A DNA stretch of 64,000 nt, taken from the NCBI RefSeq assembly GCF_000189555.1, contig NC_017276.1; one strand, 5' to 3'. The translations under genes and the position numbers were made by a program. The notes below the pieces were generated by a model. That model was given only the letters and a program-made list of their open reading frames with translations, did no database searches and was not told where the DNA came from. Position 1 is the first letter of the stretch; the number at the start of each line of letters is the position of its first letter. The DNA comes from Saccharolobus islandicus REY15A (GTDB taxonomy: Archaea > Thermoproteota > Thermoprotei_A > Sulfolobales > Sulfolobaceae). This document shows positions 1 to 64,000 of the stretch, in pieces.

Positions 1-520
1 CCTTTGTTTTCCTTTCTACCAAGATTTTGTTCACTAAGTTAATTTCGTCCTCCCAGTAATTCCAAGGATACATAAACCAGGCCCAGTTTACAATCTCTTC
101 TGCGTAGTAATCTGGCATTATTTTTGCAGCTGGTTTTATATATTGTAAAGTTGCTGTTTTAACTTCTTTTGGTCCAAAATTTTCCATTACATATTTCCGT
201 GCTAATTCTATACTATCTCCAGTATCTGTTATATCATCTACTATAATTACGTTCTTATCTGATAGGTCAACCCTAAATGGATATTTCACCTTAGCCTCTG
301 GAGTATGAGATGCTGTCACTATCCAATGCTCTATCTTTATTGATAATATATCAAAAACACCTAAGACGTCAGCCACTAATCTAGCTGGAACTAAACCTCC
401 TCTTGCTATCGCAATTATCACATCCACATCATAATTATCATCTTTAATTTTCTCGGCCAATTTAGTAGAAAGACTTACTATTTCATCCCATGTGACTACT
501 TTCACTGGTATTTTGGGCAA
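1..520 (-). CDS. Purine phosphoribosyltransferase (type I PRTase), 3' end runs off the window
   Basis: Not in the ORF track. Manual translation from TTG at 520 gives [14 protein letters not shown]..., contains the PRPP-binding motif ([11 protein letters not shown]) and the WAWFMYPW C-terminal motif, with no stop before base 1. Confidence 0.9.
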
Positions 521-603
521 AATTAACTCCCTAAAAAATGTCTGTTAAAACTTTATCAATTTTTTGGTTTATACTTTATAAGGTACGTTAATGTATTTCA
601 CTT

Positions 604-1416
604 ATGATTGAGGAAAATGAAAAAGCCTCGATAGGAATTATTGGTGGTTCTGGGTTATATGATCCGGGTATTTTTTCGGAGAGTAAGGAAAGAAAAGTAT
701 ATACACCATATGGAGAACCTAGCGATTTAATAACGATAGGTAAAATCGGAAATAAGACTGTAGCGTTCTTGCCTAGACACGGAAGGAGACATAGAATTCC
801 TCCTCACAAAATAAACTATAGGGCTAATATTTGGGCATTAAAAGAACTCGGAGTTAGATGGGTGATTTCAGTTTCTGCAGTAGGTAGCTTAAGAATTGAC
901 TATAAACCCGGTGATTTTGTTATACCAGATCAATTTATAGATATGACAAAGAAAAGAGATTACACCTTCTTCGATGGCCCCGTAGTAGCTCACGTCTCAA
1001 TGGCTGATCCATTTTGTAATAGCTTAAGGAAATTGGCATTAGAGACTGCTAAGGAACTAAATATTAGGACGCATGAAAGTGGTACCTACATATGTATTGA
1101 AGGTCCTAGGTTTTCTACAAGGGCTGAGAGTAGGACGTGGAGAGAAGTTTACAAGGCTGATATAATCGGTATGACGTTAGTACCAGAGGTTAATCTAGCT
1201 TGTGAAGCACAAATGTGTTATGCTACTATTGCCATGGTGACTGACTACGATGTTTTCGCTGAGATTCCAGTTACAGCAGAGGAGGTCACTAGAGTTATGG
1301 CAGAGAATACGGAAAAGGCTAAGAAACTTTTATATGCGTTAATTCAAAGGTTACCAGAAAAACCAGAAGAGGGGTCGTGTTCCTGTTGCAACAGTCTGAA
1401 GACAGCACTAGTATAA
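604..1416 (+). CDS. mtaP: 5'-methylthioadenosine phosphorylase (MTAP II)
   Basis: [19 protein letters not shown] and IGMT motifs; Cys-rich C-terminus typical of the Sulfolobus enzyme. Confidence 0.97.
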
Positions 1417-1421
1417 GAAAA

Positions 1422-2165
1422 TTGGTGAAGTTTTTAAACATTAATTTTCCGCAAATAGATTTAATAGTATATGGTCGTGGTCTTGAACTCCCTTCATTTA
1501 CTCTTGCAAGAGCTCTTTCTTCCTTGAAGAATAAAATAATCAGCACATTAAATATTTATGATTTTCTGTTTATTTACAATCCCTATGTTGAAGTTTCAAA
1601 CGTTGTAGTGTTTACTGGGGACGAAAATGAATTGCGGGAACTTTTAGATGGTCTAGAGAGTTTAAGAGTAAGAGGAAGCATTTACCATTGTGGTGTTACA
1701 GATATTAAACCTAGATATAATCTTATTTCAATTAATAGTTTGGATAAAACTTTCTGTGAGATTAATCTATCCCTATCCATTTTAAAGGTACTAAGTAATA
1801 ATAAAAATACAGAGAGAGAAAAAAGAATTTTAGATCAATTAAACGACCTTTCGGATTTAGATGATTACGTGAAGAATTATGCCAAAGTTTTCAACCCGGA
1901 TTTGCCTATTCTCTTATCTCCGGTCATGCTTCCAGCTAAGTCCTTCTTAGAGAGTCTTGGGATAAATGTTTCAAGTTATTTTGATACTAAAATATTAGAT
2001 GGTGCACAAATAGTTTATACTGGTGTCGATATGTATATTACTAGAAGGATGATTTTTTCCTTAAAATCAAAGGGGAAAAAGGTTACTGATGTTCTGATAG
2101 ATGTAGACCCACTATTAGCACCCATATATTTAAGTATGATTATGTTTTACTTAAAAAAGAAATAA
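1422..2165 (+). CDS. Hypothetical protein, possibly a degenerate SIS-like fold
   Basis: Long ORF between mtaP and the prenyl synthase. Start moved to TTG1422 (GTG1425 also possible) just after the mtaP stop; the track start at 1377 overlaps mtaP. Confidence 0.75.
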   Translation: MVKFLNINFPQIDLIVYGRGLELPSFTLARALSSLKNKIISTLNIYDFLFIYNPYVEVSNVVVFTGDENELRELLDGLESLRVRGSIYHCGVTDIKPRYNLISINSLDKTFCEINLSLSILKVLSNNKNTEREKRILDQLNDLSDLDDYVKNYAKVFNPDLPILLSPVMLPAKSFLESLGINVSSYFDTKILDGAQIVYTGVDMYITRRMIFSLKSKGKKVTDVLIDVDPLLAPIYLSMIMFYLKKK

Positions 2166-2180
2166 AGGAGGTTCTGCTGA

Positions 2181-3026
2181 TTGAGCATCATAGAGTTTTG
2201 GCTAGAAGCTAAGACTACTATAGACAAATTAATCGAACAATTTCTAAATTCAAATAGGGATTGGGATCTAGTTGATATAAGTACTTATATTCTTAAAGAT
2301 GGTAAGCGCTTTAGGGGAACTTTAAACATGTTCTTTACTGTTGCTTTAGGTGGAGATATTAAGGACTCTTACGGTGGTGCTTTGGCTATTGAAATTTTAC
2401 ATTCTGCTTCTTTAGCTTTAGACGATATAGTTGACCTTGACGTGACTAGGAGAGGTGATAAAGCTGCGTGGGTTATATACGGAAATAGGAAAGTAATATT
2501 CATAACCAATTATCTTATTCCCACTGCTCTCAGGATAATTCAGACTTCTTATGGTGACGATGCGTTAAATACGAGCATTGAGTTGTGGAAAGACACTTCA
2601 GTTGGCGCTTTAAGGGATATGTATGATAATAATGATTACATACGAACAATTGAGTTAAAAACTGGTAGTTTATTTAAGCTTTCCACAGTGTTATCTGCAT
2701 ATGCTTCTAAGCACTATAATACGAAACAACAGATGTTGGATGTTGGCAAGTATTTAGGAATAATCTATCAAGTAATAGACGACTTTGTTGACTATAAAAC
2801 TAAGAAATTAGAGGAGATAGATGGTAGTGCCAAGCAATTATTCAAGTATTACAGAGAGGGAAAGTTGGAAGAGTATGTTAGGTCAGTATATTTAGAATAT
2901 AAGCAAAAATATGATGAGCTAATAAGTAACATTCCCTTCCAATCTAAATATATTAGTGAGATACGATCCCTTCCAGAGTTCTTAGCTAACGGTCTTCTAA
3001 AGGAGGCTAACATAGATAAGATTTAA
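2181..3026 (+). CDS. Hexaprenyl pyrophosphate synthase (trans-prenyltransferase)
   Basis: DDIVD first aspartate-rich motif, DDFVD second motif and KT motif; matches the recalled S. solfataricus HexPPS; GGAGG SD upstream of TTG. Confidence 0.95.
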   Translation: MSIIEFWLEAKTTIDKLIEQFLNSNRDWDLVDISTYILKDGKRFRGTLNMFFTVALGGDIKDSYGGALAIEILHSASLALDDIVDLDVTRRGDKAAWVIYGNRKVIFITNYLIPTALRIIQTSYGDDALNTSIELWKDTSVGALRDMYDNNDYIRTIELKTGSLFKLSTVLSAYASKHYNTKQQMLDVGKYLGIIYQVIDDFVDYKTKKLEEIDGSAKQLFKYYREGKLEEYVRSVYLEYKQKYDELISNIPFQSKYISEIRSLPEFLANGLLKEANIDKI

Positions 3027-3061
3027 GAAATTTAAATTCAAGGTCTTTTTGGTGAATTATT

Positions 3062-3949
3062 ATTAGACTTGCAGTAATCCATGAATCTGAGAAAGTAACT
3101 AAGGCTTCTAAGCAACTTTTATTGGAGATAAAAAATAGGAATCATAGTGCCTATTATATTAGAATTTCTAAATTGAATGCAGAAATAACAGAAAAGGGTA
3201 TAGAATTCACATATAGTGGAAAGAAAGTTGACATAGATGGTGGGCTAATAAGGAATTTAGGCTTCATCTCTACCACTGAACAATTCATAAAAAGACTCGA
3301 CGTATTGAGGGAGCTAGAAAGAAGTGGAGTAGTATTAATGAATAGGCCAGATTCTATGTTGTTGGCCAGGGATAAGTTTGCAAGTTTAATGCGAATGAGA
3401 AGAGCGGGTATTCCAGTTCCAAACACTGCCTTAGTTGAAGATCCCTTTGAAGTTATGCGATTAGTAGAAAGGTGGGGTGAAGTTGTAATAAAACCCGTAG
3501 TGGGAAGTCTTGGTTTAGGATCTGTTAAAGTTTCAGATCCGGATATAGCATTTAGAGTAGCAAAGGCCATTTTATCAGTAAACCAACCAGTTTACGTTCA
3601 AAAATATGTGAGGAAACCAGATAGGGATATTAGAGTAATTGTAATTGGTGATAGGGTTTTAGGGAGTATATATAGGATATCAAAAAGCGGATGGAAGACT
3701 AATATAGCTCAAGGTGCCACAGCACAAGTTTTAATTCCAGATGCAGAATTGGAGGAGATAAGTTTAAAGAGTGTTAGAGTGCTTGGTCTGGATTATGCTG
3801 GGATAGATATTATAGAAGACGTAGAGAACGGTGGTTACAAGATAATTGAAGTCAATGCAGCGCCTTTATGGGATGGATTTGAGGCAGCTACAAACATTAA
3901 TCCAGCTAAATATATTGCCGCGCATTTAATAGAAAAGATTAGGAGATGA
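3062..3949 (+). CDS. RimK/LysX-family ATP-grasp alpha-L-glutamate ligase; probable non-canonical ATT start at about 3062 (first canonical start TTG3122)
   Basis: [20 protein letters not shown] and [11 protein letters not shown]-grasp motifs; the frame is open upstream to a TGA at 3053-3055. Confidence 0.9.
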
Positions 3950-3995
3950 GGAATAGAAAACCGTCTGATATGTGATGAGGAGCTCTCGCACCTGA
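3943..3995 (+). ncRNA. Box C/D methylation guide sRNA
   Basis: Box C GAGATGA 3943-3949, 15-nt guide, D' CTGA 3965-3968, C' GTGATGA 3972-3978, 13-nt guide, D CTGA 3992-3995; canonical archaeal spacing between two convergent genes. Confidence 0.8.
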
Positions 3996-3996
3996 T

Positions 3997-4458
3997 TCAA
4001 AGATCAAGCTCTTTCTTATCCTTTATTGATCTAAGTACAAGCATCGTATAAGTTGATGTAACTCCATCCATATTTCCTATCTTATCTAATACTTTTGCCA
4101 AATCTTCTCTAGTTGGTACTCTCACTTTCAGTACTGCATAGTATTCTCCAGTTACATCATAAATTTCATAAATCTCTTTCATTTCCACTAATTGTTTTAG
4201 TATGTTATCATATTTCTTGGGATCCGCTTTTATTAATATAAAAGCTACAACGCTGAGTCCAATCTTATCGAAATCTATTTCAGTATAAAAACCCCTAATT
4301 ACACCATTTTCCTTTAACCTCTTTATTCTAACATATATTGTAGCCTCACTCAAATTGAGCATCTTAGCTAGTCTAGAGAAAGGTATTCGTGAATCTTGTT
4401 GTAGTATATTAAGTATCTTTTTATCAATATCGTCAAGATAATAAAATGAGGAATTCAA
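3997..4458 (-). CDS. Lrp/AsnC family transcriptional regulator
   Basis: N-terminal [36 protein letters not shown] and a C-terminal RAM domain (VTGEYY). Confidence 0.95.
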
Positions 4459-5453
4459 ATAAGAGACCTCCCAAAGATCTTTATTAAATCAACTCTATTA
4501 AAGTCGCCTATTGCAAATTTTAAAATTAGTTGGGGATCATTATTAAGTAACGCCTTCGAAAGTCTTACCGTGGTTGGATCTCTCTCTTTCGTCATTTTTA
4601 TAATTTTTGCATGCCATTTTAACGACCAATATAACTTACTCTTTTTAAATTCCTTTTTGAAATCTTTTCCAGTTAATATGGAGTCCGCTAAAATTTTTGA
4701 AGAAATAATCGACGGTCTTATTCCCTCTCCAGTTATTGCATATACTGTACCCAACGCCTCACCCGTATAATTACCGTCTAATCTGTCTTCTATCACTCCG
4801 TAATCTGTAACCCTAGCTCCATGAAACATTTTAATTCTCCCCTTAAGGATTTGTTTTAATCTTTCCTTTAGCTCTGGAACCTCTGCGTATCCTCCAATTC
4901 CAATTTTTGATCCTTCCCTATCTGGAAATACCCAAGCATAACCCAAAAAGCCAGAGTAAAAATAGAATTCCACTACTTCCTTATCTATTTCGTAGTCGGT
5001 AATGTACTGAATTGCGGGAATTGACATAGACTTACTTACATTATAATGCCCTGTTGCAAATATCACCTTGTCGTGATCTATTGGTTTATTATTTACGTAG
5101 TATTTATCATCCTTTTTTATAACTTTTGAATTAAATTCTACATTTACTTCTTCTGAAAGCCTTTTTAAGAAGAGAGGTTTATCAATAATGTATCCTAATT
5201 TGTTATCTGTCCTTATATCAAAAACAAGTTTATTATCAAGATATATTCTAAAACCCCTTATCTCACTAATTATAGTTTCATTTGGTATTGGTATTATATT
5301 TTCTATTCCAGTTATTAAGCCCCATGCGCACGGTTTAAGTCCAGGTTCTTCCATACTCTCGTAAATTGTTGCATCAACTTTTCTATTACCTTTTAAAAAA
5401 TAAGCTAGAGATAATCCTGCGGGACCAGCGCCTACTATTGCTATTCTAGTCAT
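4455..5453 (-). CDS. FAD-dependent oxidoreductase, geranylgeranyl reductase-like
   Basis: GAGPAG Rossmann motif, PCAWG, GYAWVFP and GEGIRPS motifs. Confidence 0.88.
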
Positions 5454-5460
5454 ATATTGT

Positions 5461-5973
5461 TCACTTTTTTCTGAAGTAAAATAAAGCTATAATAGCTAGT
5501 ATTAAAAATCCAGTATATAATGGTAAGAGCGCGTAAAAGTTTGTTATAAACGCTCTGCCTATTATTGCTCCAATAATTAAAACTAATATAAATGCAAAGA
5601 ATCCATTTCCTACATATAATATATCTCTCTTTATTATATTAGGTAATACCGATTTCAACACTAGAAACAAGTTATATATGAATGGAATAGATAAGGTTAA
5701 CGTAACTATGGCGAATTTGTACTCATCTTGATATGCCATAACAAAGAAAACCCCCGCTACATCTGCAAATGTTGACAACGCAGTAAAGTAAAGAGTGCTA
5801 ATTGCAGTTTTTATATCATTTGCCCAAGGTTTTTCAGAAATTAAAACATACACTGCAACAATAAAGTCTATTAGAGCTCCTACCAAAAATGCTATAAAAG
5901 AGTCTACTAATCCTGGAATTATTGGTAAAACTATCATCAATATGGAAAGGGGTAACGTATAACTGGCTTTCAT
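5461..5973 (-). CDS. Hypothetical integral membrane protein (about 5 TM segments)
   Basis: Repeated hydrophobic stretches; collinear with the neighbouring operon. Confidence 0.8.
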
Positions 5974-6030
5974 CTTATTCTTAAAGACTACTAATTAGAA
6001 AATAAAAATATCTATTCCCAATAGAAGAGT

Positions 6031-6861
6031 GTGAGATATAATTTACCAGTACTCGTAATACACGGCGGAGCAGGAAGTTGGCAAATAGCTGATCAAGATA
6101 AGGCGAAACTGACAATAAGCGAAGCGTTAGAGAGAGGATATTATGAGTTTAGGAAAGGTTCTGCGCTTGAAGCCGTAGTGGAGGCCATATACTATATGGA
6201 GGAGTCTGGAGTTTTCGATGCAGGAAAAGGTAGTGTAAGAAACTCAGCTGGATATATTGAAATGGACGCTGGAATAATGATAGGTAATACACTTCAAGCG
6301 GGGGGTATTATGGGATTGAGAGAAGGTAGCGCGATAAAAAAGGCTTTTGAAATCTTACTTCAAAATAGGCATGTATTAATGATAGGTAGTGGCGATAATA
6401 CTTCTAATAATAATAAGAATACAATTTCCGAAAATGAGGTTTCCGGAGATACTGTAGGTGCAGTAGCTCTAGACCAACATGGTAATCTAGTTGCTGGAAC
6501 TAGCACTGGTGGGATAAAGGGAAAATTACCGGGTAGAGTTGGGGATTCTCCTATTCCGGGCGCAGGCTATTACGCAACGCCGAATGTGGCTGTTTCTAGT
6601 ACCGGAGTTGGTGAGATAATTTTAAGGATGTTACCAGCTAAAGAAGTTGATATTTTAGTCTCATTGGGTTTCACTATTGATGATGCACTAAGAGCTGTGA
6701 TAAACAAAATAACTAAAATTTTTGGAAAAGATAATATAGGAATGATAGGATTAGATAAATATGGAAATGCCTCGGCTTACTATAATACAAAAGGGATGGC
6801 TAGAGGTGTCATTTCCTCAGATGGAGTTAAGAAAGTATATGTCTTCGAGGGTGAGATCTAA
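6031..6861 (+). CDS. Isoaspartyl peptidase/L-asparaginase (Ntn hydrolase, type 2)
   Basis: [14 protein letters not shown] autocleavage Thr, STGG and [12 protein letters not shown] motifs. Confidence 0.95.
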
Positions 6862-7401
6862 ATGAAGATATTAGTAATGAGCAATATTAGATTCCCCGAA
6901 CCTCATGTTGAAAGTATGTTATCAAGTATTATAAAGAAGGAGGAGCCAGAAGTTATAGTATTAAATGGTGATACTACCCAATGCTATTGGGACTATGAGT
7001 GTCCTAGAGTCATTGATGTGCTCTACGTTATTAGGAGTATAGCTCCCTGGGCTCAGATAATATACGTCCAAGGAGATATGGATCCTCATGCAATAAAATG
7101 TATAACTGCAGAACCCAGATATAGGGAGGAAATAATTGGTACAACTATGTATATTGCGGAAGCAGCCTCTGTCAAATACCACATTATTCATGGACACCAA
7201 GGAGAAATAGATCAGTTGAGGAAGAGTATTGGGGCTGGACCATGGGATTGGCTAGTAATAGGACAATATAAGAGGTTAGAAATCGATAAACTAGCAAGAG
7301 TATTATATAGTGGTGGTATAACTAGGGAATTTCCGCCAGAAGCAAGAGGTTATGTAGTTATCACTGACTCAAATTTTTACATTAGGAATCTCAGAACCTA
7401 A
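6862..7401 (+). CDS. Calcineurin-like metallophosphoesterase fold protein with degenerate metal motifs
   Basis: LNGD, QGDMD and IIHGH motifs are recognisable; the N-terminal DxH is replaced by SNIR. Confidence 0.75.
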
Positions 7402-7634
7402 CCACATGTTGGGAAATACATTCTTCGCGCAAGTTCTAGTATTTTCACATCATATACTTCTTCTATGGGATTCAAATTAGATCCCTCTTCCCAAATTTTG
7501 TAGTTGTTTGCAAATATACTATTCTTCTCTCCACTATAAAACAATATTTCTTTTATAAATGGTATTTTTCTGAGAGAGTTGACTATTTTTCTTATATTAT
7601 TATCCATTATCCTATACTTAACTACTACAATCAC
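7398..7634 (-). CDS. Small hypothetical protein
   Basis: 78-aa ORF filling the gap, convergent with a 4-nt overlap. Confidence 0.65.
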
Positions 7635-7727
7635 ATATTATAATTGTCCCTCTATTCTCTTAAGATAATTGATAATAATAGATGGTATTTTCATAAACCA
7701 TTTAAATCTGAGTCTTACTAATAGCTT

Positions 7728-8111
7728 ATGCAACTTGAAAATAAGCCAATTGTAGTGATCTCTTCAACCAACGCTGAGGAAATATCGAATTTCATTAGGG
7801 CGATGTTTAAGGATTGCAGGTTAAATGGGAGTAAGAAATTAATAATAAATTTCATTTCATCAATTTCTTACCCAGAGTTTATACAAAACGCCAGGGAGGC
7901 CCTTTTAGATAATATAGATTTAGGTGCGTATATTTACATTTGGAAACCCGAAGAGGTTGACCAAATGATGAAAAAGATCTTGGAAAATCGTCAAGATATG
8001 AAAGGTATAATAATATATTGTGATAATAATAATAAATATACGATTGAAAAAATACTTCATAAGGTTCCTAATTCGATAAAGGCAAATATTATAAAGGATT
8101 ATTGTAAATAA
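7728..8111 (+). CDS. Hypothetical protein (Sulfolobales-type alpha/beta protein)
   Basis: 127-aa ORF with TTTAAA TATA-like box about 28 nt upstream of ATG. Confidence 0.75.
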   Translation: MQLENKPIVVISSTNAEEISNFIRAMFKDCRLNGSKKLIINFISSISYPEFIQNAREALLDNIDLGAYIYIWKPEEVDQMMKKILENRQDMKGIIIYCDNNNKYTIEKILHKVPNSIKANIIKDYCK

Positions 8112-8150
8112 TTTTTTATTCTAACGAGGGAAGTAGATAGTGGTGCTAAA

Positions 8151-9512
8151 TTGAAAAGAGCCGAATATGATGTTTTAATTATTGGTTTAGGTATAGCTGG
8201 TGCATCACTTGCTTGGAAACTATCTCAATCTAACCTTAAGGTCTTAGCCATAGATAGTAAACCATGGAATAGGTTTGGCGATAAACCTTGTGGAGATGCA
8301 ATAAGCAAGGAACATTTCGATAACCTGGGGATGCCTTATCCTCAAGGCAAAGAGTTGGAGGAGAAAGTAGAAGGTATAAAGCTGTATAGCCCTGACATGA
8401 AAACCGTTTGGACGGTAAAAGGAGAAGGTTTTGAAATTGATTCTCCCAGTTATGTACAGAGGTTGACCAAAGAGGCTAGAGATAGGGGAGTTGAAATTTT
8501 AGATCTAACGACTGCGATGAAACCGATAATAGTTGGCAATAAAGTGGAAGGAGCGGTCTTGTTTAACAGAAGGACTAATGAAACTATAGAGGCTAAAGCT
8601 AAAATTACCGTCGATGCTACTGGATATTCAACCAGTTTTAGAAGTAAGCTTCCATTTGAATTTCCGGTGACTGAGTCATTAGATGACAAAGACGCTGATG
8701 TTGCATATAGAGAAGTGTTAAATACTAAGGATGAAATTGATGAATATCCGTATTTAAGAATATTCATAACACAGAAGGCTTCTCCGGGAGGTTATTGGTG
8801 GTACTTTCCGAAAGGACCAAATAAGGTCAATGTTGGTTTAGGTATACAGGGAGGCATGGGTTATCCCAGTATTCATGAATTCTACAATAAATACGTCGAC
8901 TATTACGCTCCAGACATAGATAAGAATAGGCTATTAGTTAAAGGTGGAGCGTTAGTACCTACTAGAAGGCCCCTTGCAACTATCGTATGGGATGGTGTAG
9001 CAGTAATAGGTGACTCGGCATTTACAGTGAATCCAGTACATGGAGGAGGTAAAGGTTCTGCAATGATTTCAGCTTATTGTGTTGGTAAAGCTATACTTAA
9101 TGCATTTGAGAATAATGATTTCTCTGCAAAAGGACTATGGAATGCTAATGAGTGTTATATAGAGAGATATGGTGCTAAGCAAGCTAGCCTTGACTTATTT
9201 AGAAGATTTTTACAGAAGTTAAGTGATGATGAGATAAATTATGGAATGAGTAGGAAAGTGATAAGAGAGGAGGACTTATTGGAGGCAAGTGCGAATGGTG
9301 ATCTTCAGCTTTCCACAGCTGAAAAAGCAATGAGAGCTATTATGGCTCTTGGAAAGCCATCATTACTATTTAAGCTAAAGACTGTTGCCGAGTATATGAA
9401 AAAGGTTAAGGATGTTTATAAGCGCTTCCCAGCAGAGCCTAATGGTTTAATGAAGTGGAAATATAGCGTGGACTCGATAATTTTAGAATTTAATAAGGCT
9501 TTGGAAAAGTAG
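8151..9512 (+). CDS. Digeranylgeranylglycerophospholipid reductase (GGR)
   Basis: [22 protein letters not shown] and HGGGKG motifs of the Sulfolobus GGR. Confidence 0.95.
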
Positions 9513-11099
9513 TATAACTACAAGTAAAACATATGGTGCTACTAAGGGAATCCAAAACGTTTTTGAAGTATAACTCCCTACGTCCTCTAGCGCCTTTAGC
9601 ATAATAGAAATTATTTTTCCGAGGATCTTTACACCTTTTATCTTAACCACTTTATATTCTATGCTATTTATCTCCTTCATATTCTCTGTGGATCTCTTAA
9701 TTAGTTCAGATGCTTTATTCACGATATCTTCACAAAAAGTAGCTGGAGAGTATGTAATCCCTAGGCTTATCCCAGTACAAGAGTGATCATCTGGTGTGAC
9801 TAAAATTACCTTATCAACGATTTGCCTGACTGCACTGGATATAGCGTTATTAAGTTCTTTAGTTGAGTTATTAGCGTAGATGTAAACTATAGATACTCTC
9901 TTTACTCTATCATCAAATGTGAAGACTCGTATACGACTATCACATAATCCCTCACATGTTTTAGCTAATTTTCCTTCTGCATATCCTACCAAAAGTTTCC
10001 TTGTACTTTTAATCCCTCTTTGATCCATGATGAATTCCTTTAAACTATTTATTTCGTGATTATCGTATTCTTTTACTAGAAAAGAGTTATGGCAATCTAT
10101 AAGGTAGTTATTTGAGGATAGCATATACTTCCATAGGGAAGATGGTAAATCATCTATTCCAAACTCAAGTCTCTCCATAAATGATACTCTGAATTTATCG
10201 AATTCTAATGATGTAATATCAAAAGTAGAGCGTTTTTCGATTGAAATGCCGTAAAAAGTGGCCTTATACCAATTACTACGTTCTAGCGTACTTTTCGAGA
10301 TTGCTTCCATTACTTTATTTACCTCGGCTGATGAGGGTAAATCTAATTCATGGCTACCTGGTCCATGAAATACCGTTACTACGTTATTTCTTAAGGTTTT
10401 TTCAATATCATAAACGAATCTAGAACTACCAACACTATCGAAAACTCCGAAATGTATTTGTGGTATCATGAAAAGAAAATCGTCCAATTTGTACATAAAT
10501 ACACTCAGATTAGTTTTTACAGATACTAAATTTAGAAAATTTTCTAGAGGTACTTTATTTTTTTCAGTTATTGCTGTTATGAAGGGAACAGCTACTTGCG
10601 TTGACTTGAACCCAAGTATTTTTACGCCCTTTCTATTAACTGTATATATATAAAAATGGAATATTAAACCTATTATAATTATATAGATTAGAAAGATAAT
10701 TGAGTATTTAACGTAAAATATTATAGGGACATACGATGTAATTCCAGATAGCACTATGGAAGGGATTTCCTTATAACTACTTAGGAGAATATACGCCATT
10801 AGCGGCATGAAAAATCCAAATGCGTAAAATGGAGCTATAGGTAACAGAGAAAGAAGAAGGTAAGGTATCGCAGTTAGATTCATAAGAAATAAGGCTAATT
10901 TTATCTTATTCTTAAAAATTATCGTTAGAAGAATTGAGTAGAGTGCAAATGAAAATAGATAATCGAAAGTTAGTTGGAAACTCCTTAGCATTATAAATAA
11001 GGATTCTGCTGAAAAGGTTGTTGCAAATATTTTTATATTTGGCAGAGTTTTAAGATAACCATAGTATTTCCTTGTTAAGTTTTCAGTATCCATGCCCAT
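9483..11099 (-). CDS. DUF2070-like membrane protein
   Basis: N-terminal TM segments plus [19 protein letters not shown] and TPDDH conserved motifs. Confidence 0.8.
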
Positions 11100-11129
11100 G
11101 ATAAGTTGATGGGGTGAAATAAAATAGTT

Positions 11130-11420
11130 TTGTCAATCAATAAGGAAAAGTTAGGTGTAGACAAAGTTATAAGAAATTCGTTAGATTATTGTGACCTATA
11201 TATCATACAAAAAGGTGACAAAGTGTTTCTTCTATATCTATTTGAGAGAGAAAAATACTATTATTTCAAAATAATGCCGGAGATAATTGGGAAATGGGAA
11301 GATTGTGAAAACGTACTCTATACTGCAATCGGGCTTTTTGGCTTTGTGAATAAACAAGATGAATTGGAACAAAAAATTAGAGAAAAGATGGAGGCGTTAA
11401 TCAAAAATGTCAACACTTAA
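11130..11420 (+). CDS. Hypothetical protein
   Basis: 96-aa ORF with GGGGTGA SD; overlaps the HAD gene start. Confidence 0.7.
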
Positions 11421-12201
11421 TGACTATCAATTAATAATAAGTGATGTAGATGGGGTAATAGTAAGAGAAGGGGACCCAATATGGGAAAATATACAAGCGT
11501 TAAGGAATATACAAAATAATGGAGTTAAGGTTATATTTGTAACTAATAATTCCGGTTTTAGTAGGATCTTATTATCTAGACAGCTGTCCTATTTAGGCCT
11601 TAAGGTTACTCCAGATATGATAATTACAAGTGGTTTGGCTGCTGCAATTTACATGAAGGAGAAGCTTAATGTTAAGTCTGTATTCGCAGTAGGCGAAGAG
11701 GGGCTTATTGAAGAATTGAAAAATCATGGTTTCTTAGTATTCTCTAGTGTGGAATCAGAGAGAAACTTACCAGATGCCGTAGTGATGGGACTGGATAGGT
11801 TAAGTACGTATGATAAACTATCGTTAGCCATGAGGTGTATAAGCAAGGGATCGAAATTCATAGTAACAAATATGGATAGACTTTGGCCAGCTAAGGATGG
11901 GTTAAAGTTGGGTGCTGGGGCGTTGGCTAGTTCTATAATTTACGCCTTGAGAAGGGATCCAGACTTTATAGCAGGGAAACCTAACACCTGGATAATAGAA
12001 ATAGCCATGCGAATTTCAAGTGTTAAGAAGTTAGATAAAATTCTAGTTATAGGGGATCAGATAGAGACTGATATCCAAATGGGATACAATATAGGTGCTG
12101 ATACAGCATTAGTTTTAACTGGTATATCAACTGTTGACGATGTTGATAGGAGTAGTGTTAAGCCGAAATACGTAGTAAATAGTTTATTAGACCTTTTGTG
12201 A
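11407..12201 (+). CDS. HAD-IIA (NagD-like) phosphatase
   Basis: DVDGV, VTNNS, GKP and IGDQIETDI motifs. Confidence 0.95.
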
Positions 12202-12248
12202 AATTGTAGAAAGAATACTTAAAAACTATTATGCAAATATAAACTTGT

Positions 12249-13949
12249 ATGGAAAAGATCGAATACGATGCAGTTGTAATTGGAGGAGGACTAGCTGGCT
12301 TAATGAGTGCACATGAGATAGCCTCTGCTGGTTTTAAAGTTGCTGTTATTTCAAAGGTGTTTCCCACAAGGTCACACTCTGCTGCTGCAGAAGGTGGAAT
12401 AGCTGCCTACATTCCCGGCAATTCAGATCCAAATGATAACCCAGATTATATGACATATGATACAGTTAAAGGAGGAGATTATTTAGTAGATCAAGACGCG
12501 GCAGAGTTACTTTCTAACAAATCCGGAGAAATAGTAATGCTACTGGAAAGATGGGGGGCTCTATTCAATAGGCAACCTGATGGCAGAGTCGCAGTTAGAT
12601 ATTTTGGAGGACAGACCTATCCGAGGACTAGATTTGTGGGAGATAAAACAGGTATGGCGCTTTTGCATACGCTTTTTGAAAGGACTTCCGGTCTAAATGT
12701 GGATTTTTACAACGAGTGGTTCTCCTTAGACTTAGTTACTGATAATAAAAAGGTAGTTGGTATAGTAGCAATGCAAATGAAGACGCTGACTCCATTCTTC
12801 TTTAAGACAAAGGCTGTCGTATTGGCAACTGGAGGAATGGGGATGCTGTATAGGCATACAACCAATAGTTACATTAACACTGGTGATGGCTTCGGAATTG
12901 CATTAAGAGCGGGAGCTGCGTTAAAAGATCCAGAATTTGTGCAATTTCATCCCACAGCATTATACCCATCAGACGTTCTTATTAGTGAAGCCGCTAGAGG
13001 AGAAGGTGGGATACTGAAAAATGTTAAAGGAGAAAGATTTATGACGAAATATGCTCCCAAAAAGCTAGATCTAGCGCCTAGGGATATAGTTTCAAGAGCA
13101 ATCATCACCGAGATAAGGGAAGGAAGAGGGTTCCCTGGTGAATATGTTGGCTTAGATTTGACTCATTTAGGTGAAGAATATATTAAAGAAAGGTTAGCTT
13201 TAGCTGTAGAAGCTGCAAAAAGTTTTGCAAGTGTTGATGCGTTTACTGAGCCTATTCCAGTCAGGCCCGCTCAGCATTATTATATGGGAGGAATAGATGT
13301 GGATATAGATGGGAGGAATCCGGATATTGTGGGATTATTCTCTGCAGGTGAAGCAGCTTGTGTATCAGTACATGGGGCTAATAGATTAGGCTCAAATTCA
13401 CTTCTGGACACTTTAGTATTTGGCCAAGTTACAGGTAGAACTGTTGTACAATTTCTTAAGTCTAATCCAGGTAACCCCACATCAAATTATGAGAAAGAGG
13501 CTGAGAAAGTTGTTGATGACGCTTACAAGTTCGTAAAGAGCGAGAGTGGTGTGCATTTTGGCCAAATATTAGAAAAGCTAAGAGATACAATGTGGGATTA
13601 TGTTGGAATATATAGAGATGAGGGTGGTCTACTAAATGCAATGTCCGAGATAAATAAATTAAGAGGTATGATTAGTAATATGTATGTTACAGATAAGAGT
13701 AAAGTCTATAATACAGAATTCTTTAACGCTCTTGAATTAAGGAATATGTTAGATTTAGCATTAACTATAACCAAGTCAGCTTTAGAGAGGAAAGAGTCAA
13801 GAGGGGCTCATTATAGGACGGATTATCCAGATAGAGATGATAATAATTGGTTGAAACACACGATTGCGTATTTAAGGGGTAATACGGTTGAAGTCACATT
13901 TAAACCAGTTAAAATAACCAGATGGAAGCCAGAACCTAGGGTGTATTAA
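12249..13949 (+). CDS. sdhA: Succinate dehydrogenase flavoprotein subunit
   Basis: [15 protein letters not shown] covalent-FAD His, QFHPT and [11 protein letters not shown] motifs. Confidence 0.98.
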
Positions 13950-13950
13950 A

Positions 13951-14901
13951 ATGACTCAGTCTCAAGAGGAAGAAGTTATATTAAAGGTAAAAAGATTCAA
14001 TCCCGAAAGAGGATTCTGGTGGGCGGAATATAAGCTGAAGGTTGATAGGTTTATACAATTTACGGAGGCCCTTAGGAGAATAAAGAGTGAGCAAGATCCT
14101 ACACTATCGTACAGAGCATCTTGTCATATGGCAGTATGTGGAAGTTGTGGAATGAAAATTAATGGTGAACCTAGACTGGCTTGTAAAACGTTAGTTTTAG
14201 ATGTCGCCAAAAAATATAACAGCCATGTGATAACAATTGAGCCAATGGATTATTTTAAACCAATCAAAGACTTAATAGTAGACTGGGATGAGTTTTACGA
14301 AAGGATGTTCAAGGTAAAACCAAGATTATATCAGGCTAAAGAGGTATTAGAGGGTAAAGCTGAACATAGACTTAAACCCGAAGATCAGAAAGAGTTATGG
14401 AAATTCGCTCAATGCATATGGTGTGGATTATGTGTCTCAGCTTGTCCAGCGGTTATAATAGATCAGCAATTTTTAGGACCAGCTGCTCATGCTAAAGGTT
14501 ATAGGTTTTTAGCTGATCCAAGGGATACAATAACCGAAGAGAGAATGAAAATATTAATTGATAGTTCATGGCGTTGTACTTATTGCTATCAATGCTTTAA
14601 TGTGTGTCCAAGAGATATAGAGCCAGTGACTGCAATAAAGAAAACTAGAAGCTTTACTAGAATATACAAGGCCAAATCAGAAGTAGCAGAAAGAGGCGAA
14701 AATCATGTTGAGGCTATTCATGAATCTATATTTAAAACTGGAAAGCTCTCTGAAGCAACAGTATATTTAAAGACCTACGGAGTGTTGCAATCCCTTATTG
14801 ATCTAGTGTATATGTCGAGGGCAGGAAAGCTTAAGTACATATTAGTTCAAGAGAAACCCGTACAAAATATAAACGAAATTAAAAAGATAATAGGTGAGTG
14901 A
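13951..14901 (+). CDS. sdhB: Succinate dehydrogenase iron-sulfur subunit
   Basis: [10 protein letters not shown] 2Fe-2S motif and two CxxCxxC clusters. Confidence 0.97.
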
Positions 14902-15779
14902 TAAGAATGAAAATAGCTTACTATCCTGGATGTGCAGCCCATGGTTTATCTAAGGATGTAGATATAGCAACAAAAAAGGTAGCAGAAGTACTTGGAGTTG
15001 AGCTGATAGAAGTACCAGATTGGAACTGTTGTGGTGGTGGATTTTATGACGAATATGATGAAGTTGGTCATGTGGCTCTTAACTTAAGGAATTTATCACA
15101 AGTAGAAAAGATGGGTCTTACGAAGATGGTAACACCTTGTAGCGTATGTCTTCATAGCCATAGACTAGCAACATACAAATATAAGGAAGATAGAGATATT
15201 AAAAGAAAGACTGATAAAAGACTAGAAGGCACTTCAGTTAAATATGAGGGAAAGGTGGATGCGGAACATATAGTTTGGGTTTTATTAAGAGATGTAGGAG
15301 TAGAGAATATTAAGAAACACGTTAAGAAAACTTTAACTGGACTTAAAGTAGGCACTTATTACGGATGTCAAATGCTAAGACCAGAACAAATAATGGGATT
15401 TGAGAAGGCATACAATCCCACTAGTTTATCTGAATTGGTTGCAGTAACTGGAGCTATACCAGTTCCTTTCCCTACCATGACCTCATGTTGCGGATTTCCC
15501 CTAGTTGGAAGCAATCCTAAGGGCGCTTTAAAGTTAGCATTTAACGTTCTTAATGGTGCCAAACAAGCTGGAGCTGATTTAGTAATACACCCGTGTAGTT
15601 TATGTCATCTTCAGCTGGACTCTTTACAGTTAAAGGTTAAGGCTGAATTTAACGTAAGTTGGACTATGCCTGCAATATATGTAACACAACTATTGGGTTT
15701 ATCCTTTGGTTTCAGTCCTGAAGAACTAGGAATAGGAAAGATTGCAATTGACGTATTACGAAATAAGGGAGTGATATAA
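14898..15779 (+). CDS. sdhC: Succinate dehydrogenase Cys-rich CCG-domain anchor subunit (SdhE-type)
   Basis: YYPGC, CCGGG and CCG motifs (HdrB-like) in the sdh operon. Confidence 0.95.
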
Positions 15780-16145
15780 ATGAGTGAGGAAATTAAGAAA
15801 ATTATTCAAGATGTTGGAGGAAAGCCGGAGGAATGGATTAGTGTTTCCGAAAGGCCGGGGAAGGAACCATTTGCTAAGGAACTTAATTATATTTTTAATG
15901 ATTATTTCTGGGGTAAAGTTCATGTTAGGAATGAAGGAGATATTTACGTTCTTGTAATCTCAAAGGACGTATTCAATTGGAAAGATAGAATAAAGGATTT
16001 GAAACTCAGTGGCGAGGTTGTGGATGCCGCTGGGGGTTTAATGTGGATCCAAGAGTTTGACATCCAAGGGTTAAAAAGAGATTTCGCGTCCTTAAAGACT
16101 TTCATAGAAAATATAAGAAAGCAGAAACAACAGAAAACTTCATAA
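15780..16145 (+). CDS. sdhD: Succinate dehydrogenase small hydrophilic subunit (SdhF-type)
   Basis: Fourth gene of the Sulfolobales sdh operon with a GTGA SD. Confidence 0.85.
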   Translation: MSEEIKKIIQDVGGKPEEWISVSERPGKEPFAKELNYIFNDYFWGKVHVRNEGDIYVLVISKDVFNWKDRIKDLKLSGEVVDAAGGLMWIQEFDIQGLKRDFASLKTFIENIRKQKQQKTS

Positions 16146-16168
16146 TGTTTTTATTATATATTTAACAT

Positions 16169-16221
16169 GGCCATACTCAGCAGACGCCCACGTGTCCCGT
16201 GGGGGGAGTGAAGTTGAGGCC
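16169..16221 (+). ncRNA. GC-rich hairpin with K-turn-like motif; candidate ncRNA or IS remnant
   Basis: CTCAGC/GTTGAG and CCCAC/GTGGG stems with tandem GA/GA and a bulge, in an AT-rich gap between convergent genes. Confidence 0.5.
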
Positions 16222-16229
16222 TCCTCTTT

Positions 16230-17588
16230 TTAACTTTCTACCACTTTCAATAGGTCTTCGTGATCTAGTTTGTACGTTATTAAGTACTCATCAGACACTC
16301 TTCTAAGATCGGCATTATCTCCCCTAATCATTACACTTATCAATTGAGAATTGGCCTCTTTTAATGATCTTCTCACAGTAGTTTCTGCAATTTTATCTTC
16401 TCCATCTGTTAATAATATTATTTCACTAACTCCCTTAACGTGGCCTTCCTTTATATCTTCGCAAGCAGATATGATTGATCTGCTTATATCTGTACCGCCT
16501 CCTCCTCTTATTTTCCCTATGTACTCAACCATTTTTATGATGTCTTTACTCTTAGCGTTCTTTTGAACTTTTATCAACGGATATGGAATGTTATCAAAGA
16601 ATCTAAGGTAGAAATCTCTATTTTCTCTTTTCGCCCTACTATACAATGCTAACGCTACAGCTTTGGCCCATAATATTTTCTCTCCATCCATACTTCCCGA
16701 TTTATCAAGTAACAGATATATAGGACCTAACGTTTCTTTAATCTGTTTTTGATATAATAACAACTGACCTTCTGCTAATTTCAAGTAAAAGAGCATATCT
16801 GGTAAGGCTAATTCGGAATAGACTATTCTCTCAATATCACTTCCCTCTTCATATCCGTAAAGTTCACCTTTCGAGAATCTAGTTGTCCTCCTCTTAGTAA
16901 TACTACCTAATTTTGGAATGCCGCTTAAAAACTCTAAGATCTTCTTAATTTCAGTATTCCTTGCAAGTCTTAATACTTCATGAATTTCTCCTTCAAATGT
17001 TAAAACACTCCCAGTGCCTGCCCCATTCCCTCCAACGATTTTTTGCATATTTCTAACTGAATTGGCATCTTCTATGGCCTTAGACATTGCCTTCTCATGA
17101 GCTTGTCTAAGGACTTTTTCCATGGACTGTTGGTTTGTGTTCTTTTGTTCTTTCCCTTCTTTCGAAGAGCTACCTTTCATTAAACCGTTTAGTATTTCTT
17201 CAGCTGCTTCCCTCTCCTCCATAGACTGAGAAGTTTTCTTTATTCTTTCTAACTCCTCAATCAGATTTTGGACGTAACTTACGGTTAAGGCTAAGCTTAC
17301 GGCAGAGTTCACAATTGAGTATTCCCTATTTTTTAGAACCACGTCAGAAGATAGGGTAGAATTCACTAAAGAATACGCTATTTCTTTATTCTTTTCTATT
17401 TCGCTTTTTCCTTTAGTTATTGGTAATGGTAAATAGTGTACATAATAAGTATCGACTAAAAACGTTTCATTTAGTTGGACATCTCTTCCTAGTAATTTTT
17501 TCAAAGTATAGGAGATTCTCTCTCCTCTATATTTAACTAGAGGATCCTTATAATCTATTCCTCTTAATACACCTTCCTCTTCACTCAT
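16230..17588 (-). CDS. vWA domain protein (ViaA/CoxE-like)
   Basis: MIDAS motif DKSGSM, GGGTDI and LLTDGE; paired with MoxR. Confidence 0.93.
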
Positions 17589-18733
17589 GGATAAATCCCT
17601 AATTTTCTAGCCACTTTTTCTATTAATTTGTCTATTTCACTTAAAACCTCTTTGGAAAACTCTTCGACTTTTTCGTCACCACTTTCTTTGCCTAAAGCTA
17701 CTATCCTGTCCCTAGTTGCCCTTAGACTTCTAATTAATTCAATTAATCTTGGATCGGACTCATTTGCTGCTTCAACGTATTTTGCTGCTTCCTTAATATT
17801 ATTATATATCTCATTCAATTCCTTCATGTATTTAATTGGTGTCTTTAACTCTTCAGATAATAATGCAGCTACTTTTTCAAAGTCATCTATCTCCCTCGGA
17901 GCTATATATTTTAAAACTATTAGATCTTCTTCAGTAGCCTTCAGTCTACTATTTAATATTGCATGTGCAGAAACCACTTTTAGAACTTTACCCTTTCTTC
18001 TATCTGATAAGTGGATCCCTTTTTCCTCTAGCATTGCATATAGTTTTAATAATTTGTTTTTAACTCCAGACAGATCAACTTGGGATAAATATGAGTATAG
18101 TTTATCTAGATGCTCTATATTCATTATAGGCTCTTTAACCGCCCATCTATTAGTAAATTCTATTTCCCATGTTGCATCTAATAACTGTTTCCATAATTCC
18201 TCTCCCACAGGTCTAGCATAATGTCTTAAGAGTAGTCTATCGTAAAGTGCCTCCAATTCTGGTTCATCTGGTACTCTATTGCTTGCTGATATTAGAGTCC
18301 TTAGGGGTACTTTTATCACGTTGTAACCATCATAGATTACTCTTTCGTTTAACAACGATAATAAAGCGTTAAGTATTGCAGAGTTCGCATTAAATATTTC
18401 ATCTAGAAATGCTATTTGGCTCTCAGGTAATCGATCTTTTGTAATTCTCTTATATTGTCCTTCTTTTAAAGCATTTATATCAAGCGCTCCAAATAATTCT
18501 GCAGGCTCTGTATACTTCGTTAATAAGTACATGAAGAATTTAGCATTCAACAATTCTGCAGCTCTTCTTGCTAGCGCTGACTTCGCAGTACCCGGCTCAC
18601 CTATTAGTATTACATGCTCTTTACTAAGTAAAGCTAATGTAATCACTTTTGCCTCTTCTTCTCTTCCTATAAATGGTGCCATTAAAGACTCCATGAATTT
18701 CTTGGGTAACTCAAGTAATGTCTTTTCACTCAA
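17585..18733 (-). CDS. MoxR/RavA-family AAA+ ATPase
   Basis: GEPGTAKS Walker A, FLDEI Walker B, ASN and ALYDR motifs. Confidence 0.95.
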
Positions 18734-19169
18734 TTTTATCCCATTCTTTACTTCTCAATTTTAGCTTATAAACAAAAATTAAGAACGACTTCTTATGAAG
18801 AAGAAAACTTTGATCCTTTAGTATAGGAAGTAAGATCTAATACGTTAGCTTTGATATTGCCCTTACATCTCATGAAATTTATACTACTAATTTAAGAAAT
18901 ATTGAAAATTTTTCTTATATCCAAATATATAGGAAATAGTGCATGAAGATGAAAAAAATGATTCTTGTTTTAGCTATGGCCACTCGTCATAACCCTTCTG
19001 TAGTGATTTGTCTAGTATATTATCTAAAATTCTTTGGTTTATAGATGCTAATTCACTTGACTCTTCTTGATCCTTCATCTTCAATTCTTTTTAACATCCT
19101 TTCATTAGCACATAGATTTATAAATGGATAAAATGATAGTAGAAATAACAAATCTGTGAGTCGAGTCGA

Positions 19170-19616
19170 ATGGGAGAAAAAGTAGGTAACCTAAAACCAA
19201 ATATGGAAAGCGTAGATGTAACCGTAAGAGTTTTGGAAGCAAGTGAAGCAAGGCAAATACAGACAAAAAATGGTGTTAGGACTATAAGTGAAGCTATTGT
19301 TGGAGATGAAACAGGCAGAGTAAAGTTAACATTATGGGGAAAACATGCTGGTAGTATAAAAGAAGGTCAAGTAGTAAAAATAGAAAATGCTTGGACTACT
19401 GCTTTTAAGGGTCAAGTACAGTTAAATGCTGGGAGTAAAACTAAGATAGCTGAAGCTTCAGAAGATGGATTTCCAGATTCATCTCAAATACCAGAAAACA
19501 CGCCAACAGCTCCTCAGCAAATGCGTGGAGGAGGAAGGGGATTTCGCGGTGGTGGAAGAAGATATGGAAGAAGAGGCGGAAGAAGACAAGAAAACGAGGA
19601 AGGTGAAGAAGAGTGA
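19170..19616 (+). CDS. ssb: Crenarchaeal single-stranded DNA-binding protein
   Basis: Single OB fold (VGDETG, LTLWG) followed by an RG-rich and acidic tail. Confidence 0.98.
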
Positions 19617-19894
19617 ATTTTGAAGATGTAAAAGACAAAAAACCAAAGAAAATAGGAGAATTAATCGATAGAAGCGAAGAGAATGAAAATTATATAGTAA
19701 AAGTAGCTGAAGATAAAGTATATGAGCTTGCTCCAATAGCTTATTATATTTGGACTATGTGTGATGGTAATAAAAGCGTGGATGAGATAGTTAATGAATT
19801 AAGCAAAGAGGCAAATTTAGATATATCGCAAGTTCGTGATCCCGTAGTAATGGTATTAGACGAGTTAGAAAAGGCGTCTCTCATAGCTTTTTAA
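19613..19894 (+). CDS. PqqD-family (RRE-like) protein
   Basis: [28 protein letters not shown] signature; GTGA overlap with ssb. Confidence 0.85.
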
Positions 19895-19919
19895 TCGTAT
19901 AAGATATTGTTTTTTTTAT

Positions 19920-21560
19920 ATGAGAGTGTTTGTTGGAGACGAATCATTATATTCAATAGATGAGGCAATAAAAGTCTACTTATCATCATTAAATTTCACT
20001 CCTAAAATCGTAAAAGTAGAAGTAAAGGACTCTTTCGGTTACGTATCTGCAGAAGACCTTATGTCGCCTATTGATTATCCTCCATTTTCAAGATCAAACG
20101 TAGATGGTTACGCCCTAAAATCTTCATGCACGCCTGGAGAGCTAAAAGTAATAGATAGAATAGGAATTGGAGAGTTTAAAGAAATTCACATAAAAGAATG
20201 TGTGGCAGTTGAAGTAGATACTGGTGCAATGATTCCAATGGGTGCAGATGCTGTAATAAAAGTTGAAAATGTCAAACTAATCAATGGTAATTTCATAAAA
20301 ATAGACAAAAAGATTAACTTTGGCCAAAATATTGGGTGGATAGGGAGTGATATTCCTAAAAACTCAATTATATTGAGAAAAGGCGAAGTAATTTCTCATG
20401 AAAAGATTGGTTTGCTAGCCTCATTAGGGATAAGTAGTATAAAAGTTTATGAAAAGTTAAAGATATATTTAATCGCGACGGGGGATGAGCTAGTTGAACC
20501 TGGTAACTCCTTGTCTCCAGGTAAAATTTACGAGTCTAATCTACACTACTTATATTCTAAGCTCAAAGAAAATTACAAAATAGTCGGTCTTTCATTACTT
20601 AGCGATGATATAAGGAGTATCAAGAATGAGATAAAGAGGGCTATCTCAGTTGCTGATGTTTTGATACTGACTGGCGGTACTAGCGCTGGGGAAAAAGATT
20701 TCGTTCATAGAGCTATAAGAGAGTTAGGCAATATAATAGTTCATGGTATAAAGATTAAACCTGGAAAGCCTACCATTTTAGGAATCGTAGATGGTAAGCC
20801 AGTAATTGGATTACCTGGGAATATAGTATCTTCAATGGTTGTATTGAATATGGTTATTTTGGAAATTCTGAAAAGTCTTTATCCTTCTCGTAAAGAAATA
20901 CTTGGGTTAGGTAAAATTAAAGCTAGATTAGCACTACGCGTTAAAGCTGATGAACATAGAAATACTCTGATTCCAGTTTATTTATTTAGGAGTATTGATA
21001 ATTCCTATTATGCTCTTCCAGTAAAGTTCGATAGCTATATGGTAGGTACTTTTTCCTTAACTGAGGGTTATATAATGCTTGGACCTAACGAAGAAATTGA
21101 AGAAGGTAAGGAAGTCGAGGTTGATGTGAAGAAGTTTGATGATTCGATATCTATTATAGGAGAGGAGGATAAGAGAATCCTTAATTTAGATACAAAAAAT
21201 GTGTTGCTTGGTTCCTTACCCGCAAGTAAAGCTATTGATTATAAATTTGGGGACGTTGCAGTTATTAGTTCATTATTTACTGAACCCATAGAGAATTATG
21301 ATAAAGTACTCTGTAGACAAATTCTAGTTAATGGTGAGGGAGAGGAAATAGGCTATGATGATTGGATTGGGATGTCTAAAATTGTTAAGAACCCGGTAGT
21401 GAAGTTAAAATCTCCTTCTACAATTTACTCGTTAGTAGGTAAGGCAAGGGTTTATGCTCCAGAAGGTTATATAGTAGGTGATAAGGTAGCTGAGGAATGT
21501 TTATACATGATAGGAATTAGTGAGAGGGGTAAGAGGTATCTAAGTACAATAAAAGTATAG
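19920..21560 (+). CDS. moeA: Molybdopterin molybdenumtransferase with C-terminal extension
   Basis: PPFSRSNVDGYA, TGAMIP, TGDEL and KIKPGKP motifs. Confidence 0.95.
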   Translation: MRVFVGDESLYSIDEAIKVYLSSLNFTPKIVKVEVKDSFGYVSAEDLMSPIDYPPFSRSNVDGYALKSSCTPGELKVIDRIGIGEFKEIHIKECVAVEVDTGAMIPMGADAVIKVENVKLINGNFIKIDKKINFGQNIGWIGSDIPKNSIILRKGEVISHEKIGLLASLGISSIKVYEKLKIYLIATGDELVEPGNSLSPGKIYESNLHYLYSKLKENYKIVGLSLLSDDIRSIKNEIKRAISVADVLILTGGTSAGEKDFVHRAIRELGNIIVHGIKIKPGKPTILGIVDGKPVIGLPGNIVSSMVVLNMVILEILKSLYPSRKEILGLGKIKARLALRVKADEHRNTLIPVYLFRSIDNSYYALPVKFDSYMVGTFSLTEGYIMLGPNEEIEEGKEVEVDVKKFDDSISIIGEEDKRILNLDTKNVLLGSLPASKAIDYKFGDVAVISSLFTEPIENYDKVLCRQILVNGEGEEIGYDDWIGMSKIVKNPVVKLKSPSTIYSLVGKARVYAPEGYIVGDKVAEECLYMIGISERGKRYLSTIKV

Positions 21561-21602
21561 TACTTAACTAATAATAATATGAGAATACTGGACGTAAAAT
21601 AA

Positions 21603-21619
21603 TTAGAGTAATACTCTAA
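21603..21619. promoter_or_regulatory. 17-bp perfect palindrome TTAGAGTA-A-TACTCTAA, candidate operator
   Basis: Seen directly in the moeA-thrB gap. Confidence 0.4.
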
Positions 21620-21898
21620 ACTACTTAAAGATTTAACATATAATGTGTTCTTGATCTGAGTAAATCGAATGCGATCCATAAACTAATAATGAATGATGTA
21701 AGAGAACTTCATCCTTTTTTAGTAGAGGATAAGTTAGAATGCAAAGTTATCGCTTTAGGACGAGAACAATATCAAAAGAATAATAAGATGTGCGAGATCT
21801 TATTAGATAGTATAATTTGTTTTATATCATCAAAATCTATCTTATGTAGCCTCTTACAAGATAATAAGAAATTTATAAGTATTATTATTATTTAGGTT

Positions 21899-22834
21899 GT
21901 GGAATGTAAAAGAGCTAGGGCATATTCGAGTTCAGCTAATTTAGGTTCAGGCTTTGATATATTATCAATGGCGCATACTGCGTTTTTTGACACTGTCGAA
22001 ATATGCGTTGAGACTAAGAATTCAGAAAATATTGTGATCGAAAGTAATTCAAAAATTCCGCTTGAACCAAATAGGAACTCGGCTACTTATCCATTAGTTA
22101 GAATTATGGAAGAAAGAGGGATAAAGGCTAGTCTTAGAGTTAAAGTGATAAAGGGTATTCCGGAGGGTTTAGGATTAGGGAGTAGCGGAGCGTCGGCAAC
22201 TGCAGCTGTTATGGCGTTTAGTAGTTTATTTAATCTAAACTTATCTAAGGAGGACCTAGTTAGGTATGCGATGTACGGGGAGATCGCTTCTTCTGGGTCT
22301 CCTCATCCAGATAATGTCGCCGCTAGTGTTTTCGGCGGAGTTGTCTCCGTAGTTTCCGTTAATCCGGTTAAGGTTGTTGAAATTCCTTTAAATTACTCAT
22401 TTAATATTTTGCTTTTCGTCCCATTAAATGTACATATTGAAGAGAAAACTAAGAAGGCCAGAGAAATGGTACCTAAAACAGTTAAACTTTCTGATTATAT
22501 AAATAATTCAAGATATATCTCCTCTTTGCTAATTGGCTTCGTTAAAGGAGAGAGGGATCTGATAAGATTAGGCTTAAATGACGAAATTGTGGAGAAAGCT
22601 CGACTTCCCTTATTCCCATACTATCCTAAAATTAAAGAAATCGCGATAAAATACGACGCAGTAGGATCTTGTGTAAGTGGCGCGGGTCCTTCAATCTTAG
22701 TTTTGACCGATAAAATGACCGATGAAAATAAAATTGCAGAAGAGGGTACTAAAACTTGTAATGAATTTAATGTTGAATGTGAAGTTATCAAAGCTAAAAT
22801 TGCTGGAGGTGTAGAGGTTGAAAGACGCAACTAG
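21899..22834 (+). CDS. thrB: Homoserine kinase
   Basis: SANLGSGFD, GLGLGSSG GHMP motif, HPDN and SGAGPS; leaderless with TTTATAAG at 21872. Confidence 0.97.
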   Translation: MECKRARAYSSSANLGSGFDILSMAHTAFFDTVEICVETKNSENIVIESNSKIPLEPNRNSATYPLVRIMEERGIKASLRVKVIKGIPEGLGLGSSGASATAAVMAFSSLFNLNLSKEDLVRYAMYGEIASSGSPHPDNVAASVFGGVVSVVSVNPVKVVEIPLNYSFNILLFVPLNVHIEEKTKKAREMVPKTVKLSDYINNSRYISSLLIGFVKGERDLIRLGLNDEIVEKARLPLFPYYPKIKEIAIKYDAVGSCVSGAGPSILVLTDKMTDENKIAEEGTKTCNEFNVECEVIKAKIAGGVEVERRN

Positions 22835-23948
22835 AACAGTAAGGGAAGATATAGATGAAGCGACTGGTGCTATTACTACTCCAATATATCAGACAACTGC
22901 CTATCATTATCCTGAAGGAGAGAAATACAGATATTCTAGGGAGGCAAATCCCACTGTTCTAGAACTCACTAAGAAAATCGTAGAACTTGAGAATGCTGAG
23001 ATGGGTGTTGCGTTTTCTTCGGGGATGGGTGCTATATCCACATCTGCCTTAGCATTATTAAAGCCTGGCAATAGTGTTTTGGTTCATCGTGATATGTTTG
23101 GTAGGTCTTATCGTTTCTTTACTGATTATCTTAAAAACTGGGGTGTTAATGTAGACGCATCAAACCCTGGTAGTGATAATATTATAGAGAAAGCGAAGTC
23201 TAAGAGGTACGATGTAATATTTGTAGAGAATATTACGAACCCATTATTAAGGGTTGTGGATATTACTGAATTATCCAAGGTAGCAAAAGAAAGAGGAAGT
23301 ATATTAATTGTGGATGCGACTTTTTCCACTCCAATAAATCAAAAGCCGCTGGAGTTAGGTGCTGATATAGTGGTTCATAGCGCATCGAAGTTTTTGGCTG
23401 GCCATAATGATGTAATAGCAGGATTAGCTGCTGGTTATGGTAAGTACTTAAATGTTATAGATCAAATGAGGAGAACATTAGGTACTTCCTTAGATGCCCA
23501 TGCGGCATATCTGACTTTGAGGGGTATTAAGACTCTTAAAATAAGGATGGATGTTATTAATAGGAATGCGGAGCAAATAGCTGAATTTTTAGAAGGACAT
23601 CCTAAAGTTGTAAAGGTGTATTACCCTGGTCTTAAGTCCCACGTAGATTATGAAATAGCTAGAAAGGTCCTCAAGGGATTTGGAGGTGTTTTAAGTTTTG
23701 AAGTAAATGGAGGTCAAGAAAGTGCATTGAAAGTAATGAAATCACTTAAGTTAATAATTCCTGCACAAACGCTTGGTGGAGTGAATTCCGTTATATCGCA
23801 CCCAGCTACCATGTCACATAGGACACTAAGTTTAGAAGAGAGGAAGATAGTTGGGATAACAGATAGTCTTCTCAGACTATCTGTTGGAATAGAAGATGTA
23901 AATGACTTGATAGAGGATTTAGACAGAGCATTAGGCACTTTATACTAG
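22818..23948 (+). CDS. metB: Cystathionine gamma-synthase
   Basis: YSREANPT, SSGMGAI, VDATF and HSASKFLAGH PLP-lysine motifs. Confidence 0.93.
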   Translation: MKDATRTVREDIDEATGAITTPIYQTTAYHYPEGEKYRYSREANPTVLELTKKIVELENAEMGVAFSSGMGAISTSALALLKPGNSVLVHRDMFGRSYRFFTDYLKNWGVNVDASNPGSDNIIEKAKSKRYDVIFVENITNPLLRVVDITELSKVAKERGSILIVDATFSTPINQKPLELGADIVVHSASKFLAGHNDVIAGLAAGYGKYLNVIDQMRRTLGTSLDAHAAYLTLRGIKTLKIRMDVINRNAEQIAEFLEGHPKVVKVYYPGLKSHVDYEIARKVLKGFGGVLSFEVNGGQESALKVMKSLKLIIPAQTLGGVNSVISHPATMSHRTLSLEERKIVGITDSLLRLSVGIEDVNDLIEDLDRALGTLY

Positions 23949-24259
23949 ATTATTGTCCTTATTTCATGTCTTAATTCTTCCTCTAGCATTTCTCTTATCT
24001 CTCTCCTATGGACTCTGCTTAAGTGTAAATAAAGTCCTTTTTTCGTGAAGGGTCCTCTGTTACATAATTTGCAATATAGCAAATTGTTATTCTCATAAAC
24101 TAACCAAAAAGACACTTTATCTATAACATTTAAGGCTAATTTCTTCGACGAAATTCCAACTAATTTAATTATCTCATCATCTTTGACCACCATTTTACAC
24201 GCTTTCTTAACACTAGGGTCGATTAATTTTTCCGCGATTATTGTAATTCCGCTGTCCAT
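23945..24259 (-). CDS. Hypothetical protein with a C2H2 zinc finger
   Basis: CKLC-x12-HLSRVH motif. Confidence 0.8.
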   Translation of the reverse strand: MDSGITIIAEKLIDPSVKKACKMVVKDDEIIKLVGISSKKLALNVIDKVSFWLVYENNNLLYCKLCNRGPFTKKGLYLHLSRVHRREIREMLEEELRHEIRTII

Positions 24260-24777
24260 TTTTCATCCCATACTGATGCAATACCTATTGATACTGTAGC
24301 CAATGCTATTAGTCTATTAGCCCTTTTCTCTACATTAGTAAAATCAAAGAATTGCCTTATATCATTTATATCTATTCCCAACACCCTAAGAACTCTTTCC
24401 ACTCTAACTTCCAACTCTAATATTTCAGTTTCTAATGTGCCAATATCTAGTTTTCTCTTAACATCTATGATGAAATCTAATATATCTCCTAATTCATTTT
24501 CACTTATTTCATTAAAGATGTTTGTTATTTTCTTTCTAACCTTAGAACCTATCACTTCAGCCATTCCCGGAGAGTAGTCAATTGGTGATAATTTAGAAAT
24601 CCAAAGATCGACGTATTTCATTATGGTATTTCTCACTTCCTCGCTCTCCCCTTCCAATTCGATTACTATAGATGCAGCTGCCAGTATGTGAGCCAATGCC
24701 TCTCCTACTCTTAACTCCTCCTCATAAGTCGTAAACATGTCCATTGATACGTTTTTACTATCAATTTCCGTGCTCAA
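24238..24777 (-). CDS. Hypothetical helical protein
   Basis: 179-aa ORF coupled to the zinc-finger gene. Confidence 0.75.
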   Translation of the reverse strand: MSTEIDSKNVSMDMFTTYEEELRVGEALAHILAAASIVIELEGESEEVRNTIMKYVDLWISKLSPIDYSPGMAEVIGSKVRKKITNIFNEISENELGDILDFIIDVKRKLDIGTLETEILELEVRVERVLRVLGIDINDIRQFFDFTNVEKRANRLIALATVSIGIASVWDEKWTAELQ

Positions 24778-24914
24778 GATATATTCCCTATCAATTCTGC
24801 TTTGTGGATGAAAATATGAGAGAGAGATCAGATAATACTAAATCGCCGGATGGTATGACGTTGTAGTGGTATTATTAGGATAACTTAAAGTATAAAGTAG
24901 GAAAAGGTTTAAAT

Positions 24915-25922
24915 ATGAAAGCATTTGTTTTCGGGATAGGCGGTGGAGGCGACATAGTATCTGCGATAGTGGCATATACTTACTTGAGAAAGTTAGGCTA
25001 TAATGTTTTGCTAGGTGCAGTGGTTTGGGAGAGATATGTAGAAGATCCCATACCGGGACCCATATGTTTTGACGATTTAAGAAACGCTATTCTAGTAAAC
25101 CAAGGTTTATACAAGGTTAATAAAGATACTTATGCGATCAGAGGCAGTAGGCAAGTAGTACCTCAATTAGTAAGGGCAATTAGGGCATTAGAATTGGATG
25201 GTGCTTACGGAATTTGCAATAAAAGTGGAGCCATGGGTCTTTATTCATCATTAAAGGAATTTGTAAATACAGAGAAAATTGATCTAATAGTTGGAGTAGA
25301 TGCAGGAGGCGACGTATTAGCTAAGGGTTGTGAGGAAACCTTGGGTAGTCCACTCATTGATTTTATCTCTTTAGCCTCTCTTGTCAAGCTAGAGGAAGAT
25401 GGATATAATGTTATGTTAGGAGTTATAGGTAGTGGTAGTGATGGAGAATTACAATACGATTACTTTCTTAAGCGAATTAGTGAAATAGCTTCGTTGAACG
25501 GTTTACTGGATATTAAAGGTTATGATAGGGAAACAGCAACTCTAGTAGAGAGAGTCCTAAATGAAGTTAATACTGAAGCATCAAAGATACCTTTTGAAGC
25601 ATTTAAGGGGTTGTATGGAGAGATACCCATTAGAAATGGTACAAGAAATGTTTTCGTTACCCCAGTCTCAGCTATTATGTTCTTTCTTGATCCCATTAAG
25701 GTAGCCGAGACTAGTCCTCTTTATAGCTTAGTTAAGGATTCCTCTTCAATCGATGACGCTAACAAGAATCTTAATGAAGTTGGTATATACACTGAATATA
25801 ACTTTGAAATAGATTTGTATAGTCAATTTGGTTTAAATGCTTCCCATGCTTCTGCATATGACGTAAGCAAGATTAGGGCAGAAGGTAGGAGGAAATTAGG
25901 GGGCGTTAAAATAAAGTGCTAG
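24915..25922 (+). CDS. DUF1152-like protein
   Basis: GIGGGGD, GVDAGGD and GSDGEL motifs. Confidence 0.85.
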   Translation: MKAFVFGIGGGGDIVSAIVAYTYLRKLGYNVLLGAVVWERYVEDPIPGPICFDDLRNAILVNQGLYKVNKDTYAIRGSRQVVPQLVRAIRALELDGAYGICNKSGAMGLYSSLKEFVNTEKIDLIVGVDAGGDVLAKGCEETLGSPLIDFISLASLVKLEEDGYNVMLGVIGSGSDGELQYDYFLKRISEIASLNGLLDIKGYDRETATLVERVLNEVNTEASKIPFEAFKGLYGEIPIRNGTRNVFVTPVSAIMFFLDPIKVAETSPLYSLVKDSSSIDDANKNLNEVGIYTEYNFEIDLYSQFGLNASHASAYDVSKIRAEGRRKLGGVKIKC

Positions 25923-25952
25923 ATTTTTATTATTGCATATTTATATTGCTAT

Positions 25953-26495
25953 GTGGATCTGATTCGTGAACTAAAGTCAGAGTACGGCTTTGATGAAGAT
26001 GAAATAAATTACGCGTTATCTAGAGCTAGAGGCATAATCTTTGGCTTTGCCATGGAGTATAGAGCTAGGCGAATATTACAAGAAATGGATTTTGAAAATA
26101 TCAAGTCAGTCGATATGCCTACTCATGATATAGAAGCTGAAAAGAATGGTATTAAGTATTATGTAGAAGTAAAGGCTAGTAAAAAATCTCCTACAAGGGA
26201 ATATAGTGCCTATAAGGTAGCGATGATAGCATTATTAGATGGGGTTCATTTGACCTTATCTATGATACCTAAGCCAAATCTTCTTTTAACTGAGGAAATT
26301 CTTAGTGAACCAAAAAGAATATTGTATAGGTTCTTTAAATTGGCTTATATGAAACAATCGGAAGAGCTGAAAGTATTTTTGGAAAATGAGAAAAATAGAG
26401 AAGTTTTAGATTCGTATTCTAATGTGATAAGGACTATTAGTAATAGATATCACTTACCGATTGCTCTTGATCTCGTTAATCCCTTTTCTTCCTAA
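25953..26495 (+). CDS. PD-(D/E)XK restriction-endonuclease-like protein
   Basis: HDIEAEKNGIKYYVEVKAS motif. Confidence 0.75.
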   Translation: MDLIRELKSEYGFDEDEINYALSRARGIIFGFAMEYRARRILQEMDFENIKSVDMPTHDIEAEKNGIKYYVEVKASKKSPTREYSAYKVAMIALLDGVHLTLSMIPKPNLLLTEEILSEPKRILYRFFKLAYMKQSEELKVFLENEKNREVLDSYSNVIRTISNRYHLPIALDLVNPFSS

Positions 26496-27023
26496 TTTAG
26501 AGGTTTTGTATATTATCAGATCTTTTTCTGCTTTATCTAGAAATTTATAGACTGAGGAATGTTCTTTTCCATCAATCAAAAGCTCTATGGCCTTCCTTGC
26601 TATTTGAACTTGATCATAAGGTCCTATTATTCCTATATAATGGCCGTAAATTGATATATCAACCCCGGTATACTCTTGAATTATTCTTTTAGCTTTTCCA
26701 CCTTCGCCTATTATCCTTCCCTTTACTCTTCTTATTGCATCTGGATTACTTCCTATGAGTGTTTTCAAATCTATCACATCTAAAATATATTCGTCACTAA
26801 GCAATCTAAAGGCGGATTGCTCATCGAATCCTAGACCTATTGCTCTTATTACTGAGACAGCCTTGAGGGCTTCATATTGATTTTGACCCTTAGGAAGTAT
26901 ATTGAAAGTCTTAGTTCTTTCATCGTACATAATTTTAGTATCTGTAAACTGCTCAAGTTTCTCAATGATTTTTTTAACTACTTCTAATTTCTCATCTTCT
27001 ACCGTAGTGAACAAGATTCTCAA
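26454..27023 (-). CDS. KH-domain pre-rRNA processing protein (Dim2/Pno1)
   Basis: RAIGLGF and KGRIIGEGGK KH motifs; next to Rio1. Confidence 0.93.
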   Translation of the reverse strand: MRILFTTVEDEKLEVVKKIIEKLEQFTDTKIMYDERTKTFNILPKGQNQYEALKAVSVIRAIGLGFDEQSAFRLLSDEYILDVIDLKTLIGSNPDAIRRVKGRIIGEGGKAKRIIQEYTGVDISIYGHYIGIIGPYDQVQIARKAIELLIDGKEHSSVYKFLDKAEKDLIIYKTSKLGRKGINEIKSNR

Positions 27024-27784
27024 TCCCCGGAAACTCCGAATTCTATTAATAACTCTTCTGTGGGCTTTATATTTATTCCTTTATCCTCAAAAAATCTATT
27101 TATGTTATCGAGGTCTCTTTTCAATAACATAATCGCATCTTCGTAATCTATGGGAATTGCTTGGCTCACATCAATTATGTAGCATTTATTATCATAAACC
27201 ATTACATTATACTCACTTAAGTCTCCGTGAACCAATTTAGCTCTTTTCGTCATAATTTCCACTTGTTGAATTAGGTCATCATACAATTCTTGCGTAATTT
27301 CTTCATCATTTAACTCCTTCAAAAGGGGAGCCCTTAGGCCATTTTCACCAATAAATTCCATTACAAGAATGTTTTCGTAAACCAGAATAGGTTTTGGTAC
27401 TCTAGTTCCAGCCTCATATAGTCTACTAAGGTTTTTGAATTCCTTTTTCGCCCAAGTATTAATAAGTTGTTTAGTATTGGTTACCTTTACGTCTTCAAAT
27501 CTTATATCGCCAACAGTATATTTTTTAATGGCTCTTTTACTTTGCGCTGTGGATGTGTAGTATATCTTTACTGCATAGTACTTATTATCGAAAGTCTTTG
27601 CAGGATATATCCTAGCTTCTTTCCCAGACGATATTGCACCCAAATACTCCTCAATGTTCAATCTTCTAGCTATTTGAATTAAATTTAGATAAGTCCTATA
27701 ATCTATTGTGGAATCTACTACTTTAAAAAGATCTTCGTCTTTACGTCTTTTTTCGTCTTTAGTCTTCTTTGGTAATTCCGTCAA
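27020..27784 (-). CDS. rio1: RIO1 serine kinase
   Basis: SSGKEA, AVKIY, LVHGDLSEYN and IIDVSQ motifs. Confidence 0.97.
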   Translation of the reverse strand: MTELPKKTKDEKRRKDEDLFKVVDSTIDYRTYLNLIQIARRLNIEEYLGAISSGKEARIYPAKTFDNKYYAVKIYYTSTAQSKRAIKKYTVGDIRFEDVKVTNTKQLINTWAKKEFKNLSRLYEAGTRVPKPILVYENILVMEFIGENGLRAPLLKELNDEEITQELYDDLIQQVEIMTKRAKLVHGDLSEYNVMVYDNKCYIIDVSQAIPIDYEDAIMLLKRDLDNINRFFEDKGINIKPTEELLIEFGVSGD

Positions 27785-27787
27785 AAT

Positions 27788-28114
27788 CTATCCTCTTAAC
27801 TGGTCAATTACTTCCCTACTTATGATATTCTCGTTTACAAGTCTCTTTATTTCATCATTTCCATACTTATACAATATGTCGCAACGATTGGGTTGAAAAT
27901 CCCAAATACCAACAAGCACCACATCTCCTTCTCTCATCCACATCTTTTTCCTTATTTTACCAGGTATTCTAGCTAATCTCTCCTTTCCATCCATACACAA
28001 TACTACTAAATGATCTCCACCTAACATTTTCTTAACTACGCATATAGTCTGTCCCTCTTCAGGCTTTGGTACATCTCTACTGGGCGCTTCCTGCGCTCTA
28101 TCTTTCTTAGGCAA
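27788..28114 (-). CDS. eif1a: Translation initiation factor aIF-1A
   Basis: [22 protein letters not shown] signature. Confidence 0.98.
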
Positions 28115-28161
28115 CTTATTTATTCACCTACAATAGTCTATTGTTATATATGCATAAAAAA

Positions 28162-29376
28162 TTACTTCATCTCTCTCAAGAGCTCGATAGCGACCGCAGT
28201 TGATCCTCCAATTCCATGGCAGATACTAGCTATTCCTCTTGCTCCACGCATTTTAGATAATACGTTTAAGAGCGTTACAATAATTCTGGCGCCACTTGCA
28301 CCTATTGGATGACCTAACGCTATAGCCCCTCCAAAAACGTTAAGTCTATCATAAGGTATTCCCAAGTACCTATTTACTAGAACATTATTTACAGCGAATG
28401 CCTCGTTATTCTCAAAATAATCGAAATGGTTTATATCAATATTTAGTTTGTTTAATAATTTTTTAATAGCAAAGATCGGCGCCTCGGTAAACCTCCAACT
28501 CTCTATACCCACCCAACTATACCCTAGAATTCGGGCTATAGGTTCTATTTTGAGTTCCTTAATTGCTTTTTCACTCATTAATACCAACGCCGTCGCACCA
28601 TCAGATATTTGTGACGAATTCCCAGCGGTGTGTGGGCCACCATCGGTAAACGCTGGAGCTAAAGTTGAAAGCTTATCTAAGCTGGTGTCAGCTCTTATAC
28701 CCTCATCGACATTAACTACTTTTCCATCAGTTTTAATCTCAACGATTTCTGACTTAAAGTATCCATTAACTGTGGCCTTATAAGCCCTAAGATGACTTTG
28801 ATAAGCAACTTCATCCAACTCTTTTCTTGAAATATTATGAGCTTTTGCAACCATATCAGCCTCTTGTCCCATTACTTTCTGCAAGAATGGATCGGTTAAT
28901 CCATCGTATAACATAGTATCAATAAGCTCAATATTTCTATTCATTAACATTTTCACACCCCACCTAATATCAGATTTTATTGTAAACATTGCTTGACTCA
29001 TACTTTCCGTCCCTCCTGCAACTATTATGTCAGCATCTCCAGATTTGATCATCTGTGAAGCTGTAATTATGCTCATCATCCCCGAAGAGCAAACCATATC
29101 TACGGAAAATCCATCTATTTCGTATGGAATTCCAGCTCTAATCGCGCACTGTCTGGCTATATCTTGGCCATGTCCGGCTCTTAAGACGTTTCCCATAATT
29201 GCAATGTCTACCTTACTTGGTTCTACATAAGCTCTCCTTAGCGCTTCCCTAATTACTATTGAACCTAGATCCACCGGGGATAGATTTTTTAAAGTACCGC
29301 CAAACTTTCCAATGGGCGTTCTAACAGCTGATGCGATATATACACTTTCCGGCATACTGAATATACATTCATTCAT
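28162..29376 (-). CDS. Acetyl-CoA C-acetyltransferase (thiolase)
   Basis: VCSSGM, NEAFA, GHPIGASG and ICHGIGG motifs; the true start may be the second ATG. Confidence 0.96.
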   Translation of the reverse strand: MNECIFSMPESVYIASAVRTPIGKFGGTLKNLSPVDLGSIVIREALRRAYVEPSKVDIAIMGNVLRAGHGQDIARQCAIRAGIPYEIDGFSVDMVCSSGMMSIITASQMIKSGDADIIVAGGTESMSQAMFTIKSDIRWGVKMLMNRNIELIDTMLYDGLTDPFLQKVMGQEADMVAKAHNISRKELDEVAYQSHLRAYKATVNGYFKSEIVEIKTDGKVVNVDEGIRADTSLDKLSTLAPAFTDGGPHTAGNSSQISDGATALVLMSEKAIKELKIEPIARILGYSWVGIESWRFTEAPIFAIKKLLNKLNIDINHFDYFENNEAFAVNNVLVNRYLGIPYDRLNVFGGAIALGHPIGASGARIIVTLLNVLSKMRGARGIASICHGIGGSTAVAIELLREMK

Positions 29377-29390
29377 TGGGTTTAAATTTT

Positions 29391-30656
29391 TTAAGCAAAA
29401 ACTCCACGCAAGTCATAAAATGATGCTTCAGTTATTTTAACATTATACCACTTTCCTAGTTCTACATTTTCAGACTTGATCACGACTGGAATATAATTCA
29501 TCAATCTTCCTACTACAGATCCTTTACGACCTAATTCTGTTGTAATAACTCTGCTAGTACTTCCCACGTATTCTAAATGGATAGATAACGCGATATCCTC
29601 ATATAGTTTATTAGCTATTTGAATTCTCTTTTTCTTTACACTATCTGGAACTTGGGGCATTGATGCACTTCTAGTATTTGGCCTGATGGAGTACATTGCT
29701 AAATGTATTCTTTCAAATCTTAATTCCTTCATAAGCAATAGGGTATTATTAAATGCATCTTCATCTTCTCCAGGATGACCTATAATTATATCAGTAGTTA
29801 TATTGGCAAATGGTATTTTACTTCTTATTTCACTTACCAACTCTTTATATTCGTCTATTGTATATTTCCTATTCATTAGCTTTAATACTCTATCATCTCC
29901 ACTTTGGACTGGTAAATGGATAAACTTATACACCTTAGGGTTTCTCATGACTTCGATTAAATTATCTATTATTCTCATAGCTTGTTCTGGCGTCATCATG
30001 CCAATTCTTATCATAAAGTCTCCATCAATTTCCGTTACTTTATTTACTACATCAACTAAACTTATAGATCCTCCTAGATCTAACCCATAAGCTGCAGTAT
30101 CTTGACCAGTTAATTCTATTTCTTTAGCACCAGCTTTTACAGCATCTCTCGCAGCATTAACTATTTCCCTTAATGGATAGCTCCTCAGTTTCCTCCTTGC
30201 TAGTTTGGTTATGCAGAAGCTGCAATTTCCTGCACATCCATCAGCTACTGGAATTATTGCAATTTTTCCATCGAAAGTTCTAGGAGTTATAAGTGCTCTA
30301 TCGCCCTCAAGGACAATTTTACGCTCCTCTGATTTAATTACATCGATTATTCTTTCAACTGATTGTGGACCTATTAATGACGCATTTGGAGCTATGGAAA
30401 GTACTGTAGCTGGTTCTGCACTACTCATACATCCTGCTACCACTAATTTTTTTGATAACGTGTTTAATTCCTTAATTCTTTGTTTCATTCTCTCTTCAGT
30501 TTCTAACCTTACTGCGCAAGTATTGAGTATAATTATATCTGCGTTCTCAGGGTTTTCTACAAAATTATAACCCTCACTTTTAAGCAACGTCATCATTACG
30601 TAAGTATCTGCCCTATTTAATGCACACCCATATGTCTCAACGTAGATGGTTTTCAT
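29391..30656 (-). CDS. tRNA t6A37 methylthiotransferase (MtaB/CDKAL1-like radical SAM)
   Basis: TYGCALN, CAGNCSFC and a C-terminal TRAM domain. Confidence 0.92.
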   Translation of the reverse strand: MKTIYVETYGCALNRADTYVMMTLLKSEGYNFVENPENADIIILNTCAVRLETEERMKQRIKELNTLSKKLVVAGCMSSAEPATVLSIAPNASLIGPQSVERIIDVIKSEERKIVLEGDRALITPRTFDGKIAIIPVADGCAGNCSFCITKLARRKLRSYPLREIVNAARDAVKAGAKEIELTGQDTAAYGLDLGGSISLVDVVNKVTEIDGDFMIRIGMMTPEQAMRIIDNLIEVMRNPKVYKFIHLPVQSGDDRVLKLMNRKYTIDEYKELVSEIRSKIPFANITTDIIIGHPGEDEDAFNNTLLLMKELRFERIHLAMYSIRPNTRSASMPQVPDSVKKKRIQIANKLYEDIALSIHLEYVGSTSRVITTELGRKGSVVGRLMNYIPVVIKSENVELGKWYNVKITEASFYDLRGVFA

Positions 30657-30700
30657 TTTCTTCAGTAGTATTTTAAACCCTATGTGCTTATAGATTTAAT

Positions 30701-31120
30701 GTGAGTTCAGAAAAAGAATACGTGGAAATGCTTGATAGACTATACTCAAAATTACCTGAAAAGGGCCGTAAGGAAGGTACACAAGCACTACCTAATCTAA
30801 TAATATTCAATATAGGAAATACTACCATGATTAGAAATTTTGCGGAATATTGTGATAGAATTAGAAGAGAAGATAAAATATGTATGAAATACTTGCTAAA
30901 GGAATTGGCTGCACCTGGTAATGTGGACGATAAAGGTGAACTTATAATTCAAGGAAAATTCTCATCACAAGTAATAAATACCTTAATGGAAAGATTTTTG
31001 AAGGCATATGTTGAATGTAGTACTTGTAAAAGCCTAGACACTATACTAAAGAAGGAGAAGAAGAGCTGGTATATAGTCTGTCTAGCGTGTGGAGCTCAAA
31101 CACCAGTGAAGCCTCTATGA
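30701..31120 (+). CDS. eif2b: Translation initiation factor aIF-2 beta
   Basis: C-terminal CSTC...CLAC zinc ribbon and YLLKELAAPG. Confidence 0.97.
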   Translation: MSSEKEYVEMLDRLYSKLPEKGRKEGTQALPNLIIFNIGNTTMIRNFAEYCDRIRREDKICMKYLLKELAAPGNVDDKGELIIQGKFSSQVINTLMERFLKAYVECSTCKSLDTILKKEKKSWYIVCLACGAQTPVKPL

Positions 31121-31413
31121 AAGTGTTTCTAAATATAATTAGAGCACAAGGCATGACACTGGTAAATATATGTCAAGAGGAACTATTAGGGAAAGTATTC
31201 AGAGAAGGGGAAATAATACTCAATGTTAGTGAGAAGTTTTACGGAGGAGAGTCCGTAGAATTAGATTATGCCCTTTCATTGATCGATGAGGCTACAGTTA
31301 TGAGTATTGTAGGGAATTACGCGGTAGAAGAGGCAATAAGGAGAGGGTTAGTTCACAAGGATTCTGTCATCAATGTAGCTGGTGTAAAATTCGCTCAAGT
31401 TTATAATGTGTGA
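31117..31413 (+). CDS. DUF424-like protein
   Basis: CQEELLGK, FYGGE and SIVG motifs; start moved to ATG31117 (ATGA overlap). Confidence 0.85.
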   Translation: MKVFLNIIRAQGMTLVNICQEELLGKVFREGEIILNVSEKFYGGESVELDYALSLIDEATVMSIVGNYAVEEAIRRGLVHKDSVINVAGVKFAQVYNV

Positions 31414-32132
31414 AACTTATGTCAGGGAAGTTCTGTGTGCTATGCGGAAAGCAAAATGTTGAGCTAATAGACTCACTCTGTGCTGACTGCTATGTAAAAT
31501 CTAAAAAACTGATAGAAGTACCTAAAAGGATAACCGGAAAGTATTGCAAGATCTGTGGTGCACAATGGATTAAGGGAAAGTGGATAAGGACTTCAGCAAC
31601 ATCTCTAGCTTCAGTCGTGGAGGATATTATAATAAGAGAAGTGGGGAATAAGATAGACATTGATAAAAACGTAGAGGAGTTCGCATTTGATATAAAGAGC
31701 ATATGGAAGGATCCAAGTGGTAATTCCTTTGCTACTGTTGAATTTAGAGGGAACGTAAGAGGTAAGCCCTTTTCCCAAGAGGCGATAATTAGTTTAGAAA
31801 TGGAAAGAACATTATGTGACTCGTGCTTTAGGAAAAAGACACGATATTATGAGGCCATAGTTCAACTGAGGAGTAAAGGTAAGATTGGGATTGACGATAA
31901 GAAGAGAGCGTTCTTCGAATCCTTTTTCTCTACAAGCATAGTGGATAATATTTCTGATGTTATTGAGGGTAGAGAGGGTGTGGATTATTATTTTATGAGT
32001 AAAAGTGTTGCAAGAAAGCTTATATCGATGATATCTTCTATTGTTGACGTTGAAGTTAATGAGAGTTATCAGAATGAAAAGATGAAAAACGGTAAAAGGG
32101 AGGCAAAACTAGTTATTTCATTGAGGATATGA
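31410..32132 (+). CDS. nmd3: NMD3-family ribosome biogenesis protein
   Basis: Four CxxC pairs and YYEAIVQLR motif. Confidence 0.92.
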   Translation: MKLMSGKFCVLCGKQNVELIDSLCADCYVKSKKLIEVPKRITGKYCKICGAQWIKGKWIRTSATSLASVVEDIIIREVGNKIDIDKNVEEFAFDIKSIWKDPSGNSFATVEFRGNVRGKPFSQEAIISLEMERTLCDSCFRKKTRYYEAIVQLRSKGKIGIDDKKRAFFESFFSTSIVDNISDVIEGREGVDYYFMSKSVARKLISMISSIVDVEVNESYQNEKMKNGKREAKLVISLRI

Positions 32133-32767
32133 GAATAGGTATAGACGAAGCAGGTCGTGGAGCCTTAATAGGTCCAATGATAGTTGCAGGTGTAGCTATC
32201 AGTGATTCAAAGCTAAAATTCCTTAAAGGCATTGGAGTAAAGGATAGTAAGCAATTAACTAGGGAGAGAAGGGAGAAATTGTTCGATATTATTGCCAGTA
32301 CCGTAGATGCTTTCACAGTAGTTAAAGTTTTTCCTTACGAAATAGATAATTACAATTTGAACGATCTCACATATGATGCAGTGTCTAAGATAATTCTATC
32401 ACTTTCGGTTTTCAATCCTGAAATAGTAACAGTTGATAAAGTGGGAGAAGAGAAGCCTGTTATAGAGCTCATCAGAAAGCTAGGTTATAAGTCAAATGTA
32501 GTTCACAAGGCGGATGTCCTATTTGTTGAAGCAAGTGCAGCAAGCATTATTGCTAAAGTAATAAGGGATAATTATATTGATGAGTTGAAAAAAGTTTACG
32601 GTGATTTCGGGAGTGGATACCCTGCTGATCCTAGAACAATAAAGTGGCTTAAGTCCTTTTATGAGAAGAACCCAAATCCACCTCCCATTGTCAGAAGATC
32701 ATGGAAAATTTTACGTTCTACTGCTCCACTATATTATATAAGTAAAGAGGGTAGAAGACTATGGTAA
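32129..32767 (+). CDS. rnhB: Ribonuclease HII
   Basis: GIDEAGRG, DSKQL, AASIIAK and GSGYPAD motifs. Confidence 0.98.
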   Translation: MRIGIDEAGRGALIGPMIVAGVAISDSKLKFLKGIGVKDSKQLTRERREKLFDIIASTVDAFTVVKVFPYEIDNYNLNDLTYDAVSKIILSLSVFNPEIVTVDKVGEEKPVIELIRKLGYKSNVVHKADVLFVEASAASIIAKVIRDNYIDELKKVYGDFGSGYPADPRTIKWLKSFYEKNPNPPPIVRRSWKILRSTAPLYYISKEGRRLW

Positions 32768-33816
32768 CGAATTTACCCGCTGAAGCCAAGGCTAAATGGC
32801 TAAAGGTGATGGACGCAAAGACACCAGAGGAGAAATTCCAAGCTTTGCAGGAATTTCTTAAGGAAGTTCCTAAACATAAGGGAACCGAAAATCTGGTATA
32901 TTGGGCTAAGAGGCGAATGGCCGAATTAAGAGAAGAAATGGAGGTAAGAAAGAGCAAGAAAAGCGGAGGTTTTTCGTTATTTGTTGAGAAAGAGGGTGCG
33001 GGTCAAGCGATTTTGATAGGAGATTTGCTCCTAAGATCCTTAATAATGAAAAAACTTACCAACGTAAAACAAGAATTCAACGAGTTACCAGTGCCTGGCA
33101 TGGTTAAATATGAGGATGTTCAAATACAGTTGGTTAACCCACCTAAGAGTCTTCCGCTCACTAAGACAATAGGTCTAATAAGGAATGCGGATGAGGTAAT
33201 TATTGTTGTAAACAATAAGGAAGAACTATCCTTTATGAGGAATATTTTGGAGGAGAATAATATCTTATTGAGAAAACCTAAGGGGAGGGTTATAATAGAG
33301 AGAACAAGGTATGGAATCTCTGGAATTAGGATAGTAAATTTAGGTAAACTGGTGGACGTCGATGAAAAAACCGTAAGGGATTATATAGAGAGTTTTGGGA
33401 TTAAATCAGCAATAGTGAAGATCATAGGTGAGGTTGCCTTAGATGATATAGAGAAATCCATGTTCGAAGCAGTTAGCTATAAGCCTACAGTAGTAATCTC
33501 TAAGGAAAGGTTTGATACTGGCGAGTTACCAATATTGAGTATTGATCATATAGATAAGTTACCTAAGCTTCTGTTTGAGATGTTAGAGGTGATCAGAATT
33601 TACACTAAGGAGCCTGGGGAAGAATCAACTAAGGATCCTTTGATACTTAAAAAAGGTTCCACTGTTCTAGACGTAGCAAGGAAACTACATTCGTCATTGG
33701 CTGAAAATTTTAGATATGCCAGGGTTTGGGGAAAGTCGGTAAAGTTCCAGGGACAGAAAGTAGGCCCCTCACATGTTCTAGAAGATAAAGACATAGTTGA
33801 GATCCATGCAAAGTAG
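32761..33816 (+). CDS. DRG/OBG-family protein with TGS domain and eroded GTPase motifs
   Basis: VPKHKGTE, KEGAGQ, VPGM..YEDVQIQLV and C-terminal TGS are DRG-like; G1-G4 motifs are lost. Confidence 0.85.
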   Translation: MVTNLPAEAKAKWLKVMDAKTPEEKFQALQEFLKEVPKHKGTENLVYWAKRRMAELREEMEVRKSKKSGGFSLFVEKEGAGQAILIGDLLLRSLIMKKLTNVKQEFNELPVPGMVKYEDVQIQLVNPPKSLPLTKTIGLIRNADEVIIVVNNKEELSFMRNILEENNILLRKPKGRVIIERTRYGISGIRIVNLGKLVDVDEKTVRDYIESFGIKSAIVKIIGEVALDDIEKSMFEAVSYKPTVVISKERFDTGELPILSIDHIDKLPKLLFEMLEVIRIYTKEPGEESTKDPLILKKGSTVLDVARKLHSSLAENFRYARVWGKSVKFQGQKVGPSHVLEDKDIVEIHAK

Positions 33817-33865
33817 AATTTTCTATATAAATTTAAGTATAGGTTTCTGAGAAAGTAACAATAGG

Positions 33866-35716
33866 ATGAGTATATTTAATAGGCGTAATAACAAACAATC
33901 TCTCAACAATCAAGGCCCATCTAAAATTGAATTATTATTTTACAATTCCAGTATTATCAATGGTTTAGTTAAAAGCGTGAATATGAAAATCAAAAAAGCT
34001 GGTATAAGTCAAGATCCTCGCTTATTTGCATCTAGGCTATTTCTTGCTCTGATACTTTCAATTGCCATTTCAGCGCTATTAATAGCGTTTTCTATTAGGT
34101 TCTTTGAGCTATATAGATTGACATTGCTTACAAAATATTTGGCAGGGTTTTTAACATTGATAATATTCGGTGTAATAATACCGCCTGTTGTTTATTTGAT
34201 GCAAATTCTTCAATTATCTCAATCAACTGAGAATAGAAGAATAGGTCTTGATAGTGAAGCTCCAGCATTCGCTGCAGTATTTAACGTTTTCTTAAGATCT
34301 GGTCTAAGTGCAAGATACGTTTTCGACTACTTATCTAAATCCACAGCAATGCGCTACGCTAGTCAAATCGCCTCATATGTCAATAAGAGAGTTAAATATC
34401 TAGGAGAAGGTGTAGAAAGCGCAATAGTGGAATCATTAAACTATTCACCTTCGAAAGTATTTAATGAGTTTTTAATAACTTACGTTACTGCTGTAAGAAC
34501 CGGAGCTCCAGTTCTAGATACAATGGAAGCTAAGACTAAAGATATTCTAAAGAATATAGAAACTTTAGCTTCTACTGCTGCAGAAAACTTGTCCGGAATT
34601 GCTGAGGGTTTTGTAATTTGGCTTTCCTCCGGTTTCATAACATTCTTTCTGGTTTTATTGTTACAAGCAATATTTCCATCTCTCTTTGGTTCAGTCCCAT
34701 TTCCTATAATGGCTATTTTCGCAATAATTATGATACCATTGATAAATCTACTATTCATATGGGTTGTAGATCAAACCCAATTTAGATTTCCAGAGAGGTC
34801 ATTAAAAGCGTACAAGGTATTTTATATTACCTTCCCCTTAGGGATAGTTATATCATTTATCGTACTATATTTAATAAAGGACCCAATTCCTCTTCTTTTA
34901 TACCTACTATTTTTGAATGGTGGTGTACAGCAAATACCATTATCCGTATCAACATTTACAATAGGTCTATTAATAGCTGTCATACCTCCAGCAGTAATTG
35001 CAATTAGGGAATTGAGGGAAGGTACAGGATATGACGTCTATGTCGTTTCTTTTCTAAGGGCTGTTGCTGAGGGGCTTAGAGCCGGGTTAAATCCAGCTAC
35101 TGTAGTTAAAAACTTAAAGGATTCCCCTGAAATGGGAAAGTTCAGAGATATACTGAATACCATTTACGCTTATTCTTTGTTAGGTGTCCCTATAAAGGAC
35201 GCCTTTAAGATAGCCTCAGAGAGAATATTGGACTTTTCTAGTAGAGTTTCCTTAATTTCATTAGCGGATATGATAGAAATTGGTAGTTTGACACCAGAGA
35301 CAGTTGAGTCATTAGCAGAACAAGTTGATGCTCAAATAAGGATAAGGAGAAACTATAACGCCAAAATAAGAGTGTTACTATATGCACCGTATATAGGAAT
35401 TATTTTAGCCTTAGTAGCGTCTATCCTATTGGGTAACGCTATGTTTACTTTAATATCTCACCAATCTTATTCTTTATCTTATGGACCATTGTCCAATGCT
35501 ACTGTGATCTTGCCCAAATCTCTCTATGTAATCTCTATTTCGGCACTCTTTAATTCGTTTTTGGCTGGATTGCTAGTAGGGAAATTAGGCTATGGCAAAA
35601 CGGCAGCTGGCTTTATTCATTCGGCGATTTTAGTAGTTATAACTGCTATCTTAGTTGTCATATCATTACATATATCTCTAATACCTTCTATATCTCCTTC
35701 GTCAACATCTTTATAA
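33866..35716 (+). CDS. aapF: Type IV pilus assembly platform membrane protein (T2SS F family)
   Basis: Two TadC/GspF-like repeats with multiple TM segments; directly upstream of the secretion ATPase. Confidence 0.85.
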   Translation: MSIFNRRNNKQSLNNQGPSKIELLFYNSSIINGLVKSVNMKIKKAGISQDPRLFASRLFLALILSIAISALLIAFSIRFFELYRLTLLTKYLAGFLTLIIFGVIIPPVVYLMQILQLSQSTENRRIGLDSEAPAFAAVFNVFLRSGLSARYVFDYLSKSTAMRYASQIASYVNKRVKYLGEGVESAIVESLNYSPSKVFNEFLITYVTAVRTGAPVLDTMEAKTKDILKNIETLASTAAENLSGIAEGFVIWLSSGFITFFLVLLLQAIFPSLFGSVPFPIMAIFAIIMIPLINLLFIWVVDQTQFRFPERSLKAYKVFYITFPLGIVISFIVLYLIKDPIPLLLYLLFLNGGVQQIPLSVSTFTIGLLIAVIPPAVIAIRELREGTGYDVYVVSFLRAVAEGLRAGLNPATVVKNLKDSPEMGKFRDILNTIYAYSLLGVPIKDAFKIASERILDFSSRVSLISLADMIEIGSLTPETVESLAEQVDAQIRIRRNYNAKIRVLLYAPYIGIILALVASILLGNAMFTLISHQSYSLSYGPLSNATVILPKSLYVISISALFNSFLAGLLVGKLGYGKTAAGFIHSAILVVITAILVVISLHISLIPSISPSSTSL

Positions 35717-35739
35717 TCTAGATGGAGAAGTGATATATA

Positions 35740-37473
35740 ATGAGTAAAATTTTTAAATCTCTCTTGCCAAAAGGCAAACCCACCGTTAAGCAATTGCCTA
35801 TAGCAGAGTTGCCTATAACACTCTATCCAGTTAGCCCTTTTCCAGAAGAGGTAACTACAATTGTTGCAGACTACGAAGTAAATATACTAAGCTTAGCCCC
35901 AGAGGATGTCAAGTCCAATATAGTTCGAAATAATATAGAGTTAGTATTGCCGAATCCTCACATCTTTATTACCTTTGATGAAAGGAAGGGCATATACAAA
36001 TACGTTTTATTGGAACCACCAGTAAATGATACTATTTACACCATGTATAATATATTCATAGAAGAGGTAGAGAGAGAATTACTTTCCAAAACACCCTCGC
36101 TTGACCTTGCGAAAATTATATTCGAACTTAATAAGAAAAGATCTAATCTTAATATCATCCAAGAGAAAAGGGGAGATATACACATACTAAGTACAAACGC
36201 AAGAGTTACGTTATATTACCTATTAAGGAACATGTTCGGATACAATGTATTAACTTCACTCGTTGCTGATAAGAACATTGAAGATATTTCCGTTTCTGGT
36301 CTGAATAATCCAGTTTATGTATATCATAGAAGTTACGAATACGTTCCAACTAACATTATGTTTACTAAGAACATGCAGATATCTCCGCAACTTAATATTA
36401 CAATAGATGGTGAGGAGTTACTAGATCAATTAGTCCTAAGAATGCTCTCAACCACCGGTAAGTCAATTTCAGTTGCCGAACCGATACAAGATGGTATGTT
36501 ACCAAATGGCGATAGGATTGCCGCAACATTCAGACGTGAAGTATCAGCAAGTGGTTCTTCAGTAGTGATACGAAGATTTAGTGAAAGGCCCATCACAATA
36601 CTAGATTTAATCAATTCCAGCACCTTATCTCCAGAGTTGGCCGCATATCTATGGTATGGAATGGATCTGAGGATGAGTATCATGTCAATAGGAGTTACTG
36701 GTGCTGGAAAGACCACTTTGCTTAATGCAGTTCTGAATCTAGTTAAAGAGAGCATGAAGATTGTCTCTATAGAAGATATTCCGGAAATCAGATTAGCACA
36801 TACTAATTGGGTTCAACTTTACGCTAGACCAGCATATGCAGGAGTAGGCAAAGAGATTTCATTAATGGATTTGCTAAAATTATCCCTCAGATATAGGCCA
36901 GATATAATAGTGGTAGGTGAGATAAGAGGACAAGAGGCTTACGTATTATTTCAAGCAATATCAACTGGACACGGTGGTGCTACGACATTCCACGCGTATA
37001 ATACTGACTCTGCAATAAAGAGGCTTATGAATGAGCCCCTTAACATTCCACAAGAGTGGATACCTATGATGAACATAATGATGACAATTAGGAGGTTACC
37101 AGTATATGTAGGCGAGAAGATCGTTCTAAGGAGACGTGTTGTGGCAGTCGATGAAATAGTTAGTTGGAATGATTATAGAAGGGTCTCGAGTTGGGATCCG
37201 AAAAGTGACACATTTACAATCAATCTTGACTCTGCCAGAGTATTAAAAAATAGAATAGAAGAAGCTGGCCTTAGTATAGATGATGTTAAGAGAGAGATGG
37301 AGAGGAGAGCATTATTCCTAAAATTATTAGCGTCTTCCAGGGAGATAATACAGAGTGAGGAGAGTTATAAGCTTGTGAAGAACTATATAATAAAGTATAG
37401 TTTAAAGCCAGAAGAAGCCCTAAAAGAAGTTCAATCAATGGCCAAGACAAAAGCTATAGAATTAAAAGAATAA
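35740..37473 (+). CDS. aapE: Type IV pilus assembly ATPase (VirB11/FlaI-like)
   Basis: GVTGAGKT Walker A, SIEDIPE, RYRPDIIVVGEIRG and TGHG..TFHA motifs. Confidence 0.9.
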   Translation: MSKIFKSLLPKGKPTVKQLPIAELPITLYPVSPFPEEVTTIVADYEVNILSLAPEDVKSNIVRNNIELVLPNPHIFITFDERKGIYKYVLLEPPVNDTIYTMYNIFIEEVERELLSKTPSLDLAKIIFELNKKRSNLNIIQEKRGDIHILSTNARVTLYYLLRNMFGYNVLTSLVADKNIEDISVSGLNNPVYVYHRSYEYVPTNIMFTKNMQISPQLNITIDGEELLDQLVLRMLSTTGKSISVAEPIQDGMLPNGDRIAATFRREVSASGSSVVIRRFSERPITILDLINSSTLSPELAAYLWYGMDLRMSIMSIGVTGAGKTTLLNAVLNLVKESMKIVSIEDIPEIRLAHTNWVQLYARPAYAGVGKEISLMDLLKLSLRYRPDIIVVGEIRGQEAYVLFQAISTGHGGATTFHAYNTDSAIKRLMNEPLNIPQEWIPMMNIMMTIRRLPVYVGEKIVLRRRVVAVDEIVSWNDYRRVSSWDPKSDTFTINLDSARVLKNRIEEAGLSIDDVKREMERRALFLKLLASSREIIQSEESYKLVKNYIIKYSLKPEEALKEVQSMAKTKAIELKE

Positions 37474-38734
37474 TTGAAACCAAGATTAACAATAAAGATG
37501 AAAGGGTGTTATTGAAAAGACTATTAACATATGCCATAATTGCGAGAATAACTCCCAATATTTTTATACTCAAGATTTCTTCTTCTTTTACAATGTGGTT
37601 TTTAGGAGTGACTTTCCATTTGAACCTTACTTTAAATACTCCTTGAACGTAACCTATAAGGGAAGCGATTACGGTTACAATCCCACTTCTATATCCATCC
37701 TTAGGTTTTATTAGAGTTATATAAATTCCATTTGAGACCAGTATTGGGATCAGTGAGCTAAAGACGTACAGATAGTTTATATTTAATGTAAACTGAAGGG
37801 AAATAACAATCAAAAATACTAATAGATATAAGGGGTACAATCCCCATTGTTGAGAATAAATAAATCCCTCAACTCCCTTTACTCCTAATTTAAACAGTCT
37901 CATGCTGTAGGCGAGCAATTCTCCAGAGCCATAAGCCCATCTTTTAATTTGGTTATATAAATCAGTTAGGGTATAAGGGGCTAAGGTATAAACTACAATA
38001 TCATCAACATATTTCACTCTAATACCATTTAGAGCAAGTCTAATACCTAGCTCTAAATCTTCCGCTACACTATTTTCTTTCCATCCGCCTACTTTCCTTA
38101 AAATATCTCTCCTTATTGCAAATGCTGAACCATTTGCAAAAATTATTAGGCCTAACTTCTCTCTGGCCTTAAATAATGCATTCATTACGAATTCATTAGT
38201 GTGAGAGTATATTTTTTGGACTGGTGTGACAGGATCTCTAACTTTTAGCCTAAACGCAGCAGCATCGTAATTAAGTTTAGAAATTTTACGTAAAAAGTTC
38301 TTTTCTACTCTGGCTTCAGCGTCAAGAAACACTAACAATTCCCCATCAGAAAGGTTAAAGGCAAAGTTTAGTGCTCCAGCTTTTCTTCCCATATTTTCTG
38401 GTCTCCTTATAATTACGAAATTCTCTGGAATTCTATCTACAACTTTCATGATTTTTTCAAAATTTTCCAACGAATCATCAGAAATTATTATAACTCTGTA
38501 AGGTCTGTAGTCCAATTCCGATAAATTATCGATTAACTCTTTTATCGTTCTCTCGTTCTCGTCCTTTATCGCGACTATTATATCTATTTTCTCATTAGAC
38601 TTGTTTCTATCATTACCCAATACTTGTACTAAATTTTCATTGGAAACTTTATAGTAAAATGCTTGAAGAAGTATCCATAAAGATGTAATAGAGGAGGATA
38701 TAAAAAGTAAAATTTCAAAAATTTCCCTTATCAT
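37454..38734 (-). CDS. GT2-family membrane glycosyltransferase (cellulose synthase-like)
   Basis: [18 protein letters not shown] and QIKRW (QxxRW) motifs plus TM helices. Confidence 0.92.
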
Positions 38735-39249
38735 CCTTGTTTCTTTCTGTCAATTGCTTTTTTAATTCTTTCCTTAGCCTCAGCTACGCCTCCCCATCCA
38801 CTTATTTTTACCCATTTATTTGGTTCCAGTTCTTTATAGTGCTCAAAGAAATGTACAATCTTATTCCTTGTAGCCTCTGGAAGATCTTTAACATCGTTAA
38901 TATTAGAAAATGAAGGGTCTGTCTTATTTCTTGGCACTGCTATTACCTTGGCGTCTTCACCTTCCTCATCCCTCATGTAAATCATTCCTATAGGTCTTGC
39001 TTCTATTACTGTACCCGGCATTAATGAGTAATTCCCTAGAACTAATACGTCTAAGGGATCCCCATCTTCTTCTAAAGTCTCTGGAATAAAACCATAATTA
39101 AATGGATATACCATTGACGTATATAACACTCTATCTACTTTAATAACCTCTCCCTCTTCATCATATTCGTATTTAATGTTTGAACCCATAGGTATTTCTA
39201 TGAACACATTTACCTCATCTGGGGCTTTTTTCCCCGGACCTAACTTCAT
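38731..39249 (-). CDS. ppa: Inorganic pyrophosphatase
   Basis: KYEYD, YPFNYG and DGDPLDV motifs. Confidence 0.98.
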
Positions 39250-39276
39250 ATCCTTTCACTGTTTATTATTTTGGAG

Positions 39277-39813
39277 TCATCTATTTAAACTATTCATTAT
39301 TTTAATAACCAGTTCTCTTATCTGATTCAAAGGCTCTATGGAAAGTAATTTATCTATTTCCTCTGCGTAACTTGAGATTATCTCATCAACATTAAATCCG
39401 ATTCTCTTGTATCTTAATCCTTGTAAATATGTTGAAAGCCTATCTGATAACTTAGCTACTTTAGCCTCATTAGTCTTTAACTCCCTAAGTTCAAGGAAAA
39501 AATCCTTTCCTATCCCCAATTCGTCAAATGCCTCCACTTCAGCTTCCCTTTTATTAATTCTATTAGTAGCCCACTTTGGTAAATCTCCTAGTAAAGTCTC
39601 CCCTGCATCATGAAATAGGGCAATAACTGCACTATGTTCTGGATCGATTTCAACTCCTTTTCTCTTAAGCTCGGTGGAAAGTACATAGGCCAAGACTGAC
39701 GCTTCGAAACTATGTGAAGCCACTGTTTCCCCCATTGCTGATGGGATCCCATTCTGCATCCAACCAGTTCTAACTAAATTTTTAGCGCCTTCTAACAATC
39801 TCTCTAGTTTCAT
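39277..39813 (-). CDS. HD-domain hydrolase (YfbR/5'-deoxynucleotidase-like)
   Basis: RTGW, ETVASHS, FHD and GDLP motifs. Confidence 0.9.
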   Translation of the reverse strand: MKLERLLEGAKNLVRTGWMQNGIPSAMGETVASHSFEASVLAYVLSTELKRKGVEIDPEHSAVIALFHDAGETLLGDLPKWATNRINKREAEVEAFDELGIGKDFFLELRELKTNEAKVAKLSDRLSTYLQGLRYKRIGFNVDEIISSYAEEIDKLLSIEPLNQIRELVIKIMNSLNR

Positions 39814-39830
39814 CTTAAATTAAAATGAAG

Positions 39831-41165
39831 CTACAGCATTTTTAATAAGTTATCTAAAGCTTCTATCATCTCCTCCATATTTTTTGTCCAAAATCTAATC
39901 ATTGCCTCCTTTCCCTTGGTACCTTTATCGTAAATTACATTAGGTATCCTAACGTATTCACCACTTATATACTCAATAATCCACTGCATCGTCTTTCCTT
40001 CTCCATGACTAGGTTCCAATTCCCTATTAATCTCAACAGTTTCATAGCCAATTTCCTTAAAACTCTCAACTATCTTATCGTCGTATCTAATGTTCATTAA
40101 GCAAGTACTATTCATTCCCTTGAGAATAATTGATAATAACATTCTGGCTGTATGGGTCGGATTTCCAAATACGACGGGATGACCAACAATTACCTTTTTA
40201 TCCCACCTCCTTATTATTCTACCTCTAAATGTAGCAATGTCGTTTAGATCCCTAACGTATTCTGGTTTTATACTGTGTGCTAGATTCGATTGTACTTCGG
40301 GTATTAAAATCCAGAATTTCTCGTTATTTTCAGCAAACTCTGCAAATCTTCTCATCTCCTCAACTACTTCATATTTCATAGACTTCTTCATGATCTCAAT
40401 ACTTACGTTAACTGGTCCTACACCTTTCCCTATATTAAGTCCATATTCTATTGGGGATTGAACAAAATCTCTTGCTTTCCTAAAGGCCAATTTTACATCC
40501 TTCGTCTTTATATATTCTGCAGTAAACGCAGTTGCAAATACGCTGCCAGTACCATGTGTGTCTTTTGCTTGTATCCTGTGATAACCTATCTTATATACTC
40601 CCTCTTCATTACACATGTAATCGAAGCTAAAATCTCCCTTACTATGGCCTCCCTTAATTATTACGTGAGCAATATTGTAAGTCTCCCTTATCTTTTTACA
40701 TGCAATAACTACATCACTTTCCTTTTCTACCTTAATACCGCTAATTGCAGATGCTTCTATTATGTTTGGTGCTATTACCTTAGCGATGGGTAAAATTATC
40801 TTCTTGTAATCTTCAACGTCTTTAATTAGTGGGGTTCCATCCTTTGCATACAGTACTGGGTCTACTACTAAAAAAGAATCGTGTAATAATTCATTCACAA
40901 CTTGAAACTGTTCTTTGGTATATATCATTCCCATCTTAACAGCTTCGACATTGAAATCATCAAGTAATGTTTCTATCTGTTTTTTAAGGAATTCAGAGCT
41001 AACAACATTAATATCTTTTATACCTTTTGTACTTTGAGCTGTTATTGCAGTAATTGCAAAAACTCCGTGAATTCCTAATACTTCAAAAACTCTTAGATCA
41101 GTCTCTCCTCCTGCTCCATTACCAGTATCTAATCCAGCTACGGTCATTCCAACTGGTTTAATCAT
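39831..41165 (-). CDS. thiDN: Bifunctional HMP(-P) kinase / thiamine-phosphate synthase (ThiD-ThiN)
   Basis: [20 protein letters not shown] and THGTG ThiD motifs plus IPEVQSNLA and GKEAMI ThiN motifs; start moved to ATG41165 (ATGA overlap). Confidence 0.92.
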
Positions 41166-41857
41166 TGCTTTTTCACTCTCGTATTTCCAGCTACTACCCA
41201 ATATTCTCCATCATCTCTTATTTCCAATTTCCAAATTCCAGTGCTATGTTTAACCAATTCCAATGTTTCTTTCACCGCATCTATGGCATCTTTTCTTCCC
41301 TTGCCTAGGGCCATTATAAGTAAGACATTCTCTCCAGGTTTCATGGACTCTATTACATGTATTATCTCAAGGTCAATCAAGTCACTATATTTCCTCTTCA
41401 TTTCTTCTTTTATTTCTAGAAACCTCTTCCTGGTGTACTCTTCATAAGCTTCGTATCTCAGTTCTAAGACTTTGTGATTGTCTACTATACCTTTAACAAA
41501 ACCTACATAAACAACTAAAGAGCCTGCTTCCGGAGGGGCTTTTTCTCTGAATTTCCTAATTTCCTCAAGTAAGTCGAATCTTTTCCCTATAATTAAATCT
41601 CCACCAGAAGGTGGTGGTAATAGTGCTACCTCATCTCCATCTTTAATATTCTTAGTTGATGCTGAACCATTTACCAAAATTGAAACTTTTATCCCGTTTA
41701 TTCCGTTTTTCAAGAAGTTTACTAATTCATTTCCGTACATTTTACCTAGTTGTTCAATGAGGCAGCCAACGTCTTCACACTCAGTTTCCAATACTTCATT
41801 CGACTTATGGGTTATATCTTTAATGAATGCAAAATAGAGAACTTTCACTTTTTTCAT
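41162..41857 (-). CDS. moaDE: Fused molybdopterin synthase MoaD-MoaE
   Basis: Ubiquitin-like N-domain ending LLPPPSGG followed by a MoaE domain (LRYEAYE, IWKLE). Confidence 0.93.
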
Positions 41858-41893
41858 ACACTCACCATTATTAATTTTTAATCCTTAGTTAGT

Positions 41894-42349
41894 ATGAGTG
41901 AAGACGAGATAATAGATTTAATATTCAATAATCAACGTGATATAAGGCAAGGTACAGCGATTAGGAAGGAAAACAATGAAGTTCTAAACAAATTAAATGA
42001 GATAGAGAAGCTTCTACAATATCTAATTAAGAGTAAAGAAAGAGGAGTTCAGCAAAACGGGAGTTTATGTGAACAAATTCTTTCATCAGCCTATGTTATT
42101 CTTGATGAAAGTATTGGAAACATAAGCAGAAATTACTATATAGTTGAGCTAGATAGTTCAAGAAAATTTATAACATTCAGAGATACAATAGAACTTCTCA
42201 ACTTTTACTTTTCTCAAAATATAAATGAGCAAGATTTGGAAGATAAGCTTCCTAAAAGGCTTGTTCCGCTATTTAGATTCATGAGAAGAAATGGGTTAAT
42301 ATATTTTGGCTACGATGAGAAACGATATTTTATTGTTGATTATAAGTAA
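41894..42349 (+). CDS. Hypothetical protein
   Basis: 151-aa ORF divergent from moaDE; N-terminal coiled coil. Confidence 0.75.
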   Translation: MSEDEIIDLIFNNQRDIRQGTAIRKENNEVLNKLNEIEKLLQYLIKSKERGVQQNGSLCEQILSSAYVILDESIGNISRNYYIVELDSSRKFITFRDTIELLNFYFSQNINEQDLEDKLPKRLVPLFRFMRRNGLIYFGYDEKRYFIVDYK

Positions 42350-44592
42350 ATAATATTATTTATTGTACTTTCGATCAAGTTTTCGTTTATAGATCTTTTT
42401 AAAGCTTCCTTTAGTACGTTCAGAAAGTCGTTAGTTTTAACTAAATCTTTTACAGAATAATCTAATTTATTGGACTTTGCAATTTCGTCACGTAAAATAT
42501 TTATTTCATTACTAAAATTATAACTTGAGAGATAATCAGTATATGTTGAAATTTTCTGCTTTAGTGATGATCTATCTTGTGATAGTTTGGATAAGAATTC
42601 TTTTACTTCAGGCTTAGAGCTCAGTGTGCGTATAAGCTCACTGCTAATATGTTTAGAGATAATTGGAATAGTCAATAATAAGAAGTATTGTCTACCTCCT
42701 AAACTCCACATGACTACTTTTTCAGCAACTTCATCCTCAGAAGCCATTAAACCACTCACAACAGCTTTCACTAGCAAATCGAATATTATATTCTCATCTA
42801 TCATGACTTTTTCTTCTTTAGCTACTACCTCTTTTTCCTTTAAGAATAGACTGTATACTGATGTTGTTCCAAATTTCCAAGTAGAAAATGGACATACGGT
42901 CAAGAAGGCTTTTCTAGTAGATTTAAGTGGGCTACCTTTATAAGATGTTAAGAATAAGCCTGCACATTCATTATATGGTGAATTATATCCAAGCTTCTTT
43001 GCCCAGCACCCTAAATGTATCTCCTTATCCTTTAGTTCATTTTTAATAACTTCATACGCAAATATTCCCTTCTGTTCACTGAACTTATTATAAACATACA
43101 ATCCCTCAGGGCATAGAAAATAAATATCAGCAGCATTTTGTTCAATTCTTAACCGATTTATCTTCTCAACACTATTTTTCACACCTTCTAGATTCCCCGC
43201 TAGGTAATCGTTAAAACCGCAACAAATTCCAGTAACTAGTTTTACTCTAGGAGATAGCTCTTGAGGCAGCTTGTCTCCATTAGTTAAGAGGTAATTTAGA
43301 AATCCCTCTAGTCCCAATGGATCGTATTTTGCTGCACAACCTACAAATAATAAGAAGACTGGTCTATTCCTATATTTGGAGAGCAAACTGTTTTCCAGTT
43401 CGTAAATACCTCTCGGCACTTCATCTATTTCCAGTTCTACTGTTTCCTTATTTTCATTAAATTGCGGTAAAGTTTCCATTAGATTTGAAATGTTTATTCC
43501 TACCGGGCAAGCTTCTTGACAAGAAGCACATCCAAAACAGAATTCAAAATTAGTCTCACCAGTCAATAATCTATTGAATCTTCCTAAAGGCGAATAAATG
43601 ATGCTATTGGTAGTGTTGTAGGCAAGACAACTGTCTAAACATAATGAACAATTTATACATTTAGATGCTTCAATTACTATGTTTTTATTTATTCTCCTGG
43701 ATCTAACTCTTATTTCATATTTTTTAAAGTTTTTTAATATATCTTTATGGATTTCCTCGTATTCTTTCAAATAGGGGAACGGAACCACGTCTGGATTTCT
43801 TCTCAGATATTCGAAAAGTTCTGTTAATCTGGTTTCCTCTAAACTTCCTATTAGAACTTTATATCTCTCTGGTGAGTTATAGTTGATTATATATCCTATT
43901 TTAAAATCAAAATTAAATTCTACATTTTTGTCATAATTAGCCATCAATACTATAGGTACGTAATTTCTCTTGAATATATTATGTATCTCTATACTCAGAC
44001 TTTTTATCAAATTGTTTGTAGATACTGATTTAAAATTCTCATTAATAATCTTATTGTAGAACGAGGGTATGTAATACCTTACACTATCTTTGTATATTAG
44101 CGCAGACCAAGCGAAGTTATTTTCTCTTTCAGTCTCTAACAGTTCTGGATATTTTACAGCTAGAATTCTTACTACTTTGTAGTCAACTAGCTCATTTATA
44201 GTCTTTTTACCCTTCGTAAATCCGAATTTATAACTACCAAACCCCGACCCATTTAATACAGTGAAGCCTCCTACTGTGCCTTTTAAATATAATGGAAAAA
44301 TTGCTGGAAAATAATTAATTTTCGAAAGCTCATCTATTAATTTATCGAAAGTTATTCCTGCAGGTACTTCAAATATTTTAAATATATTCTTACCTTCAAC
44401 TTCTCTGAATACGCTACCATCATCAAATCTATCCGGAGCGCGTATGATTTTCGGATTAGCATATTTTAATACGTTACCATATAAACCGGTTAATCTACCA
44501 ACCACCAATTCATTTTTATCTCTACTTTCGATCTTTTTTACATCATAGCCTCCTATCACGGCTCTGCTGAATATTGATGCGTCTAAAATCAC
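42340..44592 (-). CDS. Multi-domain FAD-binding/Fe-S oxidoreductase (GlcD/GlcF-like fusion)
   Basis: GTVGG FAD-binding region, CINCSLCLDSC and CFGCASCQEAC ferredoxin motifs, FVGC and CCG motifs. Confidence 0.85.
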   Translation of the reverse strand: MILDASIFSRAVIGGYDVKKIESRDKNELVVGRLTGLYGNVLKYANPKIIRAPDRFDDGSVFREVEGKNIFKIFEVPAGITFDKLIDELSKINYFPAIFPLYLKGTVGGFTVLNGSGFGSYKFGFTKGKKTINELVDYKVVRILAVKYPELLETERENNFAWSALIYKDSVRYYIPSFYNKIINENFKSVSTNNLIKSLSIEIHNIFKRNYVPIVLMANYDKNVEFNFDFKIGYIINYNSPERYKVLIGSLEETRLTELFEYLRRNPDVVPFPYLKEYEEIHKDILKNFKKYEIRVRSRRINKNIVIEASKCINCSLCLDSCLAYNTTNSIIYSPLGRFNRLLTGETNFEFCFGCASCQEACPVGINISNLMETLPQFNENKETVELEIDEVPRGIYELENSLLSKYRNRPVFLLFVGCAAKYDPLGLEGFLNYLLTNGDKLPQELSPRVKLVTGICCGFNDYLAGNLEGVKNSVEKINRLRIEQNAADIYFLCPEGLYVYNKFSEQKGIFAYEVIKNELKDKEIHLGCWAKKLGYNSPYNECAGLFLTSYKGSPLKSTRKAFLTVCPFSTWKFGTTSVYSLFLKEKEVVAKEEKVMIDENIIFDLLVKAVVSGLMASEDEVAEKVVMWSLGGRQYFLLLTIPIISKHISSELIRTLSSKPEVKEFLSKLSQDRSSLKQKISTYTDYLSSYNFSNEINILRDEIAKSNKLDYSVKDLVKTNDFLNVLKEALKRSINENLIESTINNIIYL

Positions 44593-44639
44593 AACTGCTC
44601 TTAGTAAAAATTATTAATAACAATTTTATAGTTTTAGGC

Positions 44640-45389
44640 GTGGAGATTAAAGTACCAGTTTCTATTTCTGGTATATGGTACCCAGTAATAGATACAGAGA
44701 ATTTATTTGAATCTGGATCTATAGGGTTGACCTTAACATTAGAACCGTACATAACTGCTGAAATTAGAGGTGGAAGTGGGATAGAATTTAACGGGATAGA
44801 GATAAAACTTCCCAATTACGATATATTAAAGAAAAAATTAGGAGAATATAGGTTATCTGTATATTCTGAAGTACCATTAGGTTACGGCTATGGCTTAAGT
44901 GGGGCTATAAGCCTGGCGTATGCCCTAGGAGTTAAGGAATTGGCACCAATAAGTGAGAAGGATGCAGTTAATGTAGCCCATTTAAGTGATGTTATAGCCG
45001 GAAATGGATTAGGGGATGTAATAGCACAGTATTATGGTGGAGGTTTAGTTTATAGGAAGAAGGCAGGAGGGTTGGGTTATGGCGAGGTTGAGATAATAAA
45101 TATGGATTGGTCACAATATCCAATCTTCTCTCAACCTATTAGCCATCTTCCAACTAAGAGTATTATAAAGAGGTCAGAAATAGCCCTTAAGCTCATAGAT
45201 GAATTTCTCAAAAATCCGTCTCCGTTGAAATTTATCGAGGTTGCAAAAAAGTTTACAAGTAGTTTGGGTTTTAACTCAGAATATCCTTATTCATATAGGA
45301 AGAAGGGGATAATTGTTAAAATCTTTGATCCAGAGTATGGAGTATGGATAAAGCACAAGATAGCAAGTCGTGGAGCATACGTGACATAA
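44640..45389 (+). CDS. Pantoate kinase (GHMP family)
   Basis: [11 protein letters not shown] and GLGDVIAQ motifs; next to PPS and panB; start moved to GTG44640. Confidence 0.9.
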
Positions 45390-46144
45390 TACCAGAAAAT
45401 CATCCTAGAAGGGAATCCCTATTAATCAGAGAAAAACTGATTGAAGCGATGGAAAAAAGCATTCTTGTTCCTCAAGGGTTAATAGCACATGGAAGGGGAG
45501 AATGTTTCGACTACTTAATAGGAGAGAAGACTCAGAATTTCGCTGAAAAGGCTATAGAAGCTGCAGCAGCTACCCTACTCTTAGCTAAAACACCCGTTAT
45601 TTCCATAAACGGAAATATGGCTGCATTAGTCCCAGAAGGTCTAGTAAGATTGGCAGAGGAGACAAATGCCAAACTCGAAGTTAATTTATTCTATAGGGAT
45701 GAAAGAAGAGAAAAAGTAATAGCTGAAGTACTTTATAAGGCAAATGCAAAGGAAGTTTTAGGAGTAGGTGAGGATGCTTCGACGGTAATACCTGAATTAT
45801 TTAGTCAAAGAAGAAGAGTAAGTCCAAAAGGTATTTACATAGCTGATGTAGTATTATTGGGTTTAGAAGATGGAGATAGAACAGAGGCATTAGTCAAAAT
45901 GGGTAAGAAAGTTATAGCAATAGATATCAATCCGTTATCGAGAACTTCTAGGACTGCTACAATAACTATTGTGGACAATATAATTAGGGCTGTTCCCAGA
46001 CTAGTAGAGAAGGCGAAAGAATTGAAGTCTAAGAATAAAGAAGAGTTAGAACAAATAGTCTTAAACTATAATAATAAAAATGTTCTAGCTGAATCGCTGA
46101 AATTCATAGCTAACAGATTAACTCAACTTTCTCTTTCCTTATAA
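45344..46144 (+). CDS. 4-phosphopantoate--beta-alanine ligase (PPS)
   Basis: [23 protein letters not shown] and LEDGDR motifs. Confidence 0.95.
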
Positions 46145-46926
46145 TGCTGTTTTTCAGGGAACTTATTATTTTTCACGTCAATTATGTACTGATTTATTGC
46201 GTTAGAAATGATTTCTTTCAGATTTACATATGATTTAGCGAAGTAAGGAGTAAACTCAGATAGCCCTAGTAAGTCGTTTATCACTAATACTTGGCCATCA
46301 CAATATGGACCAGCCCCTATACAGATTGTAGGTATGTTCAATTTTTCCGTAATTCTTTTAACTATATCCACGTAAGTATTTTCTATAACTAATGAAAATA
46401 CTCCCGCATCTTCTAGTTCTAAACTATCCTTTATCAATTGATCCTCTTCTTGTTTAGTTTTTCCGATGGTTCTAAATCCTCCTAGTCTTAGAAACCTTTG
46501 AGGAGTTAAACCAATATGCCCCATAACAGGTATTCCAGCCTTTACAATTGCTTTAACAGTGTCTTTCATTTCCTCCCCACCTTCTAGTTTTATCGCGTCA
46601 CTGCCAGCCTTTACTAAAAGTCCTGCATTCTTTACTGCACTTTTTGTGTCTATCTCATAACTTAAAAAGGGCATATCTGCAACTATTAACTGAGGTGGAT
46701 TTGCTCTTGCTACTGCTCTTGTGTGGGAGATCATGTCTCTCATGGTTACGTTGAGCGTATTTGCATATCCTAGTACAACCATTCCTAGGGAGTCTCCTAC
46801 AAGTATGGAGTCCAGTCCAGTATTAGATATTATCTTCGCCGTTGGGTAATCGTATGCTGTTAACATTGTAATTTTCTCCTTCGTTGATTTCTTCTTTATG
46901 AAGTCCCTTATTGTCACTTTTTTCAT
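46123..46926 (-). CDS. panB: Ketopantoate hydroxymethyltransferase
   Basis: TAYD, LVGDSLG, KLEGG and GHIGLTPQ motifs. Confidence 0.98.
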
Positions 46927-47506
46927 TGTTAATTCTAGAGCTTATTCTCTTAGCTAAATTTATAATTTTTTTCAACTTTTCAGCAATCTCAAAGGTTTCT
47001 TCATGTTGAGAAGCCTTATAATACAATTTGACTATTAACGGTAAAATCTCAAATGAAAATTTCATAAAATTTTTCTTATCTAAGTCAAGTAGTTTAGGTT
47101 TCTTTAATAAGAATAGTAATTTTTTCTCTACCTCCTTTGGGTTTAAGCTATTATATTGAATAATTATAAGAGAAATTTCAGGATCTTCCTCGCTGTTATT
47201 GATTTCACCATTAAGCGCTAGCTTAGTCTGCTCAATGTCTATGAATTTCCACCAATGTTGATTAGCAGACTTATAAGTGGTCTCGATTATGCCGAAATCC
47301 TTCTCCAACGCTCTCAATATCATTCTAGGGTCATAGTTAACTCCAAATTCCCCTAGTTTTTCAACTAATTGCTTATAGCTGAAGTCTCCAAGCTCCCTAT
47401 TTTCATTCTCCTCAGTAATTTCTATTATAGCCTTTAAGACATATTTAGCCTTGTCGCCATATTTGAGCAAAGCCTCTAATGTTCTGTCCTTGACTGTGCC
47501 AATCAT
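46823..47506 (-). CDS. Hypothetical protein with a probable winged-helix N-terminal domain
   Basis: Start moved to ATG47506 (MIGTVKD...) to avoid overlap with the divergent ABC gene; 3' end overlaps panB by 104 nt. Confidence 0.75.
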
Positions 47507-47561
47507 TTTATATATTATCTCGAAAGCATATAATAAGTTCCTTAGCCATAATAGCATAAGT

Positions 47562-48302
47562 ATGACAGAAAAACAATTTGCTGTTAGTGTTACCAATTTG
47601 CGAAAGAGAATTGGAAATAAGGATATACTTAAGGGGTTATCATTTAATGTGGAGAACGGAGAGGTTTTTGGGATAGTGGGGCCCAATGGAGCCGGAAAAA
47701 CAACTACACTAAGAATATTGTCAGGTATTATTAAAAATTTTGAAGGATATGTAAAAATCTTCGGCCTTAATCCGGTTGAGGCAAAACAAAAGGGATATAT
47801 TTCGTATATGCCAGAAGACGCTTTCCCGTATGAGAAGCTAACTGGCTACGAAAATTTAGATTTCTATGCTGAGCTATACGCTAAAGGTGACAAGCAGTTA
47901 AAGGAAAAATACTTAAAACTAGGTGTTGAGATTTCCAATTTAGGTAAGAGGATTTACGATAAGACCGCTGAGTATAGTAGAGGTATGAAAAGAAGGCTTA
48001 TTATAGCAAGAACCTTAATGGTAATGCCTAAACTTTCAGTTCTGGATGAACCAACTTCAGCCCTAGACGTGGAGTCTGCAGTAAGGATAAGGAATATAAT
48101 TTTAGATATGGCAAGAAGATATAACATGACAATAATACTCTCTTCACACAATATGTTAGAGGTTGAATACTTATGTGATAGAATTACTCTGATTAACGAC
48201 GGAAGAGTAGTTGCTAGTGGGAAGCCCGAAGAAATAGTCAAAAACACTAATTCCAAGAATTTGGAAGAAGCTTTCATAAAACTCGTATTCGGTGATCAGT
48301 GA
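47562..48302 (+). CDS. ABC transporter ATP-binding subunit
   Basis: [17 protein letters not shown] signature, VLDEPT and SSH motifs; start moved to ATG47562. Confidence 0.96.
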
Positions 48303-49492
48303 TGCTGAAGACAATGATAAAGAAAGAGATAATGGATTTAAGAAGGGATAGAAAGCTACTACTTGGGGCTATAATTCTTCCTCTTATATTATTACCGCTA
48401 ATTGGTATCATACTTTACGCTTCTATAGCTGTATCTCCACCCGTGATCGAAATAGTAAACCATAACCAATCAAACTTACCCTACGTTCAAGCCGTTTCAC
48501 ACTACATTACTCAAAACGGAGGAACAGTAATTTACAATGATTCGAATGCAAGTATAATACCTGATGTTGTAATAATATTCCCTAATGACTTCAATATAAA
48601 TGCTAGCAATATCTCAAAACAAGCCTCTGTGTATGTAAAGATTCTAATTTCCTCTAATCAAGAAGCTTCGAATTTAGTTAATAACGCATTAGGCAATTTG
48701 TCCTATAGTCTAGTTTACAGTAGGACTGAATTCTTGATAAATTCTTCTAATTTACAGCGTGTTGTTAATCCTAGTGATATTCTAAGACCTCTATTGGTTA
48801 AAAATTACGTAGTTACTATAACTGGTAAAAAAGTTCCACAGTCCCAAGCAAACCTAAGTGAAATAGCTAGGATAATAACTCTAGTCCTTTTCCCTAGTGC
48901 CACTCCAGTAATATTTTACGTCACAGATGGGATAGTTGGCGAAAAGGAAAGAAGAACTTTAGAATCTTTACTAGCTTCACCGATATCAATAAACTCCTTC
49001 ATATTCTCTAAGGTAATCATTGCTATAATCTTAGGAGTTCTCTCATCATTAGGTGACATTCTGGGAGTAGTATTATTTTCCTCCTTAATGTCGTTCACAT
49101 TTGGTTTACCGCTATCCCTTAGTACATCATTTATTCTAATTGTTGTACTAGCCTACCTACTAGCTGTATTACTAACTGCAGCGTTAAGTGTAGTTTTACT
49201 TCTAGCTTTAGGAGGATCTATGCGTAACATGCAAGTGATAAACTTTCTCATTTTATCGTTTGGCCTAATTGCGTCCTTTTCTGCCCTATTTATAAATGTC
49301 GCGAATTTGCAGTCCCCACTTAATCTAATATTGCTAATACCTTATGAACAATTAAGTTTATCATTACTTTACTTTGTTTCCGGTTCTACTTTTATTTCAT
49401 TATCACTCCTATCAGGCGTGTTGATAGTCTCTGTGATAATTTTGTTAGTATCCTCAAGGCTATTTAATTCGGAAAGATTACTGCTAAAGTAA
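48299..49492 (+). CDS. ABC-2 type exporter permease (NatB-like)
   Basis: [14 protein letters not shown] motif and multiple TM segments. Confidence 0.92.
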
Positions 49493-49524
49493 ACCTTTAA
49501 ATATTGAGTCGTAATTAATATTTT

Positions 49525-49758
49525 ATGGCAGAAGTTGTAAGAGCCTACATTCTCGTATCTACTACTGTTGGTAAGGAAATGGAAGTAGCGGATATGGCTA
49601 AAAAAGTATCTGGTGTTGTAAGAGCAGATCCAGTTTATGGTGAATATGATGTGGTAGTAGAAGTAGAAGCTAAGTCATCTGATGATTTAAAGAAAGTAAT
49701 ATATGAGATAAGAAGGAATCCTAACATAATAAGGACCGTGACTTTAATAGTAATGTAA
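49525..49758 (+). CDS. Stand-alone Lrp/AsnC ligand-binding (RAM) domain protein
   Basis: VYGEYDVVVEVEA motif with no HTH. Confidence 0.9.
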   Translation: MAEVVRAYILVSTTVGKEMEVADMAKKVSGVVRADPVYGEYDVVVEVEAKSSDDLKKVIYEIRRNPNIIRTVTLIVM

Positions 49759-49847
49759 TTTTTTCTCATCTATTAATTATCTTCGTGTATTTTCATTCTA
49801 TTAGGAATATGCGATAGGTCAGTCTTTTAATTTTTCCACACTAATTT

Positions 49848-49951
49848 CAGTTCGTCCCTGCCACATCACTTGATAATCATAAAATCCGGGGGTGACCCTC
49901 CTGCGATCATTTTACCCCGGTACTCGGGGATTGTCTGAAATCACGCAGGCC
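49848..49951 (-). ncRNA. Candidate structured K-turn / C/D-like RNA
   Basis: CCUGCG/CGCAGG stem with U-GA/GA-U K-turn, CCCCG/CGGGG hairpin, 3' GUGAUGU-12 nt-CUGA; A-run plus TTTAAT about 28 nt upstream on the minus strand. Confidence 0.55.
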
Positions 49952-50045
49952 AATAAAAATTAGTTAAGGATAGATTAAATTTTTTTACATCTGAAAGCCT
50001 CACCCTTATAGCGGGGATGAAGAAAAAGTTTATAAGTAAGATAAT

Positions 50046-50158
50046 ATGGGGGATCTCTGTCTACCTCTACTACCTCCCAAATTAGAGATGTAATTCCGAA
50101 TCAATGGGAGAACTTATGATCCACTAAAGGAACCTTCACAGGACGGAGAGGAGATCAG
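50046..50158 (+). mobile_element. IS200/IS605 tnpB 3'-end remnant (omega-RNA scaffold and right end)
   Basis: One frame reads GGSLSTSTTSQIRDVIPNQWENL, resembling recalled Sulfolobus TnpB C-termini; it ends GGACGGAGAGGAGATCAG, like the GGGCGGGGAGGAGGTCAG right end. Confidence 0.7.
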
Positions 50159-50472
50159 CTTTGATTACTATCCACTACCTCTACTTGTTCCTCTTCCTCA
50201 TCTTTCTCCTCTTCTAATATCTGCAACTTCTTTAACACCTCCACTAATAATGAATCTAACTGCGCAACTTTAGCCTCTAAAAAGGCTATACTCTCATCAT
50301 ACTTAGCGTTCTCCTTTTTCTCTTCATTCTCTTCATTCCTCTCAAAGTCTCCTTCAAGTCCTTTCTTTATAAACAATTTGACTAAATCAGTCATTTGAAT
50401 TCCTAATTCATCAGCCTTCTGTTTAAGTTCGTCATACATCCACTCTGGTAACGATAAATGTATAGTAGGCAT
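50155..50472 (-). CDS. Ribbon-helix-helix (CopG-like) protein with acidic coiled-coil tail
   Basis: MPTIHLSLPEWMYDELKQKADELGIQMTDLVKLFI RHH pattern. Confidence 0.88.
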   Translation of the reverse strand: MPTIHLSLPEWMYDELKQKADELGIQMTDLVKLFIKKGLEGDFERNEENEEKKENAKYDESIAFLEAKVAQLDSLLVEVLKKLQILEEEKDEEEEQVEVVDSNQS

Positions 50473-50621
50473 CTCTGTACACTCCTCTAAATATTAATAT
50501 TGAAGTAGGAGTATATTAATCTTTATTTTCTATTATATATTCCTCTTTATGGAAGAATCCGGGAATACTGATCCAGAGAATACTTAAACCTTACTGATGA
50601 CAAGTTTATATATGATAAAAG

Positions 50622-50798
50622 ATGAGAGTTGTAACATTTAAGGTAGAAGAAGACCTATTAGAGTTATTGGATAGATACGCTATAAAATACGGTTTAAATA
50701 GATCAGAAGCAATAAGGAAAGCCATAGAAAAGATGGTAAGGGATGAGTTATCTAAGGAGAGAGTCCCAGTAGCGAGGGTTGAAAAGATAAAGCTCTAG
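50622..50798 (+). CDS. aCcr1: 58-aa RHH cell-cycle transcription factor aCcr1
   Basis: Not in the ORF track (<60 aa). [58 protein letters not shown] matches the recalled S. islandicus aCcr1. Confidence 0.88.
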
Positions 50799-51430
50799 TA
50801 GGATAAAATATACACTAGTTTCTTGCTCTCTTCTATCTTTTCATCTATAAGATTGTTTTTCAGATCTATTCCTCTTACCTCATATTTTATATTAGATAAG
50901 AACTCTTCTGGAGGGTCTAAAGGCATGTAATGTCCTTTAATCCAATAGTGTATTGGGATTATAATTTTAGGTGAAACTTTATCAATTATCTCTAGTGCTT
51001 CCTTGTAATTTATAGTTATTACTCCACCTATGGGTATTAAAAGGACATTCGCTCCATATAATTCCTTATAAATACTTTCGTCTGGAAGGTGACCTATATC
51101 TCCAAGATGGACAATCTTCTCACCGTCATTCTTTTGTATCACATATATACTATTTTGTCCTCTTAATTTACCGTTATACTTATCATGGTAACTCTTTATT
51201 CCCTTTATGGTGTAATTAACGTAATTTAAAGAGCCATAGAAGTTCATTTTGAGATCCTTGTATTCGAAAATTTGGTATGCGTTATGATCGTAATGATCGT
51301 GTGTTATTAAGATTAGATCTACCTTTTTTATATCTGGCTTAGGTAAACCAATACTTCCCCCATCATGCGGGTCAATTAATATTTTATCATCAATTAAAAC
51401 ACAAGAATGCCCAAAATATTTTAGTACCAT
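50795..51430 (-). CDS. Metallo-beta-lactamase fold Zn hydrolase
   Basis: [12 protein letters not shown] and HLGD motifs. Confidence 0.93.
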
Positions 51431-51438
51431 AAGATCGT

Positions 51439-52598
51439 TTAAGAATTCATCAATTTAAGTGCAATGTTTTTCGCATCTTCCACTGTTACCTTATTACCAG
51501 ATTCAGCTAATTTCTTAATCTCAGCTAGGACTATCTTTAATTTATCTTCAGATAGGTATATTCCTTGTTCTTCTAATAATTTCCTTAAACCATGTATCCC
51601 ACTGTGCTTGCCTAATGCCAATCTTCTGAAATTACCTACTTCTTCTGGCGAAATTGGCTCATATGTGAAGGGGTTTTCTATTACTCCATGAACGTGTATC
51701 CCAGATTCGTGACCAAAGGCATTATCTCCAACAATTGCCTTGAAATAGGGCACTGGTATGCCAGTCATTTCAGCCACAAACCTACTTACCTCATACAATT
51801 TCCAAGTTTTCACATTTGTCTCATAATTTAGTAATTTCTTTATTCCCATTACTACTTCTTCTAGTGATGCATTCCCAGCTCTCTCACCTATACCATTTAC
51901 AGTAACGTGAGCCTGTCTAGCACCAGCGTATACACCAGCTAATGAATTCGCTGTTGCTAAGCCGAAGTCGTTATGGCAGTGAACACTCACTATTATTCTC
52001 TCACCTACGAAGTTTACAATTTTCTTTATCATATCGTAATACTTGAAAGGATGCATAGTTCCTACTGTGTCTGGTATATTTATCCTTTCTGCCCCTGCTT
52101 CTATTGCAGTTCTAATTGCTGTGAACAAGAAGTCCTCTTCAGTTCTTGTTGCGTCTTCTGGGCTAAATTCCACTATCATACCGTGATCTTTTGCGTATTT
52201 CACGCTTTCATAGATCTTATTTAGAACTTCCTCTTTTGTCATCTTTAATTTATATTTCATGTGCAATTCTGAAGTGGCTATGAATAAGTGTATACTTGAG
52301 ATTCCAGTACTTATTGTCTTATCTATATCGTTTTTATTGGATCTAGATAATCCAATTACTTCTACTTGATCCCCTACCTCTTCGAAAATCTTTTTAGTAG
52401 CTATGAATTCTCCTTCTGAAGATGCAGGAAAACCTGCTTCAATTACATCAACACCTAGATCTGCTAAATTTCTAGCTATCATTATTTTTTGCTCTATTGT
52501 TAGATCTATACCAGGAGCTTGCTCACCATCTCTTAAAGTAGTATCAAATATCCTAATTTTTTTAGGCGTAGAGAATACTCATACCTCGTACGCACCAT
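51439..52598 (-). CDS. leuA: 2-isopropylmalate synthase lacking the regulatory domain; the 5' end is split by a -1 frameshift
   Basis: DTTLRDGEQ (upstream of the track start), HCHNDFG and GIGERAGN motifs. In-frame TGA at 52579-52581; the only leaderless-positioned ATG (52598) is in another frame. Confidence 0.85.
52533..52598 (-). other. 21-codon leader [24 protein letters not shown] containing the A-AAA-AAA slippery heptamer
   Basis: Manual translation; TTTTAAAT box starts 28 nt upstream of the ATG. Confidence 0.55.
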
Positions 52599-52630
52599 GA
52601 TAACTTCGGTATAATGCTATTTAAAACTTA

Positions 52631-53260
52631 CTATTCATCATAATTTAAAACTTGTTCAATTATCATTCTGGCTATTTCTAACTTTTTTCTTTTTATCATC
52701 GAAGCTGGTACGTCTCTCTTATAGTATGGTTTAGAGTATTTTCCAATAATTCCGGATTCAAAATCCATGGCATATAATCTTATTTTCCTAGCTCCCATGT
52801 ACTTTGCTAAAACTACGGACCTATCTCCGTCAGTGAACCCACCATATAATCTTAAACGACCAAAAGGCATCACTTGTGAATTCGGAATTACCTTATCCAT
52901 CTCCTTGACCTTAGGTAGTAAACTGATATTATCACCATGAGCCAACACTACGTATATCGGGTTTTTATGGAAATTTTGAAGACCATCCAAATCAGTTACC
53001 ACAATATCAGGGATAACTCCTATATTTATGAGATAGTTTGTGGCACCATCCGCAGCTATTATAACGTCCTCTTCAATCTTATTTATTTTATCCAACTGAG
53101 GACCTGCTCCAACTACTGCAATTTCCCTTCCCTTAATTATGTCTCTCAATTCAGACTCATCGTACTCCTTGGTTACTAGATAGTTTAGTATTGATGCAGA
53201 AATATAGTCATCCCTTTCTTTAAATCCGAACCAACTCCTTACTATTTTATAAAAGTTCAA
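52631..53260 (-). CDS. 6-hydroxymethylpterin diphosphokinase MptE-like (DUF115)
   Basis: VVGAGP, IAADGA, VVTDLDG, HGDN and GGFTDGDR motifs. Confidence 0.88.
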
Positions 53261-53460
53261 CCATCCGAACGTACTATAAAGTAAATTATATCACCTTCTT
53301 CCTTAATTATGTCAATGTTGTAGTTACCTTTTATTGTCTCGAAATATGGATTTTTTAAATTTATCTTAAATATTACATTATTGTGAAGCAAGTACTCAAT
53401 TGCCTCTAATGGATCACTCGAACACGTGTAGGAGTCTAGATCAATCGTGATATTCATCAT
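53257..53460 (-). CDS. Small hypothetical protein, weakly TusA/SirA-like
   Basis: [12 protein letters not shown] resembles LDxxGxxCP; coupled to mptE-like gene by TTGA overlap. Confidence 0.6.
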
Positions 53461-53833
53461 ATATTCCCTCAACCTCTTCTAGAATTTTCGTAATTTCGTC
53501 AACCAACATTTCCGCTTCCTTATTCCTTATTATCACAGTTGGAGTTTTCAGAGACGACTCGTTTATCAAGGTTATTGGTATTAGTTTTAGTTCGAGATCC
53601 CTTAATTTCTTCTCTATATTACTTTCATCATTAAGCATTATTGTAGTATTCCAAAGGAGTTCATATCTAAATATATCCTTTAAAGCCAATAACACTCTAG
53701 CTAAATTTTCTATAGTATCTAAGCTTCTTACCACAGTGTAGTAAAGATCTCCATCCTCAAAGGCTATTTGTGCCTCTTTTAACGTTCTTCTAGCCCTGAG
53801 CAAATATTCAGCAGCTACTAGACTTTTATCCAT
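53441..53833 (-). CDS. HEPN-domain-like protein
   Basis: AEYLLRARRTLKEAQIAFEDGDLYY...ENLARVLL matches the HEPN N-terminal pattern; start moved to ATG53833. Confidence 0.7.
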   Translation of the reverse strand: MDKSLVAAEYLLRARRTLKEAQIAFEDGDLYYTVVRSLDTIENLARVLLALKDIFRYELLWNTTIMLNDESNIEKKLRDLELKLIPITLINESSLKTPTVIIRNKEAEMLVDEITKILEEVEGIYDEYHD

Positions 53834-54203
53834 TTTTCTCATCCTCTGAAGAGTATAGTACTTTTCCATGATTATTTAGATACTCAATTATTGGTATTTC
53901 GTATTCCAATTCCTTAGGAGATAATATTAATCCATAGATTTTAGGTAAATCTCCATGGCTTAAGATAAAATTCTTAGTACTCTCCTTATTCTTTACCTTA
54001 TTGTAGAAGAACGAAAATATTTCACCCCTAGCATAAAGTGAGATTTTAGAGACTTTATCTAACACTAATAAATAAATTACCTCCTCAGTCTCATCAAATT
54101 TTTCAAAGGATTTTCCACCAACTATGATCTTTTTCACGTAATCCCCGTACCATTCTATAAAAAGAGAGGATAAGTCCTCAATTACACTTAGAAGTAACTT
54201 CAT
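53826..54203 (-). CDS. Degenerate minimal nucleotidyltransferase (MNT)-like protein
   Basis: KIIVGGK...IYLLVLD and LILSPKEL patterns; sits directly upstream of the HEPN gene. Confidence 0.55.
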   Translation of the reverse strand: MKLLLSVIEDLSSLFIEWYGDYVKKIIVGGKSFEKFDETEEVIYLLVLDKVSKISLYARGEIFSFFYNKVKNKESTKNFILSHGDLPKIYGLILSPKELEYEIPIIEYLNNHGKVLYSSEDEKNG

Positions 54204-54235
54204 GTTTAATAGTTAGTTACTCAATATAAAAAATT

Positions 54236-54739
54236 ATGAATGAAGATGGCGAAAGTTACTTGAAGGAGCGAATTAGTATCACTTTACCAATTCTAAACAT
54301 ATCTGTACCTTGTAATACTACTTGTATTATGACGAGTAAGTATAAACATCTTCTCTCAATAGAGAATTTCAAGGCACAATTAGAAATATTAGATAGTCTC
54401 ATTAATTTAATTGAAGATAAAATATACACGCTAAGATATGAGATCGAGGATAAGTTCTCTCACTATAAGGCTAACATTAATATAGATAATTTAGTATATG
54501 CGATTTACAAGATGATTGAGGAGGGTGGAAATATGGTCCTAGGCGAAAAGATATATTTCGGAAATAAGGAAGTAGCTTACGGTGATTATACTGTTTTAAT
54601 AGGCTTCCACAGTCTTGTTGAAAAGATTGTAAAGACTGATTCTAACATTAGATCATTATGTGATGAGATAAGATATTTAAGCGAGTCCACATGGGAACAT
54701 TTTGACAAGAATATAAGGAGGTCTTTAAATGAAAGTTAG
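54236..54739 (+). CDS. Hypothetical protein
   Basis: 167-aa ORF coupled to queD. Confidence 0.75.
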
Positions 54740-55145
54740 AGTTGGTATTGAAGGAATCACAATGGATTCAGCTCATTATACCTTATCGTCATATGCCGAT
54801 AGCCAAATTCATGGTCATACGTATATTATTAATGTGGAAGTTGAGGGTGAAGTCAATGAGAAATCTGGATTTGTAGTAGACTTTAACTTACTTAAAAAGA
54901 TGGTTAGAGAGGTAATACAAGAGTGGGATCATAAACTTATCATACCTAAGGTTGACTTAGATAAGTCGAGGTTTGAAGGGCCGTTCAGGGTGGATTACAA
55001 GGTAATAGATGCTCCATTTCCCACTGCTGAGTATATAGGTATTGAAATAGCAAAGGACATATATCTGAAACTGAATAAAAAGTACAGAATACTTTTAAAG
55101 ATATATGAGGGAAAGGACTCTTACGCAATTATAGAGTATCCATAG
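54729..55145 (+). CDS. queD: 6-pyruvoyltetrahydropterin / 6-carboxytetrahydropterin synthase
   Basis: DSAH, IHGHTY, VVDF, WDH and PTAE motifs. Confidence 0.92.
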
Positions 55146-55164
55146 TCAATAGATCTTTTGTCAA

Positions 55165-55608
55165 TTAGGAGGAGAAAATTAGAAAGCGTAAGCCTATGTT
55201 GTCAATCCACCTACATTCTTTAGATTCCTTTCTGTTCTTGAAACAAAGAATAGAATTATCGTCAAATCTAAAACACCATTCTTTACCCTGCTCAAGTTGC
55301 TTAAATAGCTGATTTATGTTTTTCACACTCTCTTCTTCTCCATTGCACAAATATCCGTAGATCTCATATCTTTTTATGATCACGTCACGATCAAATACAA
55401 ATACCCCACCAAATATTGCGGGATAACATAACTTCTTGTCCCTATTCTCGCATGCAATATCTATCCTAAAAGATTTAGATAGTTTTAAGAGAAAGTCCTT
55501 TACATCTTCATCTGCATTCTTGAGCGTAATTATTGGGGGAATTACACTGAAGACAAACGTAATATTATCGATCTCTTTTCTTATCATGCTCGGTATGGAA
55601 ATTGTCAT
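55165..55608 (-). CDS. Hypothetical protein
   Basis: 147-aa ORF overlapping the 3' end of the DHPS-like gene. Confidence 0.65.
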   Translation of the reverse strand: MTISIPSMIRKEIDNITFVFSVIPPIITLKNADEDVKDFLLKLSKSFRIDIACENRDKKLCYPAIFGGVFVFDRDVIIKRYEIYGYLCNGEEESVKNINQLFKQLEQGKEWCFRFDDNSILCFKNRKESKECRWIDNIGLRFLIFSS

Positions 55609-57064
55609 TAATTATCTTTTTGAATAATGGTTTGTCCTGGATATAATTTTTATCGAGTTGGTACGCAATTTCAGCCTTTGCTAGTTCATATCCTATATAT
55701 ACTGCATGCTCTTTGCTAATATCCTTAACTCTTCTAATTAATTCTCTACCGATACTAAGTCCATTTTTCCCTTTTATTGTTACCTTGTTTTTACCTATCC
55801 ATTTTACTCCAAATCCGTCTTCGCTCACGAAAATTTTAGCGAATCCACTTTTGTCCATTTCTGGCTCTATATACTCATTAACAATTACGTCAGGGCTAAA
55901 ATACTCCCTAAATATTCTCTTATCCTTAAGTACGAGCAAATCTATGCCTATATCTTTAGGAAGCCTATTTTCCCTCAAAGCTATACCTATCATTTTCGTA
56001 GCTTGTGATAATTCCCAACTGCTCCACTTCGTTTTCCCCTTTTCCATAATTAGCAAGTTAGAAATTCCCAACTCTCCAGCAATAGCAGAGAGAAGTGCGT
56101 TAACTCCCAAACTATCCGCATCAATGAGTTCAGTTACGTTAAGAATTCCCATTAAAATTGGTATATCTTGTAACTTTTCCCTCACGTACTTATACTCAAT
56201 TATACTATTTACTAACCCTCTTAGAGGTGGTGACAACACTGGATCTGCTATTAACTTATCGAATCCCTTCTGTTTAGCTTTTCTAACTAGATCAACAGTT
56301 ATCTCTCCTCTATTTTCAGTATTGAATGGGGCTACAACAAATGCTGCTTCTCTCCTAATTTCCTCAAGTTCCTCCAAGTTAGTTTCATTTAAGTTAAATA
56401 CGAATGAAGCTCCAGCTCTTACACCCTCTTTTAATTCCCTAGGCGATTCAGCATCTATTCCAACAACATGTCCGTAATCCACCAATTGTTTAACCTTGTT
56501 TTTGACTTCATCCAAATCGTAGTGGCCTACCGGAAGACCTAATACTACTACATTAATGTTTTTCTTTAGTCTCTCTAATTTCTCGAATTCTTGCTTATTA
56601 TCTATTTCCAAAAATATTCTGAAAGGAGGTGGATAAGTTGTAATCTTCACCCCATTTATTTCGAAAGAAATCTTAGCCTCTTCTTCTATTTTTCTTAGCT
56701 TATCCTCTATGTTGTCCATTTTACCTATAATCTTATCAGCGGGTTCTGTTGTAGAAAGTTGTACTCCATTTTTTAAGGCCTCAATTACCCTAGGGAGATC
56801 CCAGGCTTCCTCTGTTCCTTTGAATGTTTTCACTCCCGTAACTTCTTCAACAATTTTAGCGTCGCCATATACCATACCAGGCAAAAGTATGTAATCTACA
56901 TCGTATTTCGTCTGCTTCAAGTTCTCTGCTATAAACTTTGTACTCATTAGTGAGGCAACGGGATAGTTAAGTACTTTAATCTCGACCTTGGTATCTTTAA
57001 TGTTCTTAGCAACTTCAGAAAGTATTGGTGCAGCTAGAGTTCCAGTTACTACTAATACTTTCAC
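55565..57064 (-). CDS. Archaeal dihydropteroate synthase-like protein (with DUF4346-type C-terminus)
   Basis: VTGTLA, VAS, LIADPVL, NVTELIDADS and HAVYIGYELAKAE motifs. Confidence 0.85.
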   Translation of the reverse strand: MKVLVVTGTLAAPILSEVAKNIKDTKVEIKVLNYPVASLMSTKFIAENLKQTKYDVDYILLPGMVYGDAKIVEEVTGVKTFKGTEEAWDLPRVIEALKNGVQLSTTEPADKIIGKMDNIEDKLRKIEEEAKISFEINGVKITTYPPPFRIFLEIDNKQEFEKLERLKKNINVVVLGLPVGHYDLDEVKNKVKQLVDYGHVVGIDAESPRELKEGVRAGASFVFNLNETNLEELEEIRREAAFVVAPFNTENRGEITVDLVRKAKQKGFDKLIADPVLSPPLRGLVNSIIEYKYVREKLQDIPILMGILNVTELIDADSLGVNALLSAIAGELGISNLLIMEKGKTKWSSWELSQATKMIGIALRENRLPKDIGIDLLVLKDKRIFREYFSPDVIVNEYIEPEMDKSGFAKIFVSEDGFGVKWIGKNKVTIKGKNGLSIGRELIRRVKDISKEHAVYIGYELAKAEIAYQLDKNYIQDKPLFKKIINDNFHTEHDKKRDR

Positions 57065-57129
57065 ACATTTATTCTAGTTTTTACGGTATTTAATTTCACG
57101 TTTTTAGAATCGTTGAACAAAACTCTTAA

Positions 57130-58919
<1,790 letters not shown>

Positions 58920-60768
58920 CTGAGGGATGTATTTTATTAAGTGCATCTATTAAGTCTTCTTTAGTTAACGTTCTATTGCTTTCTCCTCTCAAGATACTCT
59001 TTAACATTTTCATCTTAGCCTCTCTCGCTAATGCAGACAAGTCAGCTCCTGAATAACCTTCCGTCTGCTCTGCTAAAATTTCGCAATCTACTTTTTCGCA
59101 TTCCTCTTTTCCAATATATTTCATTAGTATATCTAGCCTCTCTTCCCTATTTGGAAGTGGCATATGAATAATTTTATCAAATCTACCTGGTCTCAATAGA
59201 GCTGGATCTATGGCTTTTAATCTATTTGTAGTCCCTATTACAACTACTTCCTTCAAACTTCTTATTCCATCCATCTCTGTTAACAGTTGATTAACAATTT
59301 TCGAAGAATCTGCATAACTCTTATAGTTTCTTTTAGATGCAATTGCATCTAGCTCGTCTAATAAAACTATTGCGGGCTTGTTTTCCCTCGCTCTGTTAAA
59401 TACTTCTTTAATTGCTGCTATTGCACCCTCGTACCCTTTATACATAATCTCAGCTCCACTTAACGCAATTAACTTGACGTTAAGTGTTTTAGCCAATGCC
59501 TTAGCCATCATGGTCTTACCTACACCTGGGGGTCCGTAAAGCAATATTCCCCTAATTGGAGGAACTTTCAATTGTTCCAATAATTTATAGTGATATAATT
59601 GTAACTCTAACAATTCTTTTAATTCAGTTTTTATCTCGTTATAGCCTCCTATATCATTTAAAGTTAATTTCTCTCCTAGCTCATTTTCCTCTTCTCCTTT
59701 ACGTACCCTTCTTTCAAAATCAAGTCTGAATTTCTCATAATCTTCTATCATTTGTAGCGTTATACTAGGCTTATATTTTTTGATCAACTCAATGAAATCT
59801 GCCATAGTTATTTTCCTATCTGCACCTTTTTCTATTGCTTCAGATGCAACTTTCCTCGCTGCCTCTTGACATAAATTAGCCAAGTCCGCTCCACTATACC
59901 TCTCAGTAATTTCAGCTAATTTATCAAAGTCTACATCTTCAGCCAACGGTTTCCCTATACAATGTATTTGTAAAATTTGTTTCCTAGCCTCTTTGTTAGG
60001 TGGGCCAATGTAAATTAATTTATCAAATCTGCCAGCTCTGAGCAATGCCTTATCTAACATTTGAGGAACATTAGTAGACCCTACTACTATTACTCCATCT
60101 TCACTATGTAATCCATCAATTTCCGATAACATTAGGGATAATAATCTAGGTGTTACAGAGTCACCAGTGTGAGACTCTCTTTTAACACCTATTGTGTCTA
60201 TCTCATCAAAGAATAGAATACATGGGGAGTTTTTTCTAGCATTATTAAATAGCTCTCTCAGTCTAGCTTCACTCTCTCCATACCACTTGCTCATAATATC
60301 ACTTATGTTAACGTAGAGAAAGTTTAATTTAGATTCGTTAGCTAATGCTCTCATCATCATAGTTTTTCCACAACCTGGAGGGCCAAACAATAACATTCCC
60401 TTAGGCGGTTTTAAGCCATATTTCATTGCAACATCCCTATTTTTTAAGGGCAATTCTATGTACTCTTTTATCTCTTTTTTGGCATCCTCATATCCCCCTA
60501 TATCATTCCAGGTTATCTTTTTATCCTCTACCTCGACTTTTTTCTTCTGTGATTTATTCTGTAATTGCAAAGCTTTATCGGAATAGGCGAATTTGGCAGT
60601 GGATTTTCCAAAAATCTTCATGAGTATGATTATTAGTACTGCTAAGCTAATAAATATAATTGCTAAGTTAAGTACGGGCTCTATCAATTTAAATCAAGAG
60701 TAATATCTGCCTTTATGATTATAAGCTTATTTCAAAACTTTTTATCTAGAAAAGGACTTAATTAGTAT

Positions 60769-62325
60769 CTACTTATAAATATCTTTTCTCAAATCTTCTA
60801 GAATTTTGATGTGGGCATTATATCCAGGAGCGCCGGTAACACCGCCACCTGGATGAGTTCCAGATCCACAAAGGTAAAGTCCCTTTATTGGTGTGGTATA
60901 ATCACTATAACCTATTAATGGCCGGAAGAAGTATAATTGATCTGGAGTCATATCTAGATGAAAAATATTCCCTCCACTAATTCCGAACCTCCTCTCAATG
61001 TCCAATGGTGTTAAAACTTCATACCTAATAGGTCTGAAATTTGGTGCGAATTCCCTAATTTTCTCAAACGTTATTTCGGCAATTCTATTTTTCATTTCAT
61101 CATTTTTCTTACTGTCGTAAACCAAGTATTGCCCAAATATGGAGAAGGAGAACTTCCCTTGTGGAGCTACTGTAGGGTCTACGGAGGATTGAATATTAAT
61201 GGAAAGCCAAGGTTCCTTAGAGTATCCTAAGGTTCTGGCGTCGTCATAAGCTTTCTCTATGTATTTCATGTTTGGCATTATCAATTCAGAAGCCACATGT
61301 TCGGGTGATAGGCTCTTGCCATTGCCAAAATCTGGTAATTCCTCCAAGTATCCAACGATCTTAAATGATACACCAACGTTTTTCAAAGCTTTTACTCTTC
61401 TAATGAGATCTTCCTCTAGATTTGCATTTCTTAAAAGTTTAAAGAACGTTGTTTTAGGATCAGCATTTGAAACGACAATTTTAGCGTTTATTATTTTTCC
61501 ATTTTTCAGTTTGATACCTTCTACCTTTCCATTCTTTACTAATATCTCATCAACTTCAGCATTAGTGTAAATCTCAGCCCCAAGGTGTTCAGCTGATCTT
61601 TTAAGAGCTTGAGTAACCCCTCCCATTCCTCCTTCTACGTAACCCCAAGCTCCTTTCACACCATTTACTTCACCTATAACATGATGAGCAAGTACATATG
61701 CCGTTCCCGGAGTCGAAGGTGAGGCAAAGGTTCCTACGACAGAGTCTTCTGCCAATGCTGATTTAACTTCATCTGTTTCAAAATACTCATCAAGTAATGA
61801 TTTTGCATCTTGCATGAAGGTTCTTAAGAAACTTAGCGCTAATTCTTCATTCACGTTTCTCTTAAACATCTCAAGTAAGTTCTTAGCTTCATCTATATGT
61901 AGAGGAGGGTTTAACATGAAGAAATCTGCTATCTCAGCGAATACGTCCCAGAATTTAACCCATTTTTCATAATTCTTTGCATCTTTTTTTGAGAATTTTT
62001 CTATTTCTTTCTTAGTTTTTTCTAGACTTAACCAGACGTATAATTTTTTACCGTTTTCAAATGGCAAAAATAATCCTGGATCTTTTAAATAAACCTTTAA
62101 TCCAAACTCTCTTAGTTTTAATTCCTCTATTATCTTAGGTCTCAATAGGCTAAGCACATAAGCACCAGTGGAAACTTTAATACCTGGCCATAACTCCTCA
62201 GTAATCGACGCACCACCCACTATTTCCCTTCTCTCAAATACAGCCACTTTTAGTCCGGCCTTGGCTAGATATGCTGCTGTAACTAGTCCATTATGCCCTC
62301 CACCAATAATTGCTACATCTATCAT
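60769..62325 (-). CDS. Phytoene dehydrogenase-like FAD oxidoreductase
   Basis: GGGHNGL, VFERR, GGNIFH and THPGGGVTGAPG motifs. Confidence 0.92.
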   Translation of the reverse strand: MIDVAIIGGGHNGLVTAAYLAKAGLKVAVFERREIVGGASITEELWPGIKVSTGAYVLSLLRPKIIEELKLREFGLKVYLKDPGLFLPFENGKKLYVWLSLEKTKKEIEKFSKKDAKNYEKWVKFWDVFAEIADFFMLNPPLHIDEAKNLLEMFKRNVNEELALSFLRTFMQDAKSLLDEYFETDEVKSALAEDSVVGTFASPSTPGTAYVLAHHVIGEVNGVKGAWGYVEGGMGGVTQALKRSAEHLGAEIYTNAEVDEILVKNGKVEGIKLKNGKIINAKIVVSNADPKTTFFKLLRNANLEEDLIRRVKALKNVGVSFKIVGYLEELPDFGNGKSLSPEHVASELIMPNMKYIEKAYDDARTLGYSKEPWLSINIQSSVDPTVAPQGKFSFSIFGQYLVYDSKKNDEMKNRIAEITFEKIREFAPNFRPIRYEVLTPLDIERRFGISGGNIFHLDMTPDQLYFFRPLIGYSDYTTPIKGLYLCGSGTHPGGGVTGAPGYNAHIKILEDLRKDIYK

Positions 62326-62483
62326 TTAGCTCGCCTGATAGTTAGCCATACTAGAAATCCTATTCCAACTCCTAAAGCCCCAAATCCTATGGAGATATAT
62401 GTAAATGTTTCAATCGTTTGAACAATTGGTGGTGTTATAGTTTTTGTGGCCGTAGCCAATACTGTTATGGGTAACATTGACAT
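62322..62483 (-). CDS. Unannotated 53-aa single-pass membrane protein
   Basis: MSMLPITVLATATKTITPPIVQTIETFTYISIGFGALGVGIGFLVWLTIRRAK; TATA-like box upstream and ATGA coupling to the downstream gene. Confidence 0.7.
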   Translation of the reverse strand: MSMLPITVLATATKTITPPIVQTIETFTYISIGFGALGVGIGFLVWLTIRRAK

Positions 62484-62520
62484 AAACTTAAAAATAAATA
62501 CTTATAACCTTATTGCAAAT

Positions 62521-63621
62521 ATGGATCTGATATTACCAGACTATTATGGAGAGAATATTTACACATTATCTTGTTTTATAGCTGAATACCTTGGAGTTCA
62601 GAGGCAATGTTTGAATAAGATGAATTTAAACGTTAATAGTAAATTGGTTTTAGCATTATTTGATGGTCTAGGTTGGAATATATTTAATCGAACTGGGATA
62701 AATTTACAAGCAACAAAGATAACAAGTGTTTTCCCATCCACAACATCTACTGTATTGACAACATTATTCACCGCATCAACGCCTGGTGAGCATGGTGTTT
62801 TAGGTTATAATACCTTCTCAAAGAGGTTAGGAGGAATCGTAAATACTCTACGTTATACTTATCCTACGGTGAGTGATAGAGATTCCATAAGAGATTCCGT
62901 ACCTTTTTCTTCATCGTTTCCTTATGTTAAAGGCTATTTGAAAGAAGTTCAAGGTAAGAAGGCTATATCTTTAGTGCCTAAGGGAATTGAAAATACCGAG
63001 TTTAGCAATGCTACGCATGGAGCTTCTGGTGAGTCGAAAACTTATGTTAACTTTTGGGATGCGTTTTATCAACTCTCACAGATTTTACAACAAGACGCAT
63101 ATGACTTTATCTACTTTTACGTTCCAGATGTGGATACTTTGTCTCATAAATATGGGCCGTATACAGATCCTACCATTAAATCTGCAAGAGATATTCTGAT
63201 CGGCATCTTAGAGATTTCAGAAAAACATAAGAAATATAGTTTTATAATAACAGCAGATCATGGCCACGTTCCCGTTTCTGAAACTATACTCTTCAACAAT
63301 GACCAAGACTTACTTAATATGCTTGATGTTCCTCCATATGGAGACTCTAGGGCAATATTTTTAAGAACTAGATATGACGTTTCAATTTATCTCAGCAGAA
63401 AGTATGGAAGCCTTAAAATATTCGGAAAAAGCGATCTTGAAAGGTTACTAGGAAAGATTAAGGACATTTCAGCCTTTCCGGACTATATTGCAGTTCCTAC
63501 TGATTACCGAGCATTCATATTTAATTTTAAGGAAAAAGACGACTATGATAAACTTAAAGGGCATCATGGAGGACTATTGCAAGAGGAATTTGAGATACCT
63601 TTGGTGATCTTGAATGGTTGA
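62521..63621 (+). CDS. Alkaline phosphatase superfamily / nucleotide pyrophosphatase-phosphodiesterase
   Basis: FDGLG, FPSTTS, HGVLG, DTLSH, TADHG and GHHGG motifs; start moved to ATG62521. Confidence 0.9.
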   Translation: MDLILPDYYGENIYTLSCFIAEYLGVQRQCLNKMNLNVNSKLVLALFDGLGWNIFNRTGINLQATKITSVFPSTTSTVLTTLFTASTPGEHGVLGYNTFSKRLGGIVNTLRYTYPTVSDRDSIRDSVPFSSSFPYVKGYLKEVQGKKAISLVPKGIENTEFSNATHGASGESKTYVNFWDAFYQLSQILQQDAYDFIYFYVPDVDTLSHKYGPYTDPTIKSARDILIGILEISEKHKKYSFIITADHGHVPVSETILFNNDQDLLNMLDVPPYGDSRAIFLRTRYDVSIYLSRKYGSLKIFGKSDLERLLGKIKDISAFPDYIAVPTDYRAFIFNFKEKDDYDKLKGHHGGLLQEEFEIPLVILNG

Positions 63622-64000
63622 ATATCATATTCCATCATGGGATGAAATAGAAGACGCAGTTTTTTCAATAGGCGAGGCGTTAGTTAAGAATAATTATATT
63701 CCAGATGTTTTGGTCGCGGTATTAACGGGTGGTATTGTACCGGCTAAACTTCTTTCTGACTTACTAGATTTGAAAGTAATTAGGTATATAGATATAAAAT
63801 TCTATCGTAGCGTTGGAAAAACTGAAAGTAGGCCAGTAATCAGATCCGTATATACTGATTCTTTAGAGGGGAAGAAAGTCCTAGTAATTGATGATGTTGC
63901 TGATACTGGCGAAACCCTGGAGGCGGTTAGTAATGTTATAACCATGTTTAATCCAGCTAAAGTAATGACTGCAACTTTATACTTAAAACCCTGGTCCAAG
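63614..64000 (+). CDS. Purine phosphoribosyltransferase, second paralogue, runs off the window
   Basis: Not in the ORF track. MVEYHIPSWDEI..., LTGGIVP and VLVIDDVADTGET PRPP motif. Confidence 0.92.
   Translation, partial: MVEYHIPSWDEIEDAVFSIGEALVKNNYIPDVLVAVLTGGIVPAKLLSDLLDLKVIRYIDIKFYRSVGKTESRPVIRSVYTDSLEGKKVLVIDDVADTGETLEAVSNVITMFNPAKVMTATLYLKPWSK

Follow-up and report, generated by a model that had tools for sequence, protein, structure and literature searches.

An isopropylmalate synthase gene without a canonical start

The window analysed here, a 64,000-nt stretch of the Saccharolobus islandicus REY15A genome, carries on its minus strand a gene predicted to encode isopropylmalate synthase (IPMS). 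The features of the gene and its promoter are as follows.

51439..52578, minus strand: frame of the predicted IPMS, 379 sense codons after a TGA plus a stop codon; no regulatory domain
52519..52545, minus strand: DTTLRDGEQ catalytic motif
52480..52482, minus strand: first in-frame ATG, the start of a 347-aa GenBank product that lacks the catalytic motif
52579..52581, minus strand: TGA closing the enzyme frame, overlapping the conserved ATG as ATGA
52555..52557, minus strand: ATT, the RefSeq/PGAP start codon of a 372-aa product (MRIFDTT...)
52619..52626, minus strand: TATA-like box TTTTAAAT of the IPMS promoter, read directly
52592..52596, minus strand: GGTGC, a Shine-Dalgarno-like element and predicted mRNA 5' end, 9 nt before the conserved AUG
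52557..52563, minus strand: A7 run, a previously proposed slippery heptamer, read in the enzyme frame as AAA-AAA (Lys-Lys) plus the A of ATT
52533..52598, minus strand: 21-codon ORF from ATG 52598, without a coding signature

The enzyme frame scored 730.2 bits against NCBIfam NF041069 (IPMS_Sufob, cut-off 600), which places it among the Sulfolobales-type IPMS proteins; profile positions 1-370 of 371 aligned with residues 8-378, and profile position 1 fell on the RefSeq ATT start at 52555..52557. Activity as IPMS, with 2-oxoisovalerate rather than pyruvate or 2-oxoglutarate as substrate, is predicted from this equivalog model only; among solved structures even the nearest are distant (3rmj, E = 1e-88; S. 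acidocaldarius HCS 6ktq, E = 6e-72), and the window holds no IPMS paralog (HCS, CimA). Domain search returned only PF00682 HMGL-like (E = 1.3e-91) and PF22617 HCS_D2 (E = 1.6e-26). The LeuA_dimer regulatory domain PF08502 was absent from the window IPMS and from its Sulfolobales homologs, as a first-pass annotation made from the letters of the window had stated, and was present in Nitrososphaerota/Thaumarchaeota and Methanopyrus homologs.

Reading the minus strand directly, we found no ATG, GTG or TTG in the enzyme frame between the TGA at 52581-79 and ATG 52482, so that the frame is indeed closed by TGA and start-less before DTTLRDGEQ, and ordinary initiation cannot express the gene. Database records disagree accordingly on where the protein begins: the same gene is listed at 347, 370 or 372 aa in S. 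solfataricus, S. islandicus and S. shibatae, with 347 aa for S. solfataricus P2 'leuA-3' (AAK42554) and the S. islandicus entries. RefSeq starts are ATT (372 aa) or ATA (370 aa), PGAP calls ATT in relatives L084 and L085, and ATA or ATT is called as the IPMS start in A. infernus, S. metallicus and A. manzaensis. The committed leucine-synthesis enzyme of the Sulfolobales, a group that includes the main crenarchaeal genetic models, thus has no agreed start.

To place the locus in context, relatives were gathered by a leader-independent metagenome pattern and exact-protein look-ups, and a contig scan gave at least 3 Sulfolobales loci. The comparison covered 25 Sulfolobales lineages, which are not fully independent; 12 of them, about half of the sample, have no canonical in-frame IPMS start, a state seen in 1 of 76 IPMS orthologs from other archaea and therefore more frequent than chance would give. 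Start-less lineages are scattered on the tree and require at least 5-6 changes. The remaining 13 lineages carry an in-frame GTG, TTG or ATG near the conserved AUG, and in L092 and L102 the TTG that is the sole candidate start of their clade is replaced by TCG in an otherwise identical leader. The TGA codon is kept in the Saccharolobus and Metallosphaera lineages, A. copahuensis, A. manzaensis, an Aramenus MAG (L117), L095 and L096, and its homolog reads TGT or TGC elsewhere.

The truncated 347-aa GenBank product without its catalytic motif could be taken as the mark of a pseudogene, a strain-specific lesion or a sequencing error, and a strain-specific deletion or error had been offered as one way out by the first-pass annotation. 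The 5' region is 100% identical over 191 nt in an independent assembly (L081), and 297 assembly blocks contain precisely this truncated 347-aa ORF, which excludes sequencing error. A pseudogene is excluded by dN/dS values of 0.049 and 0.046 in comparisons with start-less relatives at dS > 1.3, that is, by strong purifying selection on IPMS in the start-less lineages. With the same architecture in 12 lineages and 372-, 370- and 347-aa versions annotated in three species, we regard a broken or misread gene as scarcely credible. Two ways of reading through the TGA were also rejected. The tryptophan in proteins P0002-6 (390 aa, '...EVWVFST...') is an artefact of gene calling under another genetic code, the DNA reading TGA; and an in-frame ATG upstream of the TGA, from which readthrough could begin, was seen in L082 and L002 and is missing from the window, L003 and L110.

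An ultra-conserved block and its out-of-frame mini-ORF

TATA-like boxes occupy the same relative place in all relatives. From the first T of the box to a conserved G-run we counted 28-31 nt by hand in both leader classes, and the distance to GGTGC is 29-31 nt in every long-leader lineage (window, L082, L110, L002, L003, L098, L115, L121), all of which keep the GGTGC. The 28-nt distance from TTTTAAAT to ATG 52598, earlier read as a leaderless promoter geometry, is correct as measured; because the TATA-GGTGC spacing is so uniform, transcription is predicted to start at GGTGC and ATG 52598 probably straddles the transcription start. GGTGC lies 5-10 nt upstream of the conserved AUG among the long-leader lineages, and since this spacer varies by non-multiples of 3 it is not coding. 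The spacing fits the geometry of S. solfataricus, where Shine-Dalgarno motifs stand ~10 nt upstream of starts (PMC7531240). Searches of the leader gave no Rfam family (a sub-threshold C/D-box match lies inside the upstream gene only), no terminator-like site in the leader region and no consensus RNA structure, with single-sequence z-scores of ~0; a GCGUA/UACGC pairing in the window was rejected, as it is not conserved among relatives. RNA structure, a terminator or an Rfam family thus offers no other explanation. A literature search found no published transcription start, ribosome-profiling or N-terminal peptide data for this Sulfolobus IPMS, nor any Sulfolobus ribosome-profiling paper, and the locus is absent from the supplements of two S. 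acidocaldarius dRNA-seq papers.

Directly downstream, where the TGA overlaps an ATG, lie the following elements.

52571..52585, minus strand: ultra-conserved 15-nt block GGT-ATG-AGT-ATT-CTC
52562..52582, minus strand: mini-ORF ATG AGT ATT CTC TAC GCC TAA (MSILYA*), offset by one base from the enzyme frame
52571..52576, minus strand: candidate +1 shift site A-UUC-UC, at which a shift is proposed
52576-74, 52573-71 and 52575-73, minus strand: parts of that site, namely the P-site AUU, the A-site Leu codon CUC and the +1-frame UUC

The 15-nt block showed 0-2 differences in 11 pairs of relatives in which four-fold-type sites differ by 46-72%, and its consensus, GGK-ATG-NNN-NTT-CTY, is nearly invariant where synonymous sites are saturated. 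When mismatches were mapped around the TTC, positions -13 to +4 were nearly invariant, the upstream side varied at random and the downstream side varied with period 3. In the L001 clade the mini-ORF does not vary at any of its 18 nt, while synonymous changes are found in 10 of the 11 enzyme codons that follow.

The conservation extends to the reading frame of the mini-ORF. A start codon in its register is present in 25/25 lineages (ATG in 24, GTG in L090), and where the start lies 6 nt further upstream (L105, L118, L119, L096, L090) the frame is kept. The encoded peptides (MSIL.., MSVLH, MSFLC, MRFLR, MRIL.., MGN[RY]IL) span 5-8 sense codons, or 13 in L096/L100. At the junction the mini-ORF codon is Leu in 30/30 sequences (CTC 20, CTT 8, CTA 2), and the overlapping enzyme-frame codon encodes Ser, Leu, Phe or Tyr. 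The second codon remains Ser through AGT, TCT and TCA, with stop-Val, Cys-Leu or Cys-Gln in the enzyme frame at that place. CTC makes up 4% of Leu codons in the window and is among the rarest of them.

Such a block could also be a protein-binding site, either a DNA operator or an RNA translational-repressor site at the transcript start, in which the AUG and Leu codon are incidental, and this counts against a recoding model. Nucleotide-level invariance over ~17 nt directly at the predicted transcription start would suit a binding site, as would the near-palindrome GAGTATTCTC read directly in the window, and Lrp-type regulators are known to control amino-acid genes in Sulfolobus (PMC3597687). 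The palindrome is however missing from the Sulfolobus/Sulfurisphaera clade, which has ATGTCAATTCTC, and both the exact 6-nt relocation of the start and the synonymous Leu and Ser changes argue for a translated frame. LysM, which targets Sso0977 'leuA-2' (PMC3597687), was considered as the binding protein and rejected: the Sso0977 motif is absent from the window, so that Sso0977 is a different paralog. A binding site would moreover leave the enzyme without a start, and we consider this reading improbable.

Entry into the enzyme frame

The period-3 coding signature of the enzyme frame begins at the codon directly after the TTC; the mini-ORF stop, the A-run and the ATT all lie further downstream. 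Upstream of the A-run, selection on the enzyme frame is visible in 27 synonymous and 11 non-synonymous changes, small numbers as are all frame-specific substitution counts near the junction; TCT/TCC and ACG/ACT alternate synonymously and Lys/Arg is kept through AAA, AGA, AGG and AAG. The TTC itself is found in 25/25 lineages and TTT in none, although these genes use TTC for only 57% of their Phe codons (Fisher p = 4e-6). Because the coding signature precedes the A-run, the enzyme frame must be entered before 52572 and not at 52557-63.

This position bears directly on the mechanism put forward by the first-pass annotation, in which a leaderless ATG 52598 would open the 21-codon ORF and a -1 slip on A-AAA-AAA (52563-57), stimulated by a hungry UUA codon, would lead into the enzyme. 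Its ingredients are present as described: 6 of the 21 ORF codons are Leu, TTA is the codon after the A7 run in that frame, the TATA spacing holds, A7 runs are rare in the window (10 observed against 55.6 expected), and S. solfataricus fucA1 uses the similar A-AAA-AAT (PMC8211752). The heptamer is nevertheless confined to the window's species group. The 88%-identical relative (L082, L084, L085) has A5 (ACT-AGA-AAA) and L110 has CCT-AGG-AGA, or in the frame of the heptamer A-GAA-AAA in L082-85 and A-GGA-GAA in L110, and these lineages are equally start-less and constrained; in the enzyme frame the run simply reads Lys-Lys, or Arg-Lys and Arg-Arg in relatives. A 5' alignment across the Sulfolobales showed that the out-of-frame ATG 52598 is not conserved: L082 and L002 carry its equivalent in the enzyme frame and L098 in the frame of the mini-ORF, and L003 has none. 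Within the clade the frame of this ATG has taken 5 synonymous and 31 non-synonymous changes, which speaks against an upstream coding ORF. With no conserved heptamer, coding upstream ORF or downstream structure, the features of -1 frameshifting of the fucA1/dnaX type are lacking, and we hold the -1 route to be very improbable. The broader idea fared better. The gene is start-less, it is not a pseudogene, and a Leu codon stands at the likely point of frame change, which suggests that a leucine-sensing recoding switch is still a live idea, with the site, direction and upstream ORF all differing from those first proposed.

Among the routes into the enzyme frame we favour a start at AUG 52582 and then a +1 shift at A-UUC-UC with the Leu codon in the A site, to which we assign a probability of roughly 40%. 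The arrangement of a conserved start, a short zero-frame ORF and a start-less main ORF in the +1 frame is that of known +1 frameshift genes. By codon-anticodon rules, +1 re-pairing is full for the P-site codons UUU and CUU and covers 2/3 positions for AUU and GUU. This last point weighs against the +1 model, as the tRNA-Ile or tRNA-Val reading AUU or GUU re-pairs with UUC at only 2/3 positions, and so does the fact that +1 frameshifting has been demonstrated in no cellular archaeal gene (PMC8211752). The in-frame GTG, TTG or ATG that 13 lineages have near the AUG also counts against it. A +1 shift at the mini-ORF stop was rejected, the last sense codon not being conserved by eye. Termination-reinitiation after the mini-ORF was likewise rejected: there is no conserved start-like codon past the end of the mini-ORF, and the enzyme-frame coding signature of the window's clade starts before the mini-ORF has ended.

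The main rival to the +1 model is non-canonical initiation within the enzyme frame, at ATT 52557, ATA 52551 or GTA 52578 (5 nt after GAGGT), the mini-ORF then being an upstream ORF of its own that overlaps the start and competes or regulates. RefSeq calls ATT or ATA starts in several species, and NF041069 begins at the ATT position. The Metallosphaera lineages and L096/L100 have GTG at the place of the window's GTA, and L118 has an in-frame ATG just past the block. In Metallosphaera the GTG follows a GAGGG at Shine-Dalgarno distance, a GAGGG-ATGA-GTG geometry that would suit ordinary initiation and counts against the +1 model, whereas L096/L100 have CGATGA instead. No near-cognate codon is conserved across the sample, however: the RefSeq start codon reads ATT, GTT, GTC, GTA or ATA, the GTG position reads GTA, GTT, CTA or CAA, so that the fixed near-cognate start of infC type is not found, GTA and GTT are each two positions away from AUG, and L092, L102, L105 and L119 have no suitable codon at the GTG position. 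Codons upstream of the ATT show the enzyme-frame signature and conserved Lys/Arg, and initiation of this kind leaves unexplained why TTC is never TTT and why the Leu codon is kept through synonymous changes. PMC8211752 also cites aIF1 as discriminating against non-canonical starts in S. solfataricus, which speaks against such starts here. Taken together, we judge non-canonical initiation rather unlikely. Were it to hold, the conserved mini-ORF overlapping a start-less gene of an essential pathway would be a new example of archaeal translational control, and even then the IPMS annotation would be corrected across Sulfolobales genome records.

Under the +1 model, translation of the Sulfolobales IPMS mRNA would begin at the conserved AUG 52582-80, one nucleotide off the enzyme frame. 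In long-leader lineages the GGUGC element ~9 nt upstream may serve this AUG as a Shine-Dalgarno-like sequence, and in short-leader lineages the AUG would lie ~3 nt from the predicted 5' end. Ribosomes would decode Met-Ser-Ile first. With AUU (or GUU, UUU, CUU) then in the P site, the A site would hold CUC (or CUU), the rare Leu codon, and a fraction of the ribosomes would slip +1 onto the invariant UUC and continue through UCU ACG CCU AAA AAA AUU ... to full-length IPMS. Unshifted ribosomes would read Leu, terminate two codons further on and release a peptide of 6 residues. Since the A-site codon encodes Leu and the enzyme has no allosteric Leu-binding domain, scarcity of charged Leu-tRNA (the CUY-reading species, expected anticodon GAG) might slow decoding, raise the frequency of the shift and thereby raise IPMS synthesis, and the hungry-codon shift would stand in for the missing domain. 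That an obligatory leucine-sensing +1 frameshift of this kind, 3-4 codons after an out-of-frame AUG, makes the Sulfolobales IPMS is a tentative proposal that we consider possible, if doubtful. If true, it would give cellular archaeal genes their first +1 frameshift and offer the first biosynthetic enzyme whose synthesis is set directly by hungry-codon frameshifting for its own end product; it would link aminoacyl-tRNA supply directly to the synthesis of a feedback-insensitive enzyme, and its sensor element would be compact (about 20 nt), portable and testable.

Comparison with known recoding and leader systems

The closest parallel to the proposed shift is prfB, the bacterial release factor 2 gene, an autoregulatory +1 frameshift at CUU-UGA-C with an upstream Shine-Dalgarno-like element. 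As in prfB, a short zero-frame ORF ends just past the candidate shift site, the P-site codon, ending in UU, might re-pair one base further on, an A-site codon that may be slowly decoded would report how abundant the end product is, a Shine-Dalgarno-like G-rich element stands a few nucleotides upstream, and the nucleotides of the block are conserved in both frames. In contrast to prfB, the proposed A-site codon is no stop but a sense Leu codon, the shift would fall at codon 3-4 right after initiation, re-pairing of AUU or GUU is imperfect, and the G-rich element stands 6 nt before the P-site codon, where prfB has 3 nt; the host is an archaeon, and the shift is proposed from the sequence.

Antizyme (OAZ) likewise senses its metabolites, the polyamines, through a +1 frameshift, at UCC-UGA-U. 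It shares with the proposed IPMS switch the principle that an end product would set the synthesis of a regulator or enzyme by +1 efficiency, and it tolerates a first-position mismatch. Antizyme is eukaryotic, however, and relies on a stop codon together with a pseudoknot further downstream; what it senses acts on the ribosome or on the nascent chain. For IPMS the proposed sensor is the supply of aminoacyl-tRNA, and no structure was found. Among cellular archaeal frameshifts only that of S. solfataricus fucA1 is proven (PMC8211752); fucA1 resembles the window gene in coming from the same genus and in being interrupted yet expressed. It differs in shifting -1 in mid-gene on a slippery heptamer flanked by rare codons and accompanied by a stem-loop, and the leuA A-run resembles its A-AAA-AAT only in this species and is not conserved.

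Autoregulation of infC (IF3) through an AUU start shows a non-canonical start kept for regulation, and the RefSeq ATT call would imply the same for IPMS. The IPMS ATT differs from that of infC in not being conserved (GTT, GTC, GTA and ATA in relatives), and the coding constraint extends upstream of it. Leader-peptide attenuation of the bacterial leu/ilv type combines a run of regulatory codons with mutually exclusive hairpins and an intrinsic terminator, and we found no such combination here: the mini-ORF holds a single Leu codon beside Ile or Val, neither alternative hairpins nor a terminator were found, and the mini-ORF runs in another frame across the N-terminal codons of the enzyme instead of lying before them. 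What it has in common with leu/ilv attenuation, and with the leaderless Cys-rich attenuators of mycobacteria (bioRxiv 10.1101/834739), is a very short 5' ORF carrying codons for the amino acid of the pathway.

A start codon missing from isopropylmalate synthase genes

The gene encodes a Sulfolobales-type isopropylmalate synthase (IPMS, leuA; 730 bits in a profile search with NF041069, cut-off 600 bits) with HMGL-like and HCS_D2 domains, and a domain search of the protein found no LeuA_dimer regulatory domain. Re-reading the minus strand bore out every sequence statement of the first-pass annotation. Three frames are relevant at the 5' region: the enzyme frame and those of ATG 52598 and ATG 52582.

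Features of the leuA locus, read from sequence or by translation
52626-19, minus: promoter-proximal element TTTTAAAT
Between ATG(52598) and ATG(52582), minus: GTGCGTACGAGGT
From 52582, minus: mini-ORF ATG AGT ATT CTC TAC GCC TAA, peptide MSILYA*
52581-79, minus: TGA closing the enzyme frame, which is open from there to the stop at 51439
From ATG 52598, minus: frame of 21 residues

After the mini-ORF TAA the minus strand continues AAAA ATT(52557) AGG ATA TTT GAT ACT ACT TTA AGA GAT GGT GAG CAA.

We called a gene start-less when its enzyme frame, followed upstream from DTTLRDGEQ to the first stop, holds no ATG, GTG or TTG. This state was found in 12 of 25 Sulfolobales-group lineages, whose 5' regions came from one genome scan, one metagenome scan and exact-protein look-ups; since the metagenome-scan pattern lies ~300 codons from the leader, that scan is unbiased for the leader. 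The canonical start is missing in only 1 of 76 orthologs of other archaea. It takes 5-6 changes to place the start-less state on a protein tree, and in one clade the TTG of two lineages (L001, L103) is TCG in two others (L092, L102), the leader being otherwise identical. The observation is confirmed and is much wider than one strain. A Nitrosopumilaceae ortholog (L061) likewise lacks a canonical in-frame start, and that of a Methanopyri MAG (L004) has its closest such start 74 codons ahead of the catalytic motif.

A strain-specific deletion or sequencing error had been offered as an alternative, and it fails: the 191-nt 5' region is identical in an independent assembly and the exact truncated ORF occurs in 297 assembly blocks. 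Together with a dN/dS of 0.05 at dS > 1.3 between the window and two more start-less Saccharolobus-like lineages, L082-85 and L110, this rules out artefact or pseudogene. A 390-aa 'continuous' ortholog (P0002-P0006; L082 272-1444, L083 44-1216) was also rejected, because its in-frame TGA had been translated as Trp; the source DNA has TGA, so the apparently intact ortholog is an artefact of metagenome gene callers. PGAP falls back on ATT or ATA in several genera, and other callers shorten the protein. One gene stands in databases at three lengths, 347, 372 and 370 aa (S. solfataricus P2 'leuA-3', S. islandicus and S. shibatae): the first starts at the first ATG, without the catalytic motif, and the others take ATT and ATA, respectively, as a Met start. 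Names for the gene (51439-52598, minus) vary as well, homoaconitate hydratase and trans-homoaconitate synthase among them.

A conserved out-of-frame AUG and entry into the enzyme frame

Alignments anchored on an enzyme-frame TTC revealed a block, GGK-ATG-NNN-NTT-CTY, at -10 to +4, with 0-2 differences in 11 pairs whose four-fold-type sites are 46-72% different. Mismatches are random upstream of -14, nearly absent between -13 and +4, and at +5 begin to follow a period of three that falls on enzyme-frame third positions. In 24 of 25 lineages the ATG is so placed that a +1 move leads from its register into the enzyme frame; some have a start 6 nt farther upstream in the same frame (ATG in L105, L118, L119 and L096, GTG in L090). 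The mini-ORF codon over the junction is Leu in 30/30 sequences (CTC 20, CTT 8, CTA 2), CTC making up 4% of Leu codons in window ORFs, and in the enzyme frame the same place encodes Ser, Leu, Phe or Tyr. Codon 2 of the mini-ORF is Ser through AGT, TCT or TCA, where the corresponding enzyme-frame codons are stop-Val, Cys-Leu or Cys-Gln. The anchoring codon is TTC in 25/25 and never TTT, in genes that use 57% TTC (p = 4e-6). An IPMS gene that lacks a canonical start, is strongly constrained and carries an ultra-conserved AUG block out of frame is a robust anomaly, apparently new to the literature.

The first TATA T lies 29-31 nt upstream of GGTGC in long-leader lineages and 28-30 nt upstream of GGGATG in short-leader ones, S. 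acidocaldarius and S. tokodaii among them. These G-runs are probably the transcript starts, which would leave either ~3 nt between the 5' end and the conserved AUG or 5-10 nt between GGUGC and the AUG. In the latter of these two arrangements GGUGC may act as a Shine-Dalgarno-like element, its spacing being compatible with S. solfataricus geometry (PMC7531240). The annotated GTG/TTG starts of short-leader species, and ATG 52598, would lie at or before the predicted transcript start.

The first-pass annotation had the ribosome start at ATG 52598 and slip by -1 on the A7 run. Alignment across Sulfolobales shows both to vary: the run, which the enzyme frame reads as two Lys codons (AAA-AAA) and the first base of ATT, is AGA-AAA-ATT in L082-85 and AGG-AGA-ATT in L110, and the ATG counterpart is in another frame in L082, L002 and L098 and missing in L003. 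Within five clades, the stretch from the conserved AUG to DTT has synonymous/non-synonymous substitution counts of 27/11 in the enzyme frame, 5/31 in that of ATG 52598 and 5/30 in that of the mini-ORF. Ahead of the A-run, TCT/TCC and ACG/ACT in the window's clade are synonymous in the enzyme frame. In 11 of 12 start-less lineages [IV]RIFD is preceded by Lys or Arg (AAA, AGA, AGG, AAG). The enzyme frame is therefore entered before 52572, and the specific -1 interpretation is not supported, nor is initiation at ATT 52557, another earlier suggestion. Homopolymer runs of seven A or T are far scarcer across the window than expected (10 found, against 55.6 +/- 9.2 from dinucleotide-preserving shuffles), with A7 at 10558, 18952, 19910, 26969, 30447, 46966, 49980, 52557 and 61984.

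A candidate +1 shift linked to leucine

All lineages are most simply accounted for by a start at the conserved AUG and a +1 frame change inside A/G/U-UUC-UY. In the version we favour, a ribosome initiating at AUG 52582, out of frame with the enzyme, would slip from NUU to UUC in the P site before the Leu codon CUY in the A site is decoded, and so pass into the enzyme frame to make IPMS. Such slippage would account for the dual-frame invariance, the strict UUC, a codon that is always Leu yet varies synonymously, and enzyme-frame variation that becomes ordinary from the following codon on. The logic proposed is that of prfB, where a slow A-site codon signals the end product, and an IPMS without a Leu-binding domain gives leucine-linked control a rationale. 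That rationale is close to the earlier idea, but the site differs and the shift runs the other way.

We put a +1, leucine-linked mechanism at roughly 40%. Re-pairing after the slip is imperfect for AUU and GUU, 13 lineages have possible ordinary starts, and archaea offer no proven cellular case of +1 frameshifting (PMC8211752). The strongest competitor is an enzyme-frame start at a non-canonical codon, which would make the mini-ORF a regulator in its own right; the near-invariant block may also be a protein-binding site. RNA structure, terminators and Rfam families were looked for at the leader, and none is present. In L002 (Metallosphaera yellowstonensis, ~3008-3023) and L110 a perfect 6-bp hairpin, UUCUCC-N4/7-GGAGAA, directly follows the block and includes the candidate shift site; it is missing from the window and most lineages. 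A C/D-box sRNA match (RF01222; 52698-52752, minus) within the MptE-like gene, which scores 16.6 bits where the gathering score is 80 (E = 0.63), is most likely chance.

Gene neighbourhood

50795-53260, minus: MptE-like (PF01973), IPMS and metallo-beta-lactamase-fold (Lactamase_B_3) genes, same order in L084, L086, L088, L089, L115, L117 and L121

This order is shared across Sulfolobales genera, and only ~30-75 nt separate the MptE-like stop from the conserved AUG; a functional link among these neighbours is not apparent. Just downstream of the lactamase-fold gene, a 58-aa ribbon-helix-helix protein (50622-50798, plus; PF01402 in relatives) faces an ORF of 105 aa whose tail is very acidic (50155-50472, minus), and the pair (50155-50798) is kept in L081 and L084.
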